From IMG/VR virus record IMGVR_UViG_3300033757_000175: a stretch of 44,219 nt of DNA; one strand, given 5' to 3'. The translations under genes and the position numbers were made by a program. Positions 1-44,219 of the stretch are shown here, in pieces. The stretch's first letter is position 1, and the number at the start of each line of letters is the position of its first letter. The stretch comes from a virus. Under the pieces are notes generated by a model that saw only the letters and a program-made list of their open reading frames with translations, searched no databases and had not been told where the DNA came from.

Positions 1-55
1 TGGGGAGAAGTCAATGAAAAGGGAATGCCGATCATCAATCATAATTATGTGATTG
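1..55. repeat. Terminal direct repeat; bases 1-55 are identical to 44165-44219 (closure overlap of a circular or circularly permuted genome, unit 44164 bp)
   Basis: Read directly: tggggagaagtcaatgaaaagggaatgccgatcatcaatcataattatgtgattg occurs at both window ends. Confidence 0.95.
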
Positions 56-726
56 GTTGTGATCCTTCCTTGGGTACTGGAAATTCAAATAGCGTAGCCG
101 CTATTCTCGATGTCCACACCCATGATTTGGTTGGGACATGGGTTTGTCCCAATACTCCACCAGAAGAGTTTGCTGACATAGTCGCTGCAATGGCTACAAT
201 TTTTAACAATGCCTATGTCGTTTTTGAAAATAACGGTGGGCATGGAATTAACTTTGGGCGTCGGCTAGTTAAAGATGGTTGTCGTAGAGTATATACCCAA
301 AGAGTTGAAGACGGAAAAACACACAAAACCCAGAATAAATGGGGATGGAACAGTAACCCCAATAGTAAATCTGACCTTTTGTCCGAGCTCGGTATTGCCT
401 TATCAGAAGGATTGAAAACGGAACGCAGTTATACGTCCTGTGTTATCCATGATGAAGAGATTTTGAAAGAACTTCGTAGTTATGTTTTCTACGAAAATGG
501 TGACATTGGTGCCGAAGAGTATCAGGATTTGAAATCTGGTGCCAGAAAACGACACGGAGATAGAGTAATTGCTGTTGGCTTGTGTGTGTTGGGTAGTAAA
601 TATCAGCACAAAGCACCAAAAATTGAAAAAACAACAGTGAATATCGATAGTTTTGAGTATAGGAAAAAACAACTTGAAGAAAAACTAGAGAATGATTCAC
701 GAACAGAGCGAAGGTTTTTGTACTAA
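1..726 (+). CDS. terL: Terminase large subunit, C-terminal (nuclease) part; same ORF as 42893-44219 read across the circular junction (about 665 aa in total)
   Basis: Frame 1 is open from base 1 (WGEVNEKGMPIINHNYVIGCDPS...). It is in frame with the ORF starting at ATG 42893 once 44165 is equated with base 1. Stop TAA 724-726 overlaps the next ATG. Confidence 0.85.
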   Translation, partial: WGEVNEKGMPIINHNYVIGCDPSLGTGNSNSVAAILDVHTHDLVGTWVCPNTPPEEFADIVAAMATIFNNAYVVFENNGGHGINFGRRLVKDGCRRVYTQRVEDGKTHKTQNKWGWNSNPNSKSDLLSELGIALSEGLKTERSYTSCVIHDEEILKELRSYVFYENGDIGAEEYQDLKSGARKRHGDRVIAVGLCVLGSKYQHKAPKIEKTTVNIDSFEYRKKQLEEKLENDSRTERRFLY

Positions 727-2480
727 TGGACAAGAAAGTACTTAATTCAAAAACATCGAAACAGAGTTTTGTTGCCAGATTGCAACAGTTGGTTAAAGTC
801 TGGCAGCAATATGCAAAGCCAGCACTCTCACATAGAAAATCTTTGATTAAGTTGATGGCTTCTGGTTATTTCGATGAGAAGTATAGTCGTTATCATGTAC
901 TTAATCTGATTGATCGTGGAGTTTCTACAATTGTGCCATTTTTGGTTGAAGGCAACCCAAGAGTTTTGGTAGAAACCGATGTGCTTGAATATAAGCCTTG
1001 GGCATATACTACAACTCTGGCTATTAATTATCTTCTAACCAAGATGAATTTTGCCGAAACTGTCCTTATTCCTGCTGCTGTTAACTCTATGTTTGGTGCG
1101 GCAATCACAAGGACTGATTATTACTATGATAGAATTATTTCTCTAGAAGATGAAGTAATCAAACGTGGTACTCCAAGGGTGGAATTGATTGATGACAGTA
1201 ATTATGTCGGTGATCCATCTGCTAGATGTCGCACTAATTTTGTTTTTGAGGGCGATATCTACACTTTGCCTACAGAATATGCCAAAGATTTTTTTGGTAA
1301 GGGAAAAATTAATCCAGATTGGATTACTTCAGACAGTAAATTGTTGACTGATTTTAGTCCTCATGAAATCGATCATCCTGATTTTGATCGAAAAATGTTT
1401 GCATTGAGGGATTATAGTACATTTATCGATCTTTATCTTCGTGATGATAATACTATCATTACAATTATGCCGGAAGGAAAGACGGACAAGATTTTACGTA
1501 CACGGGAGTGGGATGGTCCAGGTGATGGACCTTATGACTATCTAGGTTATCAGTATCTGCCCGAGTCTCCTCTTCCTATTCCTCCGGCTTGGAAGTGGCA
1601 CGACATGGATGTTACTGCTAATTTGGTTGTCGATAAGTTGCGTGAGTTGGTTGAGAATCAGAAGGATTTGATTGGCTATTCGGCAGAATCTGAAGAGGAT
1701 ATCAAGAAAGCTATTAAAGCTCCCAATATTGGTGCTGTCAAGATTGATAGTCCTGATGCTTTTAAGATGATTAGTTTGAATGGAATCAAGGATAGAAGTA
1801 ACTGGGATTATATTAGTTTTATTCTGACTGAGCAGACAAAACAAGGAGCTAATCCTGATGTTTTGGGTGGACGTGGAGCCCAAGCTCCTACATTGGGGCA
1901 AGAGCAGTTGGTTTATAATAACGCTACTCGTATTATTGGCAATATGTATAATCGGTTCCACGGGTTCATGACTTCAATTGTCAAGAAATTGGCATGGACA
2001 TATTGGACTGATCCTACTCTCGAAGTGCCGGTAGTGAAAAATGTGCCTGGGTATGGGCCTTTGCCTGAGGTTTTTGCCCAACCAGATAAAGTTGCAGATT
2101 TTTACGATTTTGTTTTTAAGGTTGTACCGTATAGCACGCAAAGAACATCGCCTGAAATTCAATACCAGAAGATCATGCAGCTTATGTCCCAGTGGGTTCT
2201 GCCTACTCTACAGATTGCAGAGGCTCAGGGTGCCCAGCTTAGTATTCCTGAAGCCACAAAGCTCTTGGCCGATTACAGTGGCATTACAAACTTCAATACG
2301 TTTTATAAAACAATTGTGCCTAAGCCTGGTGAGTCAGTTCCATATCAAATGCAGCCATTTACTAGACGTAGTGAAGGCAAACCAAATATGGGATCGGACG
2401 CATTTGGTACGACACAGGGTAACCAAAATAGTAATTTAAACATGCAACAGGAGCGTACTTCAGATGAAAAAGTTATTTAG
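726..2480 (+). CDS. Portal protein (by position and size)
   Basis: 584-aa ORF coupled to terL by a TAATG overlap, directly upstream of the protease/scaffold/capsid block. No motif-level proof. Confidence 0.7.
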   Translation: MDKKVLNSKTSKQSFVARLQQLVKVWQQYAKPALSHRKSLIKLMASGYFDEKYSRYHVLNLIDRGVSTIVPFLVEGNPRVLVETDVLEYKPWAYTTTLAINYLLTKMNFAETVLIPAAVNSMFGAAITRTDYYYDRIISLEDEVIKRGTPRVELIDDSNYVGDPSARCRTNFVFEGDIYTLPTEYAKDFFGKGKINPDWITSDSKLLTDFSPHEIDHPDFDRKMFALRDYSTFIDLYLRDDNTIITIMPEGKTDKILRTREWDGPGDGPYDYLGYQYLPESPLPIPPAWKWHDMDVTANLVVDKLRELVENQKDLIGYSAESEEDIKKAIKAPNIGAVKIDSPDAFKMISLNGIKDRSNWDYISFILTEQTKQGANPDVLGGRGAQAPTLGQEQLVYNNATRIIGNMYNRFHGFMTSIVKKLAWTYWTDPTLEVPVVKNVPGYGPLPEVFAQPDKVADFYDFVFKVVPYSTQRTSPEIQYQKIMQLMSQWVLPTLQIAEAQGAQLSIPEATKLLADYSGITNFNTFYKTIVPKPGESVPYQMQPFTRRSEGKPNMGSDAFGTTQGNQNSNLNMQQERTSDEKVI

Positions 2481-3183
2481 TATTCTTATTCTCATGGGAC
2501 TGATTGCAGGTTGTGTTCCTAAACCTGTTGTGCAGGGAATTGCAAATCAGGTTGCAAGTGTCCGCAGTACAGTTGTCCATATCGAGAAAGTTGGTAAGTG
2601 CCAGGGTTCAGGATGTATCATCAGTCCAGATGGTATTATCTTTACTGCCAAGCATGTTACTGATGGTGGTGGTAAGTTTATTGTTACTTTGGACGATGGT
2701 ACCAAATATGAGACTGACGTTGCTGTTGAATGCAAAGATTATGACGCGGCCTTCTTGAAGATTAATCCGACCAAGCCACTTAAATATGCCCTACTGGCTA
2801 GAGTGACTGATCTTCGTGTTGGTGATCCTATTTTTATCATGGGCAGTCCCTTTGGTAGTGATAACATCAATTCTGTTAGTCTTGGCATTATCTCGGCCAT
2901 GCAGCGTAATCTTGATGCAGATGTAAACTATGGTTTTGGGTGGCGTGTGACATTTCAGACTGATGCTACTGCTGAGCCAGGCAACTCTGGTGGTCCTGTA
3001 TTCAATCTGAAGGGTGAAGTTGTTGGTGTTCTAGTCGCTGGTATGGATGCTACAGTGAATTATTCCGTTCCTGTTGCTGTTTTTATGTATAATCTGGACG
3101 TTGTTAAACAGTTGTTCAGATTGAATCAATTTGAAATTAAAAACTATAATCCGCCTATGTATATTTGTGAAGTGGAGAACTAG
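2464..3183 (+). CDS. Trypsin/HtrA-like (S1 fold) serine protease with lipoprotein signal peptide
   Basis: N-terminus MKKLFSILILMGLIAGC has a signal peptide plus a lipobox (IAGC). Triad contexts are TAKHV (His), YDAAFLK (Asp) and GNSGGPV (Ser). GGAG lies 10 nt upstream, and the start overlaps the portal 3' end by 17 nt. Confidence 0.8.
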   Translation: MKKLFSILILMGLIAGCVPKPVVQGIANQVASVRSTVVHIEKVGKCQGSGCIISPDGIIFTAKHVTDGGGKFIVTLDDGTKYETDVAVECKDYDAAFLKINPTKPLKYALLARVTDLRVGDPIFIMGSPFGSDNINSVSLGIISAMQRNLDADVNYGFGWRVTFQTDATAEPGNSGGPVFNLKGEVVGVLVAGMDATVNYSVPVAVFMYNLDVVKQLFRLNQFEIKNYNPPMYICEVEN

Positions 3184-3184
3184 A

Positions 3185-3331
3185 ATGCCTCTGAAACGCG
3201 GAACTTCTAAAGAAGTTTTTAGTGAAAATGTAAGAAAAGAGATGGAAGCTGGTAAGTCACAAGAACAAGCTGTGGCAATTGCCTATGCCATGAAGCGAAA
3301 GAGCCTGAAGAGAAAGAAATCCAATGGCTAA
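3185..3331 (+). CDS. Small basic conserved phage protein (MPLKRGTSKE...AGKSQEQAVAIAYAMKRK type)
   Basis: ATG 3185 is preceded by GGAGAACTAGA. I trimmed the ORF-track start (3131) to this SD-led ATG. The sequence pattern is recalled from many phage and bacterial small proteins. Confidence 0.6.
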   Translation: MPLKRGTSKEVFSENVRKEMEAGKSQEQAVAIAYAMKRKSLKRKKSNG

Positions 3332-3581
3332 GAAACAAGCCTTGAAGTCAGGAATGTTAGTTATTGTTCACTGGAATGATATTGCTAGCTATGATTCATG
3401 GATTACTCATGATGATTCGCTAGATTATCCACTAGTAAAAGCAAAATCAGTCGGTTGGGTTGTGAATGATGATGGAGAGATTCTAAGACTGGCAAGCAAT
3501 ATTGCCGAAGATACTCATAACGTTCTTGTTATACCAAAAAGTGTTATTATTAAGGTGGAGAAATTAGATGACGGAGAATAA
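3324..3581 (+). CDS. Hypothetical protein (85 aa)
   Basis: ORF overlaps the upstream gene by 8 nt and is coupled to the next gene by TAATG. Confidence 0.6.
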   Translation: MAKKQALKSGMLVIVHWNDIASYDSWITHDDSLDYPLVKAKSVGWVVNDDGEILRLASNIAEDTHNVLVIPKSVIIKVEKLDDGE

Positions 3582-3841
3582 TGATGTCTCTCTTTTTACG
3601 GCCTTTGCTGATGTTCCTCTCTGGCTTTTTAGTTTGGGGACTCACGTTCGCCCGCAGCTACGCATTCCGAAATGCCTGGACTTCAGTTTTGTGTGGTATT
3701 ATATTTTTGGATGAGTTGATTGGTATCTTTCTAGGAATGTGGTTGGCAAGAGAAGGTTATTGGTATGATGCAGTAGCTGCTGCATTGGGCGGTAGTATTT
3801 CAGCCATGTTAATAATTAAAGTGAATAAGGAAAAGAAATGA
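3581..3841 (+). CDS. Small integral membrane protein (about 3 TM segments)
   Basis: Hydrophobic stretches LFLRPLLMFLSGFLVWGLTF, VLCGIIFLDELIGIFLGMWL and AVAAALGGSISAMLII. TAATG and ATGA coupling at both ends. Confidence 0.6.
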   Translation: MMSLFLRPLLMFLSGFLVWGLTFARSYAFRNAWTSVLCGIIFLDELIGIFLGMWLAREGYWYDAVAAALGGSISAMLIIKVNKEKK

Positions 3842-4203
3842 CTGCATCTGCTAAATGTAATATCGTAGTGGAACTAGATGGATTGAATAAAAATATTCAA
3901 CTGCCTGTGTCTTTTGCCACTACTACAACTCCGACTACGTTTGCCCATTTGCGACAGACTCAATCCACTACTGGTGTCGCTGAAGCTCTCGACATTGGAG
4001 ATGTCACTACTCCATTATTGATTGTAATGGAGTGTATTACCAATGATGTGAATGTGGATACTTCTTTCAATACTAGTTTTAATTCCGAGCTTTTGATAAA
4101 AGAAGGTGAAGCAAGTGTATTTGTTCCAACTGGAACTGTGTATATCAAAAATAATGTTACTGAGGAAGTAAGTACAGTAGAATACCTTGTTATAGGAACC
4201 TAA
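3838..4203 (+). CDS. Hypothetical structural-module protein (121 aa)
   Basis: ATGA overlap with the upstream gene; T/S/V-rich, beta-type composition. Confidence 0.55.
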   Translation: MTASAKCNIVVELDGLNKNIQLPVSFATTTTPTTFAHLRQTQSTTGVAEALDIGDVTTPLLIVMECITNDVNVDTSFNTSFNSELLIKEGEASVFVPTGTVYIKNNVTEEVSTVEYLVIGT

Positions 4204-4204
4204 C

Positions 4205-4570
4205 ATGGCAGATAAAAGTTATAAAATAAATGAAGTTATTGATGTTGTATATCAGCCTGCTAATGCAGTTTCTGGTATTGTTGTGACGATGGATGTTTAT
4301 GATGAAGCTGGGGTTTTGGATTCTGTCCAATCGGGTGCCATGACGGAAATTGGTACTACTGGACGGTACAAAAAGAGTTTTACTCCTGATGCTGAGGGTT
4401 TGTGGCTTGTCCAGGTTAGTGATGCCAACGGTGGTAAGGCTGTAAAAAGCTTTTCTGTAGGCACCACCAATATCAGTGAGATTGGAGCAACTGTCACTAC
4501 TATTAATGCAAAAATTGATGCTGTTCAGGATAGTGTGGATGCACTAAAAAATCCACCTATGTTCGGGTAA
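4205..4570 (+). CDS. Hypothetical structural-module protein (121 aa, beta-sandwich-like composition)
   Basis: ATG lies 2 nt after the upstream stop. The size is the same as its neighbour, but I see no sequence similarity between them. Confidence 0.55.
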   Translation: MADKSYKINEVIDVVYQPANAVSGIVVTMDVYDEAGVLDSVQSGAMTEIGTTGRYKKSFTPDAEGLWLVQVSDANGGKAVKSFSVGTTNISEIGATVTTINAKIDAVQDSVDALKNPPMFG

Positions 4571-4601
4571 ATCCATTACTAATTATTCCATATGGTTAAC
4601 T

Positions 4602-4934
4602 ATGCCTACTTACTCTTATCGATGTGACAAATGTGGATTTAAATTCGATAATATTGTTTGTATCTCACAACGTAACCAGACTCAGAAGTGTCCTGAATGT
4701 TTGGGTCCTGCTTCTCGTGATGTGGAGACCGAAGTCAGAAGTCGTTCTGAAATGAATGAAGATCACCCTCGCTGGTCTTGGAGTATGGGTTGTGCTACTC
4801 CTGAGGAGGGACGTGAACATTTGAAGAAACATCCAGATATCGAATTTAAATTCGGGGATCATGGTCCTGTTCTAGTTCGTAACAGACAAGAAAAACTTAA
4901 ATTGATGAAATATTTTGGCATGGAAGAGTATTAA
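4602..4934 (+). CDS. FmdB/CxxC_CxxC_SSSS-type zinc-ribbon protein
   Basis: N-terminus MPTYSYRCDKCGFKF...QKCPECLG matches the FmdB-family signature (MPxYxYxCxxCg...CPxCg). Confidence 0.65.
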   Translation: MPTYSYRCDKCGFKFDNIVCISQRNQTQKCPECLGPASRDVETEVRSRSEMNEDHPRWSWSMGCATPEEGREHLKKHPDIEFKFGDHGPVLVRNRQEKLKLMKYFGMEEY

Positions 4935-4944
4935 GGAGACAGAT

Positions 4945-5298
4945 ATGAATAAGTTGATTGATTTGAATGATGCTCCTTGCAGTGTTTGCAAAGCTGAGTT
5001 TCTTAAGACTGATTTGGATGAAGTTGGAAGATGCAAAGTTTGTGCTGAACGCAATCTCCAACCTGGCTTCAAAACTGAACAGGAATTTGTCCAGAAAGAT
5101 ACTTTGTCTAAAGATAAAATCAAAGAGATTATCAAAGAAGTTCTTGCCGAATTGAGAGCCGAGGAGAGTGAGGCAGATGATTTGTCCGAAGATGGAGTGA
5201 CTTATAAATCCAAGAAATGTGTGAAGTGTGGAAAAGATTTTGTTCCGCGTGCTCCTGCTGCCAAAGTTTGTGATGATTGCAGAGAAGCAGTTAAATAA
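4945..5298 (+). CDS. Double zinc-ribbon protein (117 aa)
   Basis: ATG 4945 preceded by AAGGAGACAGAT. Motifs CSVCK...CKVC and CVKCG...CDDC. ORF-track start 4915 trimmed. Confidence 0.6.
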   Translation: MNKLIDLNDAPCSVCKAEFLKTDLDEVGRCKVCAERNLQPGFKTEQEFVQKDTLSKDKIKEIIKEVLAELRAEESEADDLSEDGVTYKSKKCVKCGKDFVPRAPAAKVCDDCREAVK

Positions 5299-5318
5299 TA
5301 AGTTCAAGGAGACAGAGA

Positions 5319-6278
5319 ATGCCTGAGGAACTCCCAACTACCGAATCGATTGAGACTACTCAAACTACTGAAACTGATGTTGTGGATAATACTACTCTTC
5401 CAGCTGATGTTGTCGAGCCTGAGAAGATTTCTGATGAAGAGAAACCCTCTGCTGAGAATAAAGAATCTTTTATCAGCAAGATGAAGGAAAAAATTTTTGG
5501 AAAGAAAGAAGATACGAAGGAAGTAGTTCAGCCTGAATTTGAGGAAGATATCTCCGATAAATTTACTGAAGCAGCTATCAAAATAGGCTGGACTGAAGAT
5601 CAGATCATTGAATTTGCTAGTAAGTATAGCAATAAAGAACTGGAGGAATTGATTCCACAACTGCAAGCTGAAACAAAATTGGAGGACGAGCCTACCGAAG
5701 AACCTAAAGAAAAGACTGTAACAGAAACATTGGAATTGGATGACGAGAAACTAAGGCCTTATCTGGAGAAAATTGAGAAAGCCATAGAAGCCAAGTACCA
5801 GGAGAAAATCGGAAAGATCGAGAATAGCTTGAAAACTGCCGAACAGGATAGGTCTGCAAAAGAAGCTCGTCAGTATCAAATTACTGCTGATGAGTTCTTT
5901 GACGCCGCTTCTAAAGACTTTCCAGTCTTTGGAAAAACTAGTGAATTGCCTAGATTTCCCAAAGGCACAGCCAATGCCGGGAAGATTGTTCCCAAGGGTG
6001 AAGCGTTCGAAGCACGTAATGCCGTGTGGCAAGTTGCTGTGAAACTTCATCAGGCTGGCAGTAACTGGAATGATGCTCTAAGTGATGCTTTAGCTTGGTA
6101 TAAAGGCAAAAATATGGAAAAGGATGTTCGTAGTAAGGTGATAAGGGACTTGAAGAAACAAGAAATGCGGCTAAGTCCCAAGCGATCTGAGCATACTATG
6201 GAAACAAAATATGCTACAGAGGAGGAAAAACGACGTGCTTTGATTGATAATATTGCTCGTCGCGCAGGGATTAGCTAA
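5319..6278 (+). CDS. Scaffolding protein candidate
   Basis: 319 aa, very acidic N-terminus and E/K-rich helical composition, immediately upstream of the capsid gene. AAGGAGACAGAGA precedes the ATG. Confidence 0.55.
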   Translation: MPEELPTTESIETTQTTETDVVDNTTLPADVVEPEKISDEEKPSAENKESFISKMKEKIFGKKEDTKEVVQPEFEEDISDKFTEAAIKIGWTEDQIIEFASKYSNKELEELIPQLQAETKLEDEPTEEPKEKTVTETLELDDEKLRPYLEKIEKAIEAKYQEKIGKIENSLKTAEQDRSAKEARQYQITADEFFDAASKDFPVFGKTSELPRFPKGTANAGKIVPKGEAFEARNAVWQVAVKLHQAGSNWNDALSDALAWYKGKNMEKDVRSKVIRDLKKQEMRLSPKRSEHTMETKYATEEEKRRALIDNIARRAGIS

Positions 6279-6293
6279 ATTAGGAGTTAATTT

Positions 6294-7388
6294 ATGAGTG
6301 ATGTTGTTACCCTTCAACAGGCAGTTGATTTTACTAATGGTACTCTTCAGCATATCCAGTCTAAGAAACCGGCCAATACATTCTTGTACAGCACTTATGC
6401 GGTTTTTAACACTTTCTGGAAAAATGCCGTCAAGATTCGTGGTGGAAAGTACATTGAGGACCATGTGAATCTCGGCAGCGAAGGCAATGCTAAACATGCC
6501 GGGCTGTGGGATGAGGATACCCACAATGTGGTCAATATCGAGAAGAAATATCGTACGGATTGGGTTCATAGTACGACTAACTTCTCGTATAACCTGATTG
6601 AGGCCGATCTCAACCGTGGCGGTCTTGAGGAAATCTTCGACATGGTTGAGAACAAGTATGATAACATGTGTAGAGAGTGGGTGGATGATATTTTTGTCAA
6701 GTTGTTCTCTACTCCGGCTAACTCTGATGATGTTCTGACGCCTATTGGTGTTAGTGGCTGGTTGCCTCTCGGTACTGATAATTCTACTGGTGGTTGGACT
6801 GGTTATACTGCCAAGTATGGTGATGGCACTTCGTTTAACGTTGGTGGCTTGGCCTGTAGTTCCACTGTTAATCCGCTTTGGGCTAGTTATTATGCTGACC
6901 ACAATGGGCAGATTGATGACAGCCTGTTCCTGATTCTGTTCAAGGCTATGCAGCGGTTGACCTTCCGCGGTCCGCAGACCCCTAAGGTGTTGGATTTGAA
7001 TACCGATGGGTATTCTCCTGCCTTTAGTATGTATACGTCTTTGAATGTGCAGGCTCAGACCGCTCAGTTGTATGCCAAAGCTGACGATCAAATGGGTTTC
7101 AGACCGCAGGTTCATTATGGCGTTCCGCACTTCATGAACATTCCTCTTGAGTATGTTCCTATTTTGGATACTGCGGATACTAATCGCTACGGTATTGATC
7201 CTATTTTTGGGATTAACCATAACTTGATTTATCCTATCGTGCATAGCGCTTGGAACTTCAAGATTTCTGAGCCGGTGAATCGTGCGGCTGGTGGTCAGCA
7301 CCTTGTGATGACGGTGTACGGTGATCTTGAATATTGCATTCATGGTCGCAATCGTCGTCATGCTGGATTCCTGATTTCGCAGCAGTAA
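6294..7388 (+). CDS. Major capsid protein candidate
   Basis: 364-aa ORF with a strong SD (TAGGAGTTAATTT-ATG), in canonical order portal-protease-scaffold-capsid. The 396-aa antisense ORF is rejected. Confidence 0.65.
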   Translation: MSDVVTLQQAVDFTNGTLQHIQSKKPANTFLYSTYAVFNTFWKNAVKIRGGKYIEDHVNLGSEGNAKHAGLWDEDTHNVVNIEKKYRTDWVHSTTNFSYNLIEADLNRGGLEEIFDMVENKYDNMCREWVDDIFVKLFSTPANSDDVLTPIGVSGWLPLGTDNSTGGWTGYTAKYGDGTSFNVGGLACSSTVNPLWASYYADHNGQIDDSLFLILFKAMQRLTFRGPQTPKVLDLNTDGYSPAFSMYTSLNVQAQTAQLYAKADDQMGFRPQVHYGVPHFMNIPLEYVPILDTADTNRYGIDPIFGINHNLIYPIVHSAWNFKISEPVNRAAGGQHLVMTVYGDLEYCIHGRNRRHAGFLISQQ

Positions 7389-7480
7389 GTTATTAGGTAA
7401 CAGTAGAAGTATGCACAGTAATGATACCGTAGGCTTGTTGCCTATTGACTTCTAATGTTACGTTTATAGAAAGGTTAATT

Positions 7481-8650
7481 ATGAGCAATGAGACTAAAGT
7501 GCAGTATGGATTGAATCCTCGCAGGGAGCGGCATCGGGTATTGTATACTAACGCTTCTGGGTCTACCAAGACCATCTATGAAGGCGAGCCTATGTGTTTT
7601 AATTACGACACTACGGCTAACCTTACTGGCTATAGTAAAAGTGAGGGTGGTGAGGTCGATTGCCAGACTGACCCCAACACGACTGCTGAAGGATATCAGA
7701 ATGAGGGTAAATACCTTCGGGTTGAAAATCCGAACGATCTCAATCTTCAGTGGTTTGCAGGAGTTGTTGCTCCTGGTTCATGGGTTGGTCAGACTGTGGC
7801 TAATGGAGCTAGTCTGTTTCTTGAACTTTATGCTCCTAATGGGGCAATCGTTCCTGTTCGCAGTTCAGTGTACAGCACAGTAGGACAAACGCTGCTTGCA
7901 ATCACTGATTCCTCGCAGACTTTCTCTAGTCCGCTGTATGCTAGTTCCACTAGTAGCTGCGTTGTCGTTGCTATCGCCGAGGAAACTGTTGATCGTAGTT
8001 CTACTAATGGCCTGTGTCTAGCTAAGTTGCATTCCCCCGAAGCAATGGCTAACCTTGGTGTCGGTGTCAGTTCTACTACCCAGTTGCTGGTTGGTACTGG
8101 TACATCGAGTGGCACTCTGATTCCGTTCAAGATGATGGTCAAGTCTGACCAGACCGGCGGCGATATGAGCGTTCTTCGTGTGCGTGGCGAAGCCGGTGGC
8201 GCTGGCATGAATATGGGTCTTGGTGCAATCAGAGCAGAAGGCGTTGTGAACGCTAACGTGGCTCATACTGGTAGTTATGATGCAGATGTGTGTGCTATTG
8301 CTGCTCACACTATTGTTAAGACTGGCTGTACCCCTGCTGCTGGAACTAACTTGACCGGTGGTTATTTCAAATTTGAGAATCAGGATGCAACTCCCGGTGA
8401 TGTGGCCAACTCCAATGTGTCGGCTGCTACGTTTGTTCTTCAGAACAATGATGCTCCTACTTTGAGTACTCAGATGCGGTTTGTCAATCAGGGTTCTGAT
8501 ACTCCCGATGCATGGTTTACCGCTGATAGTGCTGCGGCTATTGCTATGCAGACTGCGGACACTACGTTTACGCCTCATTGGGGTGGTTCCATTACTATTA
8601 AAGTTGCTGGCACCACGTATCATATTCCGGTCTTGGCTGACCTTAACTAA
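7481..8650 (+). CDS. Virion structural protein (second capsid-associated or decoration protein candidate)
   Basis: 389 aa, A/G/S/T-rich, directly after the capsid gene. Start trimmed from the TTG at 7445 to ATG 7481. Confidence 0.5.
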   Translation: MSNETKVQYGLNPRRERHRVLYTNASGSTKTIYEGEPMCFNYDTTANLTGYSKSEGGEVDCQTDPNTTAEGYQNEGKYLRVENPNDLNLQWFAGVVAPGSWVGQTVANGASLFLELYAPNGAIVPVRSSVYSTVGQTLLAITDSSQTFSSPLYASSTSSCVVVAIAEETVDRSSTNGLCLAKLHSPEAMANLGVGVSSTTQLLVGTGTSSGTLIPFKMMVKSDQTGGDMSVLRVRGEAGGAGMNMGLGAIRAEGVVNANVAHTGSYDADVCAIAAHTIVKTGCTPAAGTNLTGGYFKFENQDATPGDVANSNVSAATFVLQNNDAPTLSTQMRFVNQGSDTPDAWFTADSAAAIAMQTADTTFTPHWGGSITIKVAGTTYHIPVLADLN

Positions 8651-8668
8651 TGTTTAGTGGAGACAGAG

Positions 8669-8830
8669 ATGGTTATTAAGGTTGATGCACAGGGTCGTGA
8701 AATGATTAAGCAGCTTTGTGATATCGCTCTTCGTCATGGCGGTATTGCCAATCTGCAAGGCGTGATGATGATTGTTAATAGTATGGAAACTATTGTTGAA
8801 GATGAAGTCAAGACAGATGCAAAGGAATAA
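8669..8830 (+). CDS. Small hypothetical protein (53 aa), absent from the ORF track (below its size cut-off)
   Basis: GGAGACAGAG-ATG start. Translation MVIKVDAQGREMIKQLCDIALRHGGIANLQGVMMIVNSMETIVEDEVKTDAKE, followed by a terminator hairpin. Confidence 0.5.
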   Translation: MVIKVDAQGREMIKQLCDIALRHGGIANLQGVMMIVNSMETIVEDEVKTDAKE

Positions 8831-8845
8831 TCTGTCTCCTTGTTG

Positions 8846-8867
8846 GTGGGGGAGCCTTCTCCCCCAC
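8846..8867 (+). terminator. Stem-loop after the capsid block (partial terminator or mRNA-stabilising hairpin)
   Basis: GTGGGGGAG-cctt-CTCCCCCAC, a perfect 9-bp GC-rich stem. The downstream T tract is weak (tgacttta). Confidence 0.5.
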
Positions 8868-8887
8868 TGACTTTATAGGGTATATGA

Positions 8888-9652
8888 ATGAGTAGACTTG
8901 ATCTAACTTTTGCAGATATTTACAATCAAGTCAGTGACTTTCTTGGCCTTGGCACTTCTCCATCTGGAACAAATTTGACCAAGGTTAAGAATATTATCTA
9001 TCGAGCTTATCGACAATTTTTGTTTCCACTGCATCCTATCACTAAGCGGAAGCATACTTGGTCCTTTTTGAAGAAGTCATTTCATCTTGTCACTAAAGCT
9101 GGAATCTGGAAGTATCAGCTTCCTAATGATTTTGATGAAATGATTGGTTTTCCACAATATGGAGATGCCGAGCCATATAGTGAATTAATTAAAGTCAATC
9201 CAGACATGATTTTGTCCAAGCGTGCCGTTGCTTCAGTGTCTTCTTTTCCTACAGAGTATGCTCTTTATCCTGTGTCACAAGATGCAGAAATTGGTACTAC
9301 TTGGGAAATTTGGTTGTGGCCGGAACCTAATGGCAGTAATAATCTGATTTTTACATATCTTGTCAATCCTCCCAAACCGGAAAATACTGCTGATCTAATT
9401 CTTGGTGGCACAAGGGCCGGTGAGGTGTTATTGGAAATGGCTTATGCTGTGGCCGAAGCACAGGAGGAAAACAAGATTGGTATTCATGCTCAGATTGCTT
9501 CTGAGATGTTGACTGCCATGATTCTAGCCGATGTTACTGGCACGGCGGATTTTCTTGGAAAAGTCACTAATGGTGAGCAGTCAGAAATTGTCCTACGTGG
9601 CTTCGCTAGATACGGCACTGGCACTGATTGGTTATATGCTGCTGATAGATAA
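8888..9652 (+). CDS. Head-completion/adaptor-type structural protein candidate
   Basis: 254-aa ORF, first after the capsid terminator. Assignment is by position only. Confidence 0.4.
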   Translation: MSRLDLTFADIYNQVSDFLGLGTSPSGTNLTKVKNIIYRAYRQFLFPLHPITKRKHTWSFLKKSFHLVTKAGIWKYQLPNDFDEMIGFPQYGDAEPYSELIKVNPDMILSKRAVASVSSFPTEYALYPVSQDAEIGTTWEIWLWPEPNGSNNLIFTYLVNPPKPENTADLILGGTRAGEVLLEMAYAVAEAQEENKIGIHAQIASEMLTAMILADVTGTADFLGKVTNGEQSEIVLRGFARYGTGTDWLYAADR

Positions 9653-9668
9653 AATGAAAGGTTATTAA

Positions 9669-10163
9669 ATGAGTTCTGCTAGATATTTGAATGTCAACCT
9701 TGAGCGTTCTCCTGTTGGTCTTGGTCTGCGGAAGGTTGCACAGTGGGTTGACTATTCTGACTTTACAGATGGCGGAAGCACTGCTGGTACTATTACGCTT
9801 GATAAACAGATTCCTGCTGGCAGTTTTGTGATTGGAAGTAAGGTACATGTTGTCACTGGGTTCACTGGTGATACTTCCTGTGTCTTGGATATTGGTGATG
9901 GCAGTGATGCCGACGCTTTTTCGCTCACTACTCACAATATCTATACGGCTGCTGACAACCTGATGGAAGTCTGTGACGTTACTGGTTTGGGTGATGCCGG
10001 CCTGGTGCCTATTTCCACAGATACGTCAGTTGTGCTCACTGCAACTAGTGCCAGTGATTGGACTAGTGTTAGTGCTGGTAGACTCTTCGTTGAGGTTTTC
10101 TATCTGAGCACGAATGTTGAATTGGATGAATCCTATCCTAATCGTCTGGCTAAGTCTATTTAA
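9669..10163 (+). CDS. Hypothetical structural protein (164 aa)
   Basis: Clean ORF in the late arm; beta-rich composition. Confidence 0.5.
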   Translation: MSSARYLNVNLERSPVGLGLRKVAQWVDYSDFTDGGSTAGTITLDKQIPAGSFVIGSKVHVVTGFTGDTSCVLDIGDGSDADAFSLTTHNIYTAADNLMEVCDVTGLGDAGLVPISTDTSVVLTATSASDWTSVSAGRLFVEVFYLSTNVELDESYPNRLAKSI

Positions 10164-10173
10164 GGAGATTACT

Positions 10174-10272
10174 GTGTTGAATCTGTTGATTTCTATGGCT
10201 GTTGGTGTGGTCCTTTGGGAAGTTATTGTTAAGAAAATTGTGGCTAAGATTTGGGAGAAATGGGGGATTTAA
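10174..10272 (+). CDS. Mini membrane protein (32 aa), absent from the ORF track
   Basis: AAGGAG lies 6 nt upstream of GTG 10174. Translation (M)LNLLISMAVGVVLWEVIVKKIVAKIWEKWGI. The stop abuts the next ATG. Confidence 0.4.
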   Translation: MLNLLISMAVGVVLWEVIVKKIVAKIWEKWGI

Positions 10273-10611
10273 ATGGCTGACACAAAATATGCCAACACAA
10301 GAACCAATCTTGTGAATACCGGTGGTGGTTCCGTGCGAATGACCATTTCATCTAATGTGGCACAGGGCAACAACGGGACTTCTCTTCCCTGCAAGAGTGT
10401 TTATCTAGTTGCTTCTGCTGCTACTGTTAGAGTGACAATTGGTACGGCATGTACAGCCACCACTGGTATCCCCCTTCCCTGGATTGAAGCTATTGGGGCT
10501 AATACTGGTGGTATGTGGGGAGCACTAAAGATTGATATTGATGATGTTTCTAAACTGTATTTTTATGGTTCTGCTGGTAATGAAACTATAGATTGTCTGT
10601 ATGTGAGTTAA
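10273..10611 (+). CDS. Hypothetical structural protein (112 aa)
   Basis: ORF abuts the upstream stop (TAA-ATG); G/T/A-rich beta-type composition. Confidence 0.5.
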   Translation: MADTKYANTRTNLVNTGGGSVRMTISSNVAQGNNGTSLPCKSVYLVASAATVRVTIGTACTATTGIPLPWIEAIGANTGGMWGALKIDIDDVSKLYFYGSAGNETIDCLYVS

Positions 10612-10612
10612 C

Positions 10613-10816
10613 ATGGCAAAGAAAGAAAAATTGCCTGAGTATGGCACTGATGACTTAAAGCTATTGCTTGCACTAAGAAAAGGTGCTCAAGCCAGAAAAG
10701 AAGTGATGGACATTTATAGTGGACTCTCGGCTTCTGAGAAGAAAAAGGTCGTAGAGGAAACTAAGGGAATGTCTATGGAACAAAGAGCAGAATATCTTAG
10801 AAAGAGAAAAAAGTAA
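10613..10816 (+). CDS. Small lysine-rich protein (67 aa)
   Basis: ORF starts 2 nt after the upstream stop, with a TAATG overlap to the next gene. Confidence 0.5.
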   Translation: MAKKEKLPEYGTDDLKLLLALRKGAQARKEVMDIYSGLSASEKKKVVEETKGMSMEQRAEYLRKRKK

Positions 10817-11070
10817 TGTCTCTCAAGCGTGATCGTAAAAATCAAGAAGAATATCAGAAGTATCTTGAAAAAGTCGGAATCAACAAGAATACAATGACTT
10901 ATTATCAGTATACTCATAGGGGAGATAAGGATAGTAAATCTGCTGACAATAAGCCGTCCAAACAGGAAGCTCCTTTGAAGAGAATTAAACGGCATCGACA
11001 AGAGGAAAAGGAAGCAATTGAGGAGGCTCTGTCCAAAGAGGAATTGAAGAGATTGGGTTATAGGGGTTAA
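10816..11070 (+). CDS. Small basic K/E-rich protein (84 aa)
   Basis: Coupled ORF of highly charged composition; a possible DNA-associated internal protein. Confidence 0.45.
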   Translation: MSLKRDRKNQEEYQKYLEKVGINKNTMTYYQYTHRGDKDSKSADNKPSKQEAPLKRIKRHRQEEKEAIEEALSKEELKRLGYRG

Positions 11071-11071
11071 A

Positions 11072-11305
11072 ATGAATTCACCAACTTTTCCACTTCCTAT
11101 AAAGGGTATTAATAAAGGTAATGCTGTTTGTACTACTCCTTCTGAGTATAGTTCTGACATGAATAATGTCCGTCCTACAGATGTACAGGGAGGCAGGCAG
11201 CGTTTGGGGAAACGTCCCGGTCTTGTTAAATGGGGTGAAGGGACGCAAATAGGCTCTATTGAAGAACCAGTTGTAGCTATTGCTGCAATTAACAGGGTAA
11301 GTTAA
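11072..11305 (+). CDS. Hypothetical protein (77 aa)
   Basis: ORF preceded by TAGGGGTTAAA-ATG. Confidence 0.45.
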   Translation: MNSPTFPLPIKGINKGNAVCTTPSEYSSDMNNVRPTDVQGGRQRLGKRPGLVKWGEGTQIGSIEEPVVAIAAINRVS

Positions 11306-11307
11306 AC

Positions 11308-12561
11308 ATGGCTACAGTCAATTCTATTAGTTTGTACTTGGCCAGGACCCATTCCTCCGATTCTTGTTATGTTGGGGTTGGGTTGTATGCACCTGGGAAT
11401 ATCTTTATTGGCAATACTGCTTTGGTAGACTATGATAATATACCACATACTGTCACTGGCCCTTCGTGGATTACGTTTACATTTGACATTCCTGTTACTG
11501 TTTCGGTTACTGGCTGGTATGTGATTCGGCTTTTCATCTCACCACACACTAGCTATGATATGATGGGTTTGAGGTGGTATGGTGCATCGGATTGGATAGA
11601 GAAACCTGCTGAAGCTCCCTTTACAGGTAGTGAGCACGCCGTTATCGCTGGTACTTCGCCGACACGGGCTTACGACATGAGTGTAGAGGGATTTACGGCT
11701 AACTATGCCAGAGAAACCACAGCCGATTGGTATTCACAGAGTGATAATGGGATGGAAATTCAGACTTATCTTGAGATTGAACCCGAAGGTCTGACCAAAC
11801 CTAAGAACCCCACTCCTGCTGATTCAATTTCTGCTGGCGCTGATTTCTCTGATTTTTCTCTTGGCTGGGAAAATGGAGGAGGTGCTGTACAGTACAAATT
11901 GTATATTGGTGATTCTCCACTTACTCTTCAATTATTTGCTACTCTAGACGAAGAAGGATATTATGTGTCGCCAGGCTCCCTCGCTAGAGCTTATATTCTT
12001 GCTATTCAAGGTGTAGTGTATTGGAGAGTAGATGCTCTAGATGATGAGGAGAATGTGGTAACTGGCGATATTTGGAGGTTTGATCCGAGACCAGCTAAAG
12101 CTCATACTCCTACTCCATCTTCTGGGGCAACAAACCAGAAACTAACTCAAACGCTTGGATGGGAAGCTGGAGCCGGTGCTGCAACTACTAAATATAATCT
12201 GTATGGCTCTAATGGATTATCCGTTCCTAATATAGAAAGTACAAGTTATTCTCTTCCAACCAGGTATTTGAAGTATAATACTACATTTTCATGGCGAGTA
12301 GATGCTAAAAATCAGTTTGGCACTACTACTGGTGATACATGGTCTTTTACTACTATTCCTATTTTTCCACCAATGTCTACTAATACCTATAATGGACAGT
12401 ATTATAGATTACTGATAAAAGAAGATGGAATAGTTGGCACTTCTCCTGCTGATGGTGGTGTTGAAGATGTTGATTTTATTTATGTAGATGGGCCAAATTT
12501 GATTACTGTACATAAATATCTTGTCGCTGCTGCCAAAAATAGAATTTATTATGAAATATAG
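11308..12561 (+). CDS. Tail/fibre-associated protein with two tandem Fn3/Ig-like modules
   Basis: Internal protein repeat: W-ENGGGAVQYKLYIG...VYWRVDALDDEENVVTGDIWRFD versus W-EAGAGAATTKYNLYGS...FSWRVDAKNQFGTTTGDTWSFTT. Confidence 0.55.
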   Translation: MATVNSISLYLARTHSSDSCYVGVGLYAPGNIFIGNTALVDYDNIPHTVTGPSWITFTFDIPVTVSVTGWYVIRLFISPHTSYDMMGLRWYGASDWIEKPAEAPFTGSEHAVIAGTSPTRAYDMSVEGFTANYARETTADWYSQSDNGMEIQTYLEIEPEGLTKPKNPTPADSISAGADFSDFSLGWENGGGAVQYKLYIGDSPLTLQLFATLDEEGYYVSPGSLARAYILAIQGVVYWRVDALDDEENVVTGDIWRFDPRPAKAHTPTPSSGATNQKLTQTLGWEAGAGAATTKYNLYGSNGLSVPNIESTSYSLPTRYLKYNTTFSWRVDAKNQFGTTTGDTWSFTTIPIFPPMSTNTYNGQYYRLLIKEDGIVGTSPADGGVEDVDFIYVDGPNLITVHKYLVAAAKNRIYYEI

Positions 12562-12569
12562 GATTAAAT

Positions 12570-12947
12570 ATGTCTTTAAGCAACTATGGTGAAAATTATT
12601 ATCTAGATTCTATGTTCGAAGTTTCTGGTTTGTATGTTGGATTATCCAGGGCTGATCCTACGGAGGATGGTTCAGGCCTTGATGAACCTTCTGGAAATGG
12701 ATATGCCAGAGTAAGTATTTCTGGGAGTACGTGGAATGCTGCAAGTGATGGAAGTAAAACCAATGGCACGGCTATTACATTTCCAACAGCCACAGGTAGT
12801 TGGGGTACTATAACACACATGGGAATTTTTGATGCTGCAACTTCTGGAAATCTGTTGTGGAGCACTGAGTTGACTTCCTCAAAAGGGATAACGACTGGGC
12901 AAACATTACAATTTCCAGCTTCCTCTGTTACTATTACTCTTAACTAA
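12570..12947 (+). CDS. Conserved small phage fibre-associated protein (125 aa)
   Basis: Pattern ...ADPTEDGSGLDEPSGNGYARV...ITFPTATGSWGTITHMGIFDAATSGNLLW...LQFPASSVTITL. It matches a widespread phage protein type that I recall but cannot name. Confidence 0.5.
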   Translation: MSLSNYGENYYLDSMFEVSGLYVGLSRADPTEDGSGLDEPSGNGYARVSISGSTWNAASDGSKTNGTAITFPTATGSWGTITHMGIFDAATSGNLLWSTELTSSKGITTGQTLQFPASSVTITLN

Positions 12948-12955
12948 GGTGATTT

Positions 12956-14185
12956 ATGGCTTTGAATGCGTCTACAGTTTGGGAAGTTAGAAGTACTGGC
13001 TCTCAAACTAATGGTGGTGGTTTCTATAATAGAAATCCAGGCACTTCAATTGACTATTCTCAGCAGGATTCTCCCCAACTCTCTCTGTCTGATATTGCTA
13101 CAGATACTGCTGGAACTGGATTAAGCAGTGCTACTGGTGGCTTTACTGCTGCAATGGTTGGTAACATTATTTATATTACTGGTGGTGGCACTACTACAGG
13201 ATGGTATGAAATTGTTTCCTATACAGATGGAAATAATGTTACCATTGACCGCTCTGCCGGTGCCAGCAAAACAGCTGTTACTGGAAATGTAGGTGGTGCG
13301 TTCAAAATTGGTGGCAGTTTGGATGGAGACTTTTTTTCCGGCAGTAATAAAGTGGCAGGCAATACTGTTTATATAAAAGCTGGCTCCTATACTTTAGGTG
13401 AAACTATTACTAATGTGACTGGAACTGTAGCTCTGCCAATTATTATTTGTGGCTATAATACTAGTCGAAATGATGAACCAATAGGAGATAACAGACCATT
13501 AATAGACTGTGGTTCATATATCTTCTATACAAATAATTATCATATTCTCAAAAACATAAGATTCACTGGAACTTCTACTTCAGTGGTTACGGCTGGTGGT
13601 TCTAGTATTGTCTATAACTGTAAGGCTGTAAATACCAGTGGAACTGCTCTTAGATATGGTTTTTATGGCTCAAACAACAGCATCATGCTTTTAAAATGTG
13701 AAGCTGTCAGTACTAATGGTTATGCCATTTCTTTTTCTTCTTATGATACTGTTATACAATATTGTTATATTCATGACAGTTCCAGTGGGATTCTTGCAGC
13801 TACAGTTTTGAATTGTGTTGTTGCTAATTGTTCAGGGCAGGGAATAGCTGCGGGCAGTCAATCTAAATTTATTATTGGCAATACTATTTATGGGTGTGGC
13901 ACTGGCATCAACTTTAATACGTATGCTCCAATAACAATAAATAATATTATCTCTGGCTGTACTACTGGCATGTCAGCTGGTTCTGAAGGATTGTATAGAA
14001 ATGGTGTTATAAAAAATAACTGTCTGTATAATACAACCGATTTATCTAATGTTACGCTTGATGCAACAAATATGTTAGCCACCAATCCACTGCTTAATAA
14101 TCCTTCGTCTGGTGATTTTACTTTACAGTCTGGTAGTCCTTGCTTTGATGCTGGTATGCAGCCTGATTCTATGATTGGTTTGTAG
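12956..14185 (+). CDS. Right-handed parallel beta-helix protein (tailspike/depolymerase candidate)
   Basis: Repeated short G/N/I/T-rich rungs with periodic C and N (e.g. NCKAVNTSGTAL, KCEAVSTNGYAI, NCVVANCSGQGIAAG, IYGCGTGINF, ISGCTTGMSAG) are typical of pectate-lyase-fold repeats. Confidence 0.65.
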   Translation: MALNASTVWEVRSTGSQTNGGGFYNRNPGTSIDYSQQDSPQLSLSDIATDTAGTGLSSATGGFTAAMVGNIIYITGGGTTTGWYEIVSYTDGNNVTIDRSAGASKTAVTGNVGGAFKIGGSLDGDFFSGSNKVAGNTVYIKAGSYTLGETITNVTGTVALPIIICGYNTSRNDEPIGDNRPLIDCGSYIFYTNNYHILKNIRFTGTSTSVVTAGGSSIVYNCKAVNTSGTALRYGFYGSNNSIMLLKCEAVSTNGYAISFSSYDTVIQYCYIHDSSSGILAATVLNCVVANCSGQGIAAGSQSKFIIGNTIYGCGTGINFNTYAPITINNIISGCTTGMSAGSEGLYRNGVIKNNCLYNTTDLSNVTLDATNMLATNPLLNNPSSGDFTLQSGSPCFDAGMQPDSMIGL

Positions 14186-14186
14186 T

Positions 14187-14483
14187 ATGGCAGAATATAA
14201 ATGGAATATTGGTGCCTATCAAAATGATTCCTCTGGTTTAGACTATAGCTGGAATATAGGAGTCGATCAGTCCGGTGGCACTGTTGTAGTCGAAGGTGCT
14301 GCATCCTTTAGTGGAGCTGGAAGTATTGTAGCTTCTGCTGATGTTTTGGACTATATTACATCAGGAGCTAATTTTTCTGGAACTAGTGATATTCAAGCAA
14401 TGGCAACTGCTAACCTTAGACCATTGAACTATCGATCTACATTAGTGGTGGCTGGGTATAATGCAATATGGTATGAGGAATAA
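14187..14483 (+). CDS. Hypothetical protein (98 aa) with WNIG repeat
   Basis: ATG 14187 lies just after the TAG of the spike gene. It contains KWNIGAYQ and SWNIGVDQ. ORF-track TTG start trimmed. Confidence 0.5.
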   Translation: MAEYKWNIGAYQNDSSGLDYSWNIGVDQSGGTVVVEGAASFSGAGSIVASADVLDYITSGANFSGTSDIQAMATANLRPLNYRSTLVVAGYNAIWYEE

Positions 14484-14485
14484 AC

Positions 14486-15985
14486 ATGGCTGGTACATTT
14501 GTCGAACTTTCGGATTCAGTAGGTGATGTTGATACCTCTGACCAACTTGATATGTTTGAAGCCTTTGGCAAAATTATGGTTGTCAATGGAGCTAATCTGA
14601 AAGTAGCAGATTTTATCAATACGAAATTGACACACACTACCTTGACGACGGCTCATGCTCACGGTGATGTTATCACACAAGCCACTACTGGTGCTCAAAT
14701 GATTGTTGATTTTACAGATTCAACAAAAACTCATACCTATGGATTTGTGTCCAATGGAACTTTTGATACTGCACATACTGTGAGTGGCTCAGGAAGTGGT
14801 ACATCTTTTACTCCATCTGCTGTGGCTTCTAATCCACACTGGTATGATTGGACTGTCTACCCCGGTGGTACTTCGGGAGCAATGCCAGAAAAGGCTTATC
14901 TTGGGTGTCTGTACAGGGGACGTTGTGTCTTGAGTGGCAATCCTAATTATCCATATCAGTGGTATATGAGTAGGCAAGCCAATCCTTGGGATTGGGCCTA
15001 TACTGCCAATGATGCCCAAAGTCCTGTTGCTGGACAAGATGCAGATGCTGGTGAAATGGGTGACATCATTACTGCCTTGATTCCTTATAGTGATGAATAT
15101 CTTATTTTTGGTTGTATTAATAGTATTTGGGTGTTGAAGGGTGATCCTGCCGAAGGTGGTACTCTACAGGAAGTTGACTTAACTAAGGGCATATTTGGTG
15201 CTAGAAGTTGGTGTTTTGATGGAGATAGAAACCTCTATTTTGCATCTAGTTCTGGTATCCATGTATTGCCAGTTGGGTTTAATCCTATTAAGAACATTAC
15301 AAAGAGTGTGCTTCCTAATATTTTTACAGACTTGTCTGTTAATTCTGACACACATAGAGTTTTGCTAGGATATGATCCAATAAGAGATGGAGTTCTTATT
15401 ACAATTACCACACTGGCTACAGGAGCTAATATTTGCTACTATTATGATATTGCGAAAAAAGGATTTTTCCCTGAGTCTTATCCGGATTCTTGTGGTGTTT
15501 ACTCTATGTTTTATTATAATGCAGTTGATCCTACCTATTCTGGATTGCTGCTGGGCTCTACAGACGGTTTTATCAGGACACATGATGACTCCTCTAAAAA
15601 TGATGAATCTACAAATTCAAGTGTAGCCATCGATGCAAATGTACTATTGCCTATTATTGAAACACAGGATAATACCAATAAAGTTAAGCTAGTGTCTACT
15701 ACTGTAGTGCTGAGTGGTGGTGCCTCTAGTGGAACCTATTCTGATTCTAATAGTGCTACTATTGAAGTCTATACTGGCAACAGTGCAGAAGAAGTTCTTG
15801 AATCTTTTAATGATGGAGATACTCCACTGCAATCTGATGTAGTTACTGGTCCTGGTAAAGCTAATAGAATCAGGAATCGAGCTACTGGTAATGCTATAGC
15901 AATTAACATTAAAAATAATACGGCTGGTGAATCTTTCTCCATTGAAAATATTGCTGGCCATCTTGAGGAAGTAGAAAGGTATTAA
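14486..15985 (+). CDS. Tail-associated structural protein (499 aa), function unresolved
   Basis: GAGGAATAAAC-ATG start; large beta-rich ORF between the spike and fibre genes. Confidence 0.5.
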   Translation: MAGTFVELSDSVGDVDTSDQLDMFEAFGKIMVVNGANLKVADFINTKLTHTTLTTAHAHGDVITQATTGAQMIVDFTDSTKTHTYGFVSNGTFDTAHTVSGSGSGTSFTPSAVASNPHWYDWTVYPGGTSGAMPEKAYLGCLYRGRCVLSGNPNYPYQWYMSRQANPWDWAYTANDAQSPVAGQDADAGEMGDIITALIPYSDEYLIFGCINSIWVLKGDPAEGGTLQEVDLTKGIFGARSWCFDGDRNLYFASSSGIHVLPVGFNPIKNITKSVLPNIFTDLSVNSDTHRVLLGYDPIRDGVLITITTLATGANICYYYDIAKKGFFPESYPDSCGVYSMFYYNAVDPTYSGLLLGSTDGFIRTHDDSSKNDESTNSSVAIDANVLLPIIETQDNTNKVKLVSTTVVLSGGASSGTYSDSNSATIEVYTGNSAEEVLESFNDGDTPLQSDVVTGPGKANRIRNRATGNAIAINIKNNTAGESFSIENIAGHLEEVERY

Positions 15986-16543
15986 ATGGCTACAATTTCA
16001 TACAATTCTAACCTTAAAAAACCAACTATCTCTCAATTTGTCGAGCCACTAGGTGGTATGGGAGGTGGCACCTGGACTAACTATGGTGCATACTATGATG
16101 CTCTCAATAAGTATGAAGAGGACCAAAAGAAATACTATTTGAATCAGATATCTAAACTTGAAGCTGAGCAAGAAAAGAAAACCAAGGCTAGAGAGAATGA
16201 AGTGCGTAGCATTCTGGACGAAATTATCAGAATGTACGGTCCAGAAGGCAGCTATGGACAGAGCCAACTCACTATGATTGAACAGCAGAAGAGTAAGGAT
16301 ATTGCTGCTGCCCAACAGAGTTTGGTTTCCTCTGGTCTGTATGGCACTACTCTTACTGCTGGTTTGCCCAGTAAATGGGAACAAGAGGTTGGTATGCCTG
16401 CCAGACAGAAATTGGAAGACTTGAAGGCTGAGAAACTTGCTTCTGCAAAAGCCGCCAAAGCTCAGTTTATTACTGATATTCAAGAAACTCCTATTGATTA
16501 TAGTCTGCTAACGCAGTTGTTGACGGCTGGCTATGGAGCGTAA
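15986..16543 (+). CDS. Hypothetical coiled-coil protein (185 aa)
   Basis: The ATG abuts the upstream TAA; E/K/Q-rich helical centre. Confidence 0.5.
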   Translation: MATISYNSNLKKPTISQFVEPLGGMGGGTWTNYGAYYDALNKYEEDQKKYYLNQISKLEAEQEKKTKARENEVRSILDEIIRMYGPEGSYGQSQLTMIEQQKSKDIAAAQQSLVSSGLYGTTLTAGLPSKWEQEVGMPARQKLEDLKAEKLASAKAAKAQFITDIQETPIDYSLLTQLLTAGYGA

Positions 16544-16546
16544 AAA

Positions 16547-18505
16547 ATGTCACAAGGAATTCCATATATTCCTGAAATTAAATCTGGGGATTGGGCTTCT
16601 GTCCAGGAAGCAAATAAAGTCACTGCGAAAGCTCTTCGCAAGTTGTCTGCATTTCTACTTGGTCCAAATGCCAATCCTACATTCAGTAGCTTGAATGTTA
16701 CTGATATTATTTCCAGTAATTTGACAATTGATACCTTGAGTGGAGTTCTAAAAGCTTCTTCAGGGGTTGTGTCTGGCTCAGCTACGCTTGATGATGTTTC
16801 AGATGGAACTAGTTATAAGCGTGTTGCCGCGAATCAGCTTTCTAGTGGAGTCTATATCAATGCCACAACCACTACAAAAGGTATTGCGTCCTTCAATTCC
16901 TCTAACTTTTCTGTAACAGATGGAGTTGTATCTCTTGCTTCTGGTGGAGGTGGACTTAGTCATAATGATCTTAGTGGTTTGCAGGGTGGAGCCAGTGGAG
17001 AATATTATCATCTGACTTCCGCTCAAGTCTCTAATTTGCATGTGCCCGTAACGCTTGGTACAGCCAATGGACTTACTCTCTCTGAACAAGAACTTAGTTT
17101 GCCTACTTCGGCTGAGCCTCAATTACAAGGTTTGACGGTCCTCAAAGAAAGCTCTTCTGCTATCGTATTGCTGCAAACCTATTGTGATAGTTCTAATGGT
17201 TGCTCATTCAATGGCTATCATTACCGTGGTACTGTTGCTTCTCCTACTACTGTGCAGAACGATGATCTATTGTACCAAATTGCTGGAGGTGGTTATAGTG
17301 CTGCTGCTGGCAATGTAATCTTGGCTGGTGCGGTTAGGGTTTATGCAGATGGTGAATGGGACACTAGTGGTGATGCTTCTGATGCACCTGGTAGACTTTC
17401 GTTCTGGACTACGCCAGATGGTTCTGACACCTTGACAGAGCGGATGCGAATTGACAATAGTGGGTTAGTACTAATCGGTAAAACGACTGGATCAGAAAAA
17501 CTTGAAGTAGCTGGAAAGATTCGGGCTGACACTGCTTTTAATCTTAATGGGTCTGATGTAATCACTACTACTGCTGGTTTAACTCATGGTATATTCAGTG
17601 GTGGCATGATCGTAGGGAGCAATAAGTCCGTTATTGCTGGTGGTATTCAATTTGCACGAGCCAGCACTGCTGAGCCGTTCATTTTGCTTCAGAATGATGG
17701 TGGTAACAACAATCTTGCTCAATGGAGAGGTGTTAATGGTGGTGGTTGTAGATGGACAAATGGTGCCTCCTCTGTTGAATGGATGAAATTGAGTAGTACA
17801 GGTGATTTGTCAGTTGATACAGATACTCTCTATATCGATGCGACTAATCATCGTGTTGGTATCAATACTTCTACTCCAGGCTATCAATTTGAAATTATAG
17901 CTGATTCTAATACATCGTTTGCCTGTCATCGGAATAGCAATTGGTTATATTATACTTTGTATACTTATTCTGATACAGCTAGCCATTGTCCATATTTTAC
18001 TATGTCTCATTATCGGGGATCGAAGGCAAGTCCCGGAAATACAGTCAATGGCGATATTCTTGGAATATTGAATTTCCAAGGTTACTATGGTGCAGCTAAA
18101 AATTCGGCTCAAATAGTAGGTTTTGCTGATGGTGAATGGGGCACTGGTGGTGACACCACAGACTGTCCTGGTGGACTTTCTTTTTGGACTAAGCCAGATG
18201 GTTCTGACACCTTGACAGAAAAAATGAGAATCACTAATGGAGGGTCGATTCTTATTGGCAAAACTTCTGGGTCTGAAAAACTTGAGGTGGCTGGAAAGAT
18301 TAGAGCAGATACTGCTTTCAACCTCAATGGTACTGATGGTGTTACTCAAGCCTCTTCTGCTGGCAAGATTTGTGATGTTACTGCCTTGGCTGGTGGTATT
18401 GCTACTGCACAAACCCAAGTTACGCCAATTGCTGATGGCGTGCATAGTCTGTCAGGAATCACTAGCATCACAACCGTTAATGGTCGTATTACCGCGATGT
18501 CCTGA
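16547..18505 (+). CDS. Tail fibre protein with duplicated about 125-aa C-terminal module
   Basis: Fibre-type motifs (SHNDLSGLQGGASGEYYHLTSAQ; ...RMRIDNSGLVLIGKTTGSEKLEVAGKIRA). The module is repeated with a 780-nt offset. Confidence 0.75.
   Translation: MSQGIPYIPEIKSGDWASVQEANKVTAKALRKLSAFLLGPNANPTFSSLNVTDIISSNLTIDTLSGVLKASSGVVSGSATLDDVSDGTSYKRVAANQLSSGVYINATTTTKGIASFNSSNFSVTDGVVSLASGGGGLSHNDLSGLQGGASGEYYHLTSAQVSNLHVPVTLGTANGLTLSEQELSLPTSAEPQLQGLTVLKESSSAIVLLQTYCDSSNGCSFNGYHYRGTVASPTTVQNDDLLYQIAGGGYSAAAGNVILAGAVRVYADGEWDTSGDASDAPGRLSFWTTPDGSDTLTERMRIDNSGLVLIGKTTGSEKLEVAGKIRADTAFNLNGSDVITTTAGLTHGIFSGGMIVGSNKSVIAGGIQFARASTAEPFILLQNDGGNNNLAQWRGVNGGGCRWTNGASSVEWMKLSSTGDLSVDTDTLYIDATNHRVGINTSTPGYQFEIIADSNTSFACHRNSNWLYYTLYTYSDTASHCPYFTMSHYRGSKASPGNTVNGDILGILNFQGYYGAAKNSAQIVGFADGEWGTGGDTTDCPGGLSFWTKPDGSDTLTEKMRITNGGSILIGKTSGSEKLEVAGKIRADTAFNLNGTDGVTQASSAGKICDVTALAGGIATAQTQVTPIADGVHSLSGITSITTVNGRITAMS
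17345..17550 (+). repeat. Copy 1 of an intragenic direct repeat in the tail fibre gene
   Basis: Aligns without gaps to 18125-18330 and is clearly related though diverged. It includes a 26-nt identical core ccagatggttctgacaccttgacaga (17414-17439 = 18194-18219). Confidence 0.85.
18125..18330 (+). repeat. Copy 2 of an intragenic direct repeat in the tail fibre gene
   Basis: See copy 1. Protein level: GEWGTGGDTTDCPGGLSFWTKPDGSDTLTEKMRITNGGSILIGKTSGSEKLEVAGKIRADTAFNLNG. Confidence 0.85.
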
Positions 18506-18540
18506 TCTTGAATGTAATTTATTTTAAAGGTAGATATTCA

Positions 18541-19686
18541 ATGGCAATTGTTTATGGTCCCGTCTCTGGTTATGGTGCTACTGTAGCTGATCTTGCAGTT
18601 AAAGCTGGACAAGCTCAGGCAGCCAAACAACAGGCTGAGATTACTCAGAAAATCCAAGCTCAAAAGGAATTGCAGCAGATGGAAATTGACTTCCAGAGAA
18701 GTATGAAACTTCTTGATTATCAAATGGAATTGAAGAAAATTGCAGAGGCCAAGCAATGGGAAATCGATAAAATGAAGCTGGCTTCTCAGCTTGATTTTGA
18801 GGCAGAGGAACGCCAACGCATACAGAAACAGCAAGAGCTCGATGCAAGAATTAGAGCCATTGATGAATGTGATTATCTCACTCCTGAGCAAAAAAGTAAA
18901 CTTAAAGCAGCAGTGCAACTTGAGTTCATTGGTGCTAAGGAGGCTGCACAATCTATAGTTAACCCAAAGAAAACTGATCTTTCAACTCTGTTTGATCTAA
19001 CTGGTCATAATTTCTCAGATCAAACAAAAGATTCTACTGTTCCAACTGTAGTTATTGGTAAGTATACCTATCAGCTTGATGAAAAAACTGGTGACCTAAA
19101 ACCAGTTATACAAAAGCCAGCGTCACAACCAGTACAGGAAGAAGGATACTTCTCCAACTATGGAGCAAAGCTGAGAAACGTTATTGACTATCTAGGTACT
19201 AGTCTTGGATTCACTCCATCTGAACAAGATGAGGAAATGGTCCAATCCATTGAGAACCTATTTACTCAACCTATGACTAACTTGGCTGGTGCACATACCA
19301 CTGTTGGTGAAGAAATCTCTAATATTAATTTATTTTTGGATAGTGCTGAAAACAGCAATGCTAGCCATTCTGATGAAATTATCAAAATTCTCAGAAAAAG
19401 AATAAATCAAATTCCCGCCACTTCTGCGGCCATACAACAAGAAGTTAATCAACTTAATGTTAAGTTGGATGCCATGCAGCAGCGACAGAAATTTAATCAG
19501 TATGTCGAAGAAGCAATTGAGCAGCAGAGAAAGAGATGGCAAGCTACACAGCCCAAGCAGTTGAGACAAGGCCGATCTGTAACTTGGCAGCCTAATATAG
19601 AACTGGCTAAAGAAAGAGCTATGCAAAGATTGAACAGCGAAAAGAAGCCTATTATTACCGATACTATCTATGGAGGCATGTGGTAA
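18541..19686 (+). CDS. Coiled-coil virion/internal protein candidate (381 aa)
   Basis: ATG 18541 (MAIVYGPVSG...), trimmed from the TTG at 18508. Long Q/E/K-rich helical region. Confidence 0.5.
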   Translation: MAIVYGPVSGYGATVADLAVKAGQAQAAKQQAEITQKIQAQKELQQMEIDFQRSMKLLDYQMELKKIAEAKQWEIDKMKLASQLDFEAEERQRIQKQQELDARIRAIDECDYLTPEQKSKLKAAVQLEFIGAKEAAQSIVNPKKTDLSTLFDLTGHNFSDQTKDSTVPTVVIGKYTYQLDEKTGDLKPVIQKPASQPVQEEGYFSNYGAKLRNVIDYLGTSLGFTPSEQDEEMVQSIENLFTQPMTNLAGAHTTVGEEISNINLFLDSAENSNASHSDEIIKILRKRINQIPATSAAIQQEVNQLNVKLDAMQQRQKFNQYVEEAIEQQRKRWQATQPKQLRQGRSVTWQPNIELAKERAMQRLNSEKKPIITDTIYGGMW

Positions 19687-22600
19687 TGGCTATTGAAAGA
19701 ACTTTCCTTCAGAAGATCATTGATTCTTTTAAGAGAGGAGATGCCATATCTGATGCTGCAATTGCTGTCAGTGAAGCTCTGAATGGAAATGATCCAGATG
19801 AACTTCAAGAAGCTTTGAACAACTACTATTCCATTGAAGCTACTAATCAGACTGATCCTATTAGTGGTTCTACCATGATGAATCTTCTGTATAGAGCTTC
19901 TAGTACCGTTGGCAGTATCTTTGACGAGATTAAGAATACTGGCATTGGTGCTATCGCTGGTGCTGTTCTTGGTGGTGCTGTTGGTATGCTTGCTGGTCCC
20001 GCTGGTGTTGTTGCTGGTGCTGGGCTAGGTGCTGAACTAGGTGCTGGTGTTACTGCTGGATTGTTTGCCTTCCGTTCTGGAAGAGGAATGTTGTTTGCTG
20101 ACATGAAAGCTAAAGGACTTGATGATTCTACTTCTGATTTCTGGTCACAAGTTGGTGGTTTGGCTATGGTGCCAGCCAATCTAGTCGGTCTTGGTTCCCT
20201 GATGGCTCCTGCCAAACAGGTAGTGACAAAAGAAGCTTCACAACTTCTACGAAAGAGTTTGATTTCGGCCACTTCTAAGGCTGCTCTTACTTATGGAAAG
20301 TCTTGGGGCACTCAAGTTACTGGTGCTACTCTCAACAAAGCTTTGGCTTTAATTGCCGAGGAATCTGCTCTAGAGATGCATAATCATGGAATTGATATTG
20401 ATAAGGAACATCTTATCAATAAGTTGTCGTATCTAGCCGATGGTATTTACGAAGTGGCCGGGCACAAATTGAGCACTCTTGGTAAAACGGCCATTGAAGC
20501 TGCACAGGATTTTGCCTTACTGCCTATTCCTGGTGCATTGATGGAAGCTGGCGTTGGCTATGCCCTGCATCGGCAAAGTCTTCCTCTGTCTCCTCATCTG
20601 ATTGAGAAGGGTAGGCTACAGATTGCATCTTCTAACTTGTCTAAAAATGCAAAGTATAAGGCTAATAGATTTCTTGACAAACTGGCTGTGGAAGAAGGAA
20701 TAGCCAAGCCCATCAGCAAAGTCCAAGAGGAACTAAAAGCTCCTACTCCTGCCGGAGCAAAACAACCTTTGGAACAACTTAATGACATTATTCATGATTG
20801 GGCTGTTGAGTTGCCGGAGATGCAGAAACGTGAACGCATCAGTATTAAAAAAGAAACTGGTAAGCGTATTAAAGAAATGGATAATGTTTGGAAGGATCAC
20901 GATGATCCAGTAGTGGGTTTCTATGCTGGATTGAAGGAGCTTGGTGGTCCATTGAAGGATCAAGAATTCTCACCATTGAAGAATGTTGTCACTGAGGATA
21001 TGATTAGGGATGCCTATCGACACATTAGAGATGAAGCACCACTAGATAGCTTCGATAAAATTCATGCTGTTGAAGGCTTGAATCGTCTTGTGTTTGAAGG
21101 ATTGCTGCCACAGGAAAGCCAACTGACTGCAATGGAAACTGCCTTCGGCAAAGGATTTGTACAGGACCTTGTTCTGGCTAGAAAGAAACTCAAGAACGAA
21201 TCTGCTTGGTCTAAGTTTGTGGATGAATTGAATTTGGCTCGCTCACTGATGGTTTCTATGGATATGAGTTTTGCTCTTAGGCAAGGTGCTTTGTTGGCAC
21301 CAGTTTCACCAAAACAATGGGGAGCAGCATTGGCTTCTGGCTATAGAGCATTCTCCAATCCTAAATATGTGGACTTTATAGATTTGATGCGTCAGACTAA
21401 TCCTAACTATACTCGTCTCAAGAAACTTGGTCTGGCTGAAACGCTTATTGGCAGTCCTGTTTCTAGCGAAGAGTTCTGGGCCAGTAGTATGGCATCGAAG
21501 GTTCCTGGTGTCAAAGCTTCTGAACGGGCTTTTACTACCATGTCTAATGAACTGCGATGGAATTCTGTCTATAAGATTCTTGAGCAAAATCCTAACATCT
21601 CTGATGCTGATCTGAAGTGGGTTATAGATTTTCATAACAACGCTACAGGACGTGGCAATTTGCCAAACTTTCTAAAGAAGTATAGCAATACCCTCAATGC
21701 TCTAATCTTTGCTCCAAAACTTCATATTGGACATGCTAAAGCCTTACTCGATATTTTCAATCCAATGAACCTTACGAGCAAGATTCGTAGAAAGATTATC
21801 GCTAAGGAGTTGGTAGGCTTTGTTGGTGGTGGTTTAGGTCTCCTAGCTCTAGCTAAGAGCAATCCCGGTGTGAAAGTAGAAGATGATCCACGCAGTGCTG
21901 ACTTCGGTAGGCTCATAGTTGGAAACACCAGGATTGATATTTGGGCAGGCTATCAACCCCTTGTCAGAGCAATAGTTCAGTTGTGTACAGGTCAACAGAA
22001 ATCTACAGTAACTGGACGAGTTCTTGATGTGGAGAGAAGGGATATTATCACTCGATTTCTTCGCTCAAAAATGGCTCCGGTTCCTGGACTAGCGATAGAT
22101 ATTTTTACGGGTCAAACATTCTTTGGTGAGAAGATTGACTACAATTCTGCCCAAGTTGACCAGATGATTTATGAGCGACTTACACCGCTGTTTTTCCAAG
22201 ATGTGATCGATGCTATGCGTTATTCCGGTCTATCTACTGGTTTGATGGTAGCACCACTGGCTTGGCATGGTATAGGAACTCTGACTTACAAACCACAAGC
22301 TGGAAGTGATCTATTTCATGCTAGGAATAAATTTGCTCAGGAAACATTCGGTCAGAATTGGGATGATATAGGTCCTGAGGCTCAGAAAGCTCTTACTAAT
22401 GCTGAACCATTGCTTAGACAGTTGGAAGCTCAGATGAAGGCTGAAAGAAGCGATTATTCTTTCTTGAGTCTTATGCTTGAAAATCAGACTAAGGTGACCA
22501 AACAATTGCAAAGTAAGCTTCCTGAAGCTGTTCAAACTGAAATGCGTAGACTTGATTTTCCGATGCCCGGATTGAGTCGAACGATTGGCAATGGTTGGTA

Positions 22601-22826
22601 TCTGAATGACAAACGTTATTCAGAATATCAAACTCTAGTACAGGCTCAGTTACAAGCAGTGCTGCCAGCTATTATAGAGTCTGATGGATGGAAAGCTTTA
22701 CCACCTCTAGTTAGAGCAAAGCTTTTAAAGAACCTGTTCGATGATATCTATACTAGAGTACGTAGATTAATCACCAATAAAGCTAATATAAATGATCTTG
22801 TTCATAGGAAACAAATTCATGGATAG
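19686..22826 (+). CDS. Large internal virion/ejection-type protein candidate (1046 aa)
   Basis: TAATG-coupled ATG at 19686. It has a Gly/Ala-rich hydrophobic segment (GIGAIAGAVLGGAVGMLAGPAGVVAGAGLGAELGAGVTAGLFAF). It is the largest ORF in a genome lacking tail tube or sheath genes, so a tape-measure role is unlikely. Confidence 0.45.
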   Translation: MAIERTFLQKIIDSFKRGDAISDAAIAVSEALNGNDPDELQEALNNYYSIEATNQTDPISGSTMMNLLYRASSTVGSIFDEIKNTGIGAIAGAVLGGAVGMLAGPAGVVAGAGLGAELGAGVTAGLFAFRSGRGMLFADMKAKGLDDSTSDFWSQVGGLAMVPANLVGLGSLMAPAKQVVTKEASQLLRKSLISATSKAALTYGKSWGTQVTGATLNKALALIAEESALEMHNHGIDIDKEHLINKLSYLADGIYEVAGHKLSTLGKTAIEAAQDFALLPIPGALMEAGVGYALHRQSLPLSPHLIEKGRLQIASSNLSKNAKYKANRFLDKLAVEEGIAKPISKVQEELKAPTPAGAKQPLEQLNDIIHDWAVELPEMQKRERISIKKETGKRIKEMDNVWKDHDDPVVGFYAGLKELGGPLKDQEFSPLKNVVTEDMIRDAYRHIRDEAPLDSFDKIHAVEGLNRLVFEGLLPQESQLTAMETAFGKGFVQDLVLARKKLKNESAWSKFVDELNLARSLMVSMDMSFALRQGALLAPVSPKQWGAALASGYRAFSNPKYVDFIDLMRQTNPNYTRLKKLGLAETLIGSPVSSEEFWASSMASKVPGVKASERAFTTMSNELRWNSVYKILEQNPNISDADLKWVIDFHNNATGRGNLPNFLKKYSNTLNALIFAPKLHIGHAKALLDIFNPMNLTSKIRRKIIAKELVGFVGGGLGLLALAKSNPGVKVEDDPRSADFGRLIVGNTRIDIWAGYQPLVRAIVQLCTGQQKSTVTGRVLDVERRDIITRFLRSKMAPVPGLAIDIFTGQTFFGEKIDYNSAQVDQMIYERLTPLFFQDVIDAMRYSGLSTGLMVAPLAWHGIGTLTYKPQAGSDLFHARNKFAQETFGQNWDDIGPEAQKALTNAEPLLRQLEAQMKAERSDYSFLSLMLENQTKVTKQLQSKLPEAVQTEMRRLDFPMPGLSRTIGNGWYLNDKRYSEYQTLVQAQLQAVLPAIIESDGWKALPPLVRAKLLKNLFDDIYTRVRRLITNKANINDLVHRKQIHG
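22127..22162 (+). repeat. Inverted repeat, left copy (inside the 1046-aa gene; encodes EKIDYNSAQVD)
   Basis: tgagaagattgactacaattctGcccaagttgacca; its reverse complement occurs at 23055-23090 with one mismatch. Confidence 0.9.
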
Positions 22827-22992
22827 TTTTGAAAATGATGTTATTGATCGTCTTGCCAGATTGGAAACTAAACAAGATGCTATGACGTGTAAACTTGATG
22901 AACATCTTAAGCATCATTACGATGTTTCCATCAAAACATTGTTTGCTCTAATCTCTGCTGGTTTGTCATTGATTGTGAGTTTATTTAAGTAA
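22819..22992 (+). CDS. Small C-terminally anchored membrane protein (57 aa; holin-like by position only)
   Basis: Last gene of the late arm. MDSFENDVIDRLARLETKQD... ends in the TM helix TLFALISAGLSLIVSLF. An alternative ATG lies at 22792. Confidence 0.45.
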   Translation: MDSFENDVIDRLARLETKQDAMTCKLDEHLKHHYDVSIKTLFALISAGLSLIVSLFK

Positions 22993-23001
22993 ATAAAAAT
23001 A

Positions 23002-23025
23002 GGGGAGCAGCAAAAGCTGCTCCCC
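23002..23025. terminator. Bidirectional intrinsic terminator between the convergent arms
   Basis: GGGGAGCAGC-aaaa-GCTGCTCCCC, a perfect 10-bp stem flanked by aaataaaaat on one side and ttaaattgttt on the other. Confidence 0.85.
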
Positions 23026-23047
23026 TTAAATTGTTTCTAGAGCTTGA

Positions 23048-23308
23048 TTACCAATGGTCAACTTGGGAAGAATTGTAGTCAATCTTCTCATCTTTATATC
23101 TTAAGCCCATACTCTCTAGTGCATCATGATTTACAGAGTATGTTCCATCGCCTCCAACAGTGAATATCACTTCTGAACAGCCATCTCTCTCAATCATTGT
23201 CAAATACATATCTGCACTATCTGAATCCTCCAAAGTAAACTCAAACTCTTCTTGCTGTTCCTTCATCACCCTGACATCAAGTTTCACTTTATTATTTCTA
23301 GTTGCCAT
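23048..23308 (-). CDS. Hypothetical acidic protein (86 aa); the C-terminal 13 aa are duplicated from the 1046-aa virion gene
   Basis: Last ORF of the early arm. It ends ...YKDEKIDYNSSQVDHW, compared with ...FFGEKIDYNSAQVDQM in 19686-22826. Confidence 0.55.
   Translation of the reverse strand: MATRNNKVKLDVRVMKEQQEEFEFTLEDSDSADMYLTMIERDGCSEVIFTVGGDGTYSVNHDALESMGLRYKDEKIDYNSSQVDHW
23055..23090 (-). repeat. Inverted repeat, right copy (3' end of minus-strand ORF 23048-23308; encodes EKIDYNSSQVD)
   Basis: The reverse complement of 23055-23090 equals 22127-22162 except for G/T at one position. Confidence 0.9.
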
Positions 23309-23316
23309 AACTACCT

Positions 23317-23649
23317 CTAAAAATTCTCAATCAAGTCGTTAAAATTAGCAACAAAATGCCAATCACCATTTCTGATATATTCTTGTATTTCATCCTCAAG
23401 ATATACATATCCTGGTCCCCTATCTAGTGGGAAAGCTTTTAGCTTATCTTTATCATTATAAAGTATTCTATAGCTTCCACTACGACCAATCCATTCATAT
23501 ATATCTCCATCTTCTAGATGGAGAGCTTGCTCCTCACAAACAGCATCATCCACTTGATTTAGCCAAGCTTTTTCCAATCTGTCTAGTTCTGCATTCAATC
23601 TTTGTATATCTTTCTTACACTGCTGATATCTAATTTCAATCTCAGTCAT
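23317..23649 (-). CDS. Hypothetical protein (110 aa)
   Basis: Clean ORF that overlaps the upstream gene by 1 nt. Confidence 0.55.
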   Translation of the reverse strand: MTEIEIRYQQCKKDIQRLNAELDRLEKAWLNQVDDAVCEEQALHLEDGDIYEWIGRSGSYRILYNDKDKLKAFPLDRGPGYVYLEDEIQEYIRNGDWHFVANFNDLIENF

Positions 23650-24374
23650 TAGATGCTCACTTTCTTTTCACTGACATAGGGAAGTAGAATTCTATAGTTC
23701 TCATCCAACTGCTCTGTGTCTCTTACATTGTGCTCCACAATATAGTCAATTGCAGCCTTCTGTTGAGCGGAACTACCATGAGCAATAGCCATCCAATAAT
23801 CTCTATCGATTGGTGTTTTAATATCCTTTCCAGTAATAGTGTTGGCAATCACATTCTGACGTTTAGATGAAATGGTAAGTAGTGGCTTAGCCATTGTATA
23901 TGTATCAGTTACATACATTTCTCCATATTCAGGGAATCTATCACCATGATACAAGTCCCTTGCTTTCAGCCATAGATACCGTGCTCGGATAAATGGAATG
24001 TCAAAGTATCCGTTCTTGCCATAATGCACAATTAGGCGGTCAAATTCCCACATTGTATCAATCAATGTCTCAACAACATCTGCATCATATCGTCCTGCCT
24101 CCAGCGCTTTCCTTGTGAGATGATCGTAGATATACTCATCCTCACCAGAAACTTTAATGCACCAACTCAAGATGATTGAAAAATCAGCTTTCAAATTACC
24201 TGATTCAATATCAAGACAGCCCTTCCTTTCTTTTATTCCCATCTCTCTGTTATAGCAACTAGCATGGCTAATTCCATTGTGGCTATGCTCCGAACAGCGG
24301 AATGCCATCCTTTTATCAATTTCTTCCTGTGTCCATCTTGCAGGAATAACAAGACTTGGATGTTTGGGTTCCAT
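23649..24374 (-). CDS. DnaQ/RNase H-fold 3'-5' exonuclease (DEDD type)
   Basis: Motifs CLDIESGNL (DxE), HYGKNGYFDIPFI (D) and YIVEHNVRDTEQL (H..D). Confidence 0.65.
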   Translation of the reverse strand: MEPKHPSLVIPARWTQEEIDKRMAFRCSEHSHNGISHASCYNREMGIKERKGCLDIESGNLKADFSIILSWCIKVSGEDEYIYDHLTRKALEAGRYDADVVETLIDTMWEFDRLIVHYGKNGYFDIPFIRARYLWLKARDLYHGDRFPEYGEMYVTDTYTMAKPLLTISSKRQNVIANTITGKDIKTPIDRDYWMAIAHGSSAQQKAAIDYIVEHNVRDTEQLDENYRILLPYVSEKKVSI

Positions 24375-24383
24375 AAAAATTCC

Positions 24384-24554
24384 TTACCTTTTTTCTACAT
24401 CAGGAAGTGGACAATACTTAAACAACTGGTGCCAATCTGGTGTATAAAATTGTGGTCCACCCGGATAATTACAAGCGTACTCACAGAGCTCACTATCATA
24501 AACAAAACATGGACAATTGCCACAATTTTTCACTTTCAAATCAATATGTTTCAC
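24384..24554 (-). CDS. Cys-rich mini-protein (56 aa), absent from the ORF track
   Basis: GTG start with GGAG upstream. Translation (M)KHIDLKVKNCGNCPCFVYDSELCEYACNYPGGPQFYTPDWHQLFKYCPLPDVEKR. Confidence 0.45.
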   Translation of the reverse strand: MKHIDLKVKNCGNCPCFVYDSELCEYACNYPGGPQFYTPDWHQLFKYCPLPDVEKR

Positions 24555-24742
24555 TGCTCAACTATCTCCAATTTAACTTTCACTATTTTGGCTTCAGGAT
24601 TTTGATACCAGAAAAACGAACTAGATGACAACTCTTCTCTGCGAGATTCAGAAAACAAAGCAGCCTCTGATAATTAGTCCCAAGTAGCTCCACTCCAATA
24701 TCCTTTACCAGGACAATACAACACTAGAGCATGTTCTGCCAT
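24551..24742 (-). pseudogene. 63-codon reading frame interrupted by one in-frame TAA (24674-24676); either two mini-ORFs or an ochre-interrupted gene
   Basis: GGGAG-led ATG at 24742. Translation MAEHALVLYCPGKGYWSGATWD-TAA-LSEAALFSESRREELSSSSFFWYQNPEAKIVKVKLEIVEQ. The final TGA overlaps the GTG of the next gene. Confidence 0.35.
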
Positions 24743-24746
24743 TTTA

Positions 24747-24920
24747 TTACTCCCGTATAATCTTTTCAATATAACCATCCGTAATTACTACAGTTACATC
24801 AAAACAAAGTCCACATTCTTTACAAGAAATACCAAGCACTATCTTCCCTGACTCCAATAATTCGTCGATGTCATAAATCTTGTAGTTCTGCGAGTCGCAA
24901 TAAGGACATCTTATAGTCAT
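24747..24920 (-). CDS. Zinc-ribbon mini-protein (57 aa), absent from the ORF track
   Basis: GAGGAAG SD. Translation MTIRCPYCDSQNYKIYDIDELLESGKIVLGISCKECGLCFDVTVVITDGYIEKIIRE (CxxC...CxxC). Confidence 0.6.
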   Translation of the reverse strand: MTIRCPYCDSQNYKIYDIDELLESGKIVLGISCKECGLCFDVTVVITDGYIEKIIRE

Positions 24921-24934
24921 AAATTTCTTCCTCA

Positions 24935-24957
24935 GACTACCATATTAGATGGTAGTC
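24935..24957 (-). promoter_or_regulatory. Intergenic perfect 9-bp hairpin (RNA processing or attenuation candidate)
   Basis: GACTACCAT-attag-ATGGTAGTC lies between two zinc-ribbon ORFs. No T tract follows. Confidence 0.4.
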
Positions 24958-24969
24958 AGACGCCCTAAT

Positions 24970-25143
24970 TTAGCCTTTCATTCTCCAAGCATACAGTGGG
25001 CACCTAGTGTCCGGACAATCTTCAATTTCCTTCTCATTATAGCCAAAACATTCTAGGCAGAAGCTTCTTATTGCGGCTTTACGACTTGTCTTTGCTCTAC
25101 TGTACAATTTCCTGTACTTTGGTGGGATTTCTCTTTCATCCAT
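24970..25143 (-). CDS. Zinc-binding mini-protein (57 aa) with C-x2-C...C-x4-CPLYxWR signature, absent from the ORF track
   Basis: Translated codon by codon: MDEREIPPKYRKLYSRAKTSRKAAIRSFCLECFGYNEKEIEDCPDTRCPLYAWRMKG. I recall this motif type from many phage genomes. Confidence 0.6.
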   Translation of the reverse strand: MDEREIPPKYRKLYSRAKTSRKAAIRSFCLECFGYNEKEIEDCPDTRCPLYAWRMKG

Positions 25144-25289
25144 TTCTTAAAATCCTCATTGCAGTCTTGACACAAAACATACATCTTACAGGCAAAATCA
25201 TTGCTGCCAGCTTCTCTGCACAACATGGAGTAGTAGTCTAAATGTTTTACAATAGCTCCACATTTGCTACATACGATAGGCACTAACAT
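25068..25289 (-). CDS. Zinc-ribbon protein (73 aa)
   Basis: MLVPIVCSKCGAIV...CQDCNEDF. Its last 76 nt overlap the start of ORF 24970-25143 in another frame. Confidence 0.55.
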   Translation of the reverse strand: MLVPIVCSKCGAIVKHLDYYSMLCREAGSNDFACKMYVLCQDCNEDFKKWMKEKSHQSTGNCTVEQRQVVKPQ

Positions 25290-25722
25290 TTCTAAACCTC
25301 TCTACTGCCTCCTCTACAATAGGCGTAAAGTCTTTCCTCAAGATGTTGTTATTGGCTTTCTCAATACTATATCTAATACGATAATTAGTGCCAGGGCTAA
25401 TCAATCCAATCAGCACAGCCTGTTCTGCTTCTATTTCAGAACCATTCGAATCATCAAATTGATAGAAGAACCAACCATGGCAGGCGTTTAGAATCTGTAG
25501 ATCAGCAAACATAACATCATCAATACTAAGCTTGTCTGCTGCTGTTAGAATCTGCAATGTCAGATCATGTTCAGCAGGAACATACCAATCTACTTCTGGA
25601 AATAGTTTACGAAGGCGATGTACTGCACGTTCTACTTTCTCACAATTATCCTTAATCTTGCCTGTGGTTCCTCTAATTGGATGACTAACATAAATGGTAG
25701 GCCTGTTAAATTCAATTTTCAT
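25267..25722 (-). CDS. Nucleoside 2-deoxyribosyltransferase-like (Rossmann-like) protein
   Basis: GGAG-led ATG at 25722. IYVSHPIRG... near the N-terminus and WYVPAEHD are reminiscent of the deoxyribosyltransferase-like/DUF4406 type. Assignment is tentative. Confidence 0.35.
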   Translation of the reverse strand: MKIEFNRPTIYVSHPIRGTTGKIKDNCEKVERAVHRLRKLFPEVDWYVPAEHDLTLQILTAADKLSIDDVMFADLQILNACHGWFFYQFDDSNGSEIEAEQAVLIGLISPGTNYRIRYSIEKANNNILRKDFTPIVEEAVERFRNVSAYRM

Positions 25723-25735
25723 TAGGCTTCTCCAA

Positions 25736-26056
25736 TTAGAAAACTCCACGTTCTCTCAGTAGAGCACGAAGAAGAATCATATAGGCAATAATATCGCCAG
25801 TTTTCTCCTTCCACTGATCTTCTGAAATTTTTCCACCAAGTGAAAGCTGAAGAAGAAAATCCTTCAAAGCAATAATATGCTTGGTTACAAATCCAAACAA
25901 GGCATACTCAGGAATTGTTTCTAGCAATTCTGCTGCATCTTTAAAATTTCTCAATCTGTCTGTATTCTGAGAGTATTCATTTCCTTTAGTAATCAAGGTA
26001 TTTCTCATCTCTTCAATAGTTTCATCAACCAACTCTAAAAATTTCTCATTAACCAC
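25736..26056 (-). CDS. All-alpha MazG/DUF1599-like nucleotide-associated protein (tentative)
   Basis: GTG start. KGNEYSQNTDRLRNFK followed by long helices resembles small phage NTP-pyrophosphohydrolase-like/Nmad1-type proteins. Confidence 0.3.
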   Translation of the reverse strand: MVNEKFLELVDETIEEMRNTLITKGNEYSQNTDRLRNFKDAAELLETIPEYALFGFVTKHIIALKDFLLQLSLGGKISEDQWKEKTGDIIAYMILLRALLRERGVF

Positions 26057-26060
26057 TATT

Positions 26061-26183
26061 TTACCTTTCCAATATTTTCAATTCATGTATAATCTCATAA
26101 TAAACAACAGTGACAAATACCATTACAATACCAAACGTAAATGGTAGAGTGTCAGTACTTGGAAATAAAATCCAACACGCCAT
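26061..26183 (-). CDS. Possible 40-aa membrane peptide
   Basis: MACWILFPSTDTLPFTFGIVMVFVTVVYYEIIHELKILER. There is no clear SD, and a competing 24-codon ORF starts at the upstream ATGA junction. Confidence 0.2.
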   Translation of the reverse strand: MACWILFPSTDTLPFTFGIVMVFVTVVYYEIIHELKILER

Positions 26184-26218
26184 TAAAAACCAACTGCATT
26201 ACTGCCTCAATAAGTTTA

Positions 26219-26440
26219 TCATTCATATTCGTTGCCCTTTCTTTGTTTTATTGAGTTCATTATATTATTTTGTAACTCTTCAGCATGTCTAAGGTTAGTA
26301 TACTGAAATGCGATGCTGGCTACACTAGCCACATAAGTTCCAATAACTAAATCAAAAGCTGAACCAAATAATACTACCATAAATAAACTTGCTGTGGCTA
26401 TTCCCACTGAATACAAAATAACTTTACTGGAAAAACTCAT
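26219..26440 (-). CDS. Membrane protein (73 aa, 2 TM)
   Basis: VILYSVGIATASLFMVVLFGSAF and LVIGTYVASVASIAF. ATGA-coupled to the upstream ORF. Confidence 0.55.
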   Translation of the reverse strand: MSFSSKVILYSVGIATASLFMVVLFGSAFDLVIGTYVASVASIAFQYTNLRHAEELQNNIMNSIKQRKGNEYE

Positions 26441-26601
26441 TTTTCTTTCTCCACATAGCCAAGATAGTCACATAGTTCACAACCCTTTCCATTACAGTGC
26501 TTACACTTCTTTCCAAAGATCATCAGATAACCCAAATCATATTTCTTTCTATCTACCTTACGGTAACAATCACCCTTTCCGCCTTCCCATTTATCACTCA
26601 T
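26437..26601 (-). CDS. Cys-rich mini-protein (54 aa) with DnaJ-type CxxCxGxG-like zinc motif, absent from the ORF track
   Basis: MSDKWEGGKGDCYRKVDRKKYDLGYLMIFGKKCKHCNGKGCELCDYLGYVEKEK; the stop overlaps the next ATG. Confidence 0.5.
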   Translation of the reverse strand: MSDKWEGGKGDCYRKVDRKKYDLGYLMIFGKKCKHCNGKGCELCDYLGYVEKEK

Positions 26602-26615
26602 GTTGATTTATCTCT

Positions 26616-26717
26616 TCAAATAAATGTAGAAATTAGAATTACCAATACTTCTATTGCCAAAAAGGTTAATGTGGTTCCACCAACAACTATAACGATAGTT
26701 TTACAAATATCATTCAT
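26616..26717 (-). CDS. Possible 33-aa single-TM peptide
   Basis: MNDICKTIVIVVGGTTLTFLAIEVLVILISTFI. Confidence 0.3.
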   Translation of the reverse strand: MNDICKTIVIVVGGTTLTFLAIEVLVILISTFI

Positions 26718-26787
26718 AGTTATGACTCAATACAAATAATTACCTAAATCAGCTCTTTTTGTATCCATTGCTTGAGATGATAAGTTA

Positions 26788-27294
26788 TCATTGAATAATT
26801 CCTTTTGTCTTCATGACACTTTTAATTTGATTTACTGTGGCTACTGTATCGTTTGATTGTGTCAGGCTAAAGATATTCTTTGCTACTTCCGTATCCACGT
26901 GCTGCTTTAGATACTGTACTGAAAGAATCAACTCCTTGATAACTTTGTTCTTCCAAATAATACTAACAATTAGAACCAGCACAGTGCCCGCAAATAGCAG
27001 ACCACAACACCAATATACCCATACATTCGTCAAAGCTGATTTAAGAAATATCCCAGCTAGACAGGATAAAAACCCGATCCATCCAGTTTTCATTCCATTC
27101 AATCCACCAAATATTCCTATCACGCAACCAATCAACAGAATCGACATTATCCAATCAGTAGATTGGATGGTTTGAATAATTGTATTTGTTATAGGAGCAG
27201 GATTAATTATTGGATTGGTGACTGGATTTGTAATGGGTTTTCTACTGGCACAGCCTGATAGAATTAACATACTAATTATAAATAATTGTTTCAT
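26788..27294 (-). CDS. Lipoprotein with three C-terminal TM segments (168 aa)
   Basis: MKQLFIISMLILSGC (lipobox LSGC), a Pro/Thr/Asn linker, then three hydrophobic helices and an amphipathic tail. The TTG start at 27330 was trimmed. Confidence 0.55.
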   Translation of the reverse strand: MKQLFIISMLILSGCASRKPITNPVTNPIINPAPITNTIIQTIQSTDWIMSILLIGCVIGIFGGLNGMKTGWIGFLSCLAGIFLKSALTNVWVYWCCGLLFAGTVLVLIVSIIWKNKVIKELILSVQYLKQHVDTEVAKNIFSLTQSNDTVATVNQIKSVMKTKGIIQ

Positions 27295-27357
27295 ACGTTT
27301 AATCCAATGGTTCGATATCACCAAAACCAAGCATCTTTTTAAATTCTGAGAGTTTTT

Positions 27358-27756
27358 TCAATTAGTTCTTTGATCGTCTGCTTTCTTAGTCTCTCCTATA
27401 GTTGTACCAGCTGTTGAATGTCCACCCATCAAATACATAAAGAATTCAAATGACAACATTGCATAAATAGGACTATTGTTTTTGGTAAATACAAGAAGTG
27501 GCTCTTTTTTAGCTATTCTTGCTCCTTGTTCAGCTTGCTTCATCCATTCAAAAACAGAAGTTTTCTCCTGATTCTTACATTCAATTGAAAACACATCCAA
27601 TTCTGGTGGCAAGTCCATTATGTCGCCTGGGAATCGGTCTTGAATAGCTCCACTGCTGGGAGTTCTTCGAGCCTTAGAGCCAAAATACTGATTAATCAAT
27701 TCAGCCACCTTACGCTCAAAAGCTTTTCCTTTTGTTTTACATGCACGCCCCTTCAT
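27358..27756 (-). CDS. Hjc-like PD-(D/E)XK Holliday-junction resolvase/endonuclease
   Basis: GKAFERKVAELI..., SSGA, PGDIMD and FSIECK follow the G-x-x-F-E-R / D / E-x-K layout of archaeal-type Hjc resolvases. Confidence 0.6.
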   Translation of the reverse strand: MKGRACKTKGKAFERKVAELINQYFGSKARRTPSSGAIQDRFPGDIMDLPPELDVFSIECKNQEKTSVFEWMKQAEQGARIAKKEPLLVFTKNNSPIYAMLSFEFFMYLMGGHSTAGTTIGETKKADDQRTN

Positions 27757-28573
27757 TTTGTTTCCTTTGATGGAAAAGTATTTGTTCCTCTATCCATAGT
27801 TCCACATTGTATCCACTGGTTTCTTCTACGAATTGTCTAATGTCTTTTACTGGCGGTAGAAAAATCTGTGTCTCCTTTAAACCCAATAAAGTAGCTAATT
27901 CAATTGCACCTTTCCAACCAGCTTGATTCTTATCATTATCTGCAATGATGAAGCAATTAGATTTATGACACCATCTATCCAAATAGTTCTTTATCATTTC
28001 ATTGCAGGCACTGTTGTTTGGTCTTGCTACTCCCTGAAATCCGATGTCAATCACAGTAATCAAATCTGAACACCCTTCGGTGATTAACACAAACTTACTA
28101 GAATCCACTGTTCTTTGTGGAATAAACAATCCCCATCTTGATCCATCAACCATACATTTAAATCCATCCTTGAATCGTCTTTGAATTCCTACTATTTCAT
28201 TATTTGCGTTACGTACTGGAAACGTCCAAGCTTCTCCGTCCCATCCGCAGTTTAGAAGAGTAAAAGTATCTTTATCCCTACCATATGGTAGAGTATAATT
28301 TAATTGGTGGCACCAGTTCGACTCATATTTCTCTACTAGAGAGGACCAATCTATATTGTTAGGACGTTGATCTTTCTTCCCCTTATGAGCCTTACTAACA
28401 ATTTGCTCCATGATTTGTTTTGTTAGTGTGCCAGTGCGTCCACAGGAAAAACAAAAATATTCTCCATAATAATCTCCCTCTAGTTTAATCTCAAAGCTGG
28501 GCCGCTTATCCTCGTGAAATGGACAATAAGCCATTGCACGTTTATTATTGATATAAGCTATCCTTAATCTCAT
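27737..28573 (-). CDS. DNA primase (CHC2 zinc finger + TOPRIM)
   Basis: CPFHEDKRPSFEIK...CFSCG zinc finger; TOPRIM motifs LITEGCSD and IIADNDKNQAG. Confidence 0.8.
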   Translation of the reverse strand: MRLRIAYINNKRAMAYCPFHEDKRPSFEIKLEGDYYGEYFCFSCGRTGTLTKQIMEQIVSKAHKGKKDQRPNNIDWSSLVEKYESNWCHQLNYTLPYGRDKDTFTLLNCGWDGEAWTFPVRNANNEIVGIQRRFKDGFKCMVDGSRWGLFIPQRTVDSSKFVLITEGCSDLITVIDIGFQGVARPNNSACNEMIKNYLDRWCHKSNCFIIADNDKNQAGWKGAIELATLLGLKETQIFLPPVKDIRQFVEETSGYNVELWIEEQILFHQRKQNEGACM

Positions 28574-28626
28574 TTAGAGAGTTCCTAGTTAAACAGCATG
28601 TTTATTTTTCCTTTATGTATGGAGTT

Positions 28627-29016
28627 TTAGTCTGTCTCTTCCAAAAACTCTGTCAAAATTTTAATCAGTTTAGCGACTTCTTGTTTAGACAAAGCAACAG
28701 ACGGAATATTCCGGCTATCGCACCCATGAGCAGCTCCGTCCCAGTTTTTGATTAGCTGCTGCTCACTAGGACATGGCTTGTATTTATATCCCAAAGCGAT
28801 ACAATATGGATATAATGGACCGTTCCACAGACTAACGCCTACATTACCAACCACTTCAATCCTCGTGACTTCATCATTATCATAGCAGCCACTGTCTTTA
28901 GTCTTATTGCTTTTTGTCTCTAAATCGATTTTGTCTCTCCCAATTTCTTTCAACCTCAAAGAAATGTATTCAGTCAAGCTATCAATCTCTTGCTCAAGTT
29001 CTTTTTTCGTAAGCAT
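28627..29016 (-). CDS. Hypothetical protein (129 aa)
   Basis: ATG 29016 with GAGGA upstream; TTG at 29031 trimmed. Confidence 0.5.
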   Translation of the reverse strand: MLTKKELEQEIDSLTEYISLRLKEIGRDKIDLETKSNKTKDSGCYDNDEVTRIEVVGNVGVSLWNGPLYPYCIALGYKYKPCPSEQQLIKNWDGAAHGCDSRNIPSVALSKQEVAKLIKILTEFLEETD

Positions 29017-29027
29017 GCAGTTATTCC

Positions 29028-29942
29028 TCAAAACAATTCATCATTCTGTTTTACTGTGTCACAATCTCTGAAACTCATACTATAGGCGTGAAACGTAGTG
29101 TGGACTACTCCCGTAGGACCATTGCGTTGTTTGCCAACGATAATGTGTGCATCTTCTGACATATCCATCAACAGGTCCAGTTCCTTTTTCTTCTTATAAT
29201 ATTCTGGCCTGTGAAGTAATAGGATAATATCTGAATCATTTATGATGAAGCCTGAATCCCTCAAATCTGAAATTGTTGGTGTTGGGTCTTGATCTTTTTT
29301 TGTAGCTCTATCAGAAGTGGCTTTTGTTAATTGTGATAGTAGAATGATTGGCACATGATATTTCAAACAGAGAGAGTGCAACTTTCCAGTAATATCTTTA
29401 AGACGTAGTGTTTCGCTTTCTGCTCTGTCACCCCATTTAATTAATTGAAGATAGTCTATAAAGAAGATTCTCACTCCGTTGTTATACATCTCTTCAAACA
29501 CTACTTCCATTGAATCTTTAGGTGGTGACTTTAATTTCCAATCTGGATAAAGTGTATCTGCTCCCTCTGAAAAATAAATGTCATTCAATCCCATTAGTCT
29601 TTCAACAGCTTCATCATATCTCCTCTTCTCTGATTGTGACATTTTGGTTTGACATCTGTGGTAGTTTAGATCAGCTAGGTTGAAAACTAATCTGTCCACC
29701 ACTTGTTTTGTACCCATTTCAATTGAGAATACTCCACACTTTGTTTCATGGGCGGAAGCAATAATAAAATCCGTCATTAGGGATGTCTTTCCCATACTAC
29801 TGCTTCCGCCCACTACTATGAGATTATCTGGGCGAAATCCATGTATAACTTCATCCAGATTCTTGATACCAGTATGAATTCCAAACTCTTGTTTGGTCAT
29901 TAGAATCTTTACAAGATTCTTCTGAATTGGTATCAACATCAA
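29028..29942 (-). CDS. DnaB-family replicative helicase (RecA-like C-terminal domain only)
   Basis: GIKNLDEVIHGFRPDNLIVVGGSSSMGKTSL (Walker A), IFFIDYLQL (Walker B), SQLTK and ISDLRDSG. Confidence 0.8.
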   Translation of the reverse strand: MMLIPIQKNLVKILMTKQEFGIHTGIKNLDEVIHGFRPDNLIVVGGSSSMGKTSLMTDFIIASAHETKCGVFSIEMGTKQVVDRLVFNLADLNYHRCQTKMSQSEKRRYDEAVERLMGLNDIYFSEGADTLYPDWKLKSPPKDSMEVVFEEMYNNGVRIFFIDYLQLIKWGDRAESETLRLKDITGKLHSLCLKYHVPIILLSQLTKATSDRATKKDQDPTPTISDLRDSGFIINDSDIILLLHRPEYYKKKKELDLLMDMSEDAHIIVGKQRNGPTGVVHTTFHAYSMSFRDCDTVKQNDELF

Positions 29943-30172
29943 AGGTCCTTCACTATAAATCCCATTTCTCTTAATTCGGTTTTGAAAAACTCAATAGTTT
30001 CATCTTGAAAAATTGATATGACTGTTGTTCCATAGCTATTCTTAGTGGATTCATTGTTGATAATCAAATCAATACCACCATCAAATTCTCGAAACTTAAG
30101 AATCCACTGACGCTTCTTTTTTGGTTGAGTTACTATTTTAATCTCATTTGAGGCTTTACTTTGCTCAGCCAT
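29939..30172 (-). CDS. Hypothetical protein (77 aa)
   Basis: ORF coupled to the helicase gene by a 4-nt overlap. Confidence 0.5.
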   Translation of the reverse strand: MAEQSKASNEIKIVTQPKKKRQWILKFREFDGGIDLIINNESTKNSYGTTVISIFQDETIEFFKTELREMGFIVKDL

Positions 30173-30183
30173 TACTAATCCTT

Positions 30184-30456
30184 TCAGTCATTGGGAAAAT
30201 CAACTTCATCAACATTATCACTGATGCGAAGATACTTATTTTCCAATCGCTTCTGGCAAGCCATGATAACATAAATCAATTCAGAATCCTTGAACGATGA
30301 CGTAGTCTGCCATTTATTATCCTTATCTTTATAAGACTTCGTAATAGACACACTATAGGTCTTAATGTCCTCTCCGCCCTTCTTAATAGTATTTTCAAAA
30401 ACCGCAAGCTGAACCGGACCACACTTAATTGTCTCAATAGGAAGATTCTTTGCCAT
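30184..30456 (-). CDS. Possible ssDNA-binding protein (90 aa) with acidic C-terminal tail
   Basis: Small beta-rich protein ending in DNVDEVDFPND, which resembles SSB-type acidic tails. It sits in the replication module. The fold guess (PC4-like) is unverified. Confidence 0.3.
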   Translation of the reverse strand: MAKNLPIETIKCGPVQLAVFENTIKKGGEDIKTYSVSITKSYKDKDNKWQTTSSFKDSELIYVIMACQKRLENKYLRISDNVDEVDFPND

Positions 30457-30512
30457 AGTTTTAACATCCTTTACAATAAAGTTTTCAATTATACCTAACT
30501 AATACTATTAGT

Positions 30513-30749
30513 TTAGTCGGGACGCTCTTCCCAATGATTAATGGCATCATCCAAATTAGCAAAGTAGTTATCAACATCTTTTCTGACTTCTTCCATACTT
30601 ATATTATCAGGACGACTTTCCTCAGAAATATCAAAAACTGTTTCAGTTCTAAATTCAAGTGGAAGATAAGATGCAATGATAAAGCCATGCTGACGGCACA
30701 GGTCTTCATACGCTTCCACAAAAGCCTTCACTTCATCAAGAGGACGCAT
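30513..30749 (-). CDS. Hypothetical acidic protein (78 aa)
   Basis: Clean ORF that abuts the upstream gene. Confidence 0.5.
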   Translation of the reverse strand: MRPLDEVKAFVEAYEDLCRQHGFIIASYLPLEFRTETVFDISEESRPDNISMEEVRKDVDNYFANLDDAINHWEERPD

Positions 30750-31136
30750 TTAATTACCTTTCAAAACTCTGACACATTCAATTGCTTCTTCTTTACTTTG
30801 AGGATACTTACCATACTTAGTAAATACTTCCTCATTGGTGAAACCATACTTTTCTGTAATCTTGTTTAGCCATTCACCTTGTTTCTTTGTTGGTACTGGA
30901 ATCACTGTTTCTTTATTAACCCTTTCAGTAGAATCAACCATATTACTATCAGTATTGCTAACTCCATCTGCTCTCCTAAAAACATAATCATAAAATTTAT
31001 CTGCTATCTCAAGCACTGTTTGTATGTCGGCATTAGGTTTGTATTCAATTGCTCTTTCTAGTGAAGTCTGTGCTACAATCATTCTATCTTTGCGAGCAAA
31101 AGCATTAAGTTCAGATTGTGTATACCTATCTGACAT
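30750..31136 (-). CDS. Hypothetical protein (128 aa)
   Basis: Clean ORF in the early arm. Confidence 0.5.
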   Translation of the reverse strand: MSDRYTQSELNAFARKDRMIVAQTSLERAIEYKPNADIQTVLEIADKFYDYVFRRADGVSNTDSNMVDSTERVNKETVIPVPTKKQGEWLNKITEKYGFTNEEVFTKYGKYPQSKEEAIECVRVLKGN

Positions 31137-31150
31137 TTCTTTTTCCTCTA

Positions 31151-31588
31151 TTAAACGTTATTCTCTTTGCAGATTCTTTTGAATTCCTCTACAGTTACTT
31201 CACTTTTTCCGAATTCTGGAAGCACAATCATAGTACAACGCATTGCTCTACCTAAATTAAAATCCATTATAGTAGATTCTTGTGTTTCAACATCAATAAT
31301 CCATTCTTTCTTTACCATACATTGAACTATACTTTCTTGTTCACACTCTATATCTGCATCTTTCTTTTCCACAAAGGCATAAAATCCTGCTTCATCTGGA
31401 TACTCATTCAGTCTAGCTGCCTTTTGGAATCCTCCTTCGTAATACTCATATAATCCATGATAAAACTCACCTTCTCTTGTATCTCTCTTCTATACAGCAA
31501 TACACCCATCCTTTTCATACTGCTTAATAAACTCTTCAAATTCCTTCGTACCATTCTTCACAATCTTAGCTTCTGCATACAAATACAC
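31151..31588 (-). pseudogene. 145-codon reading frame interrupted by one in-frame TAG (31490-31492); the minimal uninterrupted ORF is 31151-31372 (GTG start)
   Basis: A GGAGA-led GTG at 31588 lies right after the nuclease stop. Translation (M)YLYAEAKIVKNGTKEFEEFIKQYEKDGCIAV-TAG-KRDTREGEFYHGLYEYYEGGFQKAARLNEYPDEAGFYAFVEKKDADIECEQ.... The 40 codons after the TAG contain no in-frame start. Confidence 0.45.
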
Positions 31589-32440
31589 TTATTTATCTCC
31601 TAAAAAACACTTTGATCTATCACATACTGTGCGTGCCTTGCAGTACTTGTCACACTTTTTCCCATTCCAAGTACATTCTTCATCGCAATACAGGCTGTCT
31701 AGTGCAAATAGTTCGATTTGATCCAGAATGAATTGCTTCTCTTCGTCAAGAGACCATAGTGGAATAGGAATGGAAAAATCTACTGATAATTGCGGATAAT
31801 CTTTGGCAGGTTCTCTGATTTCCAATCTTAATTGTTCATTTGGCTTACAGTGTAGAGCCATCCAATCTTTTGCTTCTTGCTCTGTATCGAACACTTTCAA
31901 TGCAGTCCTTCGACCTTCCTTCATTACTGCATATCTAACTAAATTGGCTCTATCTGCTTCCCAATCTTTCCAATCGCGATAATATACGTCAAGTTCTAGC
32001 TTTTCTACTTCATATCCGCGTACTCTACGCTGATAAGCATAGACATTTAATTGTCTTTCTACATCCTTCAAGAAGGATTCAAATTTTAAACACCCCACTG
32101 CTTTTGTCTTTGTTTCTCGAATACATTTTTCTACTGTATCATAATTGTCTGCCCTACCAACAACCTCGATACCATTAAATTTGTCAATGTACTTGACTTC
32201 GCTTTCATCATCTTCTGATGCCAATTTATTCTGTCTTTCATGAACGGAAAGCCCAATAATTGTTGAAAGAAAGTCAGAATAATCCAGTATCACCTTGTCC
32301 CATTCTTTTATCAGAAGAGTACGTTCTCTTGGACAAGAGATCAAATCTGTAACAGAAATTCTCTTCTCTTTGGGTTTATGTATTTCTCCAACCTGTCTAA
32401 TAATTCTATTAGGCAGATTAAATTTATTTGTCATTTTCAT
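31589..32440 (-). CDS. Cas4/RecB-like PD-(D/E)XK exonuclease with Cys cluster
   Basis: N-terminal Cys (DLISCPRER); nuclease motifs GRADNYD and IRETKTK; C-terminal CDEECTWNGKKCDKYCKARTVCDRSKC. Start trimmed to ATG 32440, just after the upstream stop. Confidence 0.7.
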   Translation of the reverse strand: MKMTNKFNLPNRIIRQVGEIHKPKEKRISVTDLISCPRERTLLIKEWDKVILDYSDFLSTIIGLSVHERQNKLASEDDESEVKYIDKFNGIEVVGRADNYDTVEKCIRETKTKAVGCLKFESFLKDVERQLNVYAYQRRVRGYEVEKLELDVYYRDWKDWEADRANLVRYAVMKEGRRTALKVFDTEQEAKDWMALHCKPNEQLRLEIREPAKDYPQLSVDFSIPIPLWSLDEEKQFILDQIELFALDSLYCDEECTWNGKKCDKYCKARTVCDRSKCFLGDK

Positions 32441-32441
32441 G

Positions 32442-32657
32442 TCAATTCTCACTAGTGGCCGGAACGACTTTAAATACCACTTTAAAAGTAGTTCCACATA
32501 CAGGACAAACAAATGGAGCCTTCCTGTTTACATCTTTTAGTACGTCATCAGGACAATCTACTAATGAATAAGTTTTCAACTTACGAAGTCCACTTTCGCT
32601 TTGTACTTCTATCATTTCTCCGCATCTTGGACATGGTACCATCACAATATCAAACAT
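32442..32657 (-). CDS. Zinc-ribbon protein (71 aa)
   Basis: CPRCGEMIEV...CPVCGTTF; ATG 32657 overlaps the upstream stop region. Confidence 0.55.
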   Translation of the reverse strand: MFDIVMVPCPRCGEMIEVQSESGLRKLKTYSLVDCPDDVLKDVNRKAPFVCPVCGTTFKVVFKVVPATSEN

Positions 32658-32922
32658 TCCCACTATCTATTCTCCTAACCACAATTGGATTTATATTTAC
32701 GATAGCACCATGAAATTGACAGGACTTGCAACCCAGACCACCTTCTATCAACCACTTTAAATCACTATTACATAGTGGACATTTTGGAAGATTTGATTCA
32801 AGAATGATGTCTGAAATTGCAAGTCCTATCCGTTCAGCATCTGTTTTCTTTGAGTATTCACTTCTTGAAGATTCCTCTTTTGGTAATAGTGTGTAATATT
32901 TATCCGGTGAACTATTTCCCAT
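32650..32922 (-). CDS. Zinc-ribbon protein (90 aa)
   Basis: CPLCNSDLKW...CKSCQF; the first gene downstream of GC-rich island B. Confidence 0.55.
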   Translation of the reverse strand: MGNSSPDKYYTLLPKEESSRSEYSKKTDAERIGLAISDIILESNLPKCPLCNSDLKWLIEGGLGCKSCQFHGAIVNINPIVVRRIDSGNV

Positions 32923-32964
32923 AGGATAGAATCCGTCAAGAATCTTTATGATTCATCTGCTAAA

Positions 32965-33190
32965 TCTACGAAGTGGATGTGTCGCTCTGCTCTAGTGCCA
33001 GAGCTGATTCACTGCCCTAGGGCCGCTGCCGCTCTGCCCTAGGTGACCTCTGGTCGGTTATCGTTTCGCCTTATCGGTGACATATGGTACCTTACGTTGG
33101 ATTTGCCAAAATGTTCACGAAATTCCGGGCGAAATGGCAGATTTTTTTAGCCCTATCTCAGGATTGCCGGGCCGCGGCCCACAAGGCCGA
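32965..33190. other. GC-rich non-coding island B with direct repeats and shared motifs
   Basis: This is the longest non-coding gap inside the early arm. Plus-strand repeats are cgctctgctctag (32983-32995), ctgccctag (33012-33020) and cgctctgccctag (33030-33042). Motif words are shared with 37799-37823 and 41379-41435. Confidence 0.6.
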
Positions 33191-33392
33191 TCTGTTTCAT
33201 GATTTTATTTGATTGCTCATTACAAAGATACAATCCATCCTCGGAATATAGGTAATGGCTTCCGTCTATGTCCTCCATATCAGATTGAATGTTTATTACG
33301 GCACCCAACACAGTATCATACTTCTGCTCAATTTCGTACAATGCTTGACAAATAGCTTTGCCAATTTCTTGTGCATAGTTAGAAATCTTCAT
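33153..33392 (-). CDS. Hypothetical protein (79 aa) whose last about 11 codons are encoded by GC-rich island B
   Basis: An AT-rich body ends ...NKIMKQI, followed by GLVGRGPAILR from ggccttgtgggccgcggcccggcaatcctgagatag. Confidence 0.5.
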   Translation of the reverse strand: MKISNYAQEIGKAICQALYEIEQKYDTVLGAVINIQSDMEDIDGSHYLYSEDGLYLCNEQSNKIMKQIGLVGRGPAILR

Positions 33393-33517
33393 ATAGTCCC
33401 CATTGGATCATAAACATCAGCAAGGTCCTTGAGTCTTTTTGCCAAACATCTATCTTTGGTTCCATTTAGTTTAAAAATAATCCATAAACATAGATTCGTA
33501 ATAATCTCTTTCATCAT
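33389..33517 (-). CDS. Mini-protein (42 aa), absent from the ORF track
   Basis: MMKEIITNLCLWIIFKLNGTKDRCLAKRLKDLADVYDPMGTI; the start follows the upstream TGA and the stop overlaps the next ATG (ATGA). Confidence 0.45.
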   Translation of the reverse strand: MMKEIITNLCLWIIFKLNGTKDRCLAKRLKDLADVYDPMGTI

Positions 33518-33518
33518 C

Positions 33519-33785
33519 TCAAGACCACTCCACTTCATTCATCTTGATATTTGTATCAAAGGCTTCATTGTACATATTCAGAAGGGCCTTCGCAGCAATA
33601 TCAGAAGCAGCAAATGAAAAAATAGTTCCAATAAAAGTAAGGATCAAGACTCTTGGTGTAGAGATTGATACTTTCATAATGCCATTGGTGTTTGCAACAT
33701 AAACCAACTGTTCGATTGAAAGATTGTCATCGCTCATATAGTCATACAGCTCGTTGCAAAGATCATTAGGATTATACTTTTCCAT
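33519..33785 (-). CDS. Hypothetical protein (88 aa)
   Basis: Clean ORF in the early arm. Confidence 0.5.
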   Translation of the reverse strand: MEKYNPNDLCNELYDYMSDDNLSIEQLVYVANTNGIMKVSISTPRVLILTFIGTIFSFAASDIAAKALLNMYNEAFDTNIKMNEVEWS

Positions 33786-33817
33786 GTTAATTTCCTTTAG
33801 TTTTAGTTAAGATGAAC

Positions 33818-34204
33818 TTAGATTTGGTTAATATCTTTGTTTGTGTTCGGGCCTGGCTCACAAGGTTTATAGTATCGTCCTGTTTCTGTTTCAATAGCTA
33901 CTTGTTCCTCCAAAAAATCACGTTTAAATTTAAGGATACTAATATCGACCAGATTTTTTAAAATGTTCACCGTATCAGTAGATACTGCTGTGGAAAGAAT
34001 TTTTAGTGCCAGATCAATCTGATTCTGATAAAGGAATGCTTGCTTGTAGGTTTCTGCAATTGTGATAGAATGCTCATTAATCAGATGGTCCATGGCAATG
34101 AATTTATCTTGTGTTGTTAGCCTATCTCCTGAAATCGCTTTTTTATTTTTCCAAAATTTCCATGTATTTGGATCAAGCTTAGGTCCCATAGGTCTAAGAT
34201 TCAT
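33818..34204 (-). CDS. Hypothetical protein (128 aa)
   Basis: ATG 34204 lies just after the upstream TAA; the alternative upstream start was trimmed. Confidence 0.5.
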   Translation of the reverse strand: MNLRPMGPKLDPNTWKFWKNKKAISGDRLTTQDKFIAMDHLINEHSITIAETYKQAFLYQNQIDLALKILSTAVSTDTVNILKNLVDISILKFKRDFLEEQVAIETETGRYYKPCEPGPNTNKDINQI

Positions 34205-34206
34205 AA

Positions 34207-34545
34207 TTAACACCTGTTGTTATAACCATTTTCATAATACCATTTAATTGCGAAATCCAGTGCATCTTCTTCATTGTCCCAAAAGAAAAGACTATTGGAT
34301 ATATTATCCAAATCTCTTACAGGAATGCCATCTGTTCGAGGAAATGGATATGTTTTTCCATTCTTACAAAGATAAACATAATCTTCATCATCCTTGTTGC
34401 CATCTGAAAGGACAATGTCGTAATAGCCAATTGAATTTTCAAGTACTGTTATAATAAAATTTTTTGGTGGAAGTTCTTCACTAGAAAGAAATTTACAATC
34501 GGTCTCGGAATTATCTCGTAGTTTCTTACGCTCGGACATTTTCAT
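34207..34545 (-). CDS. Hypothetical protein (112 aa)
   Basis: Clean ORF in the early arm. Confidence 0.5.
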   Translation of the reverse strand: MKMSERKKLRDNSETDCKFLSSEELPPKNFIITVLENSIGYYDIVLSDGNKDDEDYVYLCKNGKTYPFPRTDGIPVRDLDNISNSLFFWDNEEDALDFAIKWYYENGYNNRC

Positions 34546-34560
34546 AGTTTACCTCTTAAA

Positions 34561-34701
34561 TTATTTGGGCTTTACAGTACCACAAACAGTACAACGACAA
34601 CTATCGAGCAATTTCGTTCCTTTACAGATATTGTGCACCCGATTTCCATCACCATATTTTTTGTCTTGATACGATGATTTGCATGTACATTTCTTAATCA
34701 T
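34561..34701 (-). CDS. Cys-rich mini-protein (46 aa) with C-x-C...YQD..YG.G.RVHN...C-x-C-x2-C signature, absent from the ORF track
   Basis: MIKKCTCKSSYQDKKYGDGNRVHNICKGTKLLDSCRCTVCGTVKPK; ATGATTAA overlap with the upstream gene. I recall this motif type from other phages. Confidence 0.55.
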   Translation of the reverse strand: MIKKCTCKSSYQDKKYGDGNRVHNICKGTKLLDSCRCTVCGTVKPK

Positions 34702-35365
34702 AGTTCATAACCTTTCCTACAGATTCAATTAAATTTAGTTTCTTAGATTTCATTTGTGCTGCTTCAGCACTCATCACTATAAGTTGAGCTATGATATATT
34801 TAAACATTGTATCATCTGGTGGATAGTCTAAATTTGTTTTTTCCGATACAAAAACTGATGTTTCAATTAGTTCTTGTAGTAGGAAATAATATGTATCATT
34901 CACCACAATATCCATATCGTGCATGTAGTCAAGTATATAATATTTTGCTTTAAGGCTTCTGTCAACATTAGCAATCCAGTTGTTTAACCAGATATCAAAT
35001 ATCTGGTCACTACATACTGATTTTACACACAAAAGAGCAATTTTAATATATTGCTCTATTGAAATAGTTGGAATAGTCAATTCTTGAATAAGACGCAATT
35101 CAGTTGAACCAAATTTTAATCCGTTATCTTCTACTTCTATTCCTTTCGTTTCTACTTCCCATAGCCTAGGATTTCTAATGTGAGCATGGAGCGGATTTAG
35201 CAGGATCGCTACTATTGGATCATTGTACCAATGAATATACCCAGTAGAACATAGACCAAGGTTTGGGCTACCCTTAGCTGTTACCCATTTACCAATTTCC
35301 CATTTTACTTCATTAACAGTACCAGCCATTGTTTTCATGTCTTGAGTAGTTAATTTACATTTCAT
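34694..35365 (-). CDS. Conserved hypothetical protein (223 aa)
   Basis: Start trimmed to MKCKLTTQDMKT... (ATG 35365), just downstream of the preceding stop. The segment GYIHWYNDPIVAILLNPLHAHIRNPRLWEVE looks like a conserved phage family that I cannot name. Confidence 0.5.
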   Translation of the reverse strand: MKCKLTTQDMKTMAGTVNEVKWEIGKWVTAKGSPNLGLCSTGYIHWYNDPIVAILLNPLHAHIRNPRLWEVETKGIEVEDNGLKFGSTELRLIQELTIPTISIEQYIKIALLCVKSVCSDQIFDIWLNNWIANVDRSLKAKYYILDYMHDMDIVVNDTYYFLLQELIETSVFVSEKTNLDYPPDDTMFKYIIAQLIVMSAEAAQMKSKKLNLIESVGKVMNYD

Positions 35366-35375
35366 GTTTGGTCCT

Positions 35376-35636
35376 TTAAATGGGGATGTAACTATTTTGT
35401 CCTGGGGAATTTTTCCAAATTTCATCCTCCATTTCATCAAATATATCGTGGGAGATTTTTCCTTCAAGATACATTGCTATAAGAATCAGACTACTTTGGG
35501 CCCTGGTTCTAGTAAAGCTGTTTGTGACTTTCCGCAGCAGTTCATGTTTTTCTAAATTGGTCATATTTACCGCACAAATTTCTATAATTGTTATAATACC
35601 CCATATAGGATTCGAATTGGATTTACTCATAATCAT
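35376..35636 (-). CDS. Hypothetical protein (86 aa)
   Basis: ORF with ATGATTATG start options. Confidence 0.45.
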   Translation of the reverse strand: MIMSKSNSNPIWGIITIIEICAVNMTNLEKHELLRKVTNSFTRTRAQSSLILIAMYLEGKISHDIFDEMEDEIWKNSPGQNSYIPI

Positions 35637-35787
35637 AGTTCATATGAGTAAGCAAGCACCATTCATCATAGTTTTGTGATGTATCAAGCAAATACTCTTC
35701 AAGTGTAACTGGTATAATGCTTGATCCATCGATTATATTCCCGTAACAGTTAAATTCTACGACTGAATCACTGTCTGGCTTTAGCAT
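35623..35787 (-). CDS. Mini-protein (54 aa), absent from the ORF track
   Basis: GGAGAAAACT-ATG start. Translation MLKPDSDSVVEFNCYGNIIDGSSIIPVTLEEYLLDTSQNYDEWCLLTHMNYDYE. Confidence 0.45.
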   Translation of the reverse strand: MLKPDSDSVVEFNCYGNIIDGSSIIPVTLEEYLLDTSQNYDEWCLLTHMNYDYE

Positions 35788-35798
35788 AGTTTTCTCCT

Positions 35799-36077
35799 TT
35801 AGTCTGGCATGTTTTCTTTGATTGATTGTAGTTTCGTCTTACGTAGCTCGTTTTCTGTTGGATTTTGAATATTGGTATGCTGGCACGCCTCAAAAACGGT
35901 TCGAATGACGTTTCGCTCTGACAGTGGCTTTCGTGTTTTCGTTCCATTATCGTCCGCTGTTACCATATTTTCCTTAAATATGGTTTTTGCTTTTTCTAAC
36001 GCTTCTACAACGTTTTCTGCTTTAACGCAGAACTGTTGCATCATATCGTTAGATACTGTTATGGCGTATGTATTCAT
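35799..36077 (-). CDS. Hypothetical protein (92 aa)
   Basis: GGAGGATAGTAGCT-ATG start, directly downstream of the pentapeptide gene. Confidence 0.55.
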   Translation of the reverse strand: MNTYAITVSNDMMQQFCVKAENVVEALEKAKTIFKENMVTADDNGTKTRKPLSERNVIRTVFEACQHTNIQNPTENELRKTKLQSIKENMPD

Positions 36078-36092
36078 AGCTACTATCCTCCG

Positions 36093-36857
36093 TCATGACA
36101 AACGTGGAGCGTCTTTGCGATGTATTTGACATGCAAATGGCAATAGAGCTGCACGAATCGTGGCATACTCGCTGTCATCGCAGTTGAGGGAACACAGATG
36201 ATATGCTAGCTGAACAGCTATACGCCTGTCAACTGTAACATTTGTGCTTCCGCACCACAGTGGCCAACAGGTAAAATCTATATCTGTTCCTCTTAGATCA
36301 GCCATACGCAAAAACGCCCCTTGCAAATTTGCTCCTTGTAAATTCGCATTTTGCAAATTTGCTCTGAGCAAAAATGCCCCTTGTAAATTGGCTTCCTGCA
36401 AAAACGCTCCTTGCAAATTCGTATCTTGTAAATTCGCATCTTGCAAATTTGCTCTGAGTAAAAACGCAGCTTGCAAATTAGCTTCATGCAAATTAGCTTC
36501 ATGCAATTTCGCCTCTTGCAATTTCGCATTTTGCAAATTGGCTTCATGCAGGTCTATTCCAAGCAAAAATGCATTTCGCAAATTTGCTCCTTGCAAATTA
36601 GCATTTTGCAAATTCGCCCAGTCCAAAATCGCGCTTTGCAAATTCGCATTGCACAAATTTGCTCCTTGCAAATTAGCATCTTTCAAATTCACATTGCACA
36701 AATTTGCTCCTTGCAAATTAGCATCTTTCAAATTCACATTTTGCAAATCAGCATCGTGCAAATTCACATTCTGCAAATCAGCACAGGTTCCGCCGCATTC
36801 ACCAGCAATCCATTTTGCATGAGCGTCTAGAATGTCTTTAATTTCTGTAGTATTCAT
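36093..36857 (-). CDS. Pentapeptide-repeat protein (254 aa; Qnr/MfpA-like right-handed quadrilateral beta-helix, DNA-mimic type)
   Basis: About 30 consecutive A(N/D)LxG/A(N/D)Lxx pentapeptides (ADLQNVNLHDADLQNVNLKDANLQGANL...). N-terminus ILDAHAKWIAGECGG and C-terminus ...CWPLWCGS... are typical of the family. Start trimmed to ATG 36857, downstream of the terminator at 36879-36909. Confidence 0.85.
   Translation of the reverse strand: MNTTEIKDILDAHAKWIAGECGGTCADLQNVNLHDADLQNVNLKDANLQGANLCNVNLKDANLQGANLCNANLQSAILDWANLQNANLQGANLRNAFLLGIDLHEANLQNAKLQEAKLHEANLHEANLQAAFLLRANLQDANLQDTNLQGAFLQEANLQGAFLLRANLQNANLQGANLQGAFLRMADLRGTDIDFTCWPLWCGSTNVTVDRRIAVQLAYHLCSLNCDDSEYATIRAALLPFACQIHRKDAPRLS
36300..36790. 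repeat. 15-nt-periodic coding repeat (pentapeptide units) including a perfect 45-nt tandem duplication (36651-36695 = 36696-36740)
   Basis: TTGCAAAT recurs about a dozen times exactly and about as often with one mismatch, phased with the pentapeptide units. All stop-free frames on both strands appear as spurious ORFs. Confidence 0.9.
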
Positions 36858-36878
36858 ACTAATCCCGTTTGGTTTTAG

Positions 36879-36909
36879 AAAAAAAAAGGGAATTGCTTCG
36901 GCAATTCCC
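36879..36909 (-). terminator. Intrinsic terminator closing the GC-rich cassette
   Basis: Minus strand GGGAATTGC-cgaa-GCAATTCCC followed by T9. Confidence 0.85.
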
Positions 36910-36939
36910 TCCATTGACTCTGCTGTGAAATGTTCCGTA

Positions 36940-37119
36940 TCAACCACCACGATACGCGGCTGGGCAGATCGGTGAGTGTCCACGGTCACAACGTAGCGTG
37001 TCGATCAAATGCTGTTCCCTGCATGCACCACAGCATTTTTTTCCGGTGCAGGCACACAGCACATCACTGTTGTTCATGACATCATTGATACTCAGATTCG
37101 GTTTAATGATTTTTTCCAT
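36940..37119 (-). CDS. Cys-rich small protein (59 aa), fourth ORF of the GC-rich cassette
   Basis: GGAG lies 9 nt upstream of ATG 37119. Translation MEKIIKPNLSINDVMNNSDVLCACTGKKCCGACREQHLIDTLRCDRGHSPICPAAYRGG, with 8 Cys in the C-terminal 40 residues. Confidence 0.5.
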   Translation of the reverse strand: MEKIIKPNLSINDVMNNSDVLCACTGKKCCGACREQHLIDTLRCDRGHSPICPAAYRGG

Positions 37120-37149
37120 GTTACGCATCTCCACTCGACATCGTCATTT

Positions 37150-37335
37150 TTACGTCCCATCAACATGGTCATGTGCAATGCCGACATTGACATATCGCAT
37201 TCGTCGCACGGGCGTTATCATTGTCCGGCAAATTTTTTCAGCCCAACCATGTGATTCCGTCCATGCCACCGTGTGCCACCGTGTGATCGGTCGGTCCGTG
37301 GCCTCATCGTAGATTTGTTCATCGATCCTGTACAT
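37150..37335 (-). CDS. Small protein (61 aa), third ORF of the GC-rich cassette
   Basis: GGGGAG lies 7 nt upstream of ATG 37335. Translation MYRIDEQIYDEATDRPITRWHTVAWTESHGWAEKICRTMITPVRRMRYVNVGIAHDHVDGT. Confidence 0.5.
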   Translation of the reverse strand: MYRIDEQIYDEATDRPITRWHTVAWTESHGWAEKICRTMITPVRRMRYVNVGIAHDHVDGT

Positions 37336-37357
37336 TGCGAGACTCCCCATGATATGA

Positions 37358-37387
37358 GGATGGGCATTGCGTCGGCAATGCCCATCC
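37358..37387 (-). promoter_or_regulatory. 13-bp GC-rich hairpin between cassette ORF2 and ORF3
   Basis: GGATGGGCATTGC-(4-nt loop)-GCAATGCCCATCC. No U tract follows, so it could be an attenuator, a stability element or a processing site. Confidence 0.6.
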
Positions 37388-37409
37388 CGGTGTGAGGGGT
37401 GATGGCGGA

Positions 37410-37718
37410 TCAGTCAGGGATGATCCGGGTCGTGGTGCTGCTGCGACGTCCCGCACGCAGCTGTGTGAATGCGGACTCATGCATCTCGGCCAGCAGATTC
37501 TCGACGTAGCTCATTCGCCCATCGGACATGGGGGCCAGCGGATACTCGGTTTTGTCCCGGCCACGTACCACGCGGCCATTGAGCACCCGGAGCAGACAAT
37601 GGTAACCCCGCTCGATGCGGTCGATGGCGTCCAGTACCAACCGCTTCGTGTTTTCGTTGCCGTCCGTGGTCAGGGGGATTCGGTACCCCCTCGATTTTCG
37701 CTGTTTCTGTTCGGACAT
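37410..37718 (-). CDS. Small basic protein (102 aa), second ORF of the GC-rich cassette
   Basis: GGAG lies 8 nt upstream of ATG 37718. Codons are G/C-ending. Translation MSEQKQRKSRGYRIPLTTDGNENTKRLVLDAIDRIERGYHCLLRVLNGRVVRGRDKTEYPLAPMSDGRMSYVENLLAEMHESAFTQLRAGRRSSTTTRIIPD. The 170-aa track version runs across the promoter and was trimmed. Confidence 0.6.
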   Translation of the reverse strand: MSEQKQRKSRGYRIPLTTDGNENTKRLVLDAIDRIERGYHCLLRVLNGRVVRGRDKTEYPLAPMSDGRMSYVENLLAEMHESAFTQLRAGRRSSTTTRIIPD

Positions 37719-37769
37719 GAGACGATCTCCAAAAAAAAACGTTTCTGTTGATCTCGTACAGCTATATAG

Positions 37770-37798
37770 AGGATACCATATGCCCCCCACCCTGTCAA
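37770..37798 (-). promoter_or_regulatory. Sigma70-type promoter candidate inside the GC-rich cassette
   Basis: Minus strand TTGACA (37798-37793), a 17-nt spacer, then TATCCT (37775-37770). An A-tract element lies immediately upstream. Confidence 0.5.
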
Positions 37799-37837
37799 GC
37801 GAAAATCCAAGATTTTTGGCCCCTCGATAAAATTTTG

Positions 37838-38173
37838 TTATCGGACCATACATGGGAACCGTCCGGCCATATATAATGGGATAGCCACCTCCTCGTCGAT
37901 GCAGCCGTAGACACCGTAGCACCTATATATAGTACATTCCTGATACAGTTCGTTCACTATACACACTATATATTGTGGATCGACATTGTCCAGTTTATGC
38001 TTTCCCCCAAGATTCCAGACATACTCGGTCCTGTTTGTCGTCAATCCCTGACCCCAGGAAAACCCGACATTCTGGCTCCAAAACGTACGCGATATTCCGG
38101 ACATGGCATATCCGGTAGGGCGATGGCAATTCGGAGATTCTGGACCCACAGAGTAGGGTATAATACTGGACAT
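37838..38173 (-). CDS. Hypothetical protein (111 aa), first ORF of the GC-rich cassette
   Basis: GGAG lies 5 nt upstream of ATG 38173. Translation MSSIIPYSVGPESPNCHRPTGYAMSGISRTFWSQNVGFSWGQGLTTNRTEYVWNLGGKHKLDNVDPQYIVCIVNELYQECTIYRCYGVYGCIDEEVAIPLYMAGRFPCMVR. I cannot exclude that this stretch is a structured RNA instead. Confidence 0.4.
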   Translation of the reverse strand: MSSIIPYSVGPESPNCHRPTGYAMSGISRTFWSQNVGFSWGQGLTTNRTEYVWNLGGKHKLDNVDPQYIVCIVNELYQECTIYRCYGVYGCIDEEVAIPLYMAGRFPCMVR

Positions 38174-38291
38174 TGCATCTCCAGATTGTCCGACTAAGAC
38201 GACGTCGAGATGGTGCACTGTGGCTTGTGGACCGTACGGACCGGGGTAGGTGGGACGGATAGAAAAAGAAGGACGGACTGGTAGTCAGCTC

Positions 38292-38311
38292 TAAATTTTA
38301 TATAAAATTTA
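38292..38311. promoter_or_regulatory. Perfect 20-bp A/T palindrome at the upstream edge of the GC-rich cassette (operator or promoter candidate)
   Basis: TAAATTTTATATAAAATTTA reads identically on both strands. Confidence 0.5.
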
Positions 38312-38338
38312 AAAACTTTAGGTGGGGGGAAATTTAAA

Positions 38339-38388
38339 TAAATTAAGCTCCTATAACGACTTACATATCATCATAGGAGCTTAATTTA
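38339..38388 (-). terminator. Intrinsic terminator after the SLOG gene
   Basis: 16-bp stem (38339-38354 pairs with 38373-38388) with an 18-nt loop, followed on the minus strand by TTTAAATTT. Confidence 0.65.
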
Positions 38389-38401
38389 GCACAGTTACAA
38401 G

Positions 38402-38749
38402 TTAAATTGTGAATACAAATAATTTTAATTTGGTTTGCACTGATAGATTTATCATATGTTCCGTACCTCTGCTCTGTCCATCCCAGAGAATTACAGCAGC
38501 ATCAGCGTATAATGCCATTTCCCTATTTCTAATATAGCAGGCCGCTTTTCCAAATTTATCCCAGTTTGGTGGGAATTCTTTTACTGGAATGCCATTATTC
38601 TCGGCCCATTGTTTGCCTAGCTGATCCATTCCCATTTCAGTACCACAAACTACCTCTGTTATTTTCAAATCACTAGAAAGACTCTCCAATACAGAGGAAA
38701 GTTTGTTATAATCAACAATAGTCCTAGAACATGCAATAATAGTTTTCAT
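38402..38749 (-). CDS. SLOG-superfamily protein of the DUF2493/YspA type (115 aa)
   Basis: VVCGTEMGMDQLGKQWAENNGIPVKEFPPNWDKFGKAACYIRNREMALYADAAVILWDGQSRGTEHMI follows the G-x-G-x-D...A..W...ADW..yGkaAg..RN..M...DG.S.GT layout recalled for DUF2493. Confidence 0.6.
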   Translation of the reverse strand: MKTIIACSRTIVDYNKLSSVLESLSSDLKITEVVCGTEMGMDQLGKQWAENNGIPVKEFPPNWDKFGKAACYIRNREMALYADAAVILWDGQSRGTEHMINLSVQTKLKLFVFTI

Positions 38750-38857
38750 TTAACCTCCAGCACTAGTTTAATTGTGTTTGATATAAGTTTGTAATTAATT
38801 AGCACAGGACTCACAAAACAAAAATAATTAAAGCACTATACAATAACAATACTATTA

Positions 38858-40720
38858 TCACTTAATTTCTGCATAATTATTTCCAGTCTTACAATCTGCA
38901 ATAAATGGAATAGATAGATTAATAGCATTCTCCATACAATTTTTCAGTGTCCTCACATCCTGTTGCGGATTACAGGACTCACACACAATCTCATCATGGA
39001 CGATCATAACAATCTTCAAACCATGCACTCTACACAGGCAAGCTGCGGCCTTAATCTGATCTGCTGAAAATCCCTGAATCTTGAAATTGAAAGCCTGACG
39101 CACGCATCTAGCTTTAGATGGAGCTTTTCCAGGAGAATAATTGGGTAGAATCTTATACTGAGGAAACCGTCGTCTTCTGCCGGTTAGTGTACAGACAAAT
39201 CCATTGGACTGTAGTTCGTCTCTAGTTTCCTCCATAGCTTCCTTAACTCTGGGATACAATTCAAAGAATTTACTAATCCATTCTTTAGCAGCCTCGACTG
39301 GCACTCCCATATTATGGGAAATACCATATTCGCTACTGCCATATACAATTGGGAAGTTCACACCATTTTTTGCGCGATAGCGTTCTAGTTTGTATTTCTT
39401 GGCTGCTGCTTCGTGTTCCTCGGTTTCATTGGTCAATTCCGTTTCTGTCAGTCCAAGATTGAAGATTCCATTTGCTGTAACAAAATGCAAATCCAGATTT
39501 TTCTTAAAAGCATCAATGATAGAAGGATCACCACTGACCTCGCCAAGAACACGCAGCTCCTGACCAGAAAAATCACCACCTACCAGTGAATATCCAGGAG
39601 CAGCTTTGATAACTTCGCGAAAATTCATATCAGGAAATTGCTTAGAAATATTTGGAAGTTGTTGCAGATTTGGATTTCTGAAATTAGTTCTACCAGTTTT
39701 AACAATTCCTACAGAAGGTCGTACTCTACCATCTATATCAATCATATCATAAGTAGGAATGATATAAGCATCATAGAGCTTACGAATTTTCTTATAATCG
39801 ATAAGAAGATCAATAAAAGGATGTTTTCCTTTCAATTGTGCAAGTGTATTTTTATCCAAACTTTGTGTATACTTACCTGTTTTTGGATTCTTAGTTTTTG
39901 GAACAACTATGTCAAATTCTTCCTTAAGAAGATTAACCAATTGTGGAGTAGATTTAAAATTGACAGGAAGAGTGCGCTCACTGCTACCATCAAATAGAAG
40001 CTGAATAGTAGGATACTTGTGAGCCATAGCAAGCATCCTATCTTCAAGCTCAATCAACTTGTTACTAGCTCTGAGTTTCAATGCATCCAGCTTTTGAACA
40101 TCAATTTCTACTCCATTAATCTCGATATCAGCCTGCACAAACACAAAAGGCATTTCAATAGTATAAAACAGATAAGACAAGTCCTGTTCGGTCAATTCTG
40201 TCTCGTACAAATCATGTAGATACCAAGCCCAAACAGCATCATTATGGCAATATCTATACCATTCCTTACTGTGGTATCCATAACTACTGGCTTTCTCCCA
40301 GCCCTGTACTTCTCCAATAGGAATACGCAAATCCTGTACTGCCAAAACCTTCAAGCCGTGGGTTTCCCTATTTTCATCCAACAAATAACTGGCAATGTAA
40401 GTACAGAAAATACGTTCTGGATAATGCCCACAAAATTTCCTACAGCATTTTATATCAAACTTAGCATTGTGTGCAATAAACAATCCGTTATTAAAAATAA
40501 CGCCCAAAAATTTTAAAATGGATTGAGTTTCTATATTTTCCCATAAATCAATGTAGCAGGCCTTCTTACCATTACAAAAAGAAATTCCCACTGGTTCCAT
40601 TTTCATGTAACTAAGGCCAGTAGTTTCCCAGTCAAAGCTAAACTGGTGCCCTGCTCCATCAAACCAATTTTTTACCTGTTCCAAGGTGGTAAGAATAGTT
40701 CTCTGCTCTGGCACCATCAT
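38858..40720 (-). CDS. Family A DNA polymerase with 3'-5' exonuclease domain (T7-like)
   Basis: Exo motifs FDWETTGL, HNAKFDIK and YCHNDAVWAWYL. Pol motifs GGDFSGQELRVL (A), RYRAKNGVNFPIVYG (B) and MIVHDEIV (C). Confidence 0.9.
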   Translation of the reverse strand: MMVPEQRTILTTLEQVKNWFDGAGHQFSFDWETTGLSYMKMEPVGISFCNGKKACYIDLWENIETQSILKFLGVIFNNGLFIAHNAKFDIKCCRKFCGHYPERIFCTYIASYLLDENRETHGLKVLAVQDLRIPIGEVQGWEKASSYGYHSKEWYRYCHNDAVWAWYLHDLYETELTEQDLSYLFYTIEMPFVFVQADIEINGVEIDVQKLDALKLRASNKLIELEDRMLAMAHKYPTIQLLFDGSSERTLPVNFKSTPQLVNLLKEEFDIVVPKTKNPKTGKYTQSLDKNTLAQLKGKHPFIDLLIDYKKIRKLYDAYIIPTYDMIDIDGRVRPSVGIVKTGRTNFRNPNLQQLPNISKQFPDMNFREVIKAAPGYSLVGGDFSGQELRVLGEVSGDPSIIDAFKKNLDLHFVTANGIFNLGLTETELTNETEEHEAAAKKYKLERYRAKNGVNFPIVYGSSEYGISHNMGVPVEAAKEWISKFFELYPRVKEAMEETRDELQSNGFVCTLTGRRRRFPQYKILPNYSPGKAPSKARCVRQAFNFKIQGFSADQIKAAACLCRVHGLKIVMIVHDEIVCESCNPQQDVRTLKNCMENAINLSIPFIADCKTGNNYAEIK

Positions 40721-40722
40721 AA

Positions 40723-41001
40723 TTACACCTTTGCCCTCTGACCCTGCTTATCATCACCAAACCAAGTCTTCTTGAACTTGCGAATCATGGACAATTGCAT
40801 TTTTACAGATGTTAGGTGTTTCTCAACAAGATTTTCAACTACATCCAGCAACTCACTATCGGTATAATCACCAGAAACTTTACCAGTTTCAACCATATTG
40901 GGATAGAAAAGCAGAGCACTATAATTTGTATCTTCAACAACTTGAACTTCATTAGGGCTAAGACCAATCAAATCCAACAGATTATTAACTTGATCTCTCA
41001 T
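40723..41001 (-). CDS. Hypothetical protein (92 aa)
   Basis: Clean ORF immediately upstream of the polymerase gene. Confidence 0.5.
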   Translation of the reverse strand: MRDQVNNLLDLIGLSPNEVQVVEDTNYSALLFYPNMVETGKVSGDYTDSELLDVVENLVEKHLTSVKMQLSMIRKFKKTWFGDDKQGQRAKV

Positions 41002-41028
41002 AAATTCCTCAGTGCCAGAACAGTATAA

Positions 41029-41304
41029 CTAGTTACCAAAAAGATCATCGTCGAGTTGAACCGCTCTACGAGCTTTAGCAGCCGTCCTAGAAATTGCCCT
41101 ACCAATACATTTTCTATCCTCCGTAATTTTATTCATGATTTGTGGATAGTTTTCTGTCCAATATGCGATCTTTTTCCTCAGTTCTGCCAAAGGAATTTTT
41201 AGAATCTTTGCAATCTCTGGCATAGTGTAATACTCGTCATATCCACTATACAGCAACAACAACTTAAAATTCTCCGGCTTGGTAAACAAGTCTCCAGCTT
41301 TCAT
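41029..41304 (-). CDS. Helix-turn-helix DNA-binding protein (91 aa), first gene of the early arm
   Basis: HTH-like segment TMPEIAKILKIPLAELRKKI, at the head of the leftward operon. Confidence 0.55.
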   Translation of the reverse strand: MKAGDLFTKPENFKLLLLYSGYDEYYTMPEIAKILKIPLAELRKKIAYWTENYPQIMNKITEDRKCIGRAISRTAAKARRAVQLDDDLFGN

Positions 41305-41370
41305 ACAAACCTCTTCAAAACTAGTCCGGTCCTGGGCAGCCGGAGGCGGCCTGCCCGTCCCGGCCTACCT

Positions 41371-41399
41371 AATATACGCCACAAGGCCTCCCTTTGTTC
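41371..41399 (-). promoter_or_regulatory. Early promoter candidate within GC-rich island C
   Basis: Minus strand GAACAA (41399-41394), a 17-nt spacer, then TATATT (41376-41371). The same upstream A-tract element and the same geometry are seen at 37770-37823. It is followed by a GC hairpin leader (41334-41356). Confidence 0.3.
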
Positions 41400-41631
41400 G
41401 CCAAAATCCGCCCCTTCCCCAAAATTTTTTAGCCCGGTAAACCACGATTTTATTGGAACTTGTTATACAGAAATTAAACTTTTTCGTCCAAAATCGTGTT
41501 AGATAAAAACTAAAATGGGTATTTGTGAAAAATTTTTTTGTTGTCATAACTCCCTATAAATCTGATATTTGTGAGAAGCTCAGTGACATGTTGCACAGAA
41601 TTCTTGTTAATTTTTAGGGTATTTTTCTGCA

Positions 41632-41637
41632 TATAAT
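41632..41637 (+). promoter_or_regulatory. -10 box of a rightward promoter candidate for the packaging/structural arm
   Basis: A perfect TATAAT in an A/T-rich context with no convincing -35. Confidence 0.35.
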
Positions 41638-41685
41638 ATAGAGACTCTTATATTCTTCTATGGTATAACCTCTGAATAAATCTTT

Positions 41686-41707
41686 GGTAAAGGGTTATCC
41701 CTTTACC
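41686..41707 (+). promoter_or_regulatory. Perfect 9-bp hairpin in the leader of the rightward arm (attenuator or processing candidate)
   Basis: GGTAAAGGG-ttat-CCCTTTACC lies about 50 nt downstream of the TATAAT; the T tract is weak. Confidence 0.4.
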
Positions 41708-41805
41708 ATGTGTATTTACCTCTGGCTCTACAAGAAATAAGAGAAAAGAATATAAGCGAAGCTTATAACGCCAGATTCTGTCCATACTGTAAGGAACCAA
41801 CATAG

Positions 41806-41970
41806 ATGGCCTACTGTAAAAAATGCAAAAGGATAAAGTCCAATTATGACTTCCTAGAAAGAGAAGACAGGGAAGGCCTCTATAGTTGGTGTATTGAATG
41901 TATGGTAAAGTATAGTCGTAGGGTAGACTTTCCACCAAAAGATGAACGAGGATTTGGGAAATCAAAATGA
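41806..41970 (+). CDS. Zinc-ribbon mini-protein (54 aa), absent from the ORF track
   Basis: MAYCKKCKRIKSNYDFLEREDREGLYSWCIECMVKYSRRVDFPPKDERGFGKSK; ATGA overlap with terS. Confidence 0.5.
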   Translation: MAYCKKCKRIKSNYDFLEREDREGLYSWCIECMVKYSRRVDFPPKDERGFGKSK

Positions 41971-42569
41971 GTGAGAAAAAGAGAAAGAGTTTTACAGAAG
42001 GAAAGGAGCGAAAGTTTACTCTTCCAGAACGGGCTAGATTTGATATTAGAATGTTGCCTGTGATTCAGAATCTTGTAGCAATGGGATTGACTGAATCTGA
42101 CATTGGCATGGTAGTTGGTTATCAGGGAGCCAATACGGTTGATTGGCTGCATAACCTCAAAAAGAAACATCCAGAGGTGGTAGAGGCTTGTAAAGCTGGA
42201 GCCAGGATGGCCGACAGCTTTCTTGTAGCTCAGATGTTTCGTTCTGCTATTGGTTACGATTATGTCGAAGAAGAGTGGGGGTATAACAAGGACGGGGAAT
42301 GGGTCAAAAAGAAAGAATCTATCAAACACCAACCGGCCAATGCTCAGATGGCTATTTTTATGGCAACAAATAGGATGCCCGAACAGTTTAAGCATCGAGT
42401 TGATCTAACAAAACGTGGATTGATTATCGATAATACTGAGGAACTTTCGTCTGAACAGATAGAAAAATTAGCTGGTGCATTGTTGGAAGAAGCCAATAAA
42501 ACTAAACTACTTACAGCAGATGTAGTTGATGCAAAATTTGTGGAGACAGAAAATGCTGACAGCAAATGA
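41967..42569 (+). CDS. terS: Terminase small subunit candidate
   Basis: 200 aa, two genes upstream of terL. It has a basic N-terminus, the HTH-like segment LVAMGLTESDIGMVVGY and the segment ANAQMAIFMATNRMPEQFKHR. Confidence 0.6.
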   Translation: MSEKKRKSFTEGKERKFTLPERARFDIRMLPVIQNLVAMGLTESDIGMVVGYQGANTVDWLHNLKKKHPEVVEACKAGARMADSFLVAQMFRSAIGYDYVEEEWGYNKDGEWVKKKESIKHQPANAQMAIFMATNRMPEQFKHRVDLTKRGLIIDNTEELSSEQIEKLAGALLEEANKTKLLTADVVDAKFVETENADSK

Positions 42570-42729
42570 ATTGGGCTATGTAAGCGCATTGCTGCAAGTT
42601 GCTACTGTTGCAAAAGAAGCGAAGGCTGAAGAGCTTAGAGAGCGTTTGGTAAAATACGCTGAAAATGTTCTAGACCAATCCGAATCTCAGATTGTTACAG
42701 CTAAGATTGTGGAGTTTTCAAACAAATGA
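42553..42729 (+). CDS. Small helical protein (58 aa)
   Basis: GGAGACAGAAA-ATG at 42553, trimmed from 42526. It overlaps the terS end by 17 nt. Confidence 0.45.
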   Translation: MLTANELGYVSALLQVATVAKEAKAEELRERLVKYAENVLDQSESQIVTAKIVEFSNK

Positions 42730-42896
42730 CTAAACCAGAGTTGAAACAAAAACTAGAAGAACTTGAGCGTAGAGTGAAATGGCTTGAGGAGCATAGTTAT
42801 TTATATTATCTTATTCCATGTTATACTCCGCAGCCGGCATATCCTTCTACGCCTTATGTCAACACAGATAATACTAGTGCAGGATTTCCACAATGA
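42726..42896 (+). CDS. Small protein (56 aa), absent from the ORF track
   Basis: MTKPELKQKLEELERRVKWLEEHSYLYYLIPCYTPQPAYPSTPYVNTDNTSAGFPQ; ATGA overlaps at both ends. Confidence 0.45.
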   Translation: MTKPELKQKLEELERRVKWLEEHSYLYYLIPCYTPQPAYPSTPYVNTDNTSAGFPQ

Positions 42897-44219
42897 ATCT
42901 AAAGATTTTTGATAGTCCAGATGGATTCTTTGAGGCAATTCCAAAAGGACTAGAAGAAAATCTTAATTTTAGGATGAATGTTCTAAGTCCTGTTTTGGAT
43001 AAAGATTCATCTTTACAGAAGATTGTTCTTAAGATGATGCTTGAGAATCCAAAGATTTATTTCAATGCTTTTGCATGGACACTTAACCCACGACTTCCAG
43101 TTGGTTTGAGAAATCGTCCTTTTATTCTTCGGCCAAAACAGGAAAAAGCTGTAGATACTATTACTTCTAGTATTATACATCAAAATGATGTTGGAATCAA
43201 CAAAGCTAGGGATGAAGGAGCAACTGAAATAGTAACAAAGTTGATTGCCCTACTGTCAATTCTTCCTGATTCATACTATATTGTTGGTTCAAGAAATAAG
43301 GATTTGGTGGACAGTAAGGGTGATCCTTATACTTTGTTTGCAAAGATCGATTATGCATTTGACACAATGCCCGGCTGGCTAAAAAAGACGATTCAGTACA
43401 ACCCGCTATTGAATCGCAAGGACATGCAACTCAATATTCCAGCAGTGAATAGTGTAATTCGTGGTGAAACTACTAACGAATCGTTTTCAGCTGGTCGTCG
43501 TTCGACTGCTATTTTTCTAGATGAGTTTGGTAGGGTTGAGCCAAGAGTGGCTGAATCCATTGAAGGAAGCGTTCATGATGTTACTGGTTGTGTTATATAT
43601 GGAAGTACTCACTGGTATGGTGAAAGCCATCCATTCGCCAGAGCTTTGCGTAAACCCAGTACGGCTGTAGTTAATCTTCTTTGGTATGAAAACCCAGAGA
43701 AGGCGGCTGGTCTGTACAAAACTCCTGACTATAATGTGATAGAAATTGTGGACAAAGAATATTATACCACAAATTATCCTCAAATATTTACTCAGGATTT
43801 TAATTGGACATTTAAGCTGTCTGAACTGGAGAAGGAGTTGCTCAGCCGTGGATATACTGGACCGTCACCAAAGTTTATTGCTGATAAGTGTGAAGGTCTT
43901 CCTCCTGGGGCTGACGTGCGTTCTCCGTGGCATGATAAAGAAGAGGAACGCCGACAAGGCAACTTTCGTGATTTTGTATCCAATGTTTGGGCTTCTCCTG
44001 TTGGTTCACAGGATTCGGTATTCTCTACTATCACTTTGGCACGGATCGAAACTTCTACCATCTCTGACCCTAGGTTTAATGGGGACTTTGGCTATCAACG
44101 TGATGCCGATGGACATGTAGTTAATGCTCATGTTATACGATCAGGACGACAAAGGTTTCGCTGGTGGGGAGAAGTCAATGAAAAGGGAATGCCGATCATC
44201 AATCATAATTATGTGATTG
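42893..44219 (+). CDS. terL: Terminase large subunit, N-terminal (ATPase) part; runs off the window end and continues at base 1
   Basis: An ORF open for 442 codons from ATG 42893, missing from the ORF track because it has no stop in the window. Walker A-like INKARDEGATE and Walker B-like AIFLDEFG. Confidence 0.85.
   Translation, partial: MNLKIFDSPDGFFEAIPKGLEENLNFRMNVLSPVLDKDSSLQKIVLKMMLENPKIYFNAFAWTLNPRLPVGLRNRPFILRPKQEKAVDTITSSIIHQNDVGINKARDEGATEIVTKLIALLSILPDSYYIVGSRNKDLVDSKGDPYTLFAKIDYAFDTMPGWLKKTIQYNPLLNRKDMQLNIPAVNSVIRGETTNESFSAGRRSTAIFLDEFGRVEPRVAESIEGSVHDVTGCVIYGSTHWYGESHPFARALRKPSTAVVNLLWYENPEKAAGLYKTPDYNVIEIVDKEYYTTNYPQIFTQDFNWTFKLSELEKELLSRGYTGPSPKFIADKCEGLPPGADVRSPWHDKEEERRQGNFRDFVSNVWASPVGSQDSVFSTITLARIETSTISDPRFNGDFGYQRDADGHVVNAHVIRSGRQRFRWWGEVNEKGMPIINHNYVI
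44165..44219. repeat. Terminal direct repeat, second copy (identical to 1-55)
   Basis: Read directly. Confidence 0.95.

Follow-up and report, generated by a model that had tools for sequence, protein, structure and literature searches.

Small regulators of the early or middle phase of phage infection, such as those of the AsiA/MotA type in T4 and of the Gp2 type in T7, take part in the takeover of the host. Iteron-type origins and operator arrays are represented by lambda ori, P1 oriR and the heptad arrays of the omega protein of pSM19035. Morons are promoter-gene-terminator insertions of deviant composition. They are said to have been described in lambdoid/HK97-type phages by Juhala et al. 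2000 and Hendrix et al. 2000. The PeSL cassettes of T4-type phages are promoter-early stem-loop repeats mediating the shuffling of ORFans (PMC2839356, PMC4122927), and these stem-loop cassettes constitute a precedent for the shuffling of small ORFs (PMC2839356).

The window analyzed here is a 44,219-nucleotide stretch of viral DNA (IMG/VR record IMGVR_UViG_3300033757_000175) from an uncultured phage clade without a cultured relative, whose polymerase shares no more than 30% identity with the polymerases of deposited phages. Positions 36,879 to 38,388 had been described in an initial annotation as a recently acquired, GC-rich moron of four genes. The features described there exist; their reading as a recent import of four ORFs is largely wrong. 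The segment is an ordinary phage regulatory region carrying an undescribed small protein, rather than a new four-gene import, and it is probable that its 1.5 kb form a composite of three layers of differing age together with a regulated promoter of ORF B, and no single imported operon.

Sliding composition along the 44-kb window confirmed that the GC content of the segment is the maximum of the genome, yet it is uneven. The claim of more than 50% GC is only partly true: values of 61–63% are confined to about 37350–37700, essentially ORF B, and the remainder has 40–56%, as compared to a genome mean of 39.7%. The four annotated ORFs, here termed A to D (111, 102, 61 and 59 aa), are indeed present on the minus strand, each with a GGAG-type Shine-Dalgarno sequence 5–9 nt upstream, and the statement that none of them belongs to a named family was borne out by searches of Pfam, NCBIfam, PHROG and PADLOC, which gave no match at E up to 1. 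G/C-ending codons had been ascribed to all four, which is correct for ORF B (GC3 0.75) but not for ORFs A, C and D (GC3 0.48–0.53, with flat GC1/GC2/GC3). By a log-odds model of codon usage, for which the phage's own genes served as training set, ORFs A–D differ from the other genes of the phage; because ORF B, which is genuine, also scores negative, this model is uninformative on ORFs A, C and D. Comparison with close relatives revealed allelic mosaicism and a hot zone of diversity at the segment, with 4–15 SNPs per 300 nt versus 0–2 in the adjacent polymerase/SLOG and structural-gene regions.

Judged from sequence comparison, ORF B (37410..37718, minus strand, 102 aa) alone among the four shows evidence of coding. 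It is a real conserved gene, the first behind the promoter of the clade, and encodes a conserved basic small protein (pI 10) of an undescribed family. Homologues were obtained from eight distant cluster representatives (full-length alignment, E 1e-18 to 5e-5, 30–50% identity), and the family amounts to nine clusters among 1.8 billion representatives. The dN/dS analysis proposed in the initial annotation gave 0.17–0.55 for ORF B, indicating purifying selection, and 0.3–0.9 for ORFs C and D, where the values stem from 1–4 changes only and neither prove nor exclude coding. The family alignment A1 displays the motifs DGNxNTK, LNG(K/R), EYPLxPMS, QLxAGxR and a C-terminal PD, into which the window protein fits. 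AlphaFold2 predicts a helix, a beta-hairpin and a second helix (pLDDT 84), and in most homologues this arrangement is preceded by a Lys/Arg-rich N-terminal tail; three of the nine homologues are non-basic. Neither a helix-turn-helix (HTH), a ribbon-helix-helix (RHH) nor another recognisable DNA-binding fold is seen in ORF B, the Foldseek comparison of the model with PDB and BFVD that had been suggested revealed no structural neighbour with an E below 0.7, and the family profile had no match among PDB sequences.

ORF B was found downstream of the DNA polymerase gene in relatives with an approximately 60% identical polymerase, and ORF B together with its promoter is syntenic in L010, L012, L013, L041 and L043; in L010 the gene upstream is the polymerase itself, with 60% protein identity. 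The search for the locus used an alignment of the polymerase C-terminus. Pfam searches on the genes adjoining the homologues in relatives gave nothing useful. In nearly all AT-rich relatives the GC3 of the ORF B homologue exceeds that of its neighbours (e.g. 0.66 vs 0.31 and 0.70 vs 0.40), with a marginal excess in L010 (0.51 vs 0.47). High GC3 is therefore a trait of the ORF B family and no sign of recent transfer. Within the species, ORF B alleles show about 10% synonymous divergence while the flanking polymerase is identical, and this mosaic of alleles points to recombination. Hypermutation of the DGR type was rejected as a source of the variation, the substitutions including transitions and transversions of every kind; moreover, among the genes tabulated for the relatives, which represent part of the genome, none has a reverse-transcriptase domain in its precomputed Pfam annotation.

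The DNA upstream of ORF B, at about 38340–37760, is a conserved non-coding control region of the clade. As the first layer of the composite, it is kept by the clade 3' of its DNA polymerase gene, and its elements are ordered as terminator, AT-rich tract, CACCTA box, short lineage-specific boxes, GGTCC(G/T/C)ATAAC box and sigma-70 promoter. Seven aligned lineages show conservation in blocks, and a gene-poor stretch of 0.6–1.3 kb precedes ORF B in L010, L012, L013, L041 and L043. The gene upstream of the segment is a SLOG/YAcAr gene (PF10686, E 1e-11). The hairpin annotated on its side is present at 38339..38388 on the minus strand (arms 38339–38359 and 38368–38388, 21 nt, 90% complementary; folding z-score −7.6 for 38275–38424, minus strand). 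This terminator-like hairpin probably closes the polymerase-SLOG transcription unit, and the control region has its upstream border here; terminators occupy equivalent positions in L041, L043 and L012. Next to it lies an AT-rich tract (38285..38338, unstranded, about 70–80% A+T), which includes the perfect 20-bp A/T palindrome already annotated (38292–38311) and is found at the equivalent site in all seven aligned lineages. A CCACCTAC box (38246..38253, minus strand) ends a pyrimidine-rich stretch; its CACCTA core is nearly invariant, the box being found in the window, L014, L041, L012, L010 and L013 and as a CACCTG variant in L043. The conserved boxes ACTGGACA and GATCCACAATAT (37965..37997, minus strand) overlap a second promoter-like site, TGGACA-16-TATAGT, spanning 37992–37965, and an exact 16-nt match to L014 is given by GTCGATCCACAATATA.

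At its downstream end the region carries the sigma-70-type promoter TTGACA-17-TATCCT (37770..37798, minus strand), which lies where it had been annotated, is TG-extended and is conserved in the clade. The predicted transcription start near 37763 leaves about 45 nt to the ATG of ORF B. Homologous promoters of the form GCTTGAC(T/A)-N18-TAT(A/C)CT exist in L010, L012, L013 and L014, while L041 and L043 have related forms; the L014 contig contains promoter and box and stops before any ORF B. The box, GGTCCGATAAC (37837..37847, minus strand), is a candidate operator located 38 nt upstream of CTTGAC at −35, and a spacing of 38–41 nt between box and promoter is also seen in L010, L012, L013 and L014. 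In a position-weight-matrix scan the box was single-copy in the 44-kb genome (best score 17.5, next 12.8). L010 possesses an array of about 16 copies with an 18-bp period, and clusters of 2–12 occur in L018, L020, L022, L023 and L042; as the window has a single box, the arrays of the relatives may serve another function, e.g. that of an origin.

The DNA pattern of box, spacer and promoter has one match in GTDB genomes (Sulfoacidibacillus) and one in IMG/VR (L046). Both were set aside because the loci are without an ORF B homologue; the Sulfoacidibacillus match is, in addition, at chance level by a rough estimate (about 2 expected).

ORF A (37838..38173, minus strand, 111 aa) is an open frame within this control region. 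It is probably not a gene and may best be regarded as an accidental open frame in control DNA, since indels of 2, 11, 5 and 4 nt disrupt the frame in L014, the closest of the distant relatives, where the region of the start codon is missing as well. Loss of the frames in homologues had been named in the initial annotation itself as counting against its reading. A tblastx comparison of the region with L014 showed equal similarity across frames, stop-containing ones included, no equivalent of ORF A is present in the sequences of L010, L012 and L013 or in the gene tables of L041 and L043, and among close relatives 0 synonymous differences stand against 2–3 non-synonymous ones. The frames and Shine-Dalgarno sequences of ORFs A, C and D are intact in six of six close relatives, which is uninformative either way because these genomes are too alike (97%).

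ORF C (37150..37335, minus strand, 61 aa) and ORF D (36940..37119, minus strand, 59 aa with 7 Cys) are putative genes, orphans restricted to the species: the homologue cluster of each contains only the own phage species, and tblastx comparison found neither in any of the distant relatives. ORF C is weakly gene-like (GC1 > GC2, purine 0.65 at codon position 1), its AlphaFold2 model alone being uninformative (pLDDT 54), and ORF D is missing as a called gene in the gene tables of two of the six close relatives. In L010 the gene directly after the ORF B homologue is a homologue of the 92-aa gene that the window has at 35799–36077, and this junction contains neither ORF C nor ORF D nor the pentapeptide-repeat gene. 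These three do look like an insertion, and to this sub-block the insertion originally proposed for the whole segment can be narrowed, ORF B and its promoter being syntenic in relatives.

ORFs C and D lie between two hairpins, both of which had been annotated. A perfect, GC-rich 13-bp hairpin (37358..37387, minus strand) separates ORF B from ORF C and is no canonical terminator, as it is missing a T-run. The other is the terminator hairpin GGGAATTGC-CGAA-GCAATTCCC followed by T9 (36879..36912, minus strand), confirmed with its T-run at 36885–36912 and located 23 nt before the pentapeptide-repeat start at 36857; its loop is inverted (TTCG) in six of six close relatives. The hairpins 37358–37387 and 36888–36909 are paralogous (86% identical) and are the genome's sole two copies, with 0 expected by chance. 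As the third layer, the C/D block might have entered via recombination at these hairpins in the manner of the T4-type PeSL cassettes, an idea resting on analogy. The unit is probably not cleanly autonomous because the terminator abuts the next gene with no promoter space between; the promoter-like site and the terminator claimed for it do exist, but the promoter belongs to ORF B. In relatives, inverted repeats of 25–31 nt flank single small cistrons and may represent a separate, undescribed organisation or mobilisation of phage genes.

As the most likely mechanism we infer that a small basic protein which binds nucleic acids is expressed from a regulated promoter. The predicted promoter would be in use, the box would act as operator and ORF B would bind DNA. 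The GGTCCGATAAC site, centred near −80, would be bound by a clade-specific DNA-binding protein, which would switch the promoter of ORF B in the course of infection. The best candidate for the GGTCCGATAAC-binding protein is ORF B itself, as the gene is constantly paired with the box and has a basic tail; in such a regulator model its binding would depend on the box sequence GTCCGATAA, and its role would be that of an autoregulator or a nucleic-acid-binding early/middle protein. Transcription would continue through ORF B and beyond the T-less hairpin, ending in part at the 36.9-kb terminator, and read-through past the latter would feed the pentapeptide-repeat gene. A more far-reaching version, in which ORF B founds an undescribed box-recognising family that controls the adjacent promoter and, via the arrays of the relatives, replication initiation, and in which GC3 and the ~10% synonymous divergence reflect selection instead of drift, appears unlikely to us. 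Such selection could come, for example, from an arms race, or from a signal embedded in the nucleic acid.

Several other explanations of the segment were considered. An abrupt shift in composition could arise if phage DNA had been joined to a fragment of a GC-rich organism during assembly; however, six independent assemblies from different samples (L001–L006), produced by the separate JGI and Logan pipelines, share both borders at ~97% identity with identical junctions, and more distant relatives have the same architecture as the window, so that a chimera, against which the initial annotation had itself advised a check, is excluded for practical purposes. A long structured non-coding RNA with incidental ORFs is very improbable as well, although a GC-rich island in an AT-rich phage often turns out to be an RNA gene, coding signatures are lacking in ORFs A, C and D, and L012 and L041 have long leaders that are poor in ORFs and contain a conserved GC-rich stretch. 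Such a leader is missing in the window with its ~45 nt from start to ATG, and the GC peak falls on a gene that is demonstrably coding. Rfam 15 gave 0 matches in the window at the gathering threshold and only chance-level, non-credible ones with an E-value threshold, nothing credible except tRNAs (in L011 and L041) was found by Rfam in nine relatives, and the window itself contains no tRNA or tmRNA. Folding of both strands with sliding z-scores let only three hairpins stand out from unremarkable values (−2 to +1.4). The recently acquired autonomous moron from a higher-GC donor, made up of a regulator and effectors or a toxin/antitoxin-like or counter-defence set, is in our view improbable. It would account for the GC maximum, the promoter and terminators that bracket the segment, the deviating codon usage of the four ORFs, the location of the diversity hot zone and the absence of ORFs C and D and the pentapeptide-repeat gene from L010, but it is already contradicted for ORFs A and B: the frame of ORF A is not conserved, and ORF B occurs with its promoter in distant relatives in which none of the other three ORFs was found, which speaks against a joint acquisition of four genes. 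In addition, GC3 is raised nearly family-wide and no donor was detected in phage, plasmid, GTDB-genome and IMG/VR collections: blastn/tblastn with the cassette or ORF B, as had been recommended, returned no phage or plasmid match, and a scan with the ORF B peptide yielded no relative in GTDB genomes and IMG/VR. The terminator leaves the next gene no room for a promoter of its own, and no toxin/antitoxin or defence family match supports the function suggested for the set.

A replication origin at about 38340–37800, in which an AT-rich unwinding element and iteron boxes would be activated by the adjacent promoter, is doubtful, though better placed than the moron. The region adjoins a polymerase, helicase and primase module, contains the AT-rich tract with its palindrome and a lone DnaA-box-like GATCCACAAT, is conserved block-wise across the seven lineages and corresponds to box arrays in relatives (about 16 at an 18-bp period in L010, 2–12 in L018, L020, L022, L023 and L042). 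However, while an iteron origin comprises several repeats and an AT-rich element, the window offers the AT element with a box in single copy; no initiator was identified, GC skew tracks the direction of transcription only, and the fixed distance between box and promoter in five lineages suits promoter control better. An origin based on DnaA boxes was rejected, since TTATCCACA-like sites are not enriched at the locus.

The composite of control DNA, ORF B and a C/D block can be compared with the known systems as follows. Like morons, the segment has a deviant GC content, an upstream promoter, a downstream terminator and small genes without assigned function, and the sub-block of ORF C, ORF D and the pentapeptide-repeat gene is placed between two genes which are adjacent in L010. 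Unlike morons, its promoter and its most GC-rich gene, ORF B, are syntenic features of the clade, ORF A is probably no gene, ORFs C and D are without a promoter of their own, and no donor was found. A GC-rich phage island with promoter and terminators need not be a moron, which is a caution for genome scans; comparison with relatives resolves this island into control DNA, a single old core gene and a pair of orphans. As in PeSL cassettes, lineage-specific orphans in a hypervariable part of the genome are enclosed by a pair of nearly identical stem-loops, of which one is a terminator. The repeats of the window, however, are present in two copies only and without a promoter, so that they lack the repeated motif of promoter and stem-loop terminator which defines PeSL, and neither a mini-circle nor a recombination product was observed.

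With iteron systems the clade shares a 9–11-bp box that is repeated 4–16 times with a period of 18–27 bp in relatives, in arrays which adjoin an AT-rich tract and a promoter near replication genes and upstream of a gene for a small basic protein; the window differs by its one box and by DnaA boxes that are not enriched, and ORF B by having no ribbon-helix-helix, HTH or Rep fold. Nothing indicates a new class of mechanism, and the practical impact is modest. The undescribed small-protein family of ORF B and the conserved cis-regulatory module of box, fixed spacer and promoter for an uncultured phage clade are the reusable results, and if ORF B binds the box, the two would form a compact, orthogonal regulator/operator pair. 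While no sequence or fold similarity connects ORF B with any of the regulators of the AsiA/MotA or Gp2 type, it resembles them in being about 100 aa long and mostly helical, and in being the first gene downstream of a strong and conserved promoter of the early/replication arm.

The segment at 36879-38388 is composite in its anatomy. All the elements that the initial annotation had placed there were found: a hairpin resembling a terminator behind the SLOG/YAcAr gene (arms 38339-38359 and 38368-38388), a second one, GGGAATTGC-nnnn-GCAATTCCC, with a T-run after it (36885-36912), the promoter TTGACA-17-TATCCT (37798-37770), a perfect 13-bp hairpin (37358-37387), a perfect 20-bp A/T palindrome (38292-38311) and four minus-strand frames, namely ORF A (111 aa, 37838-38173), ORF B (102 aa, 37410-37718), ORF C (61 aa, 37150-37335) and ORF D (59 aa, 36940-37119). 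An assembly chimera, against which the initial annotation had advised a check, is excluded, since six independent assemblies from different samples (L001-L006) contain the segment and both junctions at about 97% identity. The jump in GC content is real, and no other part of the genome shows a larger one, but it is unevenly spread: 61–63% is reached only at about 37350-37700, a stretch nearly coextensive with ORF B, and the remainder of the segment has 40–56%. Likewise, the G/C-ending codons ascribed to all four frames are confined to ORF B (GC1 0.60, GC2 0.47, GC3 0.75) and are not a property of ORF A (0.46, 0.45, 0.53), ORF C (0.55, 0.45, 0.53) or ORF D (0.48 at each position).

With 44,219 bp and 39.7% GC, the window represents a phage genome in full; the relatives L002 and L006 span its ends. 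The phage is without a close cultured relative. Its DNA polymerase has at most 30% identity to that of any deposited phage, a nucleotide search with 14.2 kb of the window against 50,697 phage records gave no match, and eight of ten large structural-arm proteins had no match in PHROG, while one of the other two matched only a family of unknown function.

A word-indexed protein search with ORF B returned the same species only. An exhaustive HMMER search of 1.84 billion representatives yielded eight further clusters (30–50% identity, E 1e-18 to 5e-5), which can be aligned along their whole length and have in common the motifs DGNxNTK, LNG(K/R), EYPLxPMS, QLxAGxR and a C-terminal PD. Among close relatives dN/dS is 0.17–0.55. 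ORF B is thus a real and old gene. The AlphaFold2 model obtained from the family alignment is confident (pLDDT 84) and predicts a Lys/Arg-rich N-terminus without structure, then a helix of 28 residues, a beta-hairpin and a second helix of 24 residues, with a predicted pI of 10. Neither Pfam, PHROGs, NCBIfam, PADLOC and PDB sequences nor a Foldseek search of the model against PDB and BFVD gave a match, so that the product indeed belongs to no named family, and the ORF B family is undescribed so far.

In the distant relatives L010 and L012 the C-terminal end of the same DNA polymerase lies upstream of the ORF B homologue (60% identity between the L010 and window polymerase proteins), and in L010 the ORF B homologue is followed by a homologue of the 92-aa gene of the window (35799-36077); ORF B is therefore a syntenic gene of the clade. 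L010 lacks the SLOG gene found upstream in the window species, as well as the downstream block, which in that species comprises ORF C, ORF D and the pentapeptide-repeat gene. In nearly every relative GC3 of the ORF B homologue exceeds that of its neighbours: 0.75 versus 0.32 in the window, 0.66 versus 0.31 in L013, 0.53 versus 0.33–0.38 in L011, 0.48 versus 0.29–0.37 in L012 and, marginally, 0.51 versus 0.47 in L010, with 0.70 versus 0.40 and 0.60 versus 0.39 for possible distant homologues in L020 and L018. High GC is therefore a trait of the family and no mark of a recent import. Searches of phage, plasmid, GTDB-genome and IMG/VR collections turned up no donor, and the proposed recent acquisition from a higher-GC source is not supported. 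A tRNA gene lies shortly after the homologue in L041 (1309-1377) and, separated from it by two small genes, in L011 (1357-1429); a tRNA scan of the window found none.

Upstream of the ORF B homologues, L010, L012, L013, L041 and L043 have 0.6–1.3 kb without a credible gene. In an alignment of seven lineages the order of elements is constant: terminator, AT-rich tract, a pyrimidine-rich run with a nearly invariant CACCTA box at its end (38246-38253 in the window), short boxes such as ACTGGACA and GATCCACAATAT, the GTCC(G/T/C)ATAA box and the promoter, GCTTGAC(T/A)-N18-TAT(A/C)CT, with 38–41 nt between the last two in five lineages. At the sequence level, the promoter/box module is conserved in the clade, and it is undescribed so far. 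ORF A lies within this region. Its similarity to L014, the nearest distant relative, is equal in all frames including those with stops, the pairwise alignment contains indels of 2, 11, 5 and 4 nt and the start-codon region is absent from L014; close relatives show no synonymous and 2–3 non-synonymous changes, while pS in the adjoining ORF B is 0.08–0.12. On these grounds ORF A is probably not a gene and most plausibly a fortuitous open frame within regulatory DNA; frames that homologues do not preserve are among the outcomes that the initial annotation had named as refuting its model.

Centred near -80, the box might be the operator at which a DNA-binding protein specific to the clade sets the timing of the ORF B promoter, and ORF B itself would be the best candidate for this protein because it is basic, carries a tail and is linked to the box in every case. 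The main rival is an iteron-type replication origin upstream of ORF B, suggested by the adjoining replication genes and by box arrays in relatives (about 16 copies in L010 and 2 to 12 in L018, L020, L022, L023 and L042); the 44-kb window genome has a single box, however, and its DnaA boxes are not clustered. A long non-coding RNA is unlikely, as an Rfam search and folding z-scores speak against it. The operator reading is preferred.

Several relatives carry further elements in this region. L010 has about 16 copies of GGTTATAGGAC (variant GATTATCGGTC) with an 18-bp period at 1103-1404, a textbook iteron or operator array, whose last copy is inverted and lies 39 nt upstream of the promoter. Directly after the promoter, L012 (~1400-1560) and L041 (~600-790) share a conserved GC-rich ORF-free leader of about 120–150 nt with repeated GGATACCGA motifs, a candidate structured leader RNA without a match in Rfam; the window leader is only about 45 nt and not of this type. 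In L046, an IMG/VR contig of an apparently unrelated virus, three palindromes GTCCGATAATCGGAC at 870-1340 have the clade box as half-site, one upstream of a promoter-like site and two preceding, by about 10–20 nt, the Shine-Dalgarno sequences of consecutive small genes, which may reflect coincidence or a shared type of regulator.

Compared with near-identical relatives, SNPs cluster at 36.3-38.3 kb (4–32 per 300 nt); the neighbouring polymerase/SLOG and structural-gene regions have 0–2, with a maximum of 7 farther downstream. The excess in the pentapeptide gene is due to repeat-number variation. In ORF B the SNPs are of all substitution kinds and in mosaic arrangement, with two haplotypes swapped within 200 nt in L001, and its synonymous divergence of 0.08–0.12 contrasts with the essentially identical polymerase and SLOG genes (38402-40720, pS 0–0.003), all of which disfavours a mutator mechanism. 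The pattern points to recombination among diverged alleles. The island of allelic diversity is sharp, with its upstream edge near 38242.

The pentapeptide-repeat gene (36093-36857; Pfam PF00805, E 5e-49) has the highest density of SNPs and indels in the genome, and the length of its product (254 aa in the window, but 277 in L006 and 234 in L001) indicates rapid repeat-number variation. The gene must depend on read-through or an internal promoter, since the 36.9-kb terminator ends only 23 nt before its start. The loop of this hairpin (36888-36909, loop 36897-36900, minus strand) reads CGAA in the window and the reverse complement TTCG in all six close relatives, the stem being unchanged, which looks like an inversion by template switching within a quasipalindrome; the minus-strand RNA of the relatives would carry a C(UUCG)G tetraloop.

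In relatives, inverted repeats of 25–31 nt with 84–92% complementarity (L012, 1582-1608/1902-1928 and 1928-1958/2328-2358; L013, 883-907/1168-1192; L014, 2139-2163/2327-2351) each enclose one small cistron, among them the L012 homologue of ORF B. Their 5' arms share TAGGCGATTGTGCCTA, followed by Shine-Dalgarno sequence and ATG, and the outer parts vary between phages with pairing kept; they may act as processing stems or mark the ends of cassettes. None were seen in the window.

ORFs C and D have acceptable Shine-Dalgarno sequences but no homologue beyond the species and no counterpart in any distant relative. Composition is weakly gene-like for ORF C (GC1 above GC2, purine 0.65 at codon position 1) and without such a signal for ORF D, dN/dS rests on 1–4 changes, and AlphaFold2 modelled ORF C with low confidence; both are species-only orphans and putative genes at most, and among the four frames coding evidence supports ORF B alone. 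The pair is flanked by two hairpins with 86% mutual identity and no other copy in the genome, the second alone having a T-run, and may have entered by hairpin-mediated recombination. In T4-type phages, ORFans lie between repeated stem-loop cassettes (PeSLs) that shuffle them (PMC2839356). The paired stem-loops around ORFs C and D resemble these, but unlike PeSLs the two repeats have no promoter. Nothing points to a new class of mechanism; the region combines elements of familiar types, namely the intergenic control region of a phage, a small early/middle gene and orphan ORFs.
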